A program made the translations under genes and the position numbers. 64,000 nt of DNA from Guillardia theta CCMP2712 (lineage: Eukaryota; Protista; Cryptophyta), in assembly GCF_000315625.1 (NCBI RefSeq), contig NW_005434672.1:1085374-1149373 (forward strand). The letters are read 5' to 3'. The notes beneath the pieces are model-generated. The model saw only the letters and a list, made by a program, of their open reading frames with translations, ran no database searches and was not told the DNA's origin. Below are positions 1-64,000 of this stretch, in pieces; the stretch's first letter is position 1, and every line of letters begins with the position of its first letter.

Positions 1-26
1 CGACTTTGATGTAACACCTGTATCAA

Positions 27-138
27 GATGTTGATGTAGCCATATGTTGATGTAGCCATGTGTCCATGTAGTCAGATGTTGATGTAGTCAGATGTTGATG
101 TAGCCAAATGTAAATGTATCCTGATGATGTTGTAGCTT
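27..138. repeat. 16-bp minisatellite, about 7 degenerate copies of GATGTTGATGTAGYCA
   Basis: Units start at 27, 43, 59, 75, 91, 107 and 123, an exact 16-nt period; the last two are degenerate. Confidence 0.85.
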
Positions 139-452
139 CCTGGGATCCTTTGGTTTTGATCAATAACAGAGGTTACGACTCGAATGTTGAGGCTAAATGC
201 TGTGTCAGGTATGGTCATTACAGTCTTGTTGTATCCGATAAAGTTGTGGCCGAATTCTAGGTGTTAGCAAGCTCAGACACACATGAAACCATTCCGTTGA
301 AGTTGTATGTGAGAGATAATTTCAGAGCGCTTACAACCTCGAGCCAACCGACCTTGTAGCTGAACCTGCAAGACAGAGAAATGGTTTCACTGAGGTGTAA
401 TCATCTTCTTTTATCAATATTCGAAAAATGCATCTATAGATTATTCTAGAAT

Positions 453-1475
453 TTAATGGTGTTCCTTTGATGGATCGTGGAAGTGGAACTTCGATGCTCC
501 AAGCAATCCCATGACATAATCGAAGATACCGAATTGTCCAGCTGTGAGGGTGCCGATCATGACACAACGAGCGCCCAAACCCTGAGTGCAGAGCTTGACG
601 ATTCCAGTTTCCTTTGCGATGTTGACCAAACGAGTCATAGTGCCACCACTGCCTCCGGCTCCAGCCTTGTTGATCTTGGAAAGAAGAGTGTCCGCAGGGT
701 GAGAAATGATAGCTGCCGCAACACCAGCAATGACACCAGATCCCAAAGAAACAGACACATTTCCAGCCTTCGACATCTGCTCCGGAGAGCTTCCCATTGC
801 TGCGTAGATCTTCTCTGCAGCTGCACCCTGAACAGCGAACTTCGCCATGGTGTACGGAACCTGCTTGAAGAGGATGGGTCCGAATCCAGCATAAAAACCA
901 CCAAGAATTCCCTCTTCTTTTCCCATCTTCATCATGGCGCTAGCCATGCTGGGCGCGTATGATGGGTTGGAAACAAGGCGGATACGTGTGGCCTCCAAGG
1001 GGCAAAGGAAGATATCAGCGATGAACTCAGCGAGGGCAGATGCTCCAAGATAAATGCCACTGCGCTGTGCCCAGGCCCTTTCAGGTCCAAGAGCCTCAGC
1101 GGTCTTGATCTTAAACAATTCAACACCACCAAACTTGAACCATCCTTGAATGAAATAACCTGTTGCCGTTGGTCCAAATCCAGTGAGAAGTGCACCAGCA
1201 CCCTCACCTTCAATAACCTGCTTGAAACCAGCAATCATGCCCTTATTGTACTTGGCAGGATCAAGCTGCATGCGGGTCTTCACCACATCAACAGGGGTGA
1301 GAGCACCGTGGGTGATACCGCAACAGATGCCTCCAGACAAAGCACCCTTGATGTAGTACATCAAATTGTACTTATTGCTCTCCGCAGCAGATGGGATCCT
1401 CATGCTGGGTGGGAGGACGCTGCTGTAGACCTCGCGGGGGAGGTTGAGCGCTGCATTCTTGTTGGAGTTCGCCAT
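453..1475 (-). CDS. SLC25A3: Mitochondrial phosphate carrier (PiC/MIR1, SLC25A3 family), intronless
   Basis: GGICCGITHGALTPVDVVKTRMQ, GYFIQGWFKFGG, AEFIADIFLCPLEATRIR, KQVPYTMAKF and SHPADTLLSKIN are PiC signatures with three PX[DE]XX[KR]-type repeats. First ATG (MANSNK) is at 1475. Confidence 0.95.
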   Translation of the reverse strand: MANSNKNAALNLPREVYSSVLPPSMRIPSAAESNKYNLMYYIKGALSGGICCGITHGALTPVDVVKTRMQLDPAKYNKGMIAGFKQVIEGEGAGALLTGFGPTATGYFIQGWFKFGGVELFKIKTAEALGPERAWAQRSGIYLGASALAEFIADIFLCPLEATRIRLVSNPSYAPSMASAMMKMGKEEGILGGFYAGFGPILFKQVPYTMAKFAVQGAAAEKIYAAMGSSPEQMSKAGNVSVSLGSGVIAGVAAAIISHPADTLLSKINKAGAGGSGGTMTRLVNIAKETGIVKLCTQGLGARCVMIGTLTAGQFGIFDYVMGLLGASKFHFHDPSKEHH

Positions 1476-2364
1476 GTTGCTCGTGCTCTCGTACGTGGTA
1501 GGGTGCCCACCTACCACTGAAGAATGCCCCAACAAAGACCCTACCCCAGGACGTACAGTCCTTGTCGTTTTGGGTAGGTAGGGGTGGAATTCAGTCTGAA
1601 AAGAGGAGGTTAGAGTAAGAGTAGTGGCATATTGAATATTGGAATATTAGAGAAAATTCCTTTCTATACCCATATCCTTATGTCTTAGTGTGTGCGGTGA
1701 ACGCCACACCCCCCATGTAAATGTGTCATGGAGTCCCCTACCCACATTCGAGAACCCCCTGCTCTCCACACCCTGGGATGCTATCACCCCACCCGTGCTT
1801 AGACTTGAGACAGACCGCGGCACATACGACCTCTACACCCCCTACCCCACAAAACCCTCTATCTGAAATACCCACCCCTGTCTTTGTATCCACCCCCCTG
1901 CCTATAGTTCACCCTCCAGACACCTCGTTCTGTTGCTTGAAAAGTACTACCCCCTTGGTTGGACATTGACGGCATTGGTGGGTACCCACCCCCTCCGTCC
2001 GTTGCAGTCCTCCCAGGAGACGGCAGGGTCGCTTGGGAGAGGCGTAGCTGATCTATTCCCAGGGGTAGGGATGGATCAAGGATGTTTAACAGGCATGGCA
2101 TCTAAGAGCTTCATTTACTTAGAGAAAGGTCTAAGTGATCAGGGGCATCCATGGAGGTGACAGCGTTCATGTCAGCCACTTTCTAGAAGCGCTTGCACCC
2201 ATACATCCTTTAAAAAGTGGTTTTGTTTAAAGTTGACTAGAAAACTATTCTTTCTTGAAAGTTTCACTGAAGATTCTCCCATCCAAGCCCGCACCAAGGA
2301 AGCAAAGTTCATAACGGTTATTTTAACCGTCATCTCATTCTCATACAGCACCACCGGCACTGCC

Positions 2365-3286
2365 ATGGCGCTTGCGCGTGCAGGAGGAGCGGTGAGATGG
2401 TGGATGATGGCGCTCATGGTAGCCATCATTCTGGTTGGAGATGTTTCATCGAAGAGTTTTGAGTCAGATGACGATGACGCTGATGAATGGTCATTATTTT
2501 TAGATCCGCCTGCTTCATTCTGACGAGGTTTCCACAGGAGCACAAAAAGTGACCAGCACACCGCTGTTGTCGATCTGGAGCATATGCTATCTGTGAGACT
2601 CATGTTCTGAAGTTTTATACATCATGATTGATTCCCATCCCCCCCGTTTCTCTCTGCTTCTTCATGCCGTCTCAATGTAGCTCATTTGAACTGAACAGGA
2701 GGAAGATGGGTTTGTATCAAGATCAAAACTTACTTACACGGGGCCAAAGTCAGGTTCGCTCAGGACCAAACGGCACGTCAGTGTTCATGTGCAGCAAGCA
2801 ATTCTCTCAAGCGATGACATGGTGAAGTTTCAAAAGCTCATCGACAGTCATGGCTATTACAAGTTGCGGGTGCAGTCTGATGTAAATGACCCCAACTCAG
2901 AAAAAGTGATGGCTTCTCTACCTGCATGCCTGCTGGCTGCCTCGAACTTTCATGAGATGCTTCGATTCCATGTGGATCAACATGGCCACATCAGAAGCAT
3001 CTGGTACCAGACGATGGTGACCGAGTGTCCGCCAAGTATCAAATTGAGTGGGGGGAAATCTCCGATAGTCACAAGTCTAACAGTTGACATGGAATCAAAG
3101 GGACCCAAGCTATCCATCGAACCAGTAGCAAAGATCGAGAAGGAAGCACAGGAGAAACAGCAACAGGATCAGCAGTCTTTCTTCAAGAAATATTGGTATT
3201 ACATCATTGGAGGCGTTCTGATCATGAGCCTTCTGTCTGGACCGGAGGACGATCGAGGCCGGGGAGGAGCACGTGCAGCACGGTAA
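2365..3286 (+). CDS. EMC10: ER membrane protein complex subunit 10-like (spliced)
   Basis: N-terminal signal peptide (MALARAG...MVAIILVG), then YYKLRV...ASLPACLLAASNFHE..RFHVD and the C-terminal SFFKKYWYYIIG transmembrane segment typical of EMC10. Internal exon boundaries are approximate. Confidence 0.8.
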
Positions 3287-3604
3287 TCTTAAGAGCAGAA
3301 TCTCTCTCAACTCAAATCTACGTGAGGCTGCATTATCATCCTGTTTTCTCATGCACAATTCGGCATTTCATGTGTAAAATCAACAGTAAAAGTGAAAATA
3401 AATGCCTTTGGCACTCAATCTAAATGAATCACGATCCACCCAGGGGCCTCGCAAATCAAAATTTGCGATGCCAGTTGGCAGGCTGAGGTCTCGTTTTTTT
3501 ACGGAATTAACCAGACAAACCACCAACTAAGACGGCCATGTACCACCATGCCTGATGTTAAATATGGAAACTAGCACTTTAAATCTAAAGTCGCTCGGCC
3601 CCCT

Positions 3605-4804
3605 TCATCGCCCGTTGCATCGCTTTCTGCGAACTTGGGACTGGATCCTGGTGGCGGCTTCGTCTTCAGTCAACATTCCTTCTTCGGGGTAGATCGAACC
3701 AATACTGCCATTTTTCAACTTGTGGTTCTTGATCAGCACAGAGTAAGACCCAAGAGTGAGATCGATGTCTTCTTGTCCAAACAGATGGCAAAGAGTGTAA
3801 AGTGCCAACTGCAATCAATCAACCAAAAAACTCATCTCAAGAATTCAAGAACCTCAAACTCGGGGGAAGCTCCGACGAAAGAGGTTCCCTTTGGTTTCAG
3901 ATAACCGTTCCACTCAAATTGGATCGTGATCAGCTACACATTTCAAAACTTTTCAGACAAGTTTGAACTAGCATAGATCACCTGCTCCTCGTCCAAGCCA
4001 GACTTGAGACTGTTGGTCCCTCGCCTCCTTGGCTTGATGTAGCCGGCGTAGTCGAACTTTCCATTTCTTTCTTCATGAAAGAGCTGAATCCAATTGTGCA
4101 TTCCGATGACAGAGCCATCCCGTATCTACTTCACGAGATCAAGAACGTGGTCAAAAATATTTGTTTAAGGTGTAACCTCTCCCACGAAGACATGTTCGAA
4201 AGGTGATGAGTCCCCGCGTACCTGATGGACTGTCAAGGTTCCATTCGATTTGTTCAATAGTTTGCTTAACCTCTCTGCTGTAGAGCTTGAACCACATGTT
4301 CTGAAGAAAAATCTTGAGGTCAGACTCCGATTTGACTTTCTGCTTCTTTAACAGATACTGGTAGAGGTACTGTCCGATTGGCGTCTCGATGACCGCCTTC
4401 AAGAAACTGTCCTCTTCATCTTTCTCCTCCTTTGTAACTACTTCTGCATTGCCAGTGTGAGCCTCGTAATTGTCCAAGAGAGATATGAAGTGCTTGAACG
4501 TTTCTCTCTCAAAGACTTCATCTTTCACCCAACGAAAGAGAGGATCTGGAGCAAGGTCGCCCTTGTGCCACGAGCTGTTCTTGCCTTTCTGCATGTTGAC
4601 TGCATAATCCACGCCAGGTTGACACCGTTGCACGTCCAAGAGCCATAGCCGCTCGCAGGCCAATTTAAAGTCTTGTAGTTCATGAGTTGTCGGTGTCACA
4701 GAAGCTTTTCTTTCCTGCACGGGTGGCTGCTGCGACGGGAAGTGGCGCCGAATCAAGTCATTCAACCATGCTTGTAAATTTTGTAGATTAGGGGCGTTGC
4801 CCAT
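3605..4804 (-). CDS. ENDOU: Poly(U)-specific endoribonuclease of the XendoU/EndoU family with a C-terminal IQ-like motif (spliced)
   Basis: LWLLDVQR, FISLLDNYE, WFKLYSR, DSSPFEHVFVGE, GMHNWIQ, FEWNGYLKPKGTSFVGASPEFE and LALYTLC across exons; the catalytic His-His-Lys residues are present. Confidence 0.9.
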
Positions 4805-5139
4805 TGGCTGTCGAGTCTCAAAGTCCCACGAGATGTCTTGAATGCTTCATTGATGCGATCTCCTACGATCTTCATTCCAGGTTTTTGGGTGAATGTTAGG
4901 ATCTTAGCACACAAATTCTCCAGATAGGTGATCATTTGACTCTCACTTGGGAACTTTGCCTGCAAGCCCAGTCACACAGCAGCAGAGCAGCAAGGCTTCA
5001 TCATCACCTGTCGCAAGCTCGCATTGATGAAAGCAAGCTCTGCCATCAGTCCTTTCCTCAAGCCCGCCAGGTAGCATGGGGGAACCTCCGCCATGGTCGT
5101 CATCAGGGCTGCCCACCTGAGGTGCTCCCGTGGCGCAGC

Positions 5140-5520
5140 TCGTCATGCTTTGTACCGGGCCTCCCGGAGAGTCCGGGCCCGTTTTTCCGGGCCCGGGCCG
5201 GGCCGTGGCAAGTTTGCCAGTTGTGTGCCAACGGTGTCAGTACGAGGCCCAGGAGAGTCGAGCCTCGGACTCCCCGGAGGCCCGGGCCGCTCAGTTGACT
5301 CCGGCCCGAGTAGCCGGGAGGCCGAGTAGCCGGGAGCCTCGCCGCCGAGGCCGAGTGAGCCTGCAACAGGAGCGCGGCACCCGCAATGATTCAGCGGCAG
5401 CCGCAGAAGGACAAGGAGGCCTTGAGCCCGGTGTCAAATGCCATCATGATGACTCATCATGGGGCCGGGGGGCGATACTAATACTTTCTTTACTCAAAGT
5501 TAAGTTAAAAATCAGTACGA
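5140..5520. repeat. GC-rich CCGGG/GGCCG interspersed element ending in a 32-bp AT-rich block shared with 28674-28705
   Basis: Dense CCCGGGCC motifs; 5489-5520 matches 28674-28705 at 30/32 nt. Confidence 0.55.
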
Positions 5521-5911
5521 AAACAATCAGGAGAGTCGAGGAGGCTTGACCCTGACACTGTCGCACCGACCAAACGGCGAAAAGAGAAAAGACTGCGAGA
5601 ACCACTGACCTAATCCTGCCGACTAATACTTTGAGTAAATACTATGATAACTTGCAGACAGGCTGCCCGGCGGGTACGGTAACAATCGCTCCGAGGCCCT
5701 GAGGGCGCGGCTAGTGCACTGCCCGGCGGTTCACGGTTGGGCCCGACAACGGTTGCTTGCCAGGATCCGCAACTTGCGGTTCCTGCCAGTGCAGCGACTC
5801 GGAAAGAGGGAGCGGAGAGGAGGAGCGAGGTTGAGCGAGGAGACGATCCTTGGCTGCGTTGCAAGGCTCTACTGAGATGCCATGGTGACTGAGTCCGACT
5901 GATTTCTCGAC

Positions 5912-8798
5912 ATGCTGGACGGGATCAATTTCGCTGGATGCACCAACGACAGAGAGTTCTCTGAGATCGAGCTGATCAGCGAGCTCATCATCTCCTACTT
6001 CCCCAACACAAGGTTTGTCCGACATGCATGTCACCCCTGCGAATGGCGGCACTACCGAGAGATGATCTGCCGCAAGTACGGGTTCGAGCATGCGGGCGAG
6101 GGCTCGATCGTGTGGCAGCGAGACGGCAAGCTGATCGGGGGCCAAGGAGAGTTGAAGAGGATACTCGAAGAGAAGTATCAGATAGAGTGTAGCTCCCACA
6201 TTCACAGCGACATGGTGCAACAACTCTTGGAGGAAAACCAGCGCCTAATGGACGAGCTCGTGGTGACAGACGGCTGGACGCCTTTCATAGGAGAGTTCCA
6301 CAAGGTCTGGAAAGAGAGGAACGAGAGTTTTGAAGGATCATGGTTGAATCACAAACCGCACAGAGGAACGTATGTCTACCATGATGGCTCCAGGTTGACG
6401 ATGAATTCTTGGACCGTTAGTTCTGATGAAGATGTAGATACGAAGGAGAATTCGTTGATGGGCATTTTGAGGGGAAAGGTCGGCAAACTTACAAAGATGG
6501 GTCGGAGTACGCTGGATCTTTTCAAAATGGCAGAAGACATGGAAAAGGTGATGGAACTATCAAGTAATGCCGGTGCTGACGGTTTTGTTTCAGGCTGGTA
6601 TCGAGATGCTGAAGGGAATGTGTATGATGGAGAATTTCTGGAAGGAGTCTGTCAGGGAGTTGGAACGAAGACCTGGACTTTCGGAAGGACTTACAAAGGG
6701 GAATGGAAACACAACAAGGCAGATGGATTGGGAGAGGAGAGCATTCCTCAGGAGGGAGATTTTCTTTTCTACTCTGGAGAGTTCGTTGATGGCAAGCGGT
6801 AATGGAGATGTCTTACCCCCGTCACCATCTATCCTGATATCATGTAGGTGTGGGTATGGCCAATGTCATTATCCGAATGGTAATGTTTACAAGGGAGACT
6901 GGAAAGACAACAAGCGTGAAGGAAAAGGAGAACTGTTTATCTTCGGGCATCCCTTGAAGCTACAGGGAGTATTTGAGGACAACACTTTCATAGGCGGGAC
7001 CTTCCGATATGATGACGTCACTACTCCCTACCCAGGAGAGGTAAGTGGATGTTGCCCAACAACTCCTCGCGACTGGCGGTGATTGTTGTCTTCAGGTGAG
7101 ATTGAACCCTCAAGGGAGCTCGGATTACTTCGACTCATATGAGTTCAAGAAAGACATCCTGCAATGGTTCGACCATGTCCAACTTCGAGCTCCAAGGAAT
7201 CAGAAGCATCCGCAGGCGTTGTGGCAGGACGGTTCCTTCTTGTCCAAGTACATCAGCAAGGAGCAAGCTGAGAGCCTGTCTTCAAGAGTCACCTCCTTGG
7301 GTCTTCAAGCGCATGATTGCATCTTGCGGGTCAAGGGCAAGCCATGTATCGTCGCTCCTGACTCTGGCGCCTTCCGGCTCTTTCCTGAGCTGCTCGTCCC
7401 TGCCATCAGAGAACGTCATGACCGGTTCGAATCGTCAGATCCACTGGAAGCAGATCGAGTGGACCCCTCGCAGCTGAAACCGTTTGACTTGTCGGAGATC
7501 AAAGCTGTCAAACGAGTCATGGTGAAGGTCTACCGCAACATCGACAGCTACGCGTTCATGTCCTCCATCAACCTAGATGAGCTCATCGAGATAGAGAAGC
7601 TCGTGCTGGAGTTCCTGGAAACAGAAGAGACATGCAGGGGAACATACTATCCGCTCTCGTCCGATGACATTCCTGTAGAAGACAAGAAGTGGCTTTTCTC
7701 AGGCAAGCAGCATGTGCTTTTAGTATTGCATAGCTGAAAATCATGGCAGAGAACATGTATCTGAACAAGTTCGATTGTGACTCCACCTTGGAATGGCCAA
7801 AATCTCGAGGGATTTTCATCAGTGAAGCAAGGAAGACGATGCTTCATGTTAATGGAAAAGAGCACCTTTGCTTCCTCTTCCTCTCCTCTCCCAGTCAACT
7901 CCCTGCCTACCTTGATTCGATGTTTGACCTCATAACTCGTTTTGAGGACTTTCTCAAGAGCAAGCAGCGTCAGTTTGCGAGCATGTACATGTTTATCCCG
8001 TGAAACCTTCACATGACGTTGTCGCCAGGAACCTGTTCGGATACCTGTACAACTCCATCGGCTTGTTGGGAACGGGCATGGAGATGAAGACGCAGGTGGT
8101 GTGTCCTGAGCTAGCGAAGCGAGAGGCTCTCTCAGCCATCTGCCGTTGCTTCGAGCTTGACTGTGACAAGCACGAGGGAGCCCTTCAGCTTCTCTCGCAC
8201 AGCAGCATCAACGTCTCTGAGTCGACCATGATCTCCCGCCTGCTGCACGCTTGTCGACAGATCTCAAAGGCAGAGCTGATCCTCCAGCAGGACCATAGCA
8301 GCCTCGACGTTTGGGAGGTGAAGCCGATCTTTTCCCTGCTGTCAAGCTCGCTGGACGCGAAGAGTCTGTCTCGAGTGGCAGCTTTCATCTCACAGAAGCT
8401 GCGCGTCAGAACTTTCATCGGCGATGACAGAGAGGAGGTGGGAAGTTTTCAAACTGATCAGGCGGAAGTCGACTATGAGAGCATGTCCTCGTTCAGAGAC
8501 GAAGGATGTATCTACATCAACTTTCCTTTTACAGCAAAACAGGTAAAACTCTCATCCGATGTGATGGATGACTTGCTGACGCTCCTTCAAGGTCGCAGCT
8601 CTTGCAGAGCGCCGCATCCTGCCTCGGAAGATTCTATTCATTGAAAGTTTGCAGGCACAAGACAATCCGAGGAGTGACAAAGTGAAATCAAAATTAGAAG
8701 AAGTTATGAGAAACAGAAGTTGCAAGATTGACATGATGAAGGCTCAGGTCGAATCCGATGAATTCTTGTATGACGTCTTGGAGGTTCTTGTGAATTGA
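5912..8798 (+). CDS. Multidomain protein: MDH1B/PPIL6-like N-terminal domain, MORN repeats, degenerate ATP:guanido phosphotransferase domain, possible adenylate-kinase-like tail (spliced)
   Basis: MORN repeats YDGEFLEGVCQGVG, YKGEWKHNKADGLG, YSGEFVDGKR and YKGDWKDNKREGKG. Arginine-kinase-like SFLSKYISKE..TSLG, VAPDSGAFRLFPELLVPAIRERH, RGTYYPL, WPKSRGIF and GYL...LGTG. Final stop TGA at 8796-8798. Confidence 0.75.
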
Positions 8799-8934
8799 TT
8801 CACATGAGAATCTATGAGGGTTCTTCACATCTCAAATGACTTTTATGAACATCTTCTAAATCACATTGCATTAAAGACACAGACGCGAGAAAATGAGCGG
8901 AGTTGACATCTGACGACAAGTCTTCTAAAACGAG

Positions 8935-11146
8935 CTAAGAGAACTCTCTCGAGAGTGTCCTTGTGTACAAGAACTCCGAGAGGATGTCAGATCCCTGTGA
9001 CAGGAGGAACTCAGCTTGCGAGGTGCTCTGCTCAAAGGCTCCTCGCCGAACGAGCGAGTCAGCTGACGAGTACATGGTTCGCTCACTCCAAGACTTGCGA
9101 GGCACGCCCTTCCTGCTCATGTCCTTGGTCTTCCTCAATGACACCACACTCTCCTCCTCATCGCACGTCTTGCTGAAGAACCCTTTCCTCTGCAGCTCCC
9201 GCCACATCCTCTCCACGTCTTCCTCGGGCTCTCTCTGCGCCGCATCCCACAGGTACTCCATCTTCTTTCCTCGGGCGGTGAACCCGGGCATCAGCTCGCC
9301 CGTCAGCTCGAAGAAGCTCGTCGGGCACTCGAACGGCTCATGGCCCAGGGCCCCGCACGCGTCGCATCGGATATGCCCCTTGTCCTTACCCGCCTTGAAC
9401 CCTACCACCTCCGCGCTCGTCGGCTTGTGAACCCCCAACTTCATCTCCGGGCCCCACGCCTGCGCATGCTCCTTGGGCTGCGCGAGGACGCTCTCTATCC
9501 TCTCGTTGGACCGGATGCTCTGAATGCCCTCCAGCCGCCTTCGATCCGCGCTGCTCGTGTGCTCCCGCCTTTGCTCCTGCTCCCGCACCTCCGGTCTTCT
9601 CTCTGTCGAGAACGAGGCTCGAAAGTTCTCCTCGGCAACCAGACACATGCTCACTTGTAGCGAAGCGTCGCCAGCCGTCTCAACGCCTCTGTCTCGTGCT
9701 TCACAGGCTTGATTGATCCATGGTTGATTCGCAAAGATGTAAGCCTCTTGCAAGTTGGTTCTCACCAGAGACTCTACAAGATTCCCACGTGTCGAGTAGC
9801 CCACGTTGTTCAGCGCAAACAGAACCTTCAAGCTGTTGTTGAACCTCAAGGATTGCAGAATTCCTTTCAGGCCATGTTGAGTTATTCTCGTGTCATTGAT
9901 GATCAATCTTTGTAGTTTCCTGTTCGACACAAGAAACTTTGCAAGGTGGTTCGCCCCGGCAACTCCGAGATCATTGGAAGAGACATCCAACAGCTCTACG
10001 GTAGTGTTTGCCATCATGCCCTCTAGCATGCATCGAATGCTCGCAGGTCCGATGTTGTTGTCGCTGAGATTCAGCGTCTTTAGCTGACAGCGATTCTCTT
10101 GCAAGACTTGTCCAAGGAGAGAAAACGACCTGAAGGACTGATTTCTTCTTTCCTCATCGTTCTCCTCAATGTACTTCATTTCTCCGATGTTGTTCTTCAG
10201 GCAGTGGAACGACTCAAGGTCTTCAGAAACCTTCATTCCGAGTACGAGCTTCTCGAAGCCGAATGGCCCAAGGGAGTTGTCAGCAAGGAACACAGTCTTC
10301 AAACATCGCCCTGCCCTCTTGTCGAGGGACAAGATGCCTTGCGGGAGACAAGGCTTGACAGTGAGAGTCATGCTCTCAGCAACTTCAAACTCGTTCACAA
10401 GACAAGAGATGCCCACAAACACGTCAGCTCCTCTGTCCACCAGCCTTAGCAAGCGCAAGTCATCCATCCCTCCCGGCTGTTGGGAGAAGAGGAGGATCTC
10501 ACTTGTGGTGATAGGAATGACAATCTTCACATGCGCATCCTCATTGTCTCCCATATCTGCCTTCACACGAACATCAAGATACTCCATCTCCTCCCTTCTC
10601 ATGCGCCTGCAGTGCATGACGCTGTCAGCGTATCCTGCCGGACCTTTCAAGTGCTGCACGTCTTCCTCGATCTCTCTCTTGGCTTCCTCGCAGTCAGCCA
10701 AGACTCTCGTCAGGTTGTCTATCGCTGAGCTCAGGTTGTCCGACCTGTCGCGGTAGAACTCAACGGTGAATGATTTGGACTTGTCTATGAATTCACTCAG
10801 GGAAGGTCTGCTGCCCTCGTCCAGTTTGTTGTACTCTCTCAGCACATCTCTCTTCGCCTTCGACAGGTTCATGCCCGTACGAAAGACATGCTCATGTGCT
10901 GGAACACAAGTCAGCTTCAACCACCCGCGCACTCTCGCTCCCTCCTCTCCTACCTCTGTACAACTTGTCCTCCTCATTGTCTGCCTTGTCCAGCAGTCGC
11001 TGGAAGGAGGTGTTGGGGATGTGCCATCCGTTGGTCTTGGCCATGTCAGCAGGCATGAACCTCAGCCCGTCATGCAGGTGCTGCCTGTCCCTTAGCGGCA
11101 CTTCCTGCATCGACCGATGTGCGCTCGTCGACGGCCTGCTCGCCAT
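8935..11146 (-). CDS. Ribonuclease-inhibitor-type LRR protein with a C-terminal CCHC zinc knuckle (one 5' intron)
   Basis: LADNSLGPFG, LKTLNLSDNNIGPAS and LLDVSSNDLGVAGA repeats; CDACGALGHEPFEC fits CX2CX4HX4C. Confidence 0.75.
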
Positions 11147-11387
11147 CTCGTCGCTCCGTTACTGTCCGTTAGACCGTTAACCCTCAGACCGGGAAACACC
11201 AGTCTAGTAGGCTAGTAGATGATCGGGGAGTCCGGGCCGCTCAGCTAGTACGGTACACGTTTGGACTCGATCAGTCGGAGGCTAGTCGATCAGTCTAGTC
11301 GATCAGGTAGATCACTGATCTGGTGGATCAGTCTTGTGGAGAAGCGTGGGAGCATTCAAGTGGCGGACAAGAACATATGTAATGAGA

Positions 11388-14300
11388 TCAGGTTATCATG
11401 GTGCTCATGAGCAGCTCGTACAAGTCGCCCAAGATGGCTTCTCTCGTCTGGTTCAAGGCAGACGACAGCTGCATCTGCAAGGCGAGATCGAGGTGGAGGT
11501 ATCGACCTGAGGGATCTCAGCAACGGACCAGCTCCTCTCTCAAGCATACCTAGAAGGTTCCCGTCCAGGAAGTTCTTGGCATATCGGCGCTTCATGCACA
11601 TGGCAGGTTTGTACAGCCTCCATGACCTTGGGTTCAGCCCCGCGTAGTGCGGCATGGCGGTCACAAGAAGGTTCTGGAGCGCAAGGAGGCGACGATAAGA
11701 CTGAGCGGACGAGTCAGACAGCACCCGGACCTCGCACAGTCACCTGCTCGGGGATGGGGATGATAGCGCCTATCCCTCCATCTAGAGTCGTGTAATGAGC
11801 TGCTGTCCTGACGCCCAGGGTGGGACGGAAAGGAAGGGGCCAGCGGATGAACTTGTTGATGTGAGAGCCCACGTGGAGGTCAGCTCGGCAGATCAGCTGC
11901 TGCCTGCGGTACTCGGGGCTGTTGGGGTTGAAGACGAAGACCTGCACGTTCTTCTGCTCGTCCGACGCCAGCAGCCCGAAGTTGGAGCCCATGACTACAA
12001 ACTCAGCGGCGTACACGGAGAGAGGCAGCGCGTCCTTGGCAAGCAGCTGTAACATCCGGATGTCCTCCCTCCATCGCAGCAGATGGACGGAGTGACGGAT
12101 GTCTCCGAAGACGATGAAGAACTTGACGGTCTTGAGGGTCGTGATGTAGAGATGCGCGTCGAAGAAGGCTCGTCCCACCAGCTTCTCGTCCACCCACTCG
12201 TACACGTACAGCTTCGACCCCCCGATCATCCCCGGGTTCGGCCCCTGCGCCACCAGCAGGTAGCCCTCCAGCTGGCACAGGGCAGAGACCGGCGCCTTGA
12301 TGTCCTGGATGTCTGCAGAGGTGAAAATCTGCGAGAAGATCAGAGCGAGCAAGTGATGAAGAGAGTGAGTGAGCAAGAGAGGGAGGGAGAGAGGGAAGGA
12401 GGGAGCGAAGGGAGCGAGACCTTCTTGATCTTGAAGGACGTTCTGCCTTCGTATCCTTCCTCTCCCACAACTGTGGTCACTTCGAACACGTAGATGCGAC
12501 CAGTCGCCCTCGACGTCTCCGATTCCCCGTTCTGAAAACCAGTCCCGACAGCGACGAAGGGGAGGAGAGAATCTTTCACGCGCGTGTTCTTGAGATGAAC
12601 GACCTGCAGGCAAAGCGCCTTCTCTCCGTTGGCAAAGTCAAACTCGTACGAGTCAAGCAGCTCCATGCTGTACGGTGCTCGCAGCTGCACCTCATACTTC
12701 TCCTCTGTGAGCGGAGGGATCGCTCCTTCTAGGGTCCCTTCTGGCCTGCCATGAGCGTCAGGTCAGGAGGAAGGGAAGGGACGTGCGTGCAGCTGCTCAC
12801 TTGCGCTCATCTTCGATCTCCTGCTGGGAGGAGACGACCAGCACGTGGCAGCCTGTGGCTGCATGGAAGGCGACATGGTGGACTGTCATCCCGACGTGCT
12901 TCGTTCTCAGCGGCCATGGAGTATCGCCGGAGATGCCTTCGGGGATGTTGCAAATCTTCAAGACTCCCTTGGCTCGGTCTCTGCCCTTGTCAGCAATGCA
13001 GACTATCCCATCCTTGCACTGCAAGTTGTTGAACCGAGCCGCGCTCCTCACGCCCTCCCCTCTGTCGAGCTTCCACGGGTGGATGCGAGGAAGACCCCGT
13101 CCGAAGAGCACGACAGCGGGCTGTCGAGCAGCAATCAAGACCCCCTCCAGCCCTCCCGCTCCTCCTAGAGGCATCAGACGTGACGTTCGCAGCGTCTGCA
13201 TGTCATAAATTAGGCAGACGAAGAAAGGAATGTTGTTTGTGGTGGAGCAGCTGGAGGTGGTAGTGATTGAGGAGGAGAAGGAGAGGGAGAAGGAGAAGGA
13301 GAGGGAGATGGAGATGGAGATGGAGAGAGAGATGGAGAGGGAGATGGAGATGGAGAGGGAGATGGAGAGGGAGATGGGGAGGGAGAAGAAGAAGGAGAAG
13401 AAGGAAGCAGCCGGTACCTTCAGCGTTGCCTCTCTCGTTGGGTCTTCTAGCTCCAACTCGTCGACGAAGAAGTCGTCGAAGACCTCCTCTCCTCGCAGCA
13501 TGATCTCGTGATTCACCTTCTTGAACCTCAATTTGCTCCACTTCCTCACTGCCTTCTTCGCGTCCTCCTCCTGTTTCTCAGCTTCTAGTGCTGTCATCTG
13601 TTGCGTCTCACAAAACTCGAAGCTCTTGTAGAGCAGAATGTCTGCTGAGGATGTGATGGCAACGAGGCAGAGGATGTCAGCATCGCATTCCTTCTTGTGG
13701 GGGAATGGGATCGGCTCGATACACATGTCGAGGATGAAAGGGACTTCTGGCAGGTCGGCTGGATCGAGAGCGACCGCTCCGCTTCTCTCTTCGACAAGTA
13801 GCGGAGGTGCAAGGACGAAATCTGCTGCATCGTACACGAGCTCGAGTGACGGGAGCGTGTAGAGCTGGAAATGACCATTGCGAGGAGCAGCAGCAAGCAT
13901 CACGTCCCGCTGCTGAGGATCGTCGTTTGCCTCGCCGTCGGGGATGGGATCGAGGAAGAAGCAAGCAGCAGTAATGTTGTGAATCTCATGGCTGACATAG
14001 TTGACTTGCATGCTCGAAGCATCTCCAACCAGGAGATTCAAACGTCCATCCTGGGCAGAAGAGGTCAGGACTTCCATGCCCTCCTCCCTCCTCCCTTTCC
14101 CTTGCCGCTTACCTGCAGGATCAGAGCTATGTAGGGGTCGCGTATGTAGGCTGCCACGATCTGCAATCCATTCCCTGCAACCACTGGCAACTCTTGCTCC
14201 TTTCGTGGTCCGTTGAGGACATAGACGTTCCAAGGAGTAACCTACGAGAGGAGGAGGGAGAGGAGGAGGAGGAGGAGGAGGAGGAGGAGGAGGAGGAGGA

Positions 14301-16810
14301 GTCAGTCAAAATTGGACAGCAGTACAACAAAGCAGAGCACACCTGGACGATCCTCTGATTGCCGAAGATGTTGCCTACACACACTGTCTTGGCATCTACT
14401 TCGAAATCAACTTGCTCGTCCTCATCGAACTCCTCCAGCTCTCTCCCCTTGAGCACGATTGTTCCTTTATCATTTCCCTGGCTGATCACCATATACGCAT
14501 GCATTCCTGCACTCTGCTCTTCTTCCTCATTGCCATCCTCCTCCATGTCCTCGTCCGCTGCCTTGGCAGTTGGCCCAAACACTGTCCACACAGCTTGCGC
14601 ATCAGGTAGGGGGACTGCTGTCATCACTACAGGATTGAGCGATCGCTGCAGCACCCCGAGCTTGCCATACTGCAGGCCGCCGCTGGCAGTCACCAGCTCC
14701 ACACTGTCCTTCTTGACCTGTCAGGATAGCGGATCAACACCTCCTCTTCCTCATTTGCAACTTCGTCACCTCATCCATCGACGAGCGATGAGAGCAAAGG
14801 GAGAAATCTCCTGCATTGTTGTTAGCTCACAGCACCCGCGTCAAGTCGCGAACCTATCGGCCCGATGTTCGTCAATGTATCGCAGAGCTCAAACCTGTAG
14901 AACCCGTCTGGCATGCCCTCTTTCGACAATCCGTTTGCAGCGTTCCTCGGATTCAATCCCAGATACCTGGAGGAAGTTTTCTCAATGACTTCATCGACCA
15001 ACCTCATTGCAAGACAAAGGCAATCAAAACATCAATGGCATCATCTAGCACATCCATTATCGATCCTACATGGCAGCGTCTTCGTCGTCCATTTCAACCT
15101 CGGCGTTCATCGCAGGAGCCTGTTCGGCTTTCACTGTCGTGGCTTCACGCGTTGGTGCAGCGTCAGTCGTGGGAGCACCACCATACAGGTCATCATCTGA
15201 ATCACTGTTTTCCTCCTTCATCTGTACAAGACCGTCAGACATCAAACCAAGAAGCACGACTCAACACTTACTTCTGGACCTCCAGCTGGCTTGGGCGCGT
15301 CATTCCCGTAAAGCTCGTCTTCCGACGAATCTTCTTCCTTAGATGACGGCTCGGCTTCTGACTTGACAGGGGCTGACGGCAGACTATCGTTGACTTCTTG
15401 CTTCACAGGGTCGGCACCCTGGGAACTCGAACCATTCTCCACACCATTCGATTGACCATGTTCCGACACGTCGCCTTCATCGTCTACTTCCTTGGAGCGT
15501 TTGATCATCTTCACCAACGACGAGTCTCCAAGACGAGAGCCCAGGAACAGGTATGAATCTCCCACCCTGCACATAATGGACGCGAAACCCCCAGACGGAC
15601 TGAGTTTGACGTCAACGAGGTCCAGTGTGAGCGCTTTAATGGTGTTGCCATCGGTATCAAGCTGCACGCCCATGATGTAGCTCTCGCCGGTAACAAGACT
15701 GAAGAGCATCTGATACCCCTCGAGCCTCACCGGATGCACCGTATCGAAGCAGATGATATCTCCGGCAGTATCGAACCGGTTCCCTCCATCGCCGGCGGCT
15801 ATCGCGTATTCGTTCAGTTTCAAGGCGCATTTCTGTTCGTGATTGCGGTAGATAAGAGCATTAGATGAAACTACAACCACTCCTCCCGCAGGTGCAGGCA
15901 GTGCTACGATGTGACGAGAGTTGTGCGGAAGCTTCGAGGCGCTCCAAATAATCGGTTGTCGTCTCTGGGAGATGTTTAGAGATACTGTCGTTATCATCCC
16001 CGTGAAGTTGGACACAGCAAGCCTTCCCGCCCACGTTCGAGAGTTCTCATGCAAGAAGCTGATGGTGGGCTCGTAATATCCATCAAGGAATGTGAAGTCC
16101 ACCACGTGCTTTATCCCTGCCTCATCAAGGTCTACCACGTAGGTGGGCAGGATGCCGAGCTTATTGTCAGAGGGAGCGCCTAACCTGGTCACGGTGTTGG
16201 ACGAAGCAGATTCACTCTTGAATTTCTTGTTAGGTTGCGTGAGAATTTCATCGTCTTCCTCGAGATCTGAACCCTTGTGCTTGAACGGGATGACAACCAT
16301 TTTTGATTCGTACACAAGCAATGCCGCACATCTCTGCAAAGGATCCACCCGTAGAAGAGGAGCTCGCCCGAAACTTACTCTCCCCTTCCTGATCTCGTCG
16401 TCTTCAAAGAGATGCAGAGAGACGTTAACAATGTCGTCGATTGAGTTGTCATACTCCAGAATCGACAACTTCGCATCTCTAAAAACCAAGAAGAGATGAT
16501 CTCGATTCCGTCCAGGCAGCCTGACGAACGCCATGGATTCGACATTTCCATTCAGATCGTATCTACCAACACATTGCAGCGTCGCTCCGCCATGACCATG
16601 ACCCGAATCCCCTGCAGCTTTCTGACCATTCTGCTTACCATTGCATGTTTTTGAGTGCTTCTTCTCCTCTTCCTTGAGGACATACAGCTCGAGCTGGGTG
16701 CCCTTGACAACAGCAAGATTATCTTCATCTTCACTGCGGAACCTTCCTCCTCCTCCCGCCGTCACCGTCGTCGGTGCATGGCTCTCCCGCAGCGCAGCGT
16801 AGAGCGCCAT
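11388..16810 (-). CDS. CPSF1: Cleavage and polyadenylation specificity factor subunit 1 (CPSF160), multi-exon
   Basis: LRVDPLQRCAA, DFTFLDGYYEPTISFLHE, FLGSRLGDSSLV, LCDTLTNIGPI, VAVGTGFQNGE, GRIYVFEV and HYAGLNPRSWR. ATG at 16810; stop at 11388-11390. Confidence 0.93.
13268..13405. repeat. (GGAGAT/GGAGAG)n low-complexity tract inside a CPSF1 intron
   Basis: Direct inspection. Confidence 0.8.
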
Positions 16811-17108
16811 GCGCTCCTCCCCCCCACCCCTACCCGGAGAACACACATTCTTGTACCTGTACCCCTACTTTTCCCTTTGCTCATACCCTACACAGGATCA
16901 CCCTACCCTGTATTCAGACTAGATTGGAGAAATGATTTTGGGTCTGAGGGGGGAGGTGGACCCGATCATGGCCAAGGTGGCTCATAACCAATAAAGTTCT
17001 GAGTCCGGGCCCGACCGGCCGGGTTGGGTTCTTCACTACTCCGCCTCAGAGTCCTTGGCCTCCATTGTTTACTCAACTATTTGAGGGTGGGTGGTGGGAG
17101 TCAGGTAG

Positions 17109-18499
<1,391 letters not shown>

Positions 18500-18655
18500 G
18501 AAAGAGAAGTTGAGAATTCATGTAGAGGAGAATTGAATGAGAATGCAAAATTTGCTGACCAGCAAGAGCTGTTCGCTGACATCTTCTATTCTCTCCCGTT
18601 AAAATTGATGAAGCAATGTGACGATGTTCCGTTGCTGGCAAAGATTGCTGTACCA

Positions 18656-21600
18656 TCACAGATCTCCAGTTTCAAATCTCTGTGATCCTCCAGCTCCTCC
18701 TCTGACTGCCTCCCCTTTGCCTCCTCCACCTCTGCTCCTGTATATCACAGCCACTATGCTCAGCAGAATGCCGGAGAAGATAACCCATGCAGCGAAAGTG
18801 GCTGAAACCAAGACGTCAGGGACAAGTGGAGAGGTGGGGGCAAAGGGGAAAGGAGAGGCAAGAGCAGAGGGAAGAGGAGAGAAGGGAAGAGGAGAGGGAG
18901 GCGGGGAGGGAGGAGGAGAAGATAAGATGAAGAAGGGACACTAGGAGCGGGTTGACGTACTGAGAGCCCAATGGAAGCTCCATATGCAAGATTCAACACG
19001 CCCAGCTGGTGTCGCTGACAGCAGAGCCGTGTGGTTGCTGCAAGGGACCTCACGGCTAGGGGGAAGAGACTGAAGGAGATATCCTCCTGTGCGCAGAGTT
19101 AGAGCATGTGAGAGGGGAGGAGAAGAGGTGACCGAGGGGAGGGCCCATGAGCTCGCCTGCGATTTGCGATTAGAGAAATCAAGGCATGCATCGAGGAAGA
19201 GGAGGTGCGCGAGCTGGCACTGTTGATGGGGAGGAGGAGGAGGAGGGGAAGGAGGGGGAGGAGGAGGAGGAAGAGGAGGAAGAGGAGGACAGGAGGAAGA
19301 CAGAGACGGTGAGGGGGGACGCACCAATAGACCAGATGGCACTGTAGAGGCCGGAGAGGCTGTCTTCGGTTGCTCGCTGATCGAGGATTGCGAGATCCGA
19401 TTCGCTATCATGCTCTACAGCAGTGAGAAAGTTGTCTCCTCTTCATCTCCCTCCTCCCCTCCTTCTACAACATCTCAACTCTTCCAATCTCCTCCTCTTG
19501 TTCCTCTTGCTTTTCCTCCTCGTTTATCTTCCTGTCCTCCTCTCCTCCAACTCACCTGGAGGCCAAAAATGGAGAGTGACACTCAACATGTAGGGAACCG
19601 AGGGAACCAAAATGGCAGCACTGCCACGAGGTCAGGATGGGACACAGCACGAGAAGTGGGGAGGAGAAGGAGCGGGAGGAAGGGACGGAGGAGGAGGATA
19701 GAACCTGCCTATCCCCATAAGCAGCAAAGAGCAGATGTCAAGAATCCATTCCGAGAAAACTGTGAGTTGGATGGGAACGAAGTCTCCCAACGGTCCTGCT
19801 GCAGCTGATTTTGCTCCTGACCCCCCCCCTGCTCCAAGGCCTTCGAGATTCTGCAGGCTGAGCGCAAAAATGTCCGGAGTAGCTGAGAATGAAGTCAGAG
19901 GAGGAGAGGAGGAAAGGAGGGGAAGAGAGGAGGAGGTGGTGGAGCAGAGGAGAGATTGAGGTGGAGGAGAGGAGGTGATGGAGATAAACTCCCTTTCTTG
20001 TGTATCCAGACCTAAGAGGTAGACTCCGATGCCGTACAAGAAAAGTCCGACGATGACTCTTCTTACCTCCTTGACCTTGTTCTTAGTGAAACAGATTCAG
20101 ACTGATGCAGTCATCGACAATGATTGAGGAATCTTGGTTGATCACCATAGGACGACAGGAATATTGAGGAGCAGGAGGATGAGGGCGAAAACAAGACAAC
20201 GAGGAAGAGAAGAAGGAGAAGGAGAAGGAGAAGGAGAAGGAGAAGAAGAAGGAGAAGGAGAAGGAGAAGAAGAAGAAGAAGAAGAAGGGCTAAAGTGAGA
20301 ATGAGAATGGATACGCATTGTTACCTCGCTCGAATGTTTACCGAAGACAAAGCTGAAGATGCTGTACATTATGGGTTCAATCTACCAGCAGCGCATGTGA
20401 GAAATCCTCCCAGGCTCTTTCCTGCATGCTTCACCATGAACACCATGCCGGCAGTTGAAGAGTCGGCTCCTGCAGTCGAGGGTGAGAGCAAGTGCGCAGC
20501 GAGAGCAAGACAAGAAATGTTAACACGATCGGAAGAACTCACCGAGGGCGATTTTAAGATGGCGGGCAAGAGCAAGCTCTTTGAACCCCTGATCATGCTC
20601 TAGATCACATCCATGAAGTCAGAGGAGGCACCTACCTGAGCCGCCGCATGGGCGACGATCCCAAAACAAATGCAGAGGACAGGAGGATTCGTCAGCCTGG
20701 GGGAGGAAAGAGAAGAACATCTCAATCACAAACTGCAAATGGCAGAGAATAGGAGGGAGGGAGGGGAGGGAGGGAGGGAGGGAGGGAGGGAGGGAGGGAG
20801 GCAGGCAGGCAGGGATGGAGGTAGGGAGGAAAGTAGGCAGGGAGGCAGGGGGAGGAGGGACGGAGGGAGGGAAGTAGGCAGGGAGGCAGGTGGAGGAGGG
20901 AGGCAGGGAGGGAAGCAGGGAGGGAAGCAGGCAGGGAGGCAGGGAGATAGGGGAGGGAGATAGGAGAAGGGAGGGAAAACATCACCTCTTCCATGATTGC
21001 CAGAGAGCATCTTTATCAACAATCGTGTCCCCCGGTTGCGATTCCGAACCCCCTCCTGCAGAAACTTGGGAGCATCCTTCCCCAACGTTGGCCGTGGATC
21101 TTATTTCTCCCTCTCCCTCCTCTTCTTGCGGGACTATCAAGTACTCGTTGGAGGCACTTCGTATCAGAGTCTGCAGGCACCATGTAAAGAGGAGAACGTG
21201 GGAAGGCGATACATCAGACCTCTCGGTGTTGGAATGATAGTTTGACTGCACAGGCGATCAGGACACAAATCACGGCGGGCAGCATGACCTGAAAGCAAAG
21301 GCATTAGCTGTTCTGAATGCTGCAAAAGAATAATGCCAAAGAAGGGGAGGGAAGGATGGGGAGGGGCTGAGAGGAAGAGGGAGGGAGAGGGAGGGCGATA
21401 GGACGAGACAGGGGCCGGTGGGATTGAAAGGATAACACATGATCTTCTTACAGCTATCTGAAACCCGAAATATCTGTAAGAGATTCCTCCAACCGCTGGA
21501 CCAATCATGTAGCCAACCCCAACAATGAATTCGATAAGACCCAAATCCCTCTGCCGCAGTGTTACTGGGATGTAGCCAGAGAAGAGAAGAAGAGAAGAAG

Positions 21601-22629
21601 GGAAGAAATGACAGCACAAGGCAGATACGAGTATGACGCAGGGAAGGAGGATCAAGGCAAAGAACTTGGGATCAAAGTATGAGAGAGAAACAGATTCGGG
21701 AAGTAGAATGCAGATGGAGGCACTGCTGCAGGCAGGTGTTGCTAAAAAAAAAGGCGATGACGTGGAAGAGAGCAGGGAGGATTGCTTCTTGCGCAAGACA
21801 GGAGAAGAACATCTTTCTTGCCTGAAGGCTGTCAGAAACCTCAATCACCAACGCTAAAGCAGCACTATTGCTGCCTTGCGAGCCGATCCCTGAGATAAGA
21901 TTGTCAGAGCAAGGTGGAGAGGTAGAGAGGGAAAGGAATTGGAGGAGCAGGGCTTTCGTACCTTGAAGGGCTCGAGCAATCATAAAGGTGGTAACTTGAT
22001 TTGAATAAGCAAACATGATGGTTCCTGAGGAGAAAAATGTGAGACAAACACAACACATTCCTCTCTTCATACCGATAGCCAAGATTGATAATCCCAAACT
22101 CAACCTGTCTGATCGGCTACGGAGAACGCGCTCACATGATGGTGAATTGAAAACGACGAGGAAACCTGATCTTGGTAGAAAGAAAGCTCCACAGGGGTGT
22201 GCTCATGACTTGTGCGAAAGGGTTGCAAGCGACAATCAACCCGATCACCGTTTCTAATCACAGTCAAATCTCCCCGAAAGCAAGCGGCACAACCTGGAGC
22301 GTCCAGATTCTCCTTAGCGTACCCAGGAAAGAAAGGAGCGATGAGACTGACTACAAAGAAGATGAGCATTGCACAAACAAAGTCAGCTCGCACCTGTCAT
22401 CATCGTCGACAGCGTCGCAACCAGAGCCAAGTTCCGAACGAAATGTTCATGGCCGTGCGAGTGGAGCCAGGCGACTAAAGGATAGAAGCCGATGCAGTGA
22501 GCAAAGATGTGAAGGGACTCACATCCCTGCATCTGCGACCCTCGTCAGCTCAACGGCTCTCTTCTCCTCCAGCACGCATCCCAGTACCTCTGGATACGAG
22601 AGCGGGGACCCTGGTCCGAAGGTTGACAT
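18656..22629 (-). CDS. MFS transporter, SLC18B1/vesicular amine transporter-like, many exons
   Basis: SLIAPFFPGYA, FMIARALQGIGS, LGLIEF..GVGYMIGPAVGG.Y and P ILKS..SSAVF exons separated by low-complexity introns. Ends inferred from manual splicing. Confidence 0.75.
20205..20287. repeat. (GAAGGA)n/(GAA)n intronic microsatellite
   Basis: Direct inspection. Confidence 0.85.
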
Positions 22630-23223
22630 GGGGGATGTGAGGGAAAGGCTCTGGAGTTTTGAAGAGAGATGCTACATCTGCATCGTTATTGTACTTGTTT
22701 TCTCTGACTTCTCTTCTCCCTTTCTTGACACTTTTCACGCCAATATCGCGGCAAAAACCTCAGGATCCATTGCCATTGCGCCCGGTCAACCGGCTTTATT
22801 GCTATTCCCCCGCCCCTGTAAAAGAAACAAAAAAGCAAAAAGAATAGAACCTCAAGCTGCTAGTCAGAGGACAGTCACAGTACACTAAACTTTGACAATC
22901 AGGAGAGAGTAGTGTGGCTTGTCAAGGACCAGGAATGGATGGAATGAAGATGAACAGAAGGGACTGACCAAGTGATGTCCATCGGTACTTCATTACTTCA
23001 AGATCACTGAACGTACTGTGGACCAATATCTTCTTCTTAAAGAACATTGCAATTGCCAATTGAAAAAAAAAACAAACTGAAAAGGCTAGCATTGATGTCG
23101 GGGACATCCTCTACGATTTCATGCTTGAAAGGATCGTAGATCTGATGTGCAAAGACTGTAGATGAGCGCGGGAAACACGCGATTCTCCCAAGAAAAAACG
23201 TACACAAACCCATCATGTCAGCC

Positions 23224-24829
23224 TCAAGGATATGGCAGTTCAGAGTCGCCGAGGCCTGTGGAAGCGTCATGAGAGTCCTCAACTACATGAATGAGAGCAG
23301 GAGCAAGGAGAAAGGACGGAGATCTCACGGTGATGGGACTTGAGCCCCTCCCAGACATCTTCGATCTCTCCACGAGAGTGCGCCATCCAGACGAACGGGA
23401 TGAGGGTTCCAGGTACCTGCCTTGCTTTCAGACCTGTACACCTGACCTCAAATTGAAAAGGACCAGGTAGATCATGGCTGGCTGCGCCCAATGAAACGTG
23501 CCCACAACAAATTCGCAAATTGTCAAGCCGATGCAATAACCGATCATGACAACGGCAAAGTAGCCCTGCAAACAGAGGATATTCACCCACAGGAGAATGA
23601 AGCATCACGATTCACCATCTTCTTGTCGATTCCCTTTGCGTCATCCAAGCGCAAGGCAAAGCACACGAGGAGACCCGGGAGGACGATGTCTCCGAGCCCG
23701 ATGAGAGTGAACTGCATGTGCCGTCCGCTCGCCATCATTAGCGGCACCTAAACTTCCGTCACTACTCCTCTCCAGACATCTACGATGACATACCAAGATC
23801 TTGATTGGAACGTTGAGGCCCGTCGCCACCGTGACCATAACATTCTTGCCGAAAATAGATGAGGAGATAAAGACCCAGAAGATGTCGTAGAAGAACGCAA
23901 GAATCAGCAGAGAGCTGGCAACTTTCAGGCTGGAAAGTCTGCAAAATTGCAGAAAATCAGGCCTCCAGAATCTTTGCAAAATATTCAGCTCACCTGACGC
24001 TCGTCAAGAAAAAGATAATGAGTGAGAAGGCGAGGATGTTGTTCAACAACCAGCTCTTGGTGAAAAACCAACTGAGGAAGAGTTAATAACACGAATTCGA
24101 GGACAGGGCCACCCACGTCAAGACGGCCACGATGCACACGGGTGCTAAGATGAAGAACAAGATAGGCATCGGCCCAAGATATCTAAAAGTTCAATCAGAT
24201 AGGAAGGAGATGTTGTTGCAAACATACGGGACGTCAACTTCTCGTGAGAATCTGTGATCAGTGTATCGATCCACATATGGGTATACAAGAGCTCCCAGAG
24301 CCAAAGATGAGATGAAGCAAAACAAGATCGTAACGAGCACAGACATAGCTGTAAGATGTCAGATACCGTGTTTGAAAGAAACAACAGAATCGTACCGGAC
24401 ATGAAATAGAAAATCATGACGAGCGAGCAAGATGCAACGATGACGAACATGAAAGTAGTGTGCAACTGCATCTCACCTGCATCATACAACAATCAATGTC
24501 GATCTACAAGCACCAAAACAAGGAAAGAAATCACCAGCTTCAGCAGCCTCCTCGTATGCCATGGCTTCTTGACTGGTTGGACTCATGTCCATGAAAGGAG
24601 GTCGTAGTGCTCTTGAAGCTCCATAGTAAAGGATCAGAGCCGCGATGATCACTACCAAGAAGTTTGAAGGGTCGAGATGAGAGTTCTTCGACGCTGTCCG
24701 CACTGGAGCGTTGCCCCGGTGAAGTTTGGCTGGCCTTGGATGGTTTACACCAGAGACACGGCTCTGTGCGGCGGCGGCGGCAATGAAGCACAGGATGAGT
24801 GCGAGAGCTAGGACCTTTTTGGAATTCAT
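23224..24829 (-). CDS. Signal peptide peptidase-like aspartyl intramembrane protease (peptidase A22B), spliced
   Basis: Catalytic FFYDIFWVF (YD), IGLGDIVLPG (GxGD) and QPAMIYLVP (PAL-type) motifs; N-terminal signal peptide MNSKKVLALALILCF. Confidence 0.9.
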
Positions 24830-26358
24830 CCTTCCAGCGAAGATCTGGAGAGTAATAATCAAACATCTCTTAATGCTCGCAAACATGAATGTAGCGGTTG
24901 AGCAGCAAACTGTGACTGGCTTTGTACGCTCTCTGTTTCTGAACGTATTGCAATACGTTGAGACTGAACTAAAAAGAAGAGCGGAGGAGGGGAGGGAACG
25001 GAGGCAGAACGCAATGAGCCCTTTTTGTTGGTGATATTACAAGGCAGTGATGTGATGGAAGCTTGATACCCCCGAATCACTAAGGGAAATCAAGGGAAGA
25101 GTTGTCAAAGAGAATTGTGGAACGGAGCAGTAGCGGTGGGGTACAGGAAACGAAAAAAAGCAGGTTAAGAAATGTGTTCGAGACAGTGCATGGAAGAGGG
25201 AGGACCAGGGGCGGGGGGGAGGAAGGGGGGGAGGGGGGGTTGTAAGGGAGTGAGCAGGGACCCTGAAGGTAAGCCAAGAACTTGGTCATCGAGTGTAACG
25301 AGAACAAGAAATGAAGAGGACAGGGAGAGCGGGTGGTGAAGAGCGAGGCGAAGATGGTAAGAACATGGAAGGAAAGGAGAGAAGAGGACGAAGGGGAGGA
25401 GGAACAGAAGATGGCCTTGGATATGAAGCGGCTAGTCGCATGCGCAGCTGCCATAGTGAGTCAGCAGCAGGGGATGAGGGGGGAAGTGGGGTTGCAGGGT
25501 GGGCTGCCCTTGGGGTATTTCAAAGTACGGGTATATTTTGGCTGATAAGTACCGGTGCTGTTCATGCTTGCTGGGTTAATCGTATTGGTGTTCTCGGAAG
25601 GTACAGAGCGAAATATATTCAGAGATTTTGAATTTTACAAAGAACAATCTTTGAAAATGGAATTCGGTAAATCTGGAAAATAAATTTTAAGTAAAATATA
25701 TTCTGTGGGCAGAAATTCCTGATTTCAACTTTAGACAATTATTCTTCCCGAAATGAGGGGCAGCGAAATTGCGTTGTCAATAAATTTTGCAGATTACAGA
25801 AGTCAAAGTATTGATGGATAATTGTTACCCTACCCCCTAATTTCCCAGATAGCATAGGTGGAGGGTATATCCATTATTACAGTATACTCCATGAAATATT
25901 CCTGGTTAGATGCATGCTCGACTTCGGTACGATGGAGGGAGAGAGGGTGATCAGGAAGGGAGAGGAGAGGAGAGGGTGAGGTTGTGTGAGAGAAAAGTGT
26001 GAGAAACGAGGGTTATAGAGGAAGGAGACAAGTGCTCAAGCAGAGACTGGTAGAGAAGCAAGAGAGGTTCAGACAGTTGTTGGACAATAAGATAGCACAT
26101 GGAGTGAGTGAACGAGCTGAAGAAGATCAGATGGATGAAGGGGCTGCGAGAAATTGTTGTAGCGTGTACTTCGGATGGAAAATTCGAGTTAGTATATGGT
26201 GTTGTTTCGATCACAAATATTGGGAAACCAATGATGGTAACGAGATTCGTATAACGACTTTCGGCAACAGGCCAGGAACAATTCTCTTGATTTGTACAGC
26301 TCTCGTAGAAGCAAACCAACTATCGTGGACAAAAGATATTGAACGAGTCTTACCTGCT

Positions 26359-28230
26359 ATGACATCAACAGTAGATATCAAGAAAGCGGATCCCTTGGCT
26401 CCAAAGATATTTCGGAAGGTAAAAGTGGATAACTTTCAGCAATCTTCCTTAGGATTCTTTGTTCAGGATGTTTGCGCATGTCAAATCCAGGAATGGTGGC
26501 CATCTTTTCGACCAGTCAGTGACTTCTTTTATATGATCCTCCATGGCTCTGACAGTTCATTCTTTCCAAGTGCACTATAAAGACAGCTTTCATCGACTTG
26601 AAGGAGGATTTTTTTGAATATTTGCTTCAAGATGGATTGGTCTTGCCAGAAGGGGTAGAACCTGTAACTGCGTGTAAGTATGAATCGTTTTTCGTTGTGA
26701 ATTACTCCAACTTAAGAAATGCTGACACATGCTCTTAGCCAGTGGCAGAGTCAAGTCCAAGGATGATTACAGGTTTGAGCATTCTGCTTGGAGGATTGAG
26801 TCGATATGAAAAACAGCTCTTGACTTTCCCATCAGCGACTCGGATTTTTCAAGTTCATCTGAAAGTGAACAGGTTTGACTTTGTTTTCCTCTGTCGGCTC
26901 CTTAACATCATTCCAGGGGTCTAACCCTGATGAAGAACAAAGTGATCCGAACAATCCAGATGATCAAGAACAGGCGACAAGGTGAAGAACATACGACTGG
27001 AATTCTCTGACGATTGGATGCAGACCAAAGTTTGGAGAACTCATCGACGTGATTTCCAAAGCTATCGAAGATCTGGGTGGAGAGGTGTTTCCAAAACTGA
27101 ATTGGAGTGCCCCAAAGTAAGCGCTTGAGGGATTCCTTTAAATAACTTCGCTTTTCAAACGTAACAATGTCTTTCAAGGGATGCAACTTGGATAAATGTA
27201 GGAGAGAACTTGAAATGTATTTCAGTTGCTGATGTCATCATTCTTTTGAAGAGCAGGTTCACATCCAATCATTCTTTCTGAGTACTGATGAGTGTGTGGC
27301 CAGTGATTTTGCTGTCCATGACCTCTGCCATGCCTTCGATGCGTGTGCAGATGGTCCGAATGAATCCGAGACGACTGTATCGGTGGAAAACCAAAGGCGA
27401 CCCACCAAGGTTGTGCTCGCACTTCGCAAGTGGTTTGACATGAAGACTTCGATGGAATTCCGGTGCTTTGTAAAAGACGAGTTTCTCGTGGGTATTTCGC
27501 AAAGAGATTGCTCGAGCCATTACGACTTCTTGTTGGAATGGCGGAGTCAGGTCACTTTGCCTCTATCAACTTGACTCTTGACTGATGTTCAATGCTACAG
27601 ATCGTTTCTGTTATGAGAGAATTTTACCTGAACACGATCCGAGGACGCTTTCCTCTCAAGACCTTCGTTTTCGATGCCTATATCCGACAGGTAACAATGC
27701 TTCCGCGTGCTCATATGGATGTGACAACAAGTTAATATCAGAGAGATTGGAAAGTCTTTTTAATCGATTTCAATCCCTATGGTGGATTCACACAACCATT
27801 GCTGTTTTCATGGAAGGAACTTGACGAGCTGCATGAATCCATGAGAGGTCATTTCTGATGTTTCTTTGGGTCAAGCTGAATTCTCTATAGCCGATGACGC
27901 AAGACCTCAAGGAGCGAATAGCGCAGATCAGGAGCCCGAGGATGCCGTGACCATGGCTTTCGAAGATCTTCTTCGCACTAGGGATGCAGAACTACGACTG
28001 GTAGACGAGGGAAGCGCGATGCGACCAGGGGTGGGGATGTACAGCAGGTATCCCTGTAGCTACTTGTATCATGCTATCTCTGAGCCTCTGTATCGATGTC
28101 CCGATCTTGGTTGACTTTTGGTGATTGCAGGCTACCTGCCGACCTGCGCGATCTTCCTGGAGATACGGTAGATGAACTGATACAACGGTGCCAAGCAGCG
28201 AGCAGAAGCCAAAGTACGCAAAACACATGA
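26359..28230 (+). CDS. CDC123: Cell division cycle protein 123 (ATP-grasp, eIF2 assembly factor), multi-exon
   Basis: [49 protein letters not shown] and [17 protein letters not shown]. The start codon is inferred. Confidence 0.88.
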
Positions 28231-28269
28231 TAGTTGTAAAGAGCCGGGACCTCAGCCTTCCCATCAGAG

Positions 28270-28705
28270 TCACATCCGTTGACTCCGGCCGACACGGAAG
28301 TTCTCTAGTCACGCCGGAGTACCGTACGGTCCGGTCCCCGGGCCCGGCGACTCCCGGCCGCCGCCGGGCGCCGTGTACAGTCGGTCAGAGGCCAACGCTG
28401 AGCCCGGGCCGCGCACTGGCTGCGTCAGCTGAAGAACCTGACAGTGACAGTGAGGGTCGGAGTTGCTGGCAACTTGATATGTTAATTTGAGCCAGCACTG
28501 AATAATGACAGCCGGGCCGCAGTGAAGGCTGCACCGGCGGGCCGCGGCGGGCCCAGCCGCCCGGCCGCCCGGCCGGGCCTCCGGGCCAAGCTCGGGGCCG
28601 CCGCACTCAGTGCACGTCGGTAACCGTCACATGACTGTAGTCACAAAAGTCACTTCTATCATCAGTACGGAAGTTTACTCAAAGTTAAGGAAAAAATCAG
28701 TACGA
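28270..28705. repeat. GC-rich CCGGG/GGCCG interspersed element ending in the shared 32-bp block
   Basis: Same motif vocabulary as 5140-5520; TTTACTCAAAGTTAAG-nn-AAAAATCAGTACGA at 28674-28705. Confidence 0.55.
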
Positions 28706-29949
28706 GGCAGTGGTACGGTCTATGGTTTAAAAGTAGTTTTATAGGCAGCTAGGCTTTAACTGATATCTTCAGTTAAATGTTGTTCCGTACTGTATGGCGT
28801 AGTAACAAGATTCTCCTGTACTTCTTCACTTGCCACAGACGGTGGGGTAGTAAGACCACCCACCCCGGGGGCCCCACTTACACTGGCATATGCCGCTCCT
28901 GACTCTAAATGGTATCCAACTGAAAAAGGGTGGGTGGTGCCTCACCGCAGTCCCTTTCCCTTCTACGCCTCGCTTTGTAGTAGTAGTACTTTGTTGCCCA
29001 ACTCTGCTCATCTTCAAAGATAAACTGTAGGGTGGGGTAGTGTACCCTACCCCCACTTTGTCTGACAATCTTTTTTCACAAGTCGGACCTATTTACTAGC
29101 TACCATACACCCTACCCTTCAATCGGCACTACCCTATCGTCTCCAACTCCCCAACTGCCACAACCCCCGCAAATCCCCTTGGCCACCCCAGGTTGCTAGT
29201 ATAACCCCCAGTGACTTTCTCAAGGGCTTTCCCTTTCTGGAGGACCGGTCCTCAAATATCTCATCGCTTTCTCACCCCACCCCACCTCAGATTTATTCCT
29301 CCAGGGTAAAGGGTACAGGGCTGGTCACCCCCTTCTTCCTTAGGAGAGAGGCAAAGGGGTGGGTTTGAGAGGAGATGGACCGGTTGATAGGGTGACCCAA
29401 AGGGGGTAGGGTACTACCGGTGGGATGATAGAAGGATATGGGACCGCACTCGTGAGAGGGAGAGGAGAGAAGGAAAGCAGGGGGAGGGGAGGAGGAGGGA
29501 AGGAGATCATGGAGAGCAAGAGGGGGATATAGCAAGGCACGCACTCTCATGGACAGAGATCAGTTCTGGAAAGAGAGAGGGAAGGGGGACAAGGGGGGCA
29601 GGGGGGGGGCAGAGGATTAAAGGGGGATTGGTCCGAATGAAGATGGCCAAGTAGCATAGATTGAGAGGGATTAAGCTCGAGTCAGCCCGATGACATGTAG
29701 GCTTTTTCGTACCCAACCTGTTCTCTGCCTTGTCATATTAGTGATAATTTACGGGCAATCGAATTTCGTGATGTTGGTGAGCTCAAAAGCAACATGTTGT
29801 TGTGTACCAGAAGCCATCAGCCCTAGCTTCCCCACAGCATTCTAACAAGATGTAGATTTCTTTGATACAAAGTCGTTTCGTTATGGTCTGTCCAAACCAA
29901 TCTGACAACATTTCAACAGAACCGCGGCTTTTGATCATTCCACCGAAAG

Positions 29950-31872
29950 ATGGAAAACGGAGCCGTCATGGAAACACCAGAAACGAGCCAAGTGGTGGAT
30001 TCGCCATTGTCACCTTCATCGCAAGTCTACACTGATTTCCTGAAGCTCCATCGTGAGAAAAAATCATCCGTGAACAGTGAAGTGAGAGGATCTCCCAACA
30101 AAGCGATGCCTGCCACTCAAAACTACCACGAATTCATCGAGTCCCATCTTCAATCCAAGGCTTTGCTCAAGTCCCCTGTTGCACCAGGTGCAACTGAAGC
30201 GACCTTGGATCATAATGACGTAATGAATGGCAAGGTCTGACCCCCTGCCCTCTCTGGTATCGTACTGACGTCTGGTTCAGGATGACGACGTTTCCGACGT
30301 GACAGTGTCGACCCAGGTTGATCCGATCAATCTTGCCAATGGAACAGAGGAGGCAGAGAATGGGAATGCAGAGAGTCTTGAACAACCGGCAGAGGACCTG
30401 CTTGAACTAGAGAAGAAGAATCGTGAGCTGTTTTCTGCTTTGGATGAACACATGAGCAAAGAAGTCAAGACGGAGAACGGCGACGTGCAAGGAGTTGAGA
30501 ATGGGCTGATGCAACTTCCAGAGCATAACAAAGCCAACCATGTTGGGCAAGACAACGAGGAACAAGGCGGAGATACAGACCTGAATCACAACGATCAGGC
30601 AGCGCAGGAGGATCCCACCCCGAACGATGAGGAGAAAGCAAGCGATCTCCCTCAAAACACTCTTGAGGTTAACGGTATCGAGCAGGTAGAAACGCACGTC
30701 GGGACAGAAGTTCAGACCAATCACATCCGCAAGAGCAAAGAGGGAAAGAGCTCAGTTGGTGGCATTCTGAATAACATTTGGCAAAGCCTGAATCCGTCAA
30801 AGAAGAAGAAGCAAAAAGAACTCCAGGATTTGGAGGCCCAAGGCAAAGGCAAGTTGAGAAGGAGAGTATCTTTGAAACCGGAATTGACAATTGCAATGCA
30901 GTTGAAAACCATGACACGAATGGTTCCAACACCATTCAAGGTGAGATTGAGGTGATCAATGCCAAGGAAGAAGCTTTCAACCAGATTCAAAACTTGGACA
31001 TAGCAGAATCCCAGGAAAGGGATACGGTAGACTTGGAAAAGATGTCAGAAGAAGAAAGGAAAGAATTTGCAAGCAAGTTGAAGGATGACGTTGCCACACT
31101 GGAAACCTGCATTGACGAAATAACCAAGAACTCTGAGAACGATGAATCGAAGCCACCCCAGTTAGTCCCTCCCTCTGATGAGAAAGAGCCTTCTCAACGA
31201 GGGTCGGGCAGCAGCAACCAGAGCAGCTCCTTGAGGAACGCGATCAAACGGATCGAGCAAGCTCTTGACAACATCCGTTACGTCTCTCTGGGTTACATCT
31301 TAGTTGGTGTCACCGTCATTGGCTTGGGCATCTTCTCCATGTTGGGCATTCCTGCCTGGAGTGCAGGTTTGTTTCTCCTCCTCATCGGGCTGATCAACCT
31401 GCGAAGAAAGAGTGCTTCCTATATGCTTGTGGCCCCGAGAGGTTTCCGATATGCCTCTGTTTTTGCCGTCTTGCTCCTGCTTGCCTCTGCGGGGGTCTTC
31501 CTCTTCTCCACCATTGTGATCTCCTCGCTTGATGGAACTCCCACGTGCCCTGGAGACACAATCAACACCGTCTGCCTTCTGTCGCCCAGTGAGGCTGCGC
31601 CTGCAAACCTCGACTGCGACAAGAACATGACGCTCGCAGATTATGAGATGAAAGAATCTCTTTGCACTGCGGTGTTTCTCTGTGGCAATCATACGATGCT
31701 GTTTGCTCCGTGCCACACAAAGGCCACGATCAACATGTCAGGATTCATTCTCTGTGTTATCATGGCGTTCTGCATTTTCTTTATTTCGGGATGGATTCAA
31801 GTCGTTCTTGAAAGGTACATCTCATCTCGTTCGAACCCACATGTTGACGTTTTGCTCCAGGAGTGTCTCTGA
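29950..31872 (+). CDS. Hypothetical membrane protein: long acidic N-terminus, about 4 TM helices and a Cys-rich loop (2 introns)
   Basis: Three consecutive + strand ORFs join via introns near 30235-30280 and 30849-30901; hydrophobic stretches lie at 31280-31520 and 31735-31800. Confidence 0.7.
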
Positions 31873-32102
31873 CTGCAACAGAGTTCGTAACGGTGGCAGG
31901 AGCATTCACTTTGCGGACCTGAGCTTCACTGCATACTTGCAACATGCCTTGTGTTGTGCCAAGACTCCTGAAGAACCGGAAACGACAGAGGTGTGAGGGG
32001 TAAAAGGTCAAGTAATGAAACTCTTACTAAGTAATTGGCTTCTGTTTGCACGTCAGAGCCATCTCGCTTTACATAAGAACATGATCTAGGATATATACAT
32101 GT

Positions 32103-35100
32103 CTACACTGTGATGACCTCATAGCACGTGAGGCCTTTCTTGTTTCTCAGCTTGTCATCAGCACCTTTGGAGCGCAGGTAATCGCCAAGTTCCTTGTAGT
32201 TGAGCTGGTACGCCAGGTGGAGAGAGCTGTTCCCAGCTGAATTGGTTGCGTTAATGTTCGCCTTGTTCCGGAGCAGCAGCTGGCGATGCGTTTCTGCCCG
32301 TTCATGGCGCAAGTCAGCAGCATCGTGTTGTCCTCGGGGCCATGCCGGGTGTCCACCGCCAGGCCCTCTGCAAGAGCCTTCTCCACCTCTCGGTACTTGC
32401 CAAGCTTGCAATGCATGAACGCTGCCTCGACCTGCTGCTCGGCTGCGCTCTTGCTGCTCGACAAGTCCTTGAGCTTCGAACCGGCGGCACTGCTGGAGGG
32501 AGCAGGAACCGTGGCGGCAAGCGGGCGAGATGGGGCGGCATCCTTGGATCGAGATGCTTCAAGCTTGGGCTTGTCAGGCTGCACGGTCTCGCTCTTCTTC
32601 TTGAGAGGCTTCACGCCCTTGCTCTTTCCCCGCTGGTCGCTGTCGCTCGAGGGGTCCGGGCTGATGTCGTTCTTGTTGTAGTTGGACCGCCGGTGAACCA
32701 TCACCGGGGCTCGAGGCTTCGGCGCCTCGTCCGAGGACCCGGACTCTCGCTCGCTGTCGCTTCCTCTGGCCTTGGGCCTCTTGCTCGCCGACGCAGCCTT
32801 GCTGCTCTTGCCTCCATCACTCGTCTTGGTAAACCGAGGAGGCAGGCGCGCCCGACCTGCTGTCTTGCTGGGCCCCATGGCGGTGCCGGGCGCTGACCTG
32901 GTGGCCGCCTGCTGGGAGTGTCGCATCATGGAGGCAGCAGGAGGAGGCTTCATCTGGCTCACCCCACCTGTTCCTCCAGCTGGAGGAGGCTTCATCTGCA
33001 CCCTCTCAGCTGTCGCGCCTCTGCTGACCCCGCGGCCCTGCAGGTCGGAGAAGAAGGCCTGCACTTGAGGAGCAGACTTGAATGCCTTCACCGCCCGCTG
33101 CTGTCGCGACTCCCACGACTCCGAGGAGGCCTGCGCGATCTTGCCTGGCGTCGCCTCGGCTCTGAATCGCTTGCCTGCCGCCTTGCTCGGGCGACGGAGT
33201 TGCGTTCCTGGAGGCACCTTGTACCGGTCAGGGCGGAGGAGGTGAGGAGGGGTGTAGAGGCTGTCTCGCGAGAGGATCGCCCTGCGTGCTCGGCACTTCT
33301 TCTTGGCCTGGAGCATGCGAGCAAACGACTGGAGGGTCTCGATCGCCCTCCTCCTCCTCTCCTTCCTCGACCGCGACACGAACATCCTCACGTTGCATTG
33401 CAGCAACGTGGCATAGCAGTCCCGCATCAGCTCCCGCTCAGCCGCCTCTTCCTCTGCCTTGAGGAGGAGGAGACGCGCGATCTTCTGCCTGATACAGCAC
33501 TGGATGATGATGCACTGCTGGACTTTGAACTCGTGCAGCAGCTCCACCTCTCTCCTCCTCCTCCTCGACTCCTTCCTTCCCAGCATCCCTCTTGCCACCG
33601 TCTGGATCTTCTTCGCCGACCTCTCCTCCAGCTTCTCCCACTGCCTGTCCCTCGCTCTGCTCCTCCCGATCATCCCCCTCGTGTACTTCTGCACCACCAA
33701 CGCAGCAGTTTCTCTCCTCCGCTCCTCCCTCGCTTCCCTCAGCCTCTTCCTTCCCAGACGAGCTCGGTACGCTATCTCTACACGGAGGGCCGCGGTGCTC
33801 TGCCATAGGAACACCCTCCATGCCCGTGCCGCCTTTCTTCCCATATGCCCGCGCACCACGGACTGCAACCTTTCGGCCGCGTCGTTGAGTCGCTTCTCCG
33901 TCCTCCGCTGCTGCATCCTCCTCCTCGCCATCTTCCTCCTGCACTGCTGCTGCACGACCGTGATGGCGGCGTCTTTCTGCATGCCGTCCACGATCTTCCA
34001 GTATCTCGTCCGTTGCACATGCCGCCGCAGGACTGCCTGCAAACTTGCGATCGCTCGCTCCTCCTCTCGCACCCTCCACAGGACGCGGAACTTCCGCCTG
34101 CCCACATGCCCTCGGTACGCAGATTGCAGCGCGAGGAGGCAGCGGATGTGCCAGCGGTGTTGGAGGAGAGGCTTCTGGTTCGCTCGCACCCACCGCCTGT
34201 CGAGATGTCCTCTCATCACCGACTGGATGTGGACGGAAGCGGACCGGTAGCTCGCACGCCTCGTGGAGAGGATGGAGCGGAGGAGGAACGAGCTCAGCCG
34301 GCTCTCTGCATGGTAGCGGAGGAATCTCCTCCTCCAGAACTTCCTCTTGAGGTTAGCGCTGATGGTGGAAGTAGCCATCTCGAAGATCAGCTTCCTGTGC
34401 AGGAGGTTGCGGAGGAGGAAAGAGGAGATGTGCATCCCTGCGCGCTGCATCCTGAACTTGGGCACGATCAGCGATCGTTTCACTTGCGCCCGCAGCAAGT
34501 TGGCAGCAACGACGCGGCGCAGGAGCTCTTGCCGCATCCTGCCCCCTGCCCTCTGAGCGATGGACAAGGCTGCCTGCTGCCTCCTGTAGATCGACTGCAG
34601 CCGCCGCATCCTCGCGTGAGAGATCAGGATGTCTCCTGCTCGCTCAACAAACATGAGGCGAGCCACGTGTGCGAAGTAAGCATGCTGGATGCAGACGGCG
34701 GCCTGAAGCCTTCTCCTTTGCTCTTTGAGCACGGGGATCTTGGACGACAGGTCGATGGCTGTCCTGAGCATCAGCCTCGCCAGATGCTCGCGGTAGGCGC
34801 ACTGGAGGATACGAACAGCTTCCAGCCTCCTCTGCATGTCCTACGTCAGTGGCGGGGCATGACAAGTCGTGTCCTCACCTCCGTCCTCCTCCCCTTGCAG
34901 TCTCTCCTCCCCGTGTGCCCCCGGTACACTCGCACGAGCACGGCAGCAGCGTCCAGCTCCCGCTGAGCTAGCAGGGGAGGGAGAGCGACGTGTCTCTGTA
35001 TCCACATGCGGGTCGCTGCCTGTATCCTCTTGGCGGCATTGGATCGGATGATCAACTCCCTCGCCCTCCGCAGCCGACCTGCCTCCATCCAGAACTGCCA

Positions 35101-38100
35101 GGCAGACATCCCGTCATGTGGAGGGGAGAGAGGAAGAGGGAAAGGGAGCAAATAGGAGGCGAGGGGAGGAGAAGAGGAGTAGAGGAGAAGATGAGGAGAG
35201 AGGAGGGGTAAGGAAGAGAGGGGAGGGGAGGGAAGGGGAGGAGGAGAGGAGAGAAGGGAAGGGGAGGTGGAGAGGAAAAGAGAAGAGGAGAGGAGGAGGA
35301 GAGGAGGAGGAGAGGAGGAGGAGAGGAGGAGGAGAGGAGGAGGAGAGGAGAGGAGAGGAGCATACCATCTTCTGCCGCTTCAGCCCTTCTCGCGCTCTCC
35401 AGCATCGCACGACACACTGGATTTTCAGAGCGGCTCGCTGCATCTCCTTTCTCTGCTCCTTCTTCAAGACTTTGGCGAATGTTGACCGGCCGACGTGGCC
35501 GCGGAAGACAGCTTGCAGCAGGAGCGCTCCTGCTCTGCTCAGCACCTCGTCTCTCCTCTCCCTCATCCTCCTCCTCGCCAGGTGCATCTTGCAGGTGCCC
35601 ACGAGTCGCTCGGCTGCCCGCTCGCGCTCTTTCTTCCAATACCTGAAAGTGGATGAGGCGAAGTGGCGGAGCGGAAGGTAAGTGGAGCGAGTACAGAAGT
35701 CAGGAGGATACAGGGGAAGCAGCATGAAGAGAGGAGAGAGAGAGGAAGGAGGGGGAGGGGGAGGGGGAGGGGGGAGCAGAGTAGGAGGAGATGGTTCGGG
35801 TAATTGGAAGCTGCAAGACTTTGAGGAGCTTCAAACCTGGCGATGGGTCGCTGGCGTGCAAAGGGGTTGGAGAAGCTCCAGGCCTGCAGGACGAGGGCAG
35901 AACAGCATCTCCTCCTCCCCATCACATCCATCGCATGCTCGTTGAACTCAGAGCGCGCGCGCCATGAGCGAGCGGCCGACTGGATCATAACGGCCGCCAT
36001 GGCGCTGTCCCGCCAGAAAACTCGGCGGATAACGTTCCTCCTTGCTTGCCAGGAGCGGACGCAGCACTGAAGGCGGACGGCAAGCTGGTCCTTGCTGCTC
36101 GCCAGCCGCTGCTGGAGGTCGAGGAAGCAGATTCTTGCGCGGACTAGGTTTCGAGCGAGATGGCCAGCGAAGACTCGCTGGATGTCGATTGCTGAGTGAT
36201 GCTGGATCTGTGAAGCAGGAGCGTTAGAGGAGGAAGGGAGATGAGAAGCAGGATAAGGAAAGATGTCAGAAATGGAGGAAGAGGAGAAGGAGGAGGAGGA
36301 GGAGGAGGAGGAGGAGGACATGTTGAAGCAAAAACGAGAAATGATGAAGAGGCGGAGGAGGGGAGAGGAGCAGGAGAGTTACCAGGGACAGTTTGCGATG
36401 ACGAAGCAGCACGAGTCTCCTTCTCGACCAGTAGTTGAGCACAGCACGTTGAATGCAAGCAGCAGAGAAGTCGTGAAGCTTTACACTCCTGTTGCCAAAC
36501 GTGAGATAAGAAGAGGGGGAGGGGGGAGGGAGGGAAAAGGGGGACAAGAGGGAGAGGGGGAGGGAGAGGGAGAGAGGCAGGGGAGAGACAGGAGAAGGGA
36601 AGGGAGGGGAAGGAAAGAGGAAGGCAAAGGGGCAGAAGTAGGGGTAGTGGGAAGGGTTGGAATGCAGAAGGGCCGATCGGGTGGGGAGTAAGTTGTACCA
36701 ATCATCCTGGCAGCTGGTCCACATCGTCCTCGCAGCTACCCTCGCCATCCAGCACCTGACCGCTGACTGCACGACCATGACGCTCTCCTCCTCCTTCCTT
36801 CGGCACCGGTAGGCGATCAGCCGGCGGGAGAGTCTCTTCGTCATCTCCGTCATGTGCTGAGCTTGTAGCCGGAGCACGCAGCGCTCCTCGAGGTTCAGCC
36901 TCTGCTTCAGGCTGCCGATCGACAACCCCTGCCTCCTCCACACTGTCGATCCCGGGCAGCAGAGCAGCCTGCGATGCTCCCGGTGTAGCTCCGTCATGCT
37001 GCTCAGGCGAGTTAGCGCGATCCCCATCACTACCATACCCTCCTCCTCCCTCCTGTCCGTCTTCCTCACTGCCACTGACCTCACCCCTGCCCTGCCAACC
37101 CCCCTTCCCTCCTCCCCCTCCTCCTCCTCCTTCTCACAATTTTCGTGCCAGGTGGCTCCGATAGGCGCACTGGATGCGCTTCGTCCTGTCTTGCCTCAGC
37201 TGGTGACAGAAATTACCGACGCTTCGTGCTGCATGCTCGTAGAGATCGTTGCGGCGCCGCCGACATGTTCGCATCCGCCATGCGCTCTGTGATGAGAGTT
37301 GGAGTTAGAGCTAGAGTTAGAGGAGGTGGAGGAGACAGAGAACTCAGGAGGAGGAGAGAGGCAGTCTTACTTGTATGCAGGTAGCAGCAGGACCGTACTT
37401 CTTGTCCTCTCTTCTTCGCATCCTCTTCATATGCTGTGTGATTTTTACGAAGAAGGTCTGGATTATCAGCGCAGCTCTTCTCCTCCTGCACTTGCTCCGT
37501 CACTTCCTCCTCTTCTCTTCCACCCACGTCACCTCATTTGCCAGTCTCTTGTCTGCTTCGCTCGTTTCTCTGCTGCCAGCCTGCCAACCCTCAACCTTGC
37601 GAGCATACACCTGACGTTGCTCTGCAACAGAGCTGCGAAGGCATAGATCTGCAGGGAGTTGAGGGGAGATCAAGAGGCGAGGAGGAGGAGCAGAAGGAGG
37701 AGGAGCAGCAGCAGCCGCAAGGGGAGGGGGAGAGGAGGAGGAGTCACCTGATTGCGGTACATGCTCTCAAGGTGGACTGGTCTCCTCATCAACTGCGCTG
37801 CTTGTCGACGGGCAGCATGGCAGCGGTAGCAGCACTGGAGCAGGACAGCTCCATCCTCGTACACCCGCATTGCCTCCTGCGTGCGCAGCAGGTGCCGCTT
37901 GTAGGTTCTGTTGAGATGAGGAGGAAGGGAGTCCTCCGTCTCCCACGACTCGTCGGTCGAGAACGGCCTTCTCCTGCTCATCTCCTTCCTCCTGCTCTCT
38001 GCGGCTCTGCTCATGATGAGATCGCGGACTCGCTGCTCAGACAGGAAGTCTTCTCCAGCTCCGGAAGTGGCCGGTATCCCATCAAACTGCAAACACAGCA

Positions 38101-40466
38101 GCTCGTCAGGAGGGCGAGCACGTCTCGAGCAAGGGGAGCACCTGAGTCGACATCTCCTTTTGATGAGAGCTGTGGGTGGGGAAGGACGTTTGGAGGTAGT
38201 CAACCAGCCCCTTCTTGTTTCCCTTGGGGAGATACCTCAATGCACTCGAGCTGTTGCCGTGCTGCTGCTTCTCTTGAACCATGTGGAGCATGTCGAACAT
38301 CGTGGGGTCCGTTGCTTCTCCCTTGTTAGAGATACTGTTGACATCTCCTCCCTCCCTCCTCTTGAAGATGTTGGAACCTCTCAGCCCCGCTCTCCCCTCC
38401 TCCTCCTCCTCCAGCGGCAGCGCCAGCATCGTCTGGACTTGCCGATCAGCTGTGGGGTTGCGCTTGAGATATTCGCTCTCATCCAGTCGTGAGGAGGAGA
38501 GGTGAAGCGGGAGCGACGCCTCCCCATCGCTCCCAAAGATCTCGCTGTCTCCATCCCTCCTCCTCTCCTCCTCTCCCTCGCTCTTCAGTTCCCACGCCCT
38601 TGTCCTTCTCGCTGACGCCGCCCAGGAACCTCGATGGATCGCGTGCAACGAGTGCAATCCGTTGGGCGTGATCATGCTCCTGCTCGCAGGAAATGAGGAC
38701 GAGGAAGAGGACGAGGAAGAGGAAGAGGACGAGGAAGAGGACGAGGAAGAGGAGGGAAAGTTGGTGACATTCTGATAGTTCTATGATCCAGACTTTGTGA
38801 GACACAAGGAGGACCGAGAGGATCAACGATTGTCAAGTTGTGTGCAAACCTAAAATAGACAGACAAACAAGGGGAAACAGACAGAAATTATCAGGGGCAT
38901 GTGTTGAAACACAACAAACAGTCAACGAGGAAGTCAACATGGAAGGAAAAGGAGGAAGTAAGTTGTCCTACTATACCTCTCGCTGTTCCAAGCTTCGGAG
39001 TTGGCTTTAGATCGATGGGAATGATCGACGTTGGGGTTCCATTGGTCGATCTTCTTCTGCTCTCTCATTACGCGTGAATCGCCAACATTCTGATCACAAT
39101 GGACCCTCACAGTCAGTCGCAAGTTCGACGAACATCGCAAGCTCACCGTAGAGCTCAGCGCATGATCATCAACGGTCGACGAATCATTCGCAAGATGACG
39201 TGACCTCCCGTCCGACTCATTCAACTTCCACAGCTTCAGAGGAGAAACATCTGTTCCTTCATCCCTTGTCCTCTCTGCGTACGTCGGGTTGGTACCCTGC
39301 TGCTTCTGACTTCCCTTGCTTATGCTCTCCCTCGCCTGGATGTAAATCTTGTGGATAGATTCATACAGCGGGTCACTGAAATTCAAATATTTGGTGGCCG
39401 TTTCAAATGATCGCTGAATCCAGACCCAGCTCTCCTCCTGCCTCTTTAAATTCTTGTGCTCTGCACCCAGGTTGAAGTAGACGATCGTCAGCAGGCGGTA
39501 CAGCCTCCTCTTGTCCGGTGTGTCCTTCACATCCTGTATCCTGTTGAGCAAGTCGTCTCTTGCGGACAGCAGCTGCCTCAAAGCACCCTCGTGTTGCCCT
39601 GCTTTGGACAAGGAGCCTGCGTACTGCAGCAGGACGTCCACCAGGTCGATCTCAACGTCCTCGGGTTGAGCTCTCAAGTCCAAGGACGAGCACAGCTGCA
39701 GCGACCTCTGAAAGTACTCCATGCTCTCTGCTACCTGCCCCAGATGCTTCAACAGTATCCCCACATGAAGGAACGTAAAGGCTGCCAACGAGGACGGGAT
39801 GGAGTGGTGCTTGTTGACCAAGTCCAGCGCCTGATGCAGAGAGCTCTTGGCTTGCTCAAGGTTCCCCGCAGAGATCGCAAGGCGGCCCAGACGGACGTAC
39901 TCCTTGACGAAATGCTCGCAGGCCAGCAGGTAGTCCTCCGACCTCATCGAGTTGTGGGGGTTGAGGATAGCACCTGATTCGCGAGAATCGCTTGTGCGAT
40001 CGAGGCCACCCGAGACGTTCGGATCGTTCCATACGCGATTGCGCGAGGAAGAGTCGAAGGTGCTGGATGGGGTAACATGACGCTCTCTGTGCTTCTGGAA
40101 GGGAAGAGACGTGCTCGGCCTTGGCTGGGCGTCGGGTGAAGAAGAGAAATGAAAACCGTTGCCTCCTCTATCGAGCTCTACAGTCCTAGACTTCTTCTGG
40201 AAGTCATATCCGTCACTTCTTGATGTCCTAGATGACCCGAGGACATCAAAGTGACTCCCTACCACCTTCACCTCCGGCGCATGCCCGACTTCTTGCGTTG
40301 CGAGCGTAGAAAGCTCAGCCAAAGTCTTGATAGCCGAGTTTCTGGACGGGAGAGAGCGGGAGGTCAGGGAACTCACTGTCGACTGACTGATTGAATCGTT
40401 TGGGACCTTCAGCCGGGAGCTGAACCTGCTGGGCGTATTGTCCAGCAAGACGCCCTCCACCACCAT
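32103..40466 (-). CDS. Very large TPR + multi-IQ-motif + C-terminal ankyrin protein (multi-exon; may be two genes; apparent 1-nt frameshift at ~32281)
   Basis: TPR-like helices in the 38934-40466 ORF; many IQxxxRGxxxR motifs (IQSVMRGHLDRR, LQSAYRGHVGRR, IQTVARGMLGRK); ankyrin NTMLLTCAMNGQ and GNSSLHLAY. A possible extra 5' exon extends to 40731. Confidence 0.65.
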
Positions 40467-41156
40467 GTTGCAAATCTAGGTCAACGGTCGACCCTTCCAA
40501 CCGCACATCTGCATGTCTGAAGACACGGGAGACTGATCCTCTCGCGAAAAAGGCAGAAGTCAGAAGATCCTGTCCTTCACATGCTGTCTCCTCGTCCTCC
40601 TCGTCCTCCTCGTCCTCCGTGGTGGGCGCGTCGCCATACCCAGTTGCTGCATTGATCCACCAGGGGCTAACCGGAAGCGGATCCAGGGGGGTCATGTATG
40701 CACAGTGGTGGTTGAGAGCCCTTGGGTCCATATCAGACCACTAGGGGTAGTATCCACCTGGATGAGGTCAATTTCGCACATTTAGGTCAAGGACATAATG
40801 TCCTTTTCCAAATTGTTTTTGAAATTTCAAATTAAAAAACATTCTCCTTCATAAAAAATATAAATGTTTCAAAAGAATTCAAATCAAGCAGCTTTCGGAA
40901 AAGTCCTCAAGTTTCACATTCAAAGAATAAAAGGGGGTGGGAGTTACCAAGATGTCATTTGGACCTGGTAGGGGTACAATCGACGTTACACCTATAGGGT
41001 GGGGTACTTCAACCTAAAACTATCTGATCTAAACTAACCAAATCCGTTGAACGCCTTGCCTGATAGCTAGCTTGCACCCGGTAGATATTGGGGGAGACAT
41101 TGGGAGGATACCGGGGTGGGGTACTTTGATCGTCCGTTGACTGCGGCATCAAGAAC

Positions 41157-43660
41157 ATGCTGCCGCAGTCGCAGGTCGAAGCGGAGGAGGCGGCTGCTCG
41201 GACGCTGCAGGCGGCAGTCAGGAGATGCAGGGCAGAGAGCAGAAGACTCACAAGAAACGTCAAGCACCTGGTCCTCGAGATCTTCGATCGAGCTTTCGTG
41301 ATAGCAGTGAATCGAAGCATCAACAGATTTGCCAAGGAAAGAGCGAAGGGCGGGTGGTGGAGACGGGCTTCGAAGATCTCAGCATGCTCTATGTTGACGT
41401 ATACTTCAGGTGATCATGATAGATCAGGTTCTGGCCTCTTCAAACAGACTGAGTGTTTGTTGTCATGCAGTTTATACAGATGGAAACTCTCCGTCAGTTT
41501 CGAATGTGATGGACGAGAAACTATGGAAAGGAGAAGGCATCCGACTGTTTGGATGGAATGCAGTGCAAGAAGTATTCACAGTCATGAACAGACCGATGAT
41601 CCATCGCTCGTCGTCGGCTTCATCCCCCAACAGCGACGATTACTACACTATCTCCAGAAACATGCGACGTCGAGCTCGGAACAGTCAAGATAAATCGCAA
41701 ACAGAGACGCCGGTCGTTGAGGAGCAGATTGTAGAAGAGGCTCCGACTGAGACTCAAGCACCTCCGAGTGTCTATAAGATCAGAGGAGACAACAAAGGAA
41801 CAACAACGAAAGAGGAGGTATACACCTAATACTCTGTGTTTGCGCGATTTGAGTTTTTGATTTCTTAGGAAATCAATGCTTATATCAGAGAAAAAACGCA
41901 AGAGTACATTCATTCATCAGAACTCTATATCAAGGCGTATGAGTTGGTGAAAAGAAGGATTCTGAAAAATATGAAAAGAAAATACGAGAACTTAAAAGTG
42001 GCAATAACCCATTTTGAACAGCAATTTGAGAGAGAAAGGATTTATGATCTTCACAAGCCATACTGGAGTGGTTACAAACCAAATCCAGGCATGGGTGAAT
42101 ACGATCTTTATCAAAGACAGCAGGCTTGGTTTGATGCTCTCGAGTTTTCAATGTCAGGCACAAGAATGCCTTGCCACAAAGCTCAGATCAGGAGGATACT
42201 CGACCTGGGGTTTCAAGTCTCCATAATGCAAGGAGTCGGTAGGAGGATGGTTGCGATGGCAAAGGTGGAGCTGCAGCATGCGAGTCGTCATTATGATCTT
42301 TGGAAAGAGCTCTTTGATATCATCACCCAACGAAAAAGGCAGCTGGCTGCTACAAGAATACAAGCTTTCCGCCGCGGCATTCTGACAAGGAGACTCTTGA
42401 ACAAGCTTCGGTCTGGGTCGAGCCGTCACACTAATCTAAAAGCCTATTCAAGGTCGAGCACGAGCAAGAAGTTCTCCAAAAGCTTCGTTGGTAGCAAGGG
42501 ACAGAGCCTGGCAGACTTACCCAACAGCCGGCGGAGAAAGTCGTCATCTCAGACTGCAGTCAGCGGCAACATCTTGGGCCAAGAAGCCAAGGGACTGAGG
42601 AAGAGGTTGATACACGAATACGTTCCTATCTACTCTCTGCAGATGTCTCAGCCTCAACACCAAGAGGATGATGAAGTTGAAGATGTACTCCAAAGGACTA
42701 CTCAATCAGCCGAGCCCAGGAAGTGGAGCTCAACTGCAGTGACATTGATCAGGTGATGATCCTCTTGTGTTCTTCTACACTGATAATTTCTTGAAGGGAG
42801 GATTCGATCAAGGGTGCTCTCAAGATTCCCTTTAGGAGAGGTTAAGAAGAATTTCGTTTTCTCAATTGCCTTCATATGTTTGTACAGGATTGGCTCGACC
42901 CAAGTCCTCCAAAGACCGTCTGCGAGTATCCTAACACCTTCTTCACGATTCTCTTCTGCAACAGTAAGTGATGATTAGAGTTTTGAGTCCTGTCTTTATG
43001 TTTAATGCTCAAGTTTCCTACAAGTACTCAGAATGTATGCTCAGCTGTCAGCAAACTTGATTTGAGTACATTTCACCTCTTTCGTCAGAGGCCACCATTT
43101 TCTCTATCGTTATCATTTTCTACCACACATTCACGCAGAAGACAGTCAACAGGCTCTTTCCTTCTCGTACGCTCTGGCGTCTCAGGCATCATGGCAACTG
43201 AGGAAGGGAGAAAAAGCGACCCAGCACATTCATCTGTAAAGTCATCGCATCAGTGGGGTAGAAACAGGGCATGCTCCACAGACTTCAGCTCCTCTTGATC
43301 CGAGGTTGGTTCCTCCTCGATGAACGAACGAGTGCAAGGATACCAATAACGAGGGCTCCGACTGCGATCACCAGGCTGCAACACAACGTCGACAAGCTCA
43401 GGACAATTGAACTACATACAATCCACGTTTAACACCTGATGATCGATGTGACCAGCGCTCCGACTGTCAGTGCGAAGGCGTCAACGTTCTCAATGTACAG
43501 GGCAGTGTCAAGATGGACTGGGGATTTGGGCGAGGATCCTGGAAAGAAACCCATTCCTGGAGACCAGAATTTCATTTTCTGGCATATGAAAGATGCAAAA
43601 AGGTTGTTTAGCGATGAAAATTTTTGGATAGAGAAGGAATCATGTTTTAATCGTGTGTAA
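41157..43660 (+). CDS. Hypothetical IQ-motif protein (multi-exon), divergent from the large IQ/TPR gene
   Basis: AARTLQAAVRRCR and AATRIQAFRRGILTRR; consecutive + strand ORFs separated by ~50-nt introns. The 3' end is uncertain. Confidence 0.6.
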
Positions 43661-43762
43661 CCATTCAGCCCAAAAAATTCATACCTGGAGGCAGCATTGG
43701 ACAACAATGTGTGGTCAATGCAAGTTAGGACCAAGCGTTGACTTGTTTTCAAAGTCCTTTCC

Positions 43763-43920
43763 TCTCATCTCATCTCATCTCATCTCATCTCATCTCATCT
43801 CATCTCATCTCATCTCATCTCATCTCATCTCATCTCATCTCATCTCATCTCATCTCATCTCATCTCATCTCATCTCATCTCATCTCCTCTCCTCTCCTCT
43901 CCTCTCCTCTCATCTCATCT
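43763..43920. repeat. (CATCT)n pentanucleotide satellite, about 30 units, decaying to CTCCT at the right end
   Basis: Direct inspection. Confidence 0.95.
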
Positions 43921-44099
43921 GTGTTCTTTCTTCTGCTTCTTTGAAAACAGAAAAATCTCTTTGATCTCCATGATCTTCTCACCCTACATCGCTGTCTTAT
44001 CATCTCATGTGTTTACGCTTTGCGACCATATCGCGAAGTCAATGGACCCCCTCGTCCCCCCGCTTGCATTTTGCTGAGTTCAACGCTTTGGTCGCGTGA

Positions 44100-44470
44100 C
44101 TGATGAAGTTGCCACTGCCCGGGACCCCGCCCGCCGGGCGGGGCCGTACAGCCCCCGGGCCGGGCCCGTTCCGACTCGGCCCGAGTGACAGCAGCCCCCG
44201 GCGGCGGCGGTGAGCGCTAGGGCCCGGGCCGGGTGTTCGTGTAACTGTCATCGACCTTGTAGATGTTATCGAGCAGCGCCGCGGTGTCCGCCTTGACGCA
44301 CACGCCAGGGGGCAACTTCAATGTGACTGCCAGAGGCGCGCGGCGCGGGGGCCGCCGGGGCCGCCGGGGGCTCCCGCGCCGCGGGCGGCATGCCGCCCCC
44401 GTGACTGTTGAGTACAGGCCCCGGCGGAGGGGCTTCCTAAATTGGCAGCCTGGCAGGGGCTACCGGTGAC
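44100..44470. repeat. GC-rich CCGGG/GGCCG interspersed element
   Basis: GGGCCCGGGCCGGG, GACTCGGCCCGAG and similar motifs, as at 5140-5520 and 28270-28620. Confidence 0.5.
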
Positions 44471-44599
44471 CACAACAAGTTTCAAGTTTAGCATCGCCCA
44501 GCATCAGTGCTCCAAACGGTGCCAGTGGCTTTCCGAACCCCTGAAACCGATGATGCAAGAGACTCAGACGAAGGACCACCACAAAGACTCCCCATCGAA

Positions 44600-45045
44600 G
44601 TGAAATCCGGCTGCCCGTGACGTATCTGATCATGCGCGAGATATCAAGTTTAACCGAGCTGGTCAAGATACTGGACAAGACGTTCCTCGAGGCCGAAAAC
44701 TCGCAGGGGCAGCACGACTCGAGGTGCAGTACATCGGCGGGACCACCCTCCGGATGCTCCCGCCGCCACCCGGCGATCCAGCCCCTGCCGATCCCCCAGC
44801 CGCCCGGCCAACCCCGCCCCCGCCGCAAATCGCCAGAACATCGCCTCGCTCGACAAGGACACCATCCGGCTGGGCAAGTACCTCCTCGTCAAGCACCTCC
44901 TCGTCAAGTACCTCCTCGTCAAGTACCTCCTCATCCACCGCTTCCTCAACTCTACCCAGGGGCCCGACCCTCTCGACGCCGACAACGTGACCCGCTGCAA
45001 CCAGTTGCAGGCAAGGCGCAAGGCTGCTGCAGCAGATGCGGGTCT
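44600..45045 (+). pseudogene. Degraded intronless high-GC3 ORF of unknown, possibly viral, origin with at least 2 frameshifts and a 15-bp tandem expansion
   Basis: G/C-ending codon runs continue across three frames: PVTYLIMRE..LVKILDKTFLEAEN / LEVQYIGGTTLRML / RQNIASLDKDTIRLGKYLL..IHRFLN. Confidence 0.5.
44875..44932. repeat. 15-bp tandem repeat CAAGTACCTCCTCGT, about 4 copies
   Basis: Units at 44875, 44890, 44905 and 44920. Confidence 0.9.
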
Positions 45046-45071
45046 CGTAGTGTACTTATTCGGAGTTACAC

Positions 45072-45447
45072 TTAGAACTTTGGGTTGGAGCTGTAGTAGC
45101 CGGCGAGCTGCAGGGCGATGAAGACGTCGTCCTTCATGCCCCCCACCTTCCCGCTCAGCGCGAGCTGGTCCTTGTTGAAGACCGTCACCGCGCCCTTGAC
45201 CTGGTAGGAGTAGGTCTCCAGCTGCTCCCGGAGCCTGCGCTTCATCCCGCGGGGTTCACGGCTCACAAAGTCCTCCCACAGGTGGACGCGCCGGTCCCGC
45301 AGCATCGCGTTGAGCATCGTGCACATGGCGTGCTTGATCTCCAGCGTCGTCACCACGCCGTACCGCTGCGCCCGGTGGTCGACGCGGAAGCGGACGTTGC
45401 GCAGGCCGTTGAAGTGCTGATGGTGGTACTCCGCCTCGAAGCCCCAG
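45072..45447 (-). pseudogene. 5'-truncated DNA-packaging terminase large subunit, C-terminal RNase H-like nuclease region (herpes UL15/mirusvirus-like endogenous viral fragment)
   Basis: YGVVTTLEIK...EDFVS...LREQL...LSGKVGGMKDDVFIALQLAGYY parallels herpes UL15 ...QEIVS...LLEQL...YSGKRNGASDDLMVAVIMAIY as recalled. Intronless, and nearly every codon ends in G/C. Confidence 0.75.
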
Positions 45448-45651
45448 GAAACGATCAAAACCAGCCAGGCTTATGATTTCACGATCAGTGTCGATCACGA
45501 TGAGAAGAGCGGCAAGTAAGTTTGCCTTCTCTACCCATAAAATGTAAGCCCTGCGATCTTGCTCGTCATTTTCAAGGTGACCATGAACGGGTTGAAATGG
45601 GGGCAGTGGCACTGCAACAGTGAAAATACCATGACTCGTTGTGGCGTGTGA
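45448..45651 (+). pseudogene. Orphan 3' exon pair of a host-style gene (ETIKTSQAYDFTISVDHDEKSG - intron - VTMNGLKWGQWHCNSENTMTRCGV*)
   Basis: Canonical GTAAGT donor near 45516 and TTTTCAAG acceptor near 45577; no upstream exon identified. Confidence 0.35.
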
Positions 45652-46859
45652 CAATAGATCAGACCAGGGGATAGATCTTTACGGCAGGCTTCAACACGAC
45701 GGCAGTTTTGGTGATCAACTTCACTGTATATCATGAGGATGTTGTAGGTGAATTGCCACATGACCAATGGTGCGATCAAGAATCAGATTCAATAAAGCGA
45801 GCCTCCGGATCTAGAGTCACGGTATCCAGGAGGTCATTGAAGATGAAATCAATAGCCTTGAATGGCGGATTCGTGTGAGCCGCGCAAGTTGAATCCACAG
45901 CTTGAACAGCTGCTGTCACATACAACATGTCAGTGATACAGCATTGTTTTCAGGACGTTGTCTGATTGCGTGATCCAGTTTGTGAATCATTCGCCTCTAG
46001 TTGGATGGCACGGCGCTGACCACAAACCTCAAGGCAGGAAATCTGGGGAATGACACGCTCAACTGTCAACCACCCCTCCTTCCCCCCATATTGGAGTACC
46101 CACCGGTATCCTCTTCGCCGCGTGGGATCACTCATGGCACCTCAGCCGCTGGGAATACGGGGAATAACGGAGTACCCTACCCCCTCCCTTCAGGGCCCGT
46201 CAACGAGCAGGTAACCGGTGGACTCTCAGCCTCCGAATAATGCCGCGTCGCGAACTGAGACCTCGGTGTCCTCACCCGAAAGGACCCCCCACCCCCCAAT
46301 CTCTCATCTTCATTCCCACACCCGTGGCCTCTTTTTGCTCGGGTCAGATTTCAGCTAGGAACCTCGGCGGGTGACCCTCACACCCCCTCATTCCCCTTGA
46401 AACAAGGACTACCGGTGGGCAGAGCGACTCCTTGGCAGTTTCCCCATTCAAGCCCCTCAGCAACACTCGCAATGCCGGCAATGGCAGCGATGAGCGAAGT
46501 CGATGAGGCTGACGTTGCTCGCCGAGAGACCGCGGTCCAACTCACATTAGTGCGATGCCTGTACGACCGTAGATGAGTCACAATGTGGATAGGCATGACC
46601 CTCAACACATCAATGATGAACTATGTCAGTGTTAGGGTAGCAAGCATGCACCAGAAGGTTCAATGCAGACGGTCAATTGCATACTACACCAGATCATACC
46701 CATCAAACATGTTCATCACAATTCAAAGCTATACGAGTCCAACATATTTGTCAAATGATTCTTGACCCCCCAAAAAGATGTTTGTTCTTTCATTTTGCTT
46801 GTAAATCTCTGGGTAATCTTTGAACCTTCATTGGCAGGACCAGAGGAAAGCAAGAAGCC

Positions 46860-47486
46860 ATGCAAGTTCAACAGAACACGTCCGTCACTGTGCAGATCAA
46901 GCAGCAAGATGGCTGCTGCGGCATTGTAGGAAACATCCTGTTTTTGTTCTTCGGAGGAGGACTTTTCTGTGCTCTCTTCTACTTCTTGTTTGGTCTTGGC
47001 CTCTGTGCCTCCGTGGTTGGCATTCCGTTTGGGATCGCAACTTTCAAGATGGGCCTGATGGCCTTGTGGCCTTTCGGCGAGAAACTTGGAGGCTCGATGG
47101 TATGCAGATGCGAGACCAGCGGAGTTGGGCTGACCCACCTCATTCTCAACCTTATGTGGCTTTGCAGCGGGATAGGAATCATGGTGAGCATGATGCATTT
47201 CTTCTTCGGCATCATCAACGCCATGACGATTTGCGGGATTCCTTGCGCTTTGGCTCATTTCAAGCTTGCTCTCCGGGCTCTATGGCCATTCAACTTCGAC
47301 ACCATGACTGAGATAACCGTTAACACAAGCACTACGACGACAATGACGCCTATGCCACAGTACCCGCAAATGCCCATGCAACAACAAGGCTTTCAGCCGA
47401 GTTATCCTCAGGCTCAGGTGGCACAGCCTTATCCGCAGCCAGCGTACCCTCAAGCTCAACCAGTCACAGTGTCGCGGCAAGGCTGA
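46860..47486 (+). CDS. YccF-domain (DUF307) membrane protein with two repeats and a Pro/Gln/Tyr-rich tail
   Basis: GNILFLFFGGG...CASVVGIPFG...FKMG..ALWPFG and LNLMW...TICGIPCALAHFKL..ALWPF are tandem YccF repeats. Confidence 0.85.
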   Translation: MQVQQNTSVTVQIKQQDGCCGIVGNILFLFFGGGLFCALFYFLFGLGLCASVVGIPFGIATFKMGLMALWPFGEKLGGSMVCRCETSGVGLTHLILNLMWLCSGIGIMVSMMHFFFGIINAMTICGIPCALAHFKLALRALWPFNFDTMTEITVNTSTTTTMTPMPQYPQMPMQQQGFQPSYPQAQVAQPYPQPAYPQAQPVTVSRQG

Positions 47487-48088
47487 GTCCGCCGGCGCTT
47501 GGGGCACGTCCGATATGTACCAGCATCATGTACGAGGCGGCCTCCGAGCTCCTGTCAAGTTCGGGCTGCTATGCAGATCATAATAGCGGCATAGCTGTAA
47601 CACGAGTCAGTCTTTTGTTTTGCCAGGCTAGCTATAATTGAAGTATAAGTTAAATCGTATCGGTGGCAGCCGGGGCGCGAGTGCCAGTGGCAACTTTCAG
47701 CACTGACCCGTCCGCACACCTTGATCCCTGTCAAGGGTTTCAATATCATCCGATGATCCGCCGCACAGCACCTGTGCCGCGCTGTCAAGACTCCGACCCA
47801 TGATCATCGGATGAAGGTTCGGCCGGACTCCGGGATTCAACCGTAACTCGGAACGAATATCCGATCGATTCAACTTTCACGAACGAATATCGCCGAACGA
47901 ATATCGTCACCTTGCCTACTAGCTAGCTACCGTACCTGATATCAAATTCAAAGAGAAGGAGGGGGCACATCTATTACCCCACCCATGAAAGAACTAAGTT
48001 AATCAGTACAGACCAGGGGTAATTGGAATACCTCCACCCCCCTGGATATAGACTGGAACCTCCGGATGGCGGGAATGGAGTGAGAGAG

Positions 48089-51000
48089 ATGGCGGTGCGA
48101 GTGCTGGCGACTTTCAGTGGGGAGGAGGAGGAGGATGGGGAGTCGACTCTGCTCACGACGTTCAAGGGAACGAAGACTGTAGAGACGAGCTTCCTTCGAA
48201 GGCCAGATCAGAGCTTCACCTTCACCTTCGATCGAGTCTTCCCACGAGGAAAACCAGATGAGCTGATCGCTTCTTGCGTTGATGAAGCATGGTACCAGCT
48301 ATCGGCTGGGCAGAGCTGCTGTATCATGTGTTATGGACAGAAGGGGAGTGGGAAATTTTCGAGCCTGATAGGAAGTCAAGGGAAGCCAGGAATATTATTG
48401 AGCTTAGTGGGAAACATGTTGGCGAATTCCAGGGAGGTCGCAACATTGACCGCCTTCGACATCTACAAAGAGACGATCAGAGATCTGCTGAAACCTGGAA
48501 ACCAATCAGCAGGATCGTCCAGCCTGAAGCTACGTGACAGTGCGTCTGCGGTTGTTGTTGATGGCAGCGTTGAGTTGGCAGTCAAGTCAATCGAAGACCT
48601 TGAGGAGAACTTGTCAGCTTTCCAGGCATGCAGGGGCCACTGTGTGATAACCGTCCGACGACCCTCGGGTTGCAAGCTGTTCATCGTCAAGCTGGTTGAT
48701 AGCGATGCTGGTAGCACGTTGAAACAGGCGGGAGCCGAAGCGAACGAGACTCGGAAATGGGCGCTCAAGTCCTTTACAGCTCTTGCCAACTGCTTGAAGG
48801 TATGGACTTGTCATGCTCGACAATCATGTGATGGTGGGACGCGCAGGGCGCAGCTGAGAGGTCGAAAATCATCCCCGTGCGGGAGAGCACGCTTACACGC
48901 ATGCTTCGGGAGTGTTTCAACAGCGCATTCATCACGTTTGTGGGTCATTGCCGGCAGGGCGAATCTACTCAGGTGAAGTATCAGCGATATGATGACGGCA
49001 ATGATGATGATGCGATGATGATTTTTGTGTTCATATCCACGATGATGTTGTGGTTATTGTTTATATTTGTGATCGAGATGATGGATATGATGACAACACC
49101 ACGATCACAACAATGAGGTGCTAATTGCAAGTGTCATGATATGTATGACAATTTATATTATGACAACGATCATTTGTGTCGTTTCAAGGTAACAAGAATG
49201 GCGCAGGATGAAGCGATGAATACTCTCCGCTTTGCCCACAGGATTTACACTGCAAGACCCCAAGGTATGAACGGTCAAGTTGTCAAACCTGCAGCGGGAA
49301 AGACAGAAAAGCCAGCAAAGCCAGCTGCGGAGGAAAGCGAAATCGAGCCGCGAGCGAGCTTGACTACTGTTCCTCCGCCTCCCGCACCTGCTTCTAAGGA
49401 GGCGCAGGTCAACCGAGAGCTTGGCAACGACGGTGCGGAAGAAAGAAAAACCTCGGCAGAGGAGCAAGAGGGTCTCAAGGAGCTGGCGCGAGCATGGGAG
49501 TATGCGTACCAGCTCGAGAACCTGATCGTGTGGATGGCGGAAGTGTTTCAAGTCGGAGCTTACGATCCTTCGAAGCTCGAGGCCATGCTCGACTCTAGCT
49601 GCAAGAAGTTCAACGGAGTCGGGTCGGGAGAGAACAGTAAGGACGCGTCGGCTATGATCCGAGACGTTCTTGCTAGTAGCAGCGAGGAGGTCCTGAAGCT
49701 TCCGGGGGGGCGAGACAAGATGGTCAACTTCAGGAGGAACTCGGTGTCCAGCCCATGGACAGGAGAGCTGCACCAGATTCTACTGAAGCACGGGGTTGTC
49801 TCGCGGCTTGAGAGCATAGAGCACGAGAGAATGTTCAAGTCGGACTGGAGAGGAGAAGGACGTGCGGAGGAGGGGAGAGAGGTCGACACGCTGTCCCTTT
49901 CCTCCAAACCAGTCCGAGGGCATGAGATATCGAAGCTGCAGAGCTACGAACCCCCTCGGGTCGTCTCTGAGGACGCCAAGTTCCTGCACCTGGACAGCAG
50001 GATCCTCGAGCTCGAGCAGAACGTAATCGGAGGAGCGGGGAATAGCCTGGATCTTCTAGATGCCCATATTGAGTCGTTGAGGAAGGACGTGGAAGACTCG
50101 TTGGACCACATCGACGACGAGCTGTTCGCCAACCTGCTCAGCCGCGTCTCCTACCTCAAGATGCGGAGGGAGTGGGCGCGGGAGAACGACAAGGGCCTTG
50201 ACCTGGACGGCAGCTCGCACATGTTCCAACCCCTCCCCAAGATCCCCGAAGTGCAGAAGAGCAACGGGAACATCCTCCAGGACATTCAGAACATCCGCTC
50301 GAGGGTCGAGTCGAGCGCTGCAGACAGGTTCCTTCGCTACCTCTCTCCTCTCCTCTCCTTTCTCCTCCTCCCTTTCCTACTCTGATCTTCGTTTCTCCCC
50401 CTCTCCTCTCCTCCTTCCTTCCTCCATCTCACGCACTTCCTCCCTGCAGAAGCACACCGCTGGGGAAGGCTGCTGAACATGCTGGAGAGTCAAGAAAGAG
50501 GAGGGCGGAGAACGCGCATGTGCGATGGTCGGAGCAGAACGAGGTGATGGAGTTTCAGGTGACAACTCCGGACAAGTCGCAGGACGAGAGCGAGGAGGTC
50601 GAGCTGCCCCCGAGCTGGAGCAGCGCGAGCGAGGAGGAGCTCTGTGCTGAGAAGCTGCTGGACCTCCTGAGGGCCTCGTTGGAGACGCACGAGCGGCGGC
50701 ACCAGAGCAAAGTCTATGACAAGTGCTTCAGTGGGAGCCAGGTGTGGAGACGTGTGGGGAGGAAGAGGAGGAGGAGAAGGAGGAGGTGGAGGGAAGCGAA
50801 GGGGGAAGAGGAGGGAGAGGAGTGGTAGGGGTGCTTTAGGGGAGGAGGAAGGGGTGCTGAATGGGAGGAGGTTGTGCTGGTGGTCTAACTTTTCTTCGTC
50901 CTCTTCGCTCTTGTTTCTCCTCCTTCACCTTTCCCTCCATCCTTTTGCTCCTCGCATTCTCAACCTGCAGCTGGTGGACTGGCTGGTGGAGACTATGGAT

Positions 51001-53072
51001 CAGGACAACCTGAGCTACGTGACCAAAGTTTGGAGCTGCAGCATCCCCTCCCTCCTGCCTAACAGCAAGATATCCCGCGATCAAGCATGCATCATCGCTC
51101 AGGGCCTTATGAATGCGCAGGAACGACTTGCTCCTTTGCTCCTTGTCCTAACCTCTGCTCCCACCGTCTCTTTTTCTTTCTTGCTTTTCCTCCTCTTCAT
51201 CTACCTCCCACCTTCTTCCTCCCTCCCTGGCCTTTGCCTCCTTCTCCTTCTTTACCCGCTTCTCTCCGACGTGTTTCTGGCTCATCACCTGCTCGTGAAG
51301 CCCTTGCGCCTACCTGTCTTCCTCCTCCTCATCTCACTTGTCCTCTCCTCAGGTCTTCGCACATCTTGGGTCTGCCGCAGACTTCAGCGACGACGACACG
51401 CTCTACCGCTTCCTGGATGGAGAGGAACAGGCTCTCGTCCTTAACCGCCAGATCCTCTGGGCCGGAAACGCAAGGAGTGCGTGCTCCGTCTCGCAGGCAT
51501 GAGACACCTCTCCTCCTCTCTCCTTTCCTCCGCTCCTCCCTCCTGCCTTGCTCCCTCCTGCCTTGCTCCCTGCTCCCTGCTCCCTCCCTCACATGCAGTA
51601 GGAGCTTCTTCGGCAGGCGATCCTCCTGGCTCACGGCGATGGGCCGCGAGACTTTGCGACTGTGCAGGAGTTTCAGCAGCGAACCTGCGAGCTGCAGATG
51701 GTGAACTTGATCCAGGTCAGGAAGGAGGGAGCGGGAACGAGGATAGTGCAGAGAGCAAATGAGAAGGAGATTGGGAGTAGGGGAGAGAGGGAGAACTGAG
51801 GGAGGCGGGAAGAGCAGAGCAGAGGAGGGTTGGGGAGTGGGGTGCGGGCAATGGGAGTAGAAGTGGGACAGAAGGGAGTGGGATGCAGGAGGGAGGGACA
51901 AAGAGGAATGTAGGAAGTGGGAGAGATGGAGAAAGAGGAACGAAGGAAGGGGGAGGGAGGGAGAGGAACGAAGGAAGGGGGAGGAAGGAAGAGGGAGAGT
52001 GGGATGGAGAGGGACGAAGGGAGGTAGAGGAAGAGAGGGAGGGAAGGAGCTGACTCGCGCGCAGCTTCCCGTGGAGGAGCTGAGATGCTTCTTCATCAAC
52101 ATCTTTAACGTGCTCGTCCTACACGCCAAGATCACCTCCAAGTATCCCTCCAACGACAGTCACGTCGTTCCTCGATGCTCCTTCTTCCGCAACACCTCCT
52201 ACCAGGTCTGAACCTCCTTCTCCTTCTGCCTGCCCTCTCCCTTCCACTCTGTCCCATCTCGACTCGGCCCCTCCCTTATGATTCTTCTCCGATAACTCAA
52301 CTCCACAACTGCTCTCCTCCCGTCCCCCAATCCAAATCTCACTCACTCACTCTCCCTCCCTCTCCCCTCCCACTCCCTCTCCTCCTCCCCCTCTCTCTCC
52401 TCTTCTCTCCTCCTCTCCCTCTCCCTCCTCCCCTCAGGTCGGCAAGTACTTCTACTCTCTGGACGACATCTGCCGCGGCATCCTCCGAGCCAAGAAGTGT
52501 CTTTTCCTCGAGTGCGACCCTCGCGTCCACTTCGCCCTCTCCTACGGCACTTCCGCTACTCCTCCCGCCCGCGTGTTCACGCCGGAGAGCCTCGACAGGT
52601 CCCCAGCTGCTCCTCCACCTGCCCCTCTCTCCTCCAGCCTTCTGAGCCCTCCCACGACAGGCAGCTGGAGACGGCGACGAAGAAGTTCTGCACGGAGAGA
52701 GTGAAGGTAGACGTCAGTCAGGGAGAAATCACCTTGCCCGTCGTCTTTGACTGGTGAGGGGGAGGGGAGGAGGAGAGAGGAGAGAGGAGGGAGATGAGAG
52801 GGGGAAGCGGGGAGGAGGATAGTGGGCGATGGGAGCGGGAAAGGACGGGAAGGGAGTGAGTAGAAGAGAAGGACGTGACGGCTGGCAGGTATCGGAAAGA
52901 CTTCAGCAACAATCCTTCGGGGCTACTAAGCTGGGTGAGAGCTGGAGTTGCGCGTGCTCTCGAGCTGCCATCTGACTGGGTGCTGCAGGTGGCGAGCAGG
53001 CTTCCTCCCTCGCTCTCCCACCAGATCGCCCAGCTGGCTCAGAGGAAGGATGTCAAGATTGCGTTTGAATGA
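48089..53072 (+). CDS. Degenerate kinesin-like motor domain fused to DEP and DUF547 domains (multi-exon)
   Basis: Kinesin: FTFDRVF, CYGQKGSGK, DIYKETIRDLL, IPVRESTLTRML and TLRFAHR. DEP: YDKCFSGSQLVDWL..ISRDQA..FSDDDTLYRF. DUF547: FFINIFNVLVLHA, YSLDDI..GILR, DPRVHFAL and FDWYRKDF. Confidence 0.75.
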
Positions 53073-56000
53073 AATTTATTGTTTGAGCATGGTGAGGTTA
53101 CAGTGAGAGCAGGAGAAGAAACACACTTTACAGGCGAACGAGCAAAAAATCAGAGCATGGAGGAGGCGAGGGGGCAAGGCAAAACTGGCGCGTTAGGGTA
53201 GGACGGGGAGGAAGGAGAGTGGGAGAGGAGGAGGAGCCTGTCAGCTGGATGTTACACCTGCTGCTATGTCGATGTTCACTTCCTCTAACGCCTTCCCCTT
53301 CCCCTCAACAACCCAGAATGTCCTCATATCCTGCATGTCCTGTCAGTATCAGCCCTCCTCCTCCTCGTCCTCGTCCTCCTACCTCCTCCTCCTCCTCTAC
53401 CACCTCCTTTTCCACCTGTTCTTCCCTAGCGCGCCAGGTTTGCCTTGCCTTTCTCCCTTCCCTCCCTCCCTCCCTCCTATCGCGCTTCCCTCTCCCTCCC
53501 CCGTTCCCATCTGATCCCCTGCTCCTCCTTCCCCTCCTTTTAGCACTCACCCCTTTGCCCTTGACTTCGATCACCCCCCTCTCCACCAGCTCAACCACCC
53601 CCCCGACGTCCTGAGCCCTCAGCAGCTCCGCAGCTGCTTCTGAGCACTGGATAGACCCTGGGCGAGAGCTGGACTCCATCCTGGAGGCTGTGTTCACCGT
53701 GTCTCCGAACAGACAGTAGCGCGGGTTCCTCGCTCCTACCACGCTGGCAACGACTGGGCCGGAGTGAAAGCCGACGCGGAGGTTGAGGAAGCCCCTGCTC
53801 GCGTCCTCCCGGTCGATGGGGATGCGGTGAGCGAGCTCGATGGCCTTGAGGGAGAAGGAGGCGATGCGGAGGGTGTGGTCCGAGCTCTGATCCTCCACTA
53901 GGTTCGTCACCGCCATGTACGCGTCCCCGACGGTTTCCACCTGTGCAAGGGGTGAGTGAGAGGAGAGAGGAGAGGAGAGAAGAAAGAGAGTTGTAGGACG
54001 AGGAGATGGGAAGAACAAGAGAAAGCAAGTGAGAAGGGCTGGATGAGAAAGAGAAGAGGAGGAGGACGACGAAGGGGTAGGAGGAGGAGGAGGAGGAGGA
54101 CGAAGGGGTAGGAGGAGGAGAGCAAGGAGGAGGAGATGCATACCTTGAAGACCCCATATTCTTTGGAAAGCTCATCGAAGGACATGTAGAGGTTGTGAAG
54201 CATCTCAGATACTTTCTGAGGGTCGAGGGAGGAGCTGATGGTGGTGAAGCCGACGATGTCAGAGAAGAAGATCGTCACGCTCTCCTTCCTCTCAGGCTCC
54301 ACCCTCTTCCCGGCCTTCAGCGCGTCCGCCACGTGCCTGGGGAAGACCTCGTACAAGATCCTAGTCGCGTCCGCCTCCTCCGCTCCCGCCTTCTTGACAG
54401 GCAGCAGGAGGTCTGCGGCTTTGGAGTCCATGGCCTGCAGTCGTCGATCGATCTCGCTGATGGAGGGCCGGCTCTCGGGGATCTTGTTCCAGCAGTTCCT
54501 CATCAGCACCGCCATCTGTGACGGGCAGTCGGCAGGTATCTCCGGCCTCTTCTCCTCCTCTCTCTCCAGATCCGCCACTTGCCGCAGCACCTGCCTGACG
54601 TCCTCGTTGAGGAACGGGTCCTGCCTGCTGTAAACCTCCGCCAGGAGGATGCCGAGCGCGTACACGTCGCTGGCGAGGGAGTTGCTGCCTCCTCGCAGCA
54701 GCTCCGGGGCCATCCACAAGGGTGTGCCGCATGGACCCGATTTCTTGGTGCTCAACCCGAAGTCCGCGATCTTGGCTCGGAAGCGAGAGTCGACCAGCAC
54801 GTTGTGAGACTGAAGGAGGGAGAGCAAGCTGTTACAGTCGGCAGCGAGGAGGGGAGGGAGAGGGAGGAGAGAGTGGAGAGGGCGGGAAGGAAGCAGGGGC
54901 GATGGAGTAGGAGCAGCAGGAGGGGAGGGGAAGCGCGGCAGAGAAGGACGAGGAGATAGAGTACCTTGATGTCCCCGTGTATGATGGGAGGGTTCGCAGC
55001 GTGGAGGAAGTGTATCCCTTGTGTCACGTCGCAGAGCATGGGGAGGATGAGGTCTCCCTGGAGCTCGACCGTCTCGTTCCTCAAGAGCTCGTACAGGGAC
55101 CCGTTCTCCATGAGCTCCATCACCAGCAACGGCTCCTTCTTGTCCTTCACCGCTCCGATCACCGTCGTGATGCAAGGGTGTCGCAGGCGCGAGATGACCC
55201 TCATCTCTTTGATGAAGTTGTTGTACATCCTGCTGCGGGACGCCGTCCGGGTCGTGCCCGAGAACAAGAAAGAAAGGAACGACGTCGTACGACTGCCGCT
55301 CCCCTGATTCCTCCTGTCTCCCCTGAGCACGTCCAGGCTATCCGAGTTGCTACCACTTCGCATTTGGATGTTCTTGTCGCCCCGGATGCTCACCTCCACG
55401 TCACTGCCCCCGCTGCCGTTCCTTGCTGGGGCCTGCCTTCCCTGACTGTCATTGAGCCGACGGGGGCCTCTACCGCTGAAATCAACGTCAGGCACAGAGC
55501 TCGCGCTCGTCTCGCCGTTGGTCCCCTCTCGCTGATCAGAGCCCCGACCCAGCGAGCCGCTCTTCGTTCCCGAGTGGCTCCTCAGCACGCCGTTCTGCGT
55601 CGACCCGCTCCCTTGCACCCTGATCGCCTCCAACACCGCGGGGTCCTGCATGGAGAACATCCCGGTGGAGACCGAGGCTTTCTTGGCCGTCTGTGACGAA
55701 GGGAGCACTCGTTTCACCGCCACGTAAGAGCCGCGGAAAGAGGCTCGGATGACAACGCCGTAGCTCCCCTTGCCGAGCACAAGAGGAGGGCTGTCGAAGA
55801 CGAGCTCGTCCTTCCTGATCGTCCAGAAGGCATCCGAGTGTGTCATCTTGTACGTCGCGAACGCAGACATGGCGATCAAGACTACCACTCCAGCGCACAG
55901 CACGCCGATCATCCATGGCTGCAAGACGCTGTCTTGCACGCAGTCAGCGTCGGGGTGCTGCCTGGTGCGGTGTTTGCCAGCAGGACAGGGAGCGCATTTG

Positions 56001-57449
56001 TCGAGGGTATTTGACAAGAGGAAAGTGAGCTTGCAAGATAGGTTCTTGATGGTCGGGACGGCGGAGTCATCTGCCCCTAGCAAATAAGTGTTTACAGCTT
56101 CGAAGATGAGGTTTGAGTAGCCGTAGTGGTCTGGTCGAGTACCAAGGTCAAAGTAAGCTTCGTTGATAAATTCTTTTTGGTGAGTGATGAAGTTCAAGCT
56201 CTGCGCGTTCACGGTGCAGATGTCGGGATCAGGCAAGGTCGCACAGAGCTCCTTCTCAACATAGTCCTGAGCATTCAGCAGGGTTGGATAGTCTCCATTC
56301 CTTGCCTTGAAAACCTGCTGATTGTACGACGCGAGGTATTTCACCACCTTCTTCGTAGCCTCCAACGACTTGGTGTACCTGTTCACAGACCAGCCCCAGA
56401 ACCACGGGTTTGTGCTGCTCTGGTCGCTTGAAAGATACCCGGGGATGCGCGTGTAAGACGAGCGATTGCCGAAGCTGTGCTCCTGGCACTTGAACACGTT
56501 GAAAGGCTCGATGCAACCGTCGGGCTTCCACGTGTGGATCTCTCCGATGATGTGAGTGAGGTCGATCATGAAAGCTGCTCTCTCAAGTAGGAAGTCGAGC
56601 TTCGTCAGCTGCAAGTCCTCGTTGATGACCACTGCCGGCGTGATCCAACCGATCCACTTCCTCATCCTCTCCAGCGCTGCGACGGCGTTGGGGTTGTCGA
56701 TGTCCACCTCTCCCTTTGAATTCACGATCGCCCCGCCCCCATGGCTCGCGATGATCGACATGGTGATGACGGTGAGGTACTCGTTCGCCTGGCCCTGCCA
56801 CATCAGCCCCCAGAAGCAAGTTTCTCCCGGACACAGGGCTTGTCGCTCGCCCTCCTGGATCTTCACTGCCATCGCCTCCATCTCATCCCAAGTCCGCGGC
56901 GGCTCATGGTAACCGTACTTGTGCAGCAGGTCTCGCCGGTAGTAGAGCAGGTTGTAGTCCATGAACGAGGGGATGGACAGAAGCTTGCCGTGCGCATATC
57001 CTGCTTGGAGGAACTTGGGGTCGAACTGCTTCAGCTCGTCTGCGGTGAAGAAGGAGGAGAGGTCCATGAGTGAGTCCTCGATGCTATGTATCCACGACGC
57101 CTCCATCCTGAAGATGTCGAGCGGGCTCGCTGCATCAGGCTTTGCGTATCTGTTCTTGATGTACAGAATCTCGTCCTCAAGGTTCGGCGGGCAAACCACC
57201 CTTCGAAGATTGATGCCCTGTGCGGCCATCTGCAGCTTGGCCTCGGTGAACTCAGTGTTGTGACGGATCATGTTGCTGCCAGGATTCCAGTATACATCCT
57301 CACTGCTGACGATGGGCAGGATGGCACAAGAGAGGATAACAGTGAACAAGCGTGTGATGTGTACAGGAGCAAGGGAGAGTAGAAGCATGCTAGCAAGCGA
57401 GAAGAGGGGTATTGTCAGGGGAGGAGGAGAGCTTATAGTGTGCTAAGCA
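53071..57449 (-). repeat. Left arm of a ~4.4-kb inverted duplication (partner 58610-63075)
   Basis: Near-identical reverse complement including 5' flank, introns and 3' UTR to AATAAA. Confidence 0.95.
53241..57388 (-). CDS. Receptor kinase-guanylate cyclase with an extracellular sugar solute-binding (SBP_bac_1-like) domain, copy A; 3 introns
   Basis: Signal peptide; [20 protein letters not shown] (SBP); CAPCPAG; TM helix; kinase [22 protein letters not shown]; cyclase [17 protein letters not shown] and [17 protein letters not shown]. Confidence 0.93.
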
Positions 57450-58670
57450 CTAGTGTACCGCTTCAATTTTTCATTTCATCTTGAGAATGCCATTCATGGA
57501 GCGAAGTCCTGAAAAGCGCGTAATTAGTACATTTGATGTGAAAGTGAGAGTTACTTGTAGTTATGAAACGATAGAAGTCCAGCTCTGAAAACATCTTCAT
57601 ATTCTCTATGTTCATTTCCCATCCATCTCTCTATCTCAACCCGCCCGCCATTGATCCGCACTTCTTCCGTACTTCCACAAGTCATCTGACCCCTGCATTT
57701 TGGCGCCCACCCCCGTTAAAGTTGCCCCACCCTTCTCACTCAAGGCAAGCACACCCGTTCACTGCAAAAAAGAACCAGCTATACCCCTGCAATCCACTTG
57801 AGTACCCCCAATATGTTCCTTCTCACTACCCCTACCTCAAACCACCCCACCTCTCAGTCTCGTACGTCTCCTTGCTTTAGTCATGCACCCTACCCCCTCC
57901 AGTCAGTCATCACAAAGGAAAGATATGGAGCCTTCGGGTACCACGGGTGCTCTCGTGACACACTTACTGAACCCCCGCTCCCCTGCTCTACCTGAAGTCA
58001 TAATTGTACCAGAAATAACTAAAATTTCAATGGAAACCCCTTGATGAGTAAAACTGGTGACCCTTTTTATTTTAATGGTAAAAAAACCATTCAAGTTACA
58101 AGCAATCTCAAGGCAAGGCCTCTGAGGCGGGTCCGATCTCCATCTGCTCTAAAATACTAATAAAAATTTGTAAACCGACCAAATAAAATATTTTATAATT
58201 CTCCTGGGTCCCGGACAACGCCGGGTCCCCCCCTGCGGGCCGCCGGTGTGATGGCCGGCTGGCCGCCGGTCACTCAGCAATGCAGGGAGGCTGTTCTGGT
58301 AGGGTGTGACTTGATACGGAACCACAATGAAGGAGGGTGGGGTGGTGTGCTGACAATATCATTTGGGCACTACAGGGGTTGTTTTCTCAAGAATTTGTTG
58401 GAAATGGAGGGGTGGGTCCTGTATACCGATCTGCAGATACAGGAGGGAGATCCGACCACAAATGGCAGCAAGGAACAAGCAGCTCATGGCGGGTGGGATG
58501 CAAGACAAAGATGTCAAGAGAGGAGTGAATGAGCAGAGGACACTAGAAACATCTGCTACAAACAAGAATGCACAGCGCTGACGGGTTTCCCGGCATGAAA
58601 TCGTGATGCTGCTTAGCACACTATCAGCTCTCCTCCTCCCCTGACAATACCCCTCTTCTCGCTTGCTAGC

Positions 58671-61600
58671 ATGCTTCAACTCTCCCTTGCTCCTGGACAC
58701 ATCACACGCTTGTTCACTGTCATCCTCTCTTGCGCCATCCTGCCCATCGTCAGCAGTGAGGATGTGTACTGGAATCCTGGCAGCAACATGATCCGCCACA
58801 ACACTGAGTTCACCGAGGCCAAGCTGCAGATGGCCGCACAGGGCATCAATCTTCGGAGGGTGGTTTGCCCGCCGAGCCTTGAGGACGAGATTCTGTACAT
58901 CAAGAACAGATACGCAAAGCCTGATGCAGCGAGCCCGCTCGACATCTTCAGGATGGAGGCGTCGTGGATACATAGCATCGAGGACTCACTCATGGACCTC
59001 TCCTCCTTCTTCACCGCAGACGAGCTGAAGCAGTTCGACCCCAAGTTCCTCCAAGCAGGATATGCGCACGGCAAGCTTCTGTCCATCCCCTCGTTCATGG
59101 ACTACAACCTGCTCTACTACCGGCGAGACCTGCTGCACAAGTACGGTTACCATGAGCCGCCGCGGACTTGGGATGAGATGGAGGCGATGGCAGTGAAGAT
59201 CCAGGAGGGCGAGCGACAAGCCCTGTGTCCGGGAGAAACTTGCTTCTGGGGGCTGATGTGGCAGGGCCAGGCGAACGAGTACCTCACCGTCATCACCATG
59301 TCGATCATCGCGAGCCATGGGGGCGGGGCGATCGTGAATTCAAAGGGAGAGGTGGACATCGACAACCCCAACGCCGTCGCAGCGCTGGAGAGGATGAGGA
59401 AGTGGATCGGTTGGATCACGCCGGCAGTGGTCATCAACGAGGACTTGCAGCTGACGAAGCTCGACTTCCTACTTGAGAGAGCAGCTTTCATGATCGACCT
59501 CACTCACATCATCGGAGAGATCCACACGTGGAAGCCCGACGGTTGCATCGAGCCTTTCAACGTGTTCAAGTGCCAGGAGCACAGCTTCGGCAATCGCTCG
59601 TCTTACACGCGCATCCCCGGGTATCTTTCAAGCAACCAGAGCAGCACAAACCCGTGGTTCTGGGGCTGGTCTGTGAACAGGTACACCAAGTCGTTGGAGG
59701 CTACGAAGAAGGTGGTGAAATACCTCGCGTCGTACAATCAGCAGGTTTTCAAGGCAAGGAATGGAGACTATCCAACCCTGCTGAATGCTCAGGACTATGT
59801 TGAGAAGGAGCTCTGTGCGACCTTGCCTGATCCCGACATCTGCACTGTGAACGCACAGAGCTTGAACTTCATCACGCATCATGACGACCTCTTTGGAGAC
59901 TTCTACCTTGATCTTGATACTCGACCAGACCACTACGGCTACTCAAACCTCATCTTCGAAGCTGTACACGAATATTTACTAGGGGCAGATGACTCCGCCG
60001 TCCCGACCATCAAGAACCTATCTTGCAAGCTCACTTTCCTCTTGTCAAATACCCTCGACAAATGCGCTCCCTGTCCTGCTGGCAAACACCGCACCAGGCA
60101 GCACCCCGACNNNNNNNNNNNNNNNNNNNNNNNNNNNNNNNNNNNNNNNNNNNNNNNNNNNNNNNNNNNNNNNNNNNNNNNNNNNNNNNNNNNNNNNNNN
60201 NNNNNNNNNNTGCAAGACAGCGTCTTGCAGCCATGGATGATCGGCGTGCTGTGCGCTGGAGTGGTAGTCTTGATCGCCATGTCTGCGTTCGCGACGTACA
60301 AGATGACACACTCGGATGCCTTCTGGACGATCAGGAAGGACGAGCTCGTCTTCGACAGCCCTCCTCTTGTGCTCGGCAAGGGGAGCTACGGCGTTGTCAT
60401 CCGAGCCTCTTTCCGCGGCTCTTACGTGGCGGTGAAACGAGTGCTCCCTTCGTCACAGACGGCCAAGAAAGCCTCGGTCTCCACCGGGATGTTCTCCATG
60501 CAGGACCCCGCGGTGTTGGAGGCGATCAGGGTGCAAGGGAGCGGGTCGACGCAGAACGGCGTGCTGAGGAGCCACTCGGGAACGAAGAGCGGCTCGCTGG
60601 GTCGGGGCTCTGATCAGCGAGAGGGGACCAACGGCGAGACGAGCGCGAGCTCTGTGCCTGACGTTGATTTCAGCGGTAGAGGCCCCCGTCGGCTCAATGA
60701 CAGTCAGGGAAGGCAGGCCCCAGCAAGGAACGGCAGCGGGGGCAGTGACGTGGAGGTGAGCATCCGGGGCGACAAGAACATCCAAATGCGCAGTGGTAGC
60801 AACTCGGATAGCCTGGACGTGCTCGGGGGAGAGAGGAGGAATCAGGGGAGCGGCAGTCGTACGACGTCGTTCCTTTCTTTCTTGTTCTCGGGCACGACCC
60901 GGACGACGTCCCGCAGCAGGATGTACAACAACTTCATCAAAGAGATGAGGGTCATCTCGCGCCTGCGACACCCTTGCATCACGACGGTGATCGGAGCGGT
61001 GAAGGACAAGAAGGAGCCGTTGCTGGTGATGGAGCTCATGGAGAACGGGTCCCTGTACGAGCTCTTGAGGAACGAGACGGTCGAGCTCCAGGGAGACCTC
61101 ATCCTCCCCATGCTCTGCGACGTGACACAAGGGATACACTTCCTCCACGCTGCGAACCCTCCCATCATACACGGGGACATCAAGGTACTCTATCTCCTCG
61201 TCCTTCTCTGCCGCGCTTCCCCTCCCCCTCCTGCTGCTCCTACTCCATCATCCCTGCTTCCTTCCCGCCCTCTCCGCCGTCTCTCTCCCCTCCTCGCTGC
61301 CGACTGTAACATCTTGCTCTCCCTCCTTCAGTCTCACAACGTGCTGGTCGACTCTCGCTTCCGAGCCAAGATCGCGGACTTCGGGTTGAGCACCAAGAAA
61401 TCGGGTCCATGCGGCACACCCTTGTGGATGGCCCCGGAGCTGCTGCGAGGAGGCAGCAACTCCCTCGCCAGCGACGTGTACGCGCTCGGCATCCTCCTGG
61501 CGGAGGTTTACAGCAGGCAGGACCCGTTCCTCAACGAGGACGTCAGGCAGGTGCTGCGGCAAGTGGCGGATCTGGAGAGAGAGGAGGAGAAGAGGCCGGA

Positions 61601-62905
61601 GATACCTGCCGACTGCCCGTCACAGATGGCGGTGCTGATGAGGAACTGCTGGAACAAGCTCCCCGAGAGCCGGCCCTCCATCAGCGAGATCGATCGACGA
61701 CTGCAGGCCATGGACTCCAAAGCCGCAGACCTCCTGCTGCCTGTCAAGAAGGCGGGAGCGGAGGAGGCGGACGCGACTAGGATCTTGTACGAGGTCTTCC
61801 CCAGGCACGTGGCGGACGCGCTGAAGGCCGGGAAGAGGGTGGAGCCTGAGAGGAAGGAGAGCGTGACGATCTTCTTCTCTGACATCGTCGGCTTCACCAC
61901 CATCAGCTCCTCCCTCGACCCTCAGAAAGTATCTGAGATGTTGGACAACCTCTACATGTCCTTCGATGAGCTTTCAAAGGCGAGTGGAGTGTTCAAGGTA
62001 TGCATCTCCTCCTCCTCCTCCTCCTCCTTTTGTCCATGTCCTCGTTTCCTTCTAGTCTTTCCCCTTTTCCTGCTCAACCTTGTCTCCTCGTCCTACTGCT
62101 GGTCAACCTGCCTGCATCCCTCCTTGCTCTCCTCTTTCTTTTCTCCTCCCTGTTCTCTTTCCTTTCTTCCTGTTTTTATCCTCTCTCCTCTCACTCACCC
62201 CTTGCACAGGTGGAAACTATCGGGGACGCGTACATGGCGGTGACGAACCTCGTGGAGGATCAGAGCTCGGACCACACCCTCCGCATCGCCTCCTTCGCCC
62301 TCAAGGCCATCGAGCTCGCTCACCGCATCCCCATCGACCGGGAGGACGCGAGCAGGGGCTTCCTCAACCTCCGCGTCGGCTTTCACTCCGGCCCGGTCGT
62401 TGCCAGCGTGGTGGGAGCGAGGAACCCGCGCTACTGTCTGTTCGGAGACACGGTGAACACAGCCTCCAGGATGGAGTCCAGCTCTCGCCCAGGGTCTATC
62501 CAGTGCTCGGAAGCAGCTGCGGAGCTGCTGAGGGCTCAGGACGTCGGGGGGGTGGTGGAGCTGGTGGAGAGGGGGGTGATCGAAGTCAAGGGCAAAGGGG
62601 TGAGTTCTAAAAGGAGAAGGAGGAGCAGGGGATCAGATGGGAGCGGGGGAGGGAGAGGGAAGCGCGATAGGAGGGAGGGAGGGAGGGAAGGGAGAGAGGC
62701 AGAGGGGAGGGGAGAGCGAGGGAGGAGGAGGTGGAGGAGGAGGTGGTAGAGGAGGAGGAGGAGGTAGGAGGACGAGGACGAGGAGGAGGAGGGCTGATAC
62801 TGACAGGACATGCAGGATATGAGGACATTCTGGGTTGTTGAGGGGAAGGGGAAGGCGTTAGAGGAAGTGAACATCGACATAGCAGCAGGTGTAACATCCA
62901 GCTGA
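58671..62905 (+). CDS. Receptor kinase-guanylate cyclase with an extracellular solute-binding domain, copy B; 3 introns; internal N gap
   Basis: Same motifs as copy A; last exon [10 protein letters not shown]...VTSS* with stop at 62903-62905. Confidence 0.92.
60111..60210. other. Assembly gap (100 N)
   Basis: N run. Confidence 1.
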
Positions 62906-63075
62906 CAGGCTCCTCCTCCTCTCCCACTCTCCTTCCTCCCCGTCCTACCCTAACGCGCCAGTTTTGCCTTGCCCCCTCGCCTCCTCCATGCTCTGATTTT
63001 TTGCTCGTTCGCCTGTAAAGTGTGTTTCTTCTCCTGCTCTCACTGTAACCTCACCATGCTCAAACAATAAAATTC

Positions 63076-63175
63076 NNNNNNNNNNNNNNNNNNNNNNNNN
63101 NNNNNNNNNNNNNNNNNNNNNNNNNNNNNNNNNNNNNNNNNNNNNNNNNNNNNNNNNNNNNNNNNNNNNNNNNNN
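63076..63175. other. Assembly gap (100 N)
   Basis: N run. Confidence 1.
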
Positions 63176-63391
63176 GTCCTCCTCCTCCTCCTCCTCCTCC
63201 TCCTCTCTGCTACTGCAGCAGCAGCTGCTGCTCCTTCTTCTCTTGCCCCTGCCCCTGCTGCTCTTCTTCTTCTTCTGCTCCTTCTTCTCTTGCCCCTGCC
63301 CCTGCTGCTCTTCTTCTTCTTCTGGCCCTTGCCCCTGCTGCTCCTGCTGCCCCTGCTCCATCCCCCACAACCAACTTTCCTCTCACGTCAG

Positions 63392-64000
63392 TGTGGCAGA
63401 GGAGGACGATGGAGGACGAGCTTCTTGTATGCCAACCACCTCGTAGTGCACGGAGATCTGTCGAGAGCGATGGAGCTCTACGGGGACGCGCTTACCTCCA
63501 GGCCCTGTAACGCCGCCACGTTCCTCAATGCGGGGAATACCTTGATGATGATGAATCGGTGAGAACAAACATGTCCTGGTAGACTTTGCCTTGACTGTTG
63601 GGCTGCAAACAGCACGGCAGACGCCGCTCGGAGCTACCGAGCAGCTCTGCGCCTGCATCCTTCGCTCACCGACGCCAAATGTAACCTGATGATGGCTACA
63701 GGACCTAGAAGACAGAGGGGAGAGCATGGAGGAGCAGGAGGAGCAGCAGGAGCAGCAGGAGCAGCAGGAGCAGCAGGAGCAGCAGGAGCAGCAGGAGCAG
63801 CAGGAGCAGCAGGAGAGAGGTTGTCAGCATGTTACGCGCATGAAGCCAGCAAGTCGGTGGAGCAGGAGACTGTTAAGATGTATTCGAGCGATCAGGTTGA
63901 CAGGAGGTCAACTCCGATGAGGCCGAGGGCAAGGACGGAGACGATCGCTCCATCCTCCTTGCCGAGGATCTGGCAGGAAGTTGTCAAGTCGCAGTCAGGA
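63392..64000 (+). CDS. Partial TPR-repeat protein (spliced, incomplete at both ends)
   Basis: YANHLVVHGDLSRAMELYGDALTSRP.NAATFLNAGNTL and DAARSYRAALRLHP fit the TPR consensus. Confidence 0.6.
63729..63814. repeat. (GGAGCAGCA)n 9-bp tandem repeat, probably intronic
   Basis: Direct inspection. Confidence 0.85.

What the first reader, a model, noticed from the sequence alone, without database searches (positions are those of the whole stretch)
5912..8798. Candidate flagellar scaffold: MDH1B/PPIL6-like N-terminus + MORN + dead phosphagen kinase + adenylate-kinase-like tail
Seen: the N-terminal ~110 aa (AGC...ELI...FP......HP.EW....CRKYGF.H....IVW..DGKLIGG..EL....E.KY.......EN) resemble the glutaredoxin-like N-terminus of the ciliary proteins MDH1B and PPIL6. 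At least 4 MORN repeats follow, then an arginine-kinase fold with NEEDH changed to NGKEH and CPTNLGT changed to SIGLLGT (catalytic Glu and Cys lost), then GCIYINFPFTAKQ, reminiscent of the adenylate kinase GxxxDGFPRTxxQ motif. Established: PPIL6/RSP12, MORN proteins and adenylate kinases are radial-spoke/axonemal components, and phosphagen kinases buffer flagellar ATP. Inference: a single-chain fusion of radial-spoke modules using pseudo-enzymes as scaffold or nucleotide sensor. I do not recognise this architecture.
Basis: partly seen in the sequence, partly recalled or inferred. Interest (0 to 1): 0.75.

Follow-up and report, generated by a model that had tools for sequence, protein, structure and literature searches.

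The report
Spoke-type pseudo-enzyme scaffold gene in cryptophytes
This Guillardia theta gene makes one 850-residue protein that joins the small docking domain of the ciliary radial-spoke proteins MDH1B and PPIL6 to MORN repeats, a catalytically dead phosphagen (arginine) kinase and an eroded adenylate kinase; the family is conserved in cryptophyte algae, is cut short in the public annotation, and is probably a structural part of the flagellum.

Summary
Window 5912-8798 (+) is one eight-exon gene of Guillardia theta CCMP2712. A spliced RNA-derived contig (L017), 100% identical to the window, removes seven 44-55 nt introns and gives one 850-aa ORF. The public model XP_005842018.1 stops at 343 aa inside intron 4.

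- **N-terminal domain (residues 1-119):** a profile hits the MDH1B N-terminus at E 9e-23. The AlphaFold model (pLDDT 93) matches MDH1B (TM 0.82) and PPIL6 (TM 0.74) in solved radial spokes, well above glutaredoxins (below 0.5).
- **MORN repeats:** Pfam finds seven.
- **Phosphagen kinase:** real (PF00217, 45 bits), but the catalytic Glu and Cys and nearly all the phosphate-binding arginines tested are replaced, here and in 13 orthologues.
- **Tail:** orthologues, including a Teleaulax transcript, carry a P-loop-less adenylate kinase at this position. The G. theta tail is a shortened remnant with only weak similarity (E 1e-3).

Flagellar radial-spoke location is inferred, not shown. All the close solved relatives of the docking domain (TM 0.64-0.82) sit in axonemal complexes, four of five in radial spokes. 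This gene was the only match to the domain profile in the genome.

Verdict: a new domain architecture built from known parts, undescribed in the searched papers.

The parts
5912..6393 (+). Exon 1 (start codon 5912; residues 1-160 and part of 161)
   Evidence: Block 1 of the spliced RNA contig L017 covers 5877-6393 at 100% identity. There is an in-frame stop at 5900-5902.
6438..6547 (+). Exon 2 (MORN repeats), after the 44-nt GT-AG intron 6394-6437
   Evidence: the same junction is in public model P0001
6594..6798 (+). Exon 3 (MORN repeats), after the 46-nt intron 6548-6593
6848..7040 (+). Exon 4 (last MORN repeats), after the 49-nt intron 6799-6847
7041..7095 (+). Intron 4 (55 nt). The public model XP_005842018.1 retains it and ends at the TGA at 7080-7082, giving 343 aa.
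   Evidence: P0001 maps up to 7079. The RNA contig skips 7041-7095.
7096..7702 (+). Exon 5: phosphagen kinase N-domain and the first part of the catalytic domain (residues 331-532)
   Evidence: phmmer against PDB arginine kinases, E 1.3e-19
7703..7749 (+). Intron 5, 47 nt, non-canonical GC-AG
   Evidence: sequence; removed in L017
7750..7984 (+). Exon 6: catalytic-domain core with WPKSRGIF and NGKEH (7851-7865)
8029..8542 (+). Exon 7: rest of the kinase domain (SIGLLGT at 8054-8074; domain ends near 8290) and the first part of the tail
8592..8798 (+). Exon 8 after the 49-nt intron 8543-8591: end of the tail and stop codon TGA 8796-8798
5912..6268 (+). MDH1B/PPIL6-type N-terminal domain: glutaredoxin-like fold (residues 1-98) plus a long linker helix (99-119)
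   Evidence: Profile A1 against PDB: MDH1B E 9.4e-23. AF2 pLDDT 93. Foldseek TM 0.82 / 0.74. Atlas search.
6326..7040 (+). MORN repeat array (about 7-8 repeats, residues about 139-330, interrupted by introns 1-3)
   Evidence: Pfam PF02493, 94.6 bits, 7 stretches; regex count
7228..8290 (+). Pseudo-phosphagen kinase: PF02807-like region (residues 375-434) and PF00217 (residues 496-654, extending to about 698)
   Evidence: Pfam PF00217 45.4 bits against cut-off 22.4; PF02807 20.3 bits against cut-off 25.7; catalytic residues replaced
8306..8795 (+). Eroded adenylate-kinase-derived tail (residues 704-850), including GCIYINFPFTAKQ at 8504-8542
   Evidence: Positional homology to the orthologues' ADK-like domain: BLASTP E 1e-3, hhalign E 0.016, MAFFT alignment. 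AF2 pLDDT 63 with a beta-alpha-beta core. Weak Foldseek hits to adenylate kinases. No Pfam or NCBIfam ADK hit.

Best explanation
The stretch is a single expressed gene of Guillardia theta that encodes an 850-residue protein with four modules. (1) An N-terminal glutaredoxin-like domain plus linker helix, homologous to the N-domain that anchors MDH1B in the neck of radial spoke 3. The same fold is found in the spoke-head protein PPIL6. (2) About seven MORN repeats, which form an elongated beta-sheet arm. (3) A phosphagen (arginine) kinase domain that keeps the fold but has lost the catalytic Glu, the reactive Cys and nearly all the phosphate-binding arginines tested (one of the R-x-R trio is kept). 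(4) A shortened, P-loop-less remnant of an adenylate kinase. I propose that it is a non-catalytic structural subunit of the flagellar axoneme. The N-domain would dock it on a radial spoke, most likely on the CFAP91 backbone of RS3. The MORN array and the two fossil enzymes would serve as a rigid arm or strut. The likely origin is a spoke-tethered ATP-buffering enzyme pair. Shown: the gene structure, the single mRNA, the domain homologies, the loss of catalytic residues, and conservation across cryptophytes. Inferred: the axonemal location, the docking partner and the purely structural role.
For: Gene and transcript: the contig L017 is 100% identical to the window in 9 blocks with every intron removed, and it translates to 850 aa.

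N-domain:
- An exhaustive phmmer search found 37 relatives.
- Their profile hits MDH1B residues 1-116 at E 9.4e-23 and 2.5e-22, with PPIL6 third.
- The AF2 model has pLDDT 93.
- The five best PDB fold matches are all chains of axonemal cryo-EM structures: MDH1B twice, PPIL6 and a near-identical-length chain of the bovine-sperm entry (9fqr_HZ, by size probably PPIL6), and a T. brucei doublet chain (TM 0.64-0.82). Glutaredoxins follow at TM 0.5 or below.
- The Atlas search agrees and adds clusters whose commonest phyla are Oomycota and Haptophyta.

Literature:
- The MDH1B N-domain contacts CFAP91, C10orf53 and AK9 in mouse RS3, where enzymes act as struts (bioRxiv 10.1101/2025.05.19.654877).
- A Tetrahymena protein that resembles MDH1B only in this N-terminal part drops in the RS3-less CFAP91 knockout (PMC12399478).

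Genome: this gene is the only match to the N-domain profile in G. theta, and CFAP91 is present.

Pseudo-enzyme: the substitutions were mapped in G. theta and 13 orthologues. The ADK P-loop is absent in all 11 aligned orthologue tails.

Conservation: there are 12 clusters of 884-1685 aa at 48-55% identity to P0005, with the same Pfam set. G. theta aligns end to end with them (E 1e-101 to 1e-107).
Against: MORN repeats, phosphagen kinases and adenylate kinases also occur outside cilia. The G. theta copy is much more divergent than the other family members (about 28% against about 50% identity), and its tail is hardly recognisable. This could mean relaxed constraint. A UPF0728/C10orf53 partner was not found in the genome, although that search had no positive control. 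The sequence link to PPIL6 is not significant on its own (E 0.25).
Confidence: 0.6

Rival explanations
1. The same protein is a cytoplasmic or membrane-associated scaffold with no link to the axoneme. The MORN repeats would tether it to membranes or cytoskeleton (for example the periplast, the ejectisome or the basal apparatus), and the N-domain would be a general protein-binding module.
For: MORN repeats are generic. The N-domain is also fused to unrelated enzyme folds (ADH-like, isochorismatase-like, Ap4A-phosphorylase-like) in uncharacterised protist proteins of unknown location. No localisation data exist.
Against: All five close solved-structure relatives of the N-domain are axonemal chains, and glutaredoxins follow only at TM 0.5 or below. 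The one experimentally studied protist protein with only this domain depends on RS3. The named clusters found by shape are MDH1B and PPIL6 of chordates; two unnamed ones are commonest in Oomycota and Haptophyta, and the family members whose species is known, Guillardia and Teleaulax, are cryptophytes.
Confidence: 0.22
2. The kinase-like domains are still functional: either enzymes with non-canonical chemistry (for example a protein-arginine kinase like McsB) or allosteric nucleotide or phosphagen sensors that tune flagellar beating to energy state.
For: Most orthologues keep the second Glu of the NEEDH motif (N-K-E-E/D-H). The fold-defining motifs (WP..RGIF, YYPL, GT.M) are conserved. There are weak NCBIfam hits to McsB-type models (E 9e-9). 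The orthologue ADK domains keep the LID-like Arg cluster.
Against: In all 14 aligned sequences, the Arg after NEEDH, the Arg after the Cys motif, and the whole R...E loop are replaced. The Cys is replaced in every sequence that aligns there. In G. theta the Glu is Lys. The McsB scores are 10 to 25 times below their cut-offs and reflect generic family homology. No ADK domain has a P-loop Lys. The G. theta tail lacks the NMP-binding and LID segments.
Confidence: 0.1
3. In G. theta specifically, the gene is a decaying, functionless leftover of the cryptophyte family. It is transcribed but no longer under selection.
For: The G. theta copy is the most divergent member, has lost roughly 100 residues of the ADK domain, and has the most degenerate motifs.
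Against: An 850-codon frame is intact across eight exons. All seven introns, one of them GC-AG, are correctly spliced in RNA. The N-domain model is highly confident. The MORN repeats and kinase-fold motifs are well preserved.
Confidence: 0.08

Closest known systems
MDH1B (putative malate dehydrogenase 1B), radial spoke 3 neck subunit of mammals (PDB 9d2f_F, 9fqr_Xq)
   Same: Same N-terminal glutaredoxin-like domain followed by a single linker helix (profile E 9e-23; TM 0.82). Same design logic: a docking domain joined to an enzyme fold that is used structurally.
   Different: The cargo is a MORN array, a dead phosphagen kinase and an ADK relic, not a malate dehydrogenase fold. There is no evidence yet that it sits in RS3.
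PPIL6 / RSP12 (probable inactive peptidyl-prolyl isomerase-like 6), radial spoke 1/2 head (PDB 8j07_S; 9fqr_HZ is probably the bovine copy, judged by size only)
   Same: Same N-domain fold (TM 0.73-0.74, Foldseek E 4e-6). An inactive enzyme domain follows it.
   Different: Sequence similarity is not significant on its own (E 0.25). The cargo is a cyclophilin fold.
Arginine, taurocyamine and creatine kinases (ATP:guanido phosphotransferases, PF02807 + PF00217), including the flagellar phosphagen shuttles of sea-urchin sperm, trypanosomes and ciliates
   Same: Homologous two-domain fold (E 1.3e-19 to PDB 4rf6; PF00217 at 45 bits). G. theta also has bona fide copies with intact motifs.
   Different: The catalytic Glu, the reactive Cys and the phosphate-binding Arg residues are replaced, here and across the family. 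It is embedded in a four-module protein.
Axonemal adenylate kinases AK7, AK8 and AK9 of radial spokes
   Same: The ADK-derived domain of the orthologues scores best against AK9 of mouse RS3 (E 5e-14). In RS3 these kinases double as struts.
   Different: There is no P-loop in any family member. The G. theta version is cut down to a minimal five-strand core of about 145 residues with only weak similarity. No DPY30 or RIIa docking motif was seen.
MORN proteins of radial spokes (RSPH1/RSP1, RSPH10B/RSP10, MORN5, FAP207)
   Same: A tandem MORN array (7 Pfam stretches), as in the spoke head, stalk and base proteins cited in PMC12399478.
   Different: No orthology to any of them was tested or shown. 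MORN repeats are widespread outside cilia.

Membership tests
ATP:guanido phosphotransferase (phosphagen kinase) family | Match to the catalytic-domain profile PF00217 above the gathering score | tested here: met
   45.4 bits against cut-off 22.4, E 8e-12, residues 496-654 of the full protein. Single exons alone were sub-threshold.
ATP:guanido phosphotransferase (phosphagen kinase) family | N-terminal helical domain PF02807 | tested here: inconclusive
   20.3 bits against cut-off 25.7. However, phmmer alignments to PDB arginine kinases run through this region (E 1.3e-19).
ATP:guanido phosphotransferase (phosphagen kinase) family | Catalytic apparatus: Glu of NEEDH, Cys of CP(T/S)NLGT, phosphate-binding Arg residues, and the R...E loop | tested here: not met
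   NEEDH-x-R becomes NGKEH-x-C. C-P-S-N-L-G-T-G-L-R becomes S-I-G-L-L-G-T-G-M-E. The R...E loop is deleted or replaced. The protein is therefore a homologue but not an active member, that is, a pseudo-enzyme.
MDH1B/PPIL6-type N-terminal domain (no Pfam family matched) | Sequence-profile similarity to the MDH1B N-terminus | tested here: met
   The single sequence gives E 1.1e-3. The profile of 29 relatives gives E 9.4e-23 and 2.5e-22 over MDH1B residues 1-116.
MDH1B/PPIL6-type N-terminal domain (no Pfam family matched) | Same fold plus trailing helix, closer to MDH1B and PPIL6 than to ordinary glutaredoxins | tested here: met
   AF2 pLDDT 93. TM 0.82 (MDH1B) and 0.74 (PPIL6) against 0.5 or below for glutaredoxins.
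MDH1B/PPIL6-type N-terminal domain (no Pfam family matched) | Sequence similarity to PPIL6 itself | tested here: inconclusive
   PPIL6 (8j07_S) is the third-best PDB hit and matches at the right place, but E is 0.25.
MORN repeat proteins | Tandem PF02493 repeats above the gathering score | tested here: met
   94.6 bits, 7 stretches; six regular Y-x-G-x-[FW] units by pattern.
Adenylate kinase (PF00406 / TIGR01351) | Profile match of the G. theta tail | tested here: not met
   No Pfam or NCBIfam ADK hit, even at E 10. The orthologue ADK profile finds nothing in any frame of 8200-9100.
Adenylate kinase (PF00406 / TIGR01351) | Homology of the tail to the ADK-derived domain of the orthologues | tested here: inconclusive
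   The orthologue tails are ADK-derived: PF00406 at 26.7 bits against cut-off 26.8, TIGR01351 E 2.5e-15, PDB AK9 E 5e-14. G. theta tail against P0076: BLASTP E 1e-3 over 76 columns, in the right order. hhalign E 0.016 but probability only 2.8%. Fold model pLDDT 63, with ADKs among weak hits.
Adenylate kinase (PF00406 / TIGR01351) | P-loop G-x-P-G-x-G-K-G-T and the Arg of D-G-F-P-R-T | tested here: not met
   The P-loop position reads G-A-x-E-x-L-A-D-D in the orthologues and S-S-S-L-D-A-K-S in G. theta. G-F-P-A-S and N-F-P-F-T replace G-F-P-R-T.
Radial spoke subunit | Physical presence in the axoneme or radial spoke | not testable with these tools
   Indirect support only: the close solved relatives of the N-domain are all axonemal chains, four of five in radial spokes; the Tetrahymena N-domain-only protein depends on RS3; the CFAP91 gene is present.

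The most novel reading that the evidence does not exclude
The MDH1B/PPIL6 N-domain may be a general, ancient 'spoke-docking adaptor' that delivers different enzyme or pseudo-enzyme cargos to radial spokes in different eukaryotic lineages. In cryptophytes the cargo would be a fossilised phosphagen-kinase plus adenylate-kinase pair on a MORN arm. That would mean an ancestral spoke-tethered ATP-buffering relay was turned into a purely structural RS3 strut, which in G. theta would take the place that MDH1B's N-domain occupies in mammals.
Probability: 0.35. Interest if true: 0.75.

Novelty: new variant of a known kind. Interest (0 to 1): 0.6.

Why it matters
The mouse RS3 structure read here describes radial spoke 3 as a hub of metabolic enzymes that also act as struts, while the RS3 protein sets reported for mammals and Tetrahymena differ. 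This family offers a lineage-specific candidate subunit that can be tested directly. It links the spoke-docking domain of MDH1B and PPIL6 to two further energy-metabolism folds, both catalytically dead. If the location is confirmed, two things follow. The small N-domain would be a portable spoke-targeting module. Enzyme-to-scaffold conversion would be a recurring route in axoneme evolution. On the practical side, the public G. theta model (XP_005842018.1, 343 aa, 'hypothetical / MORN repeat-containing protein') should be replaced by an 850-aa, eight-exon model with one GC-AG intron.

Tried and rejected
The transcript evidence comes from the spliced public contig L017.
- My first model of the last intron (8543-8654) was wrong. 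L017 shows 8543-8591.
- With the wrong splice, the orthologue ADK profile found nothing in the tail. With the right splice, the similarity is weak but correctly placed.
- The look-up of encoding contigs had no record of P0001.
- The Teleaulax ADK domain does not find the window's tail in the G. theta genome. It finds a seven-domain adenylate kinase gene instead.
- UPF0728/C10orf53 was not found in the genome, and that search had no positive control, so it says nothing.
- Possible synteny with an LRR gene next to the orthologue was checked. Only generic RNI-type LRR similarity was found (24% identity), so I do not count it.
- Cluster look-ups gave no taxon names for most N-domain relatives, so a ciliated/non-ciliated phylogenetic profile could not be made.
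- Paper searches for the locus tag, and for phosphagen kinase + MORN + flagell*, found nothing.
- Complex prediction was not run. The likely partner segment, the C-terminal hook of G. theta CFAP91, lies in exons I could not define without transcripts.
Exon pieces were searched by reference, and the full-length protein was read only from the natural spliced contig L017.
Full report
**Organism and locus.** The window is contig C2:1085374-1149373 of an 87.1-Mb, 669-contig assembly. The protein encoded at the start of the finding is identical to XP_005842018.1 / GUITHDRAFT_83912 of Guillardia theta CCMP2712, named 'hypothetical protein' and, in UniRef, 'MORN repeat-containing protein'. This confirms the 'cryptophyte, G. 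theta-like' label in earlier notes of the scan.

**Gene structure.** Mechanical ORFs break the region into five frames. I first read the pieces exon by exon, by reference, and joined nothing myself. The public model P0001 (343 aa) revealed two further in-frame introns inside the first ORF. It also showed that the public model runs into an intron and stops at 7080-7082.

The 90% cluster of P0001 holds a second member, P0080 (800 aa), encoded on the JGI contig L017 (4879 nt). blastn of L017 against the window gives nine blocks at 100% identity:
- 5877-6393
- 6438-6547
- 6594-6798
- 6848-7040
- 7096-7702
- 7750-7984
- 8029-8542
- 8592-10900
- 10954-11144

A sequence identical to the genome with exactly the GT-AG intervals removed (GC-AG in one case) can only come from spliced RNA. 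L017:36-2585 translates to one 850-residue ORF. Its ATG is at window 5912, preceded by an in-frame stop at 5900-5902, and its stop is at 8796-8798. The seven introns measure 44, 46, 49, 55, 47, 44 and 49 nt. The fifth is GC-AG. My own first guess for the last intron (8543-8654) was wrong.

**N-terminal domain.** An exhaustive phmmer search with residues 1-120 against 1.8 billion representatives found 37 proteins. Besides the orthologues described below, they carry the domain in front of several other cargos:
- ADH-like domains
- isochorismatase-like domains
- Ap4A-phosphorylase-like domains
- C-terminal parts with no Pfam match

The single sequence already hits MDH1B in the PDB (E 1.1e-3). A profile of 29 relatives (A1) hits MDH1B residues 1-116 at E 9.4e-23 (mouse RS3, 9d2f_F) and 2.5e-22 (bovine sperm, 9fqr_Xq). 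PPIL6 (8j07_S, residues 33-128) is third at E 0.25.

The AlphaFold model is confident (pLDDT 93). It has a beta-alpha-beta-alpha-beta-beta-alpha thioredoxin-type fold and a 20-residue trailing helix. Foldseek ranks five chains of axonemal cryo-EM structures first:
- MDH1B, twice (TM 0.82)
- PPIL6 (8j07_S, TM 0.74) and a 291-residue chain of the bovine-sperm entry (9fqr_HZ, TM 0.73; the output names only the entry, so I take it for PPIL6 by size alone)
- a T. brucei doublet chain (TM 0.64)
Ordinary glutaredoxins follow at TM 0.5 or below. The ESM Atlas search gives the same picture and adds clusters whose commonest phyla are Oomycota and Haptophyta. The glutaredoxin active-site position is not conserved in the family (A1), so a redox role is unlikely.

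The link is strong for MDH1B, and for PPIL6 it rests on structure.

**MORN repeats.** Pfam scores the full protein at 94.6 bits with seven stretches. Six units fit a regular Y-x-G-x-[FW] pattern. Two of them are hidden in the genomic reading by introns 1 and 2.

**Phosphagen kinase.**
- Exon 5 alone matches arginine kinases in the PDB at E 1.3e-19.
- The full protein passes the PF00217 gathering score (45.4 bits against 22.4).
- PF02807 stays just below its cut-off (20.3 bits against 25.7).

I aligned the domain with a bona fide G. theta kinase that has intact motifs (L001) and with 13 orthologues. The functional positions named below are from my knowledge of the arginine kinase transition-state structure:
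- The Glu-Glu-Asp of NEEDH reads G-K-E, and the following Arg is Cys.
- The reactive Cys is Ser, and the Arg six residues after the motif is Glu.
- The loop carrying the last Arg and the second catalytic Glu is deleted.
- Of the R-x-R-x-x-R trio at the start of the catalytic domain, only the last Arg remains.

The orthologues mostly read N-K-E-E/D-H, so one Glu is kept. They share the loss of both downstream Arg residues and of the R...E loop, and the Cys is replaced in every sequence that aligns at that position. This is a long-standing pseudo-enzyme, not a recent accident.

**Orthologues and the tail.**
- Architecture. P0005 (1018 aa, one uninterrupted ORF on Tara-type marine metagenome contigs), P0007 and P0055 (1120 aa, a complete ORF from a Teleaulax amphioxeia transcriptome) and nine further clusters of 884-1685 aa (48-55% identity to P0005) all have the N-domain, MORN, PF02807 and PF00217. 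About half also carry a precomputed PF00406 hit.
- ADK origin of their tails. These tails (A3) are clearly adenylate-kinase-derived: E 5e-14 to AK9 of mouse RS3, 9e-12 to a plant adenylate kinase and about 1e-7 to the E. coli enzyme, TIGR01351 E 2.5e-15, and PF00406 at 26.7 bits against 26.8. All of them lack the P-loop lysine and the Arg of G-F-P-R-T.
- Alignment with G. theta. The G. theta protein aligns with these orthologues from residue 1 to beyond residue 715 (E 1e-101 to 1e-107).
- The G. theta tail. Its last 147 residues are much shorter than the roughly 250-residue orthologue domain. MAFFT places two large deletions at the NMP-binding segment and in the C-terminal third.
- Fold model. 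An AlphaFold model built on that alignment is only moderately confident (pLDDT 63), but it shows a five-strand beta-alpha core. Its weak Foldseek hits (E 2e-3 to 2e-2, TM about 0.5) are mostly adenylate and related P-loop kinases, including axonemal AK7, AK8 and AK9. Because the alignment contains ADK-derived rows, this model is not independent evidence.
- Profile libraries. Pfam and NCBIfam see no adenylate kinase in G. theta.

I conclude that the tail is an eroded adenylate kinase core. This is well supported by position and by the orthologues, and weakly by its own sequence.

**Function.**
- Mouse RS3. In the cryo-EM work, the MDH1B N-domain, joined to the enzyme body by a single helix, is a spacer between neck and stalk. 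It contacts CFAP91, C10orf53 and AK9, and the enzymes of RS3 act as load-bearing struts (bioRxiv 10.1101/2025.05.19.654877).
- Spoke heads. PPIL6 sits in the heads of RS1 and RS2 next to AK8, RSPH1 and CAMK4 (PMC11779644).
- Tetrahymena. A protein similar to MDH1B only in the first 66 residues is significantly reduced in the RS3-less CFAP91 knockout (PMC12399478).
- G. theta genome. This gene is the only match to the N-domain profile. CFAP91 is present 72 kb away on the same contig.

The best-supported reading is therefore a non-catalytic axonemal scaffold that docks through its N-domain. The MORN sheet and the two fossil enzyme folds would form an arm or strut. The location and the partner are inferred, not shown.

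**Rivals.**
- A non-axonemal MORN scaffold.
- A residual sensor or non-canonical enzyme. The loss of the phosphate-binding arginines and of the P-loop argues against it.
- A decaying gene in G. theta. The intact, correctly spliced 850-codon frame argues against it.

**Novelty.** No paper in the searched library mentions the locus tag or this combination of domains. All parts are known folds, and the design of a docking domain plus a pseudo-enzyme has precedents in MDH1B and PPIL6. I therefore rate it a new variant of a known kind: a cryptophyte family with a new four-module architecture. The public G. theta annotation also needs correction.

Noticed in passing
L018 2942-7696 (-) = G000:C3:415941-420695: A single 1584-aa ORF with seven tandem adenylate kinase domains. 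Five are near-identical repeats with intact P-loops. It ends in a DPY30-like motif, which resembles the spoke-anchored AK7/AK9 type of flagellar adenylate kinase.
   Followed up: partly
window 8935-11144 (-): A convergent gene for an RNI-type leucine-rich-repeat protein with a CCHC zinc knuckle. Its stop lies only about 137 nt from the stop of the finding's gene. The RNA contig L017 runs through both genes, so the 3' UTRs overlap or abut. Its intron 10901-10953 is spliced out in L017.
   Followed up: partly
window 7041-7095: The public model XP_005842018.1 retains this intron and ends at 343 aa. It is not known whether an intron-retaining mRNA that makes an N-domain + MORN-only product really exists.
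   Followed up: no
L016 640-2250 (-) = G000:C2:1220218-1221828: The first large exon of the G. theta CFAP91 orthologue (PF14738, E 2.7e-44), about 72 kb downstream of the window on the same contig. Its C-terminal exons were not defined.
   Followed up: partly
P0008 (2817 aa) and P0013 (2877 aa), hits: Two very long environmental proteins match a segment of the N-domain 25 and 9 times over. This could be a tandem array of the domain or a compositional artefact.
   Followed up: no
P0073 (1685 aa) and P0006 (707 aa): Variant architectures in the family. P0073 has a long extra region with a precomputed ricin-B-lectin-type Pfam hit ahead of the kinase. P0006 has the N-domain and MORN repeats, followed by an unrelated C-terminal part with no kinase.
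   Followed up: no
L002-L005 (G000:C8:978758-980842 and C144:16417-18321): Two loci each hold two full PF00217 domains in one 932-943-aa open frame. They appear to be contiguous two-domain phosphagen kinases with intact-scoring domains, next to single-domain copies on C26.
   Followed up: no

Follow-up and report, generated by a model that had tools for sequence, protein, structure and literature searches.

In the usual textbook account, receptor guanylate cyclases (GCs) are an invention of animals (and choanoflagellates) in which a type I ectodomain is joined to a dead kinase. The corresponding kinome group, RGC, is described in the literature as "mainly metazoa and choanoflagellates." Receptor-type GC genes of the diatom Seminavis are responsive to exudates of bacteria and to acyl-homoserine lactones (PMC6688387, PMC7296067), and an SBP_bac_1 domain forms the N-terminus of class C (7tm_3) GPCRs described by Krishnan et al. 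(2012, PMC3251606) from early-diverging fungi. Our literature search found no account of an SBP_bac_1-kinase-GC receptor architecture. Here, we describe a pair of genes from the window, by which we mean the whole 64,000-nucleotide stretch of Guillardia theta DNA that was analysed. With a probability of roughly 0.65, we read the pair as single-pass receptors whose solute-binding protein (SBP) ectodomain descends from bacterial trehalose/maltose-type ABC SBPs and is mounted on an animal-type kinase-linker-cyclase cassette with an intact kinase, such that sensing of a ligand would produce both a kinase and a cGMP output.

Copy 1, whose features are collected in Table 1, is a real, expressed gene for a single-pass cryptophyte receptor, running on the minus strand from the start ATG at 57388 to the stop TGA at 53243-53241 in four exons and ~1190 codons (ORF listing, exon translations, and transcripts). 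The first-pass annotation had placed a gene at 53241-57388 and implied its splicing; the gene is present there with all quoted motif strings in frame, and the transcript contigs show the same joints. All three introns are removed in these contigs (joints 54809 to 54965, ~53940 to ~54144, and 53330 to 53551), and X1 record 1 is continuous, with 53558-53938 joined directly to 54142-54616. The contigs also extend past the exon 4 stop into the 3′ UTR, and a raw RNA-seq run (X16), of which 6% was sampled, gave almost no depth at the locus. Exon 1 is a single ORF with catalytic Asp 806 at its end and the donor GT at 54964, and a Pfam search of its one translation returns SBP_bac_1 and the kinase together. 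An artefactual fusion, whether from chimeric assembly, from contaminating bacterial DNA, or in a duplicate that is dead, could draw on the assembly N gaps near copy 2 and on the bacterial type of the SBP; we consider its probability practically negligible, given that a single unbroken exon encodes the SBP, TM helix, and kinase N-lobe, that spliced contigs from several studies cover exons 1-4, that both copies are intact, and that orthologues occur in Hanusia and in one environmental contig. Contamination and chimerism were rejected on the single exon 1 ORF and the spliced transcripts, the transcripts effectively refuting the artefact reading.

Table 1. Features of the two receptor gene copies and their shared 5′ region (positions counted from the first letter of the window)
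Feature	Position	Strand	Content or basis
Copy 1, whole coding span	53241..57388	-	808+222+130+29 codons + stop; 3 introns
Copy 1, exon 1	54965..57388	-	signal peptide, SBP ectodomain, Cys module, TM helix, kinase N-lobe to HGDIK
Signal peptide, aa 1-28	57305..57388	-	N-terminal hydropathy windows KD >= 1.6
SBP ectodomain, aa 29-450	56039..57304	-	thuE/TMBP-like; eukaryote-specific Cys-bearing insertions
Ectodomain variable patch, aa 404-434	56087..56179	-	codon comparison of copies
Short Cys module, aa 452-483 (CxxCPxG...C)	55940..56035	-	alignment A1
Single TM helix, aa ~487-511	55856..55930	-	hydropathy windows up to 2.5
Kinase N-lobe	54965..55816	-	Gly loop GKGSYG, VAVK (K559), alphaC Glu 728, HGD (D806); Pfam
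Intron 1	54810..54964	-	GT..AG, CT-rich; spliced out in X1 and X3 contigs
Exon 2	54144..54809	-	kinase C-lobe (SHNVLVD, DFG, APE), rGC-type linker/signalling helix, cyclase start with metal Asp (FFSDIVGFT)
Intron 2	53941..54143	-	GT..AG; absent from X1 record 1
Exon 3	53551..53940	-	cyclase core: VETVGDAYM (second metal Asp, specificity Glu); then specificity Cys, Asn, Arg
Intron 3	53331..53550	-	GT..AG, purine-rich on minus strand; joint 53329/30 to 53550/51 in X3 and X4
Exon 4	53241..53330	-	cyclase end (DMRTFWVV) + short tail + TGA
Spacer between divergent start codons	57389..58670		1282 bp, shared 5′ region
Copy 2	58671..62905	+	inverted paralogue, same 4-exon layout, head-to-head with copy 1
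Copy 2 exons	58671-61184, 61332-61997, 62210-62599, 62816-62905	+	sequence reading, blastn

Analysis of the extracellular half revealed only two hydrophobic segments in the protein (aa 1-~28, signal, and aa ~487-511, TM, by hydropathy), with VYWNPG as a conserved mature N-terminus directly after the signal peptide in all relatives aligned. Within exon 1, Pfam matched SBP_bac_1 at aa 88-358 (E 3e-14, 54 bits vs a cut-off of 26) and did not match ANF_receptor (PF01094). This assignment is further strengthened by matches to PDB 6JAM/6J9W by sequence (E 8e-42) and to 6J9W by profile (E 8e-167), by an AF2 model (pLDDT 87.7) that Foldseek aligns to 6J9W (E 1.6e-34, TM 0.85), and by an N-lobe ~50% identical over 190 aa to bacterial alpha-glycoside/trehalose-maltose SBPs. 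All NCBIfam matches were sub-threshold (best 29.7 bits vs a cut-off of 299), and no equivalog name is assignable. The ectodomain carries 11 Cys against a median of two in bacterial relatives, and the short Cys module that follows, which had no Pfam match on copy 1's own protein, is one unit of a type that recurs as GCC2_GCC3 (PF07699) in the relatives P0003/P0005. The trehalose/maltose-type bacterial ectodomain proposed at first reading is thus supported by profile, sequence, fold, and tree, and the signal peptide, CxxCPAG-type module, and one TM helix proposed with it are all present.

The ligand is a separate matter, as the PDB depositors probed four sugar-site residues by mutation (R49, D118, W287, and R356), of which copy 1 keeps two (D118 as D144 and W287 as W331) and changes two (R49 to E73 and R356 to H403). 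The first change is found in all eukaryotic kin, and the second, at a position invariant in bacteria, is found in the cryptophyte kinase-GC group; because of them, the ligand may not be a neutral disaccharide. The first-pass annotation had pictured a nutrient or small-molecule sensor built from a prokaryotic SBP, and of this the prokaryotic-type SBP stands, while a sugar or nutrient is at most a candidate ligand, two of the four probed residues being altered. A non-sugar ligand (a charged or amino compound, an osmolyte, a bacterial metabolite, or a protein or glycan partner) would fit these two substitutions, the extra aromatic residues (PWFWGW), the eukaryote-specific Cys-bearing insertions, and the occurrence of the same SBP clade on several unrelated receptor scaffolds. 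We regard it as rather unlikely, considering that the D118 and W287 equivalents and most of the family-invariant positions are retained, that the top structural matches of the model are all oligosaccharide or glycoside binders, and that the model fits the liganded closed form (TM 0.85) better than the open form (0.70).

A comparison of the two copies bears on the same site. The first-pass entry is silent on copy 2, which lies 1.3 kb from copy 1. The copies share 95.6-97.6% DNA identity, with similarity reaching 61 bp upstream of each ATG (blastn); exon 1 of copy 2 is interrupted by an assembly gap (100 N at 60111-60210), and copy-2-specific letters in the X3/X4 contigs show that this copy is also expressed. 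By codon comparison, the two ectodomains differ at 16 amino acids, and 12 of these fall within the patch at aa 404-434, which aligns with the R356 segment and the next helix of the solved alpha-glycoside-binding protein (6J9W). Alignment further places the copy-1-type patch in P0001 and the copy-2-type patch in Hanusia P0002. This concentration of differences at a ligand-site patch, which is where the two copies mainly differ, suggests two ligand specificities.

The intracellular half begins with a TKL-like kinase, for which the PK_Tyr_Ser-Thr/Pkinase match (PF07714/PF00069) is divided between exons 1 and 2 (E 1e-16 to 1e-23). Its motif set is full (Gly loop, VAVK, alphaC Glu, HGD..N, DFG, and APE), in keeping with the intact TKL-type kinase recognized at first reading, whose Gly loop, VAVK, HGD, DFG, and APE were all read in frame. 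HGD replaces HRD in the catalytic loop, the activation segment is short, and the N-lobe holds a low-complexity, Ser/Gly/Arg-rich insert of 163 aa (aa 562-724). The best PDB matches other than receptor GCs are CTR1, MLK1, and ABL. Among 120 relatives, HGD is retained in 107 and VAVK in 103, and DFG is retained in 117/117; this conservation argues for selection on catalysis, and the kinase is seemingly competent, with phosphotransfer predicted from the motifs. It could instead be an ATP-binding regulatory module like the animal KHD, with no phosphorylation and with cGMP as the sole output, given a cassette collinear with that of GC-A/GC-C, where the kinase-like domain has a regulatory role, a short activation segment, and HGD rather than HRD. 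Animal KHDs, however, are without the catalytic Asp and DFG (the alignment reads DYG and ITDFG, with S/T replacing the catalytic Asp), and retention of the Gly loop, VAVK, alphaC Glu, HGD, Asn, DFG, and APE in >100 divergent members is hard to explain without catalysis, which makes a purely regulatory kinase unlikely in our judgement.

The cyclase match (Guanylate_cyc, PF00211) is divided between exons 2 and 3 (E 1e-11 and 5e-24; 45.2 and 85.3 bits vs a cut-off of 21.9). Aligned to 3ET6, this class III domain carries in frame two metal Asp, the transition-state Asn and Arg, and the Glu/Cys GTP pair, so that the GTP-specifying Glu (KVET) and Cys (RYCLFG) and both metal Asp pointed out in the first-pass annotation are all present. 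Exon 2 is matched best in the PDB by GC-C (8FX4) and GC-A (9BCV), spanning kinase C-lobe, linker, and cyclase, and exon 3 by the Chlamydomonas GC 3ET6 (2e-26), followed by RhGC and GC-A. The specificity Glu stands at the first position in 93 of 120 relatives, with Asp in three and the pattern unmatched in the other 24. These motifs predict a cyclase that makes cGMP. Since two residues cannot prove specificity, an inactive or cAMP-making cyclase on what would mainly be a receptor kinase has to be weighed; against the six canonical catalytic positions, nearest solved relatives that are guanylate cyclases (3ET6, RhGC, and GC-A), and the specificity Glu read in most relatives, it appears very improbable.

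In the mechanism that we propose for the dual-output receptor pair, a small polar ligand, glycoside-like and not necessarily trehalose or maltose, would close the two SBP lobes, and this closure would re-orient the TM helices within a dimer. The kinase domain would bind ATP and probably phosphorylate its own Ser-rich insert and/or substrates, and the helical linker would align two cyclase domains into an active homodimer producing cGMP. The product could be read by the many cNMP-binding proteins of the genome, for which a six-frame search gives at least 96 matches. Across the protist family of HGD-type kinase plus GC receptors, the ectodomain would have been swapped repeatedly among PBP-fold modules. 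A possible effect of the 163-aa low-complexity insert on N-lobe folding and the replacement of HRD by HGD are points against this explanation.

Relatives of copy 1 are abundant, both at home and elsewhere. The Guillardia theta genome holds ~11 kinase-GC loci, of which three (C76, C4, and C19) carry an ANF_receptor ectodomain and others show weak Phosphonate-bd or PBP_like_2 matches below cut-off. Two SBP domains were found by six-frame search as a lower bound, as are all such counts in this genome: the PF13416 search gave no match even on copy 1, although the near-identical P0001 is listed under PF13416, and the six-frame search is therefore insensitive. Beyond this genome, a search with the contiguous genomic reading of copy 2, limited to exon-2 residues (other searches ran exon by exon), returned at least 460 relatives in diatoms, one choanoflagellate, and cryptophytes, many more than the first-pass guess that related kinase-cyclases might exist in other algae. 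Some combine SBP_bac_1/8 with kinase and GC (P0037, P0040, P0125, and Seminavis P0078). This protist HGD-type kinase plus GC family is large and barely described.

Phylogenetic analysis provided further insight into how these parts came together. In the SBP-domain tree, a check suggested in the first-pass annotation, all eukaryotic receptor-fused SBPs form one clade within bacterial SBPs (SH-aLRT 93). The tree comprises 85 rows (LG+G4, quick search, SH-aLRT supports only), and the key tree branches, at 88-94, are only moderately supported and could reflect long branches drawing eukaryotic sequences together. On the cassette tree, ectodomain types are interspersed. Within the eukaryotic SBP clade, P0037/P0040 branch separately, and the cassettes of these two proteins are not grouped with the Guillardia cassette, which suggests that the SBP was fused to the kinase-GC cassette on separate occasions in Guillardia and in P0037/P0040. 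Taken together, the presence of ANF_receptor-kinase-GC genes in the same genome and the homology of the cassette to animal GC-A/GC-C identify copy 1, on sequence grounds, as an ectodomain-swap variant in a broad receptor-GC-like family and not an isolated invention.

These findings show the receptor-GC chassis of animals in an alga, where its kinase is intact and its sensor is of type II and of bacterial sugar-binding type. Sister genes with other PBP-type sensors, in Guillardia and in many protist genomes, make up a natural ectodomain-swap set on one chassis, useful for understanding how Venus-flytrap closure passes through one TM helix and what the kinase domain did before the pseudokinase state, and for the design of ligand-to-cGMP biosensors. 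Diatom transcriptomics links "receptor-type guanylate cyclases" to bacterial cues, and an ectodomain with close solved homologues offers a tractable route to the first ligand of this class. A wider scenario, which we put forward tentatively and hold to be somewhat doubtful as a whole, is that animal receptor GCs would be a kinase-dead derived branch of an older dual-output family with an active HGD kinase, a GC, and exchangeable type I/II PBP sensors. A single thuE-like bacterial SBP would have reached eukaryotes on one occasion, with later shuffling placing it on kinase-GC, 7TM, and TIR scaffolds, and the Guillardia pair would represent two ligand-specificity variants whose binding site stays distinct while gene conversion homogenises the rest.

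Among known systems, the animal receptor GCs (GC-A/NPR1 and GC-C) share with copy 1 the single pass, PBP-fold ectodomain, TM helix, kinase-like domain, helical linker, and class III cyclase, with kinase C-lobe, linker, and cyclase collinear end to end with 9BCV and 8FX4; the motif in the linker ahead of the cyclase is also common to both, as is the Glu/Cys GTP pair. They differ in that the copy 1 ectodomain is a type II, MalE/thuE-like SBP_bac_1 domain whereas animals use type I ANF_receptor, in that animal KHDs are pseudokinases while the kinase of copy 1 has retained its Gly loop, VAVK, DFG, and catalytic Asp (HGD), and in the Ser-rich N-lobe insert. The contrast drawn at first reading between this receptor and those of animals therefore holds for the type II SBP and the intact kinase, but is qualified by the ANF_receptor-bearing paralogues and by cassette homology along its length.

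Bacterial alpha-glycoside/trehalose-maltose SBPs (the Thermus 6J9W family, T. maritima MalE3, T. litoralis TMBP, and ThuE) share the fold (TM 0.85) and the D118 and W287 equivalents. They are free periplasmic proteins or lipoproteins feeding a transporter, whereas the copy 1 SBP is a eukaryotic receptor ectodomain covalently fused to a TM helix and kinase within one exon, with a new N-terminus (VYWNPG), Cys-bearing insertions, and the R49 to E and R356 to H changes. The fungal class C GPCRs carry an SBP of the same clade as their receptor ectodomain (P0004, the chytrid P0006, P0204, P0260, and P0273 in the tree), but their output is a 7TM domain rather than kinase plus cyclase. As described in PMC4053784, the receptor nucleotidyl cyclases of Acanthamoeba and giant viruses are likewise single-pass protist receptors with apparently active kinase and cyclase domains, but are ordered kinase-cyclase-kinase, with Ser/Thr kinase domains on either side of the cyclase, and bear other ectodomains. 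The protist HGD-kinase plus GC receptors, which are named "receptor-type guanylate cyclase" in Seminavis robusta and other diatoms and "TKL/DICTY4" in Salpingoeca rosetta, share the same motifs and a cassette 47-60% identical over exon 2, and differ in that most of them carry Phosphonate-bd or ANF_receptor ectodomains.

The architecture that the first-pass annotation had claimed for 53241-57388 on the minus strand, a bacterial-type solute-binding-protein (SBP) ectodomain joined to a kinase and a guanylate cyclase (GC), was borne out by our reading of the DNA and by Pfam, with SBP_bac_1 at 54 bits (cut-off 26), PK_Tyr_Ser-Thr/Pkinase on exons 1 and 2, and Guanylate_cyc on exons 2 and 3. In the 878-codon reading frame from the ATG at 57388, a signal peptide and the SBP-like domain are followed by CAPCPAG, then by a hydrophobic helix and the kinase's first half, after which the frame continues into CT-rich sequence. 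The gene (copy 1) reads as four exons with canonical splice sites, all in phase 0; searches with it were run exon by exon. Contigs from public sequencing runs over 53100-57500 connect 54809 with 54965 and 53329/30 with 53550/51, both joints having GT..AG ends on the strand of copy 1, and a single contig of run X1 goes straight from 53938 to 54142, thus confirming all three introns. The runs had been presumed to be RNA, and their cDNA nature is shown by the spliced joints. Since X1 contigs differ from copy 1 by 0-2 letters and those of runs X3 and X4 have the letters of its inverted paralogue, copy 2, including the variant patch and differing exon-2 end of the latter, both copies are transcribed; a raw-read RNA run was too shallow to contribute to the splicing or expression evidence. 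The readings of copy 1 as an artefact or a pseudogene were ruled out by this transcript evidence and by the intact copy 2.

Coordinates of copy 1 exons, copy 2, assembly gaps and cyclase loci elsewhere in the genome (G000)
Feature	Position	Strand	Content
Exon 1, copy 1	57388-54965	minus	808 codons; HGDIK at end
Exon 2, copy 1	54809-54144	minus	222 codons; SHNVLVD, DFG, APE, linker, FFSDIVGFT, VFK
Exon 3, copy 1	53940-53551	minus	130 codons; VETVGDAYM, [17 protein letters not shown], KGKG
Exon 4, copy 1	53330-53241	minus	29 codons + stop; DMRTFWVV, TGA
Copy 2	58671-62905	plus	same exon structure
Assembly gap	60111-60210		100 N
Assembly gap	63076-63175		100 N
L035/L036	G000:C7:562500-577900		head-to-head inverted pair
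L041	G000:C12:943100-953000		ORF 5612-8359
L038	G000:C76:252000-261900	minus	ORF 1573-4347
C69 locus	G000:C69:58593-59544		kinase-GC cassette
C36 locus	G000:C36:173417-174382		kinase-GC cassette

Copy 2 lies inverted 1282 bp from copy 1, at 95.6-97.6% DNA identity, and the first of the two gaps stands in for a few of its codons directly before the transmembrane helix. Across the first 480 codons the copies differ at 16 amino acids, 12 of them within aa 404-434, a patch that aligns with the R356 segment and the next helix of the solved protein 6J9W. The copy 1 version of the patch also occurs in an environmental Guillardia-like contig (P0001) and the copy 2 version in Hanusia phi (P0002), the nearest named relative in the searches (67% identity), a pattern which fits two old binding-site variants inside otherwise homogenised genes. 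The EukProt protein P0002 reads through intron 1, so that HGDIK is followed first by low-complexity residues and after them by an out-of-frame stretch, and the P0001 gene call is unspliced as well, so public cryptophyte models of this gene family are truncated before the cyclase.

The ectodomain matched the Thermus alpha-glycoside-binding protein family (6J9W/6JAM) by phmmer against the PDB (E 8e-42; aa 63-254 about half identical), and a profile from 31 relatives matched 6J9W over the whole chain at E 8e-167. An AlphaFold2 model built from the same alignment (mean pLDDT 87.7, pTM 0.86) had the trehalose-, maltose- and glucose-bound forms of the Thermus protein as top Foldseek matches (E 1.6e-34, TM 0.85 by target), with a lower TM of 0.70 for the ligand-free form, followed by T. 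maritima MalE3, T. litoralis TMBP and sulfoquinovosyl-binding proteins. The ectodomain has two N-glycosylation sequons and 11 Cys, mostly in close pairs within insertions that its bacterial relatives (median 2 Cys) do not have. By comparing the four 6J9W residues mutated according to PDB titles, we found two kept (D118 as D144, W287 as W331) and two changed (R49 to E73, R356 to H403), and the ectodomain is a true member of the sugar-SBP lineage with a remodelled site. The Glu is common to every member of the eukaryotic clade sharing the mature N-terminus VYWNPG; the His is confined to the cryptophyte kinase-GC group, all bacterial rows having Arg there except the outlier P0007 (Tyr). A glycoside-like compound is a reasonable guess for the putative ligand, and a non-sugar ligand is one of the two main rival readings.

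Hydropathy gave just two hydrophobic segments, aa 1 to about 28 and about 487-511, which makes the first a cleaved signal and the second the only membrane pass, leaving the SBP outside. The kinase carries GKGSYG, VAVK (K559), alphaC Glu 728, HGD (D806) with its downstream Asn, DFG and APE, and a 163-aa Ser/Gly/Arg-rich insert lies between beta3 and alphaC. The best solved matches of exon 2 were GC-C (8FX4) and full-length GC-A (9BCV), in alignments spanning kinase C-lobe, linker and cyclase, followed by the TKL kinases CTR1 and MLK1 and then ABL. Exon 3 was closest to guanylate cyclases, namely Chlamydomonas 3ET6 (2e-26), rhodopsin-GC (6SIR/6AO9) and GC-A, with mammalian adenylate cyclase AC5 (8SL3) ranking second. 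The cyclase has its two metal Asp, the Asn, the Arg and the Glu/Cys pair that is usual in GTP-specific class III enzymes. Architecture, expression, module homology, catalytic-motif conservation and family context are shown for copy 1. Ligand would close the SBP lobes, the signal would pass in a dimer through the single helix, the kinase would bind ATP and transfer phosphate, possibly to its own Ser-rich insert by analogy with GC-A, whose N-terminal kinase-homology region is phosphorylated, and the conserved linker would activate a homodimeric GC. The other main rival reading holds that the kinase domain is purely regulatory.

Across the 87.1-Mb assembly (669 contigs), the copy 1 cyclase exon had 49 matches and the kinase-GC cassette about 11 loci, and SBP_bac_1 was found nowhere beyond the two copies, a lower bound. 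Read from the frames upstream of the cassette, paralogue ectodomains were ANF_receptor on C76, C4 and C19 (E 1e-30 to 1e-45), a weak PBP_like_2 (PstS-type) match in L041 on C12, and nothing recognisable on C305. The nearest paralogues, L035/L036 (cyclase exon 65% identical), are also head-to-head and show a weak, below-cut-off Phosphonate-bd (PhnD-like) match; a MMETSP transcript, P0035, looks like their full-length orthologue, with precomputed Pfam Phosphonate-bd, kinase and GC. This receptor family seems to have grown repeatedly by inverted duplication. Two further cassette loci lie on C69 and C36, the former possibly a pseudogene or intron-containing because of two in-frame TGA codons. L038 holds an unusual cyclase architecture, a 925-aa frame with isochorismatase (E 3e-30), Guanylate_cyc (E 3e-43) and a weak TIR-like match, without a kinase. 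Cyclic-nucleotide readers are abundant, given at least 96 cNMP-binding matches.

Searching full-length-range proteins with the exon-2 residues of copy 2, read as continuous genomic sequence, returned 460 proteins at E <= 1e-20. Every one of the best 120 is a kinase plus Guanylate_cyc, retaining HGD in 107, DFG in 117, VAVK in 103, the Gly loop in 109 and the cyclase Glu in 93. Their sources are diatoms (Seminavis, Fragilaria, Skeletonema, Cylindrotheca and others), Salpingoeca rosetta, Hanusia and numerous metagenomic or transcriptomic sets. Their N-terminal domains are chiefly Phosphonate-bd or ANF_receptor/Peripla_BP_6, also PBP_like_2, PAN and FG-GAP, with SBP_bac_1/8 in four relatives (P0037, P0040, P0125 and Seminavis P0078). 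An exhaustive ectodomain search over 1.84 billion representatives, in which P0001 stood for the query's own cluster, gave only five other close kin (P0004, P0005, P0156 and two fragments), and below them hundreds of bacterial SBPs. P0004 joins a VYWNPG-type SBP to 7tm_3; P0005 and the Polarella-like dinoflagellate proteins P0003/P0008 join one to GCC2_GCC3 Cys repeats and a multi-pass membrane region, P0003 ending in TIR_2. The metagenomic P0156 (885 aa), among the closest non-receptor relatives, has two full thuE-like SBP domains in tandem. In longer matches this SBP type sits on 7tm_3 receptors, a cyclase, a kinase, a bacterial hybrid histidine kinase and BTAD regulators.

A quick-search SBP tree (85 rows, LG+G4) placed all 16 eukaryotic receptor-fused SBPs in one group within bacterial thuE-like proteins (SH-aLRT 93), and inside it the VYWNPG clade (support 100) set the cryptophyte kinase-GC genes beside the 7tm_3 and GCC2/TIR proteins. 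On the cassette tree (127 rows, 226 columns), copy 1 grouped with other Guillardia/Hanusia-type paralogues (support 86-94), separate from P0037/P0040, and the SBP label required at least three changes on starred branches. Taken together, the two trees suggest that this SBP entered eukaryotes once, long ago, and that sensor modules were shuffled repeatedly while the kinase-GC chassis carrying them stayed stable; support is moderate, and there may be long-branch effects.

Our literature search found no paper describing an SBP_bac_1-kinase-GC receptor. SBP_bac_1 and other periplasmic-binding domains occur on class C GPCR-like receptors in Allomyces and chytrids (PMC3251606), many "receptor-type guanylate cyclases" of Seminavis react to bacterial exudates and acyl-homoserine lactones (PMC6688387, PMC7296067), Acanthamoeba receptor cyclases have kinases on their flanks (PMC4053784), and kinases of the RGC group were seen mainly in metazoa and choanoflagellates according to a kinome paper (bioRxiv 10.1101/168187).
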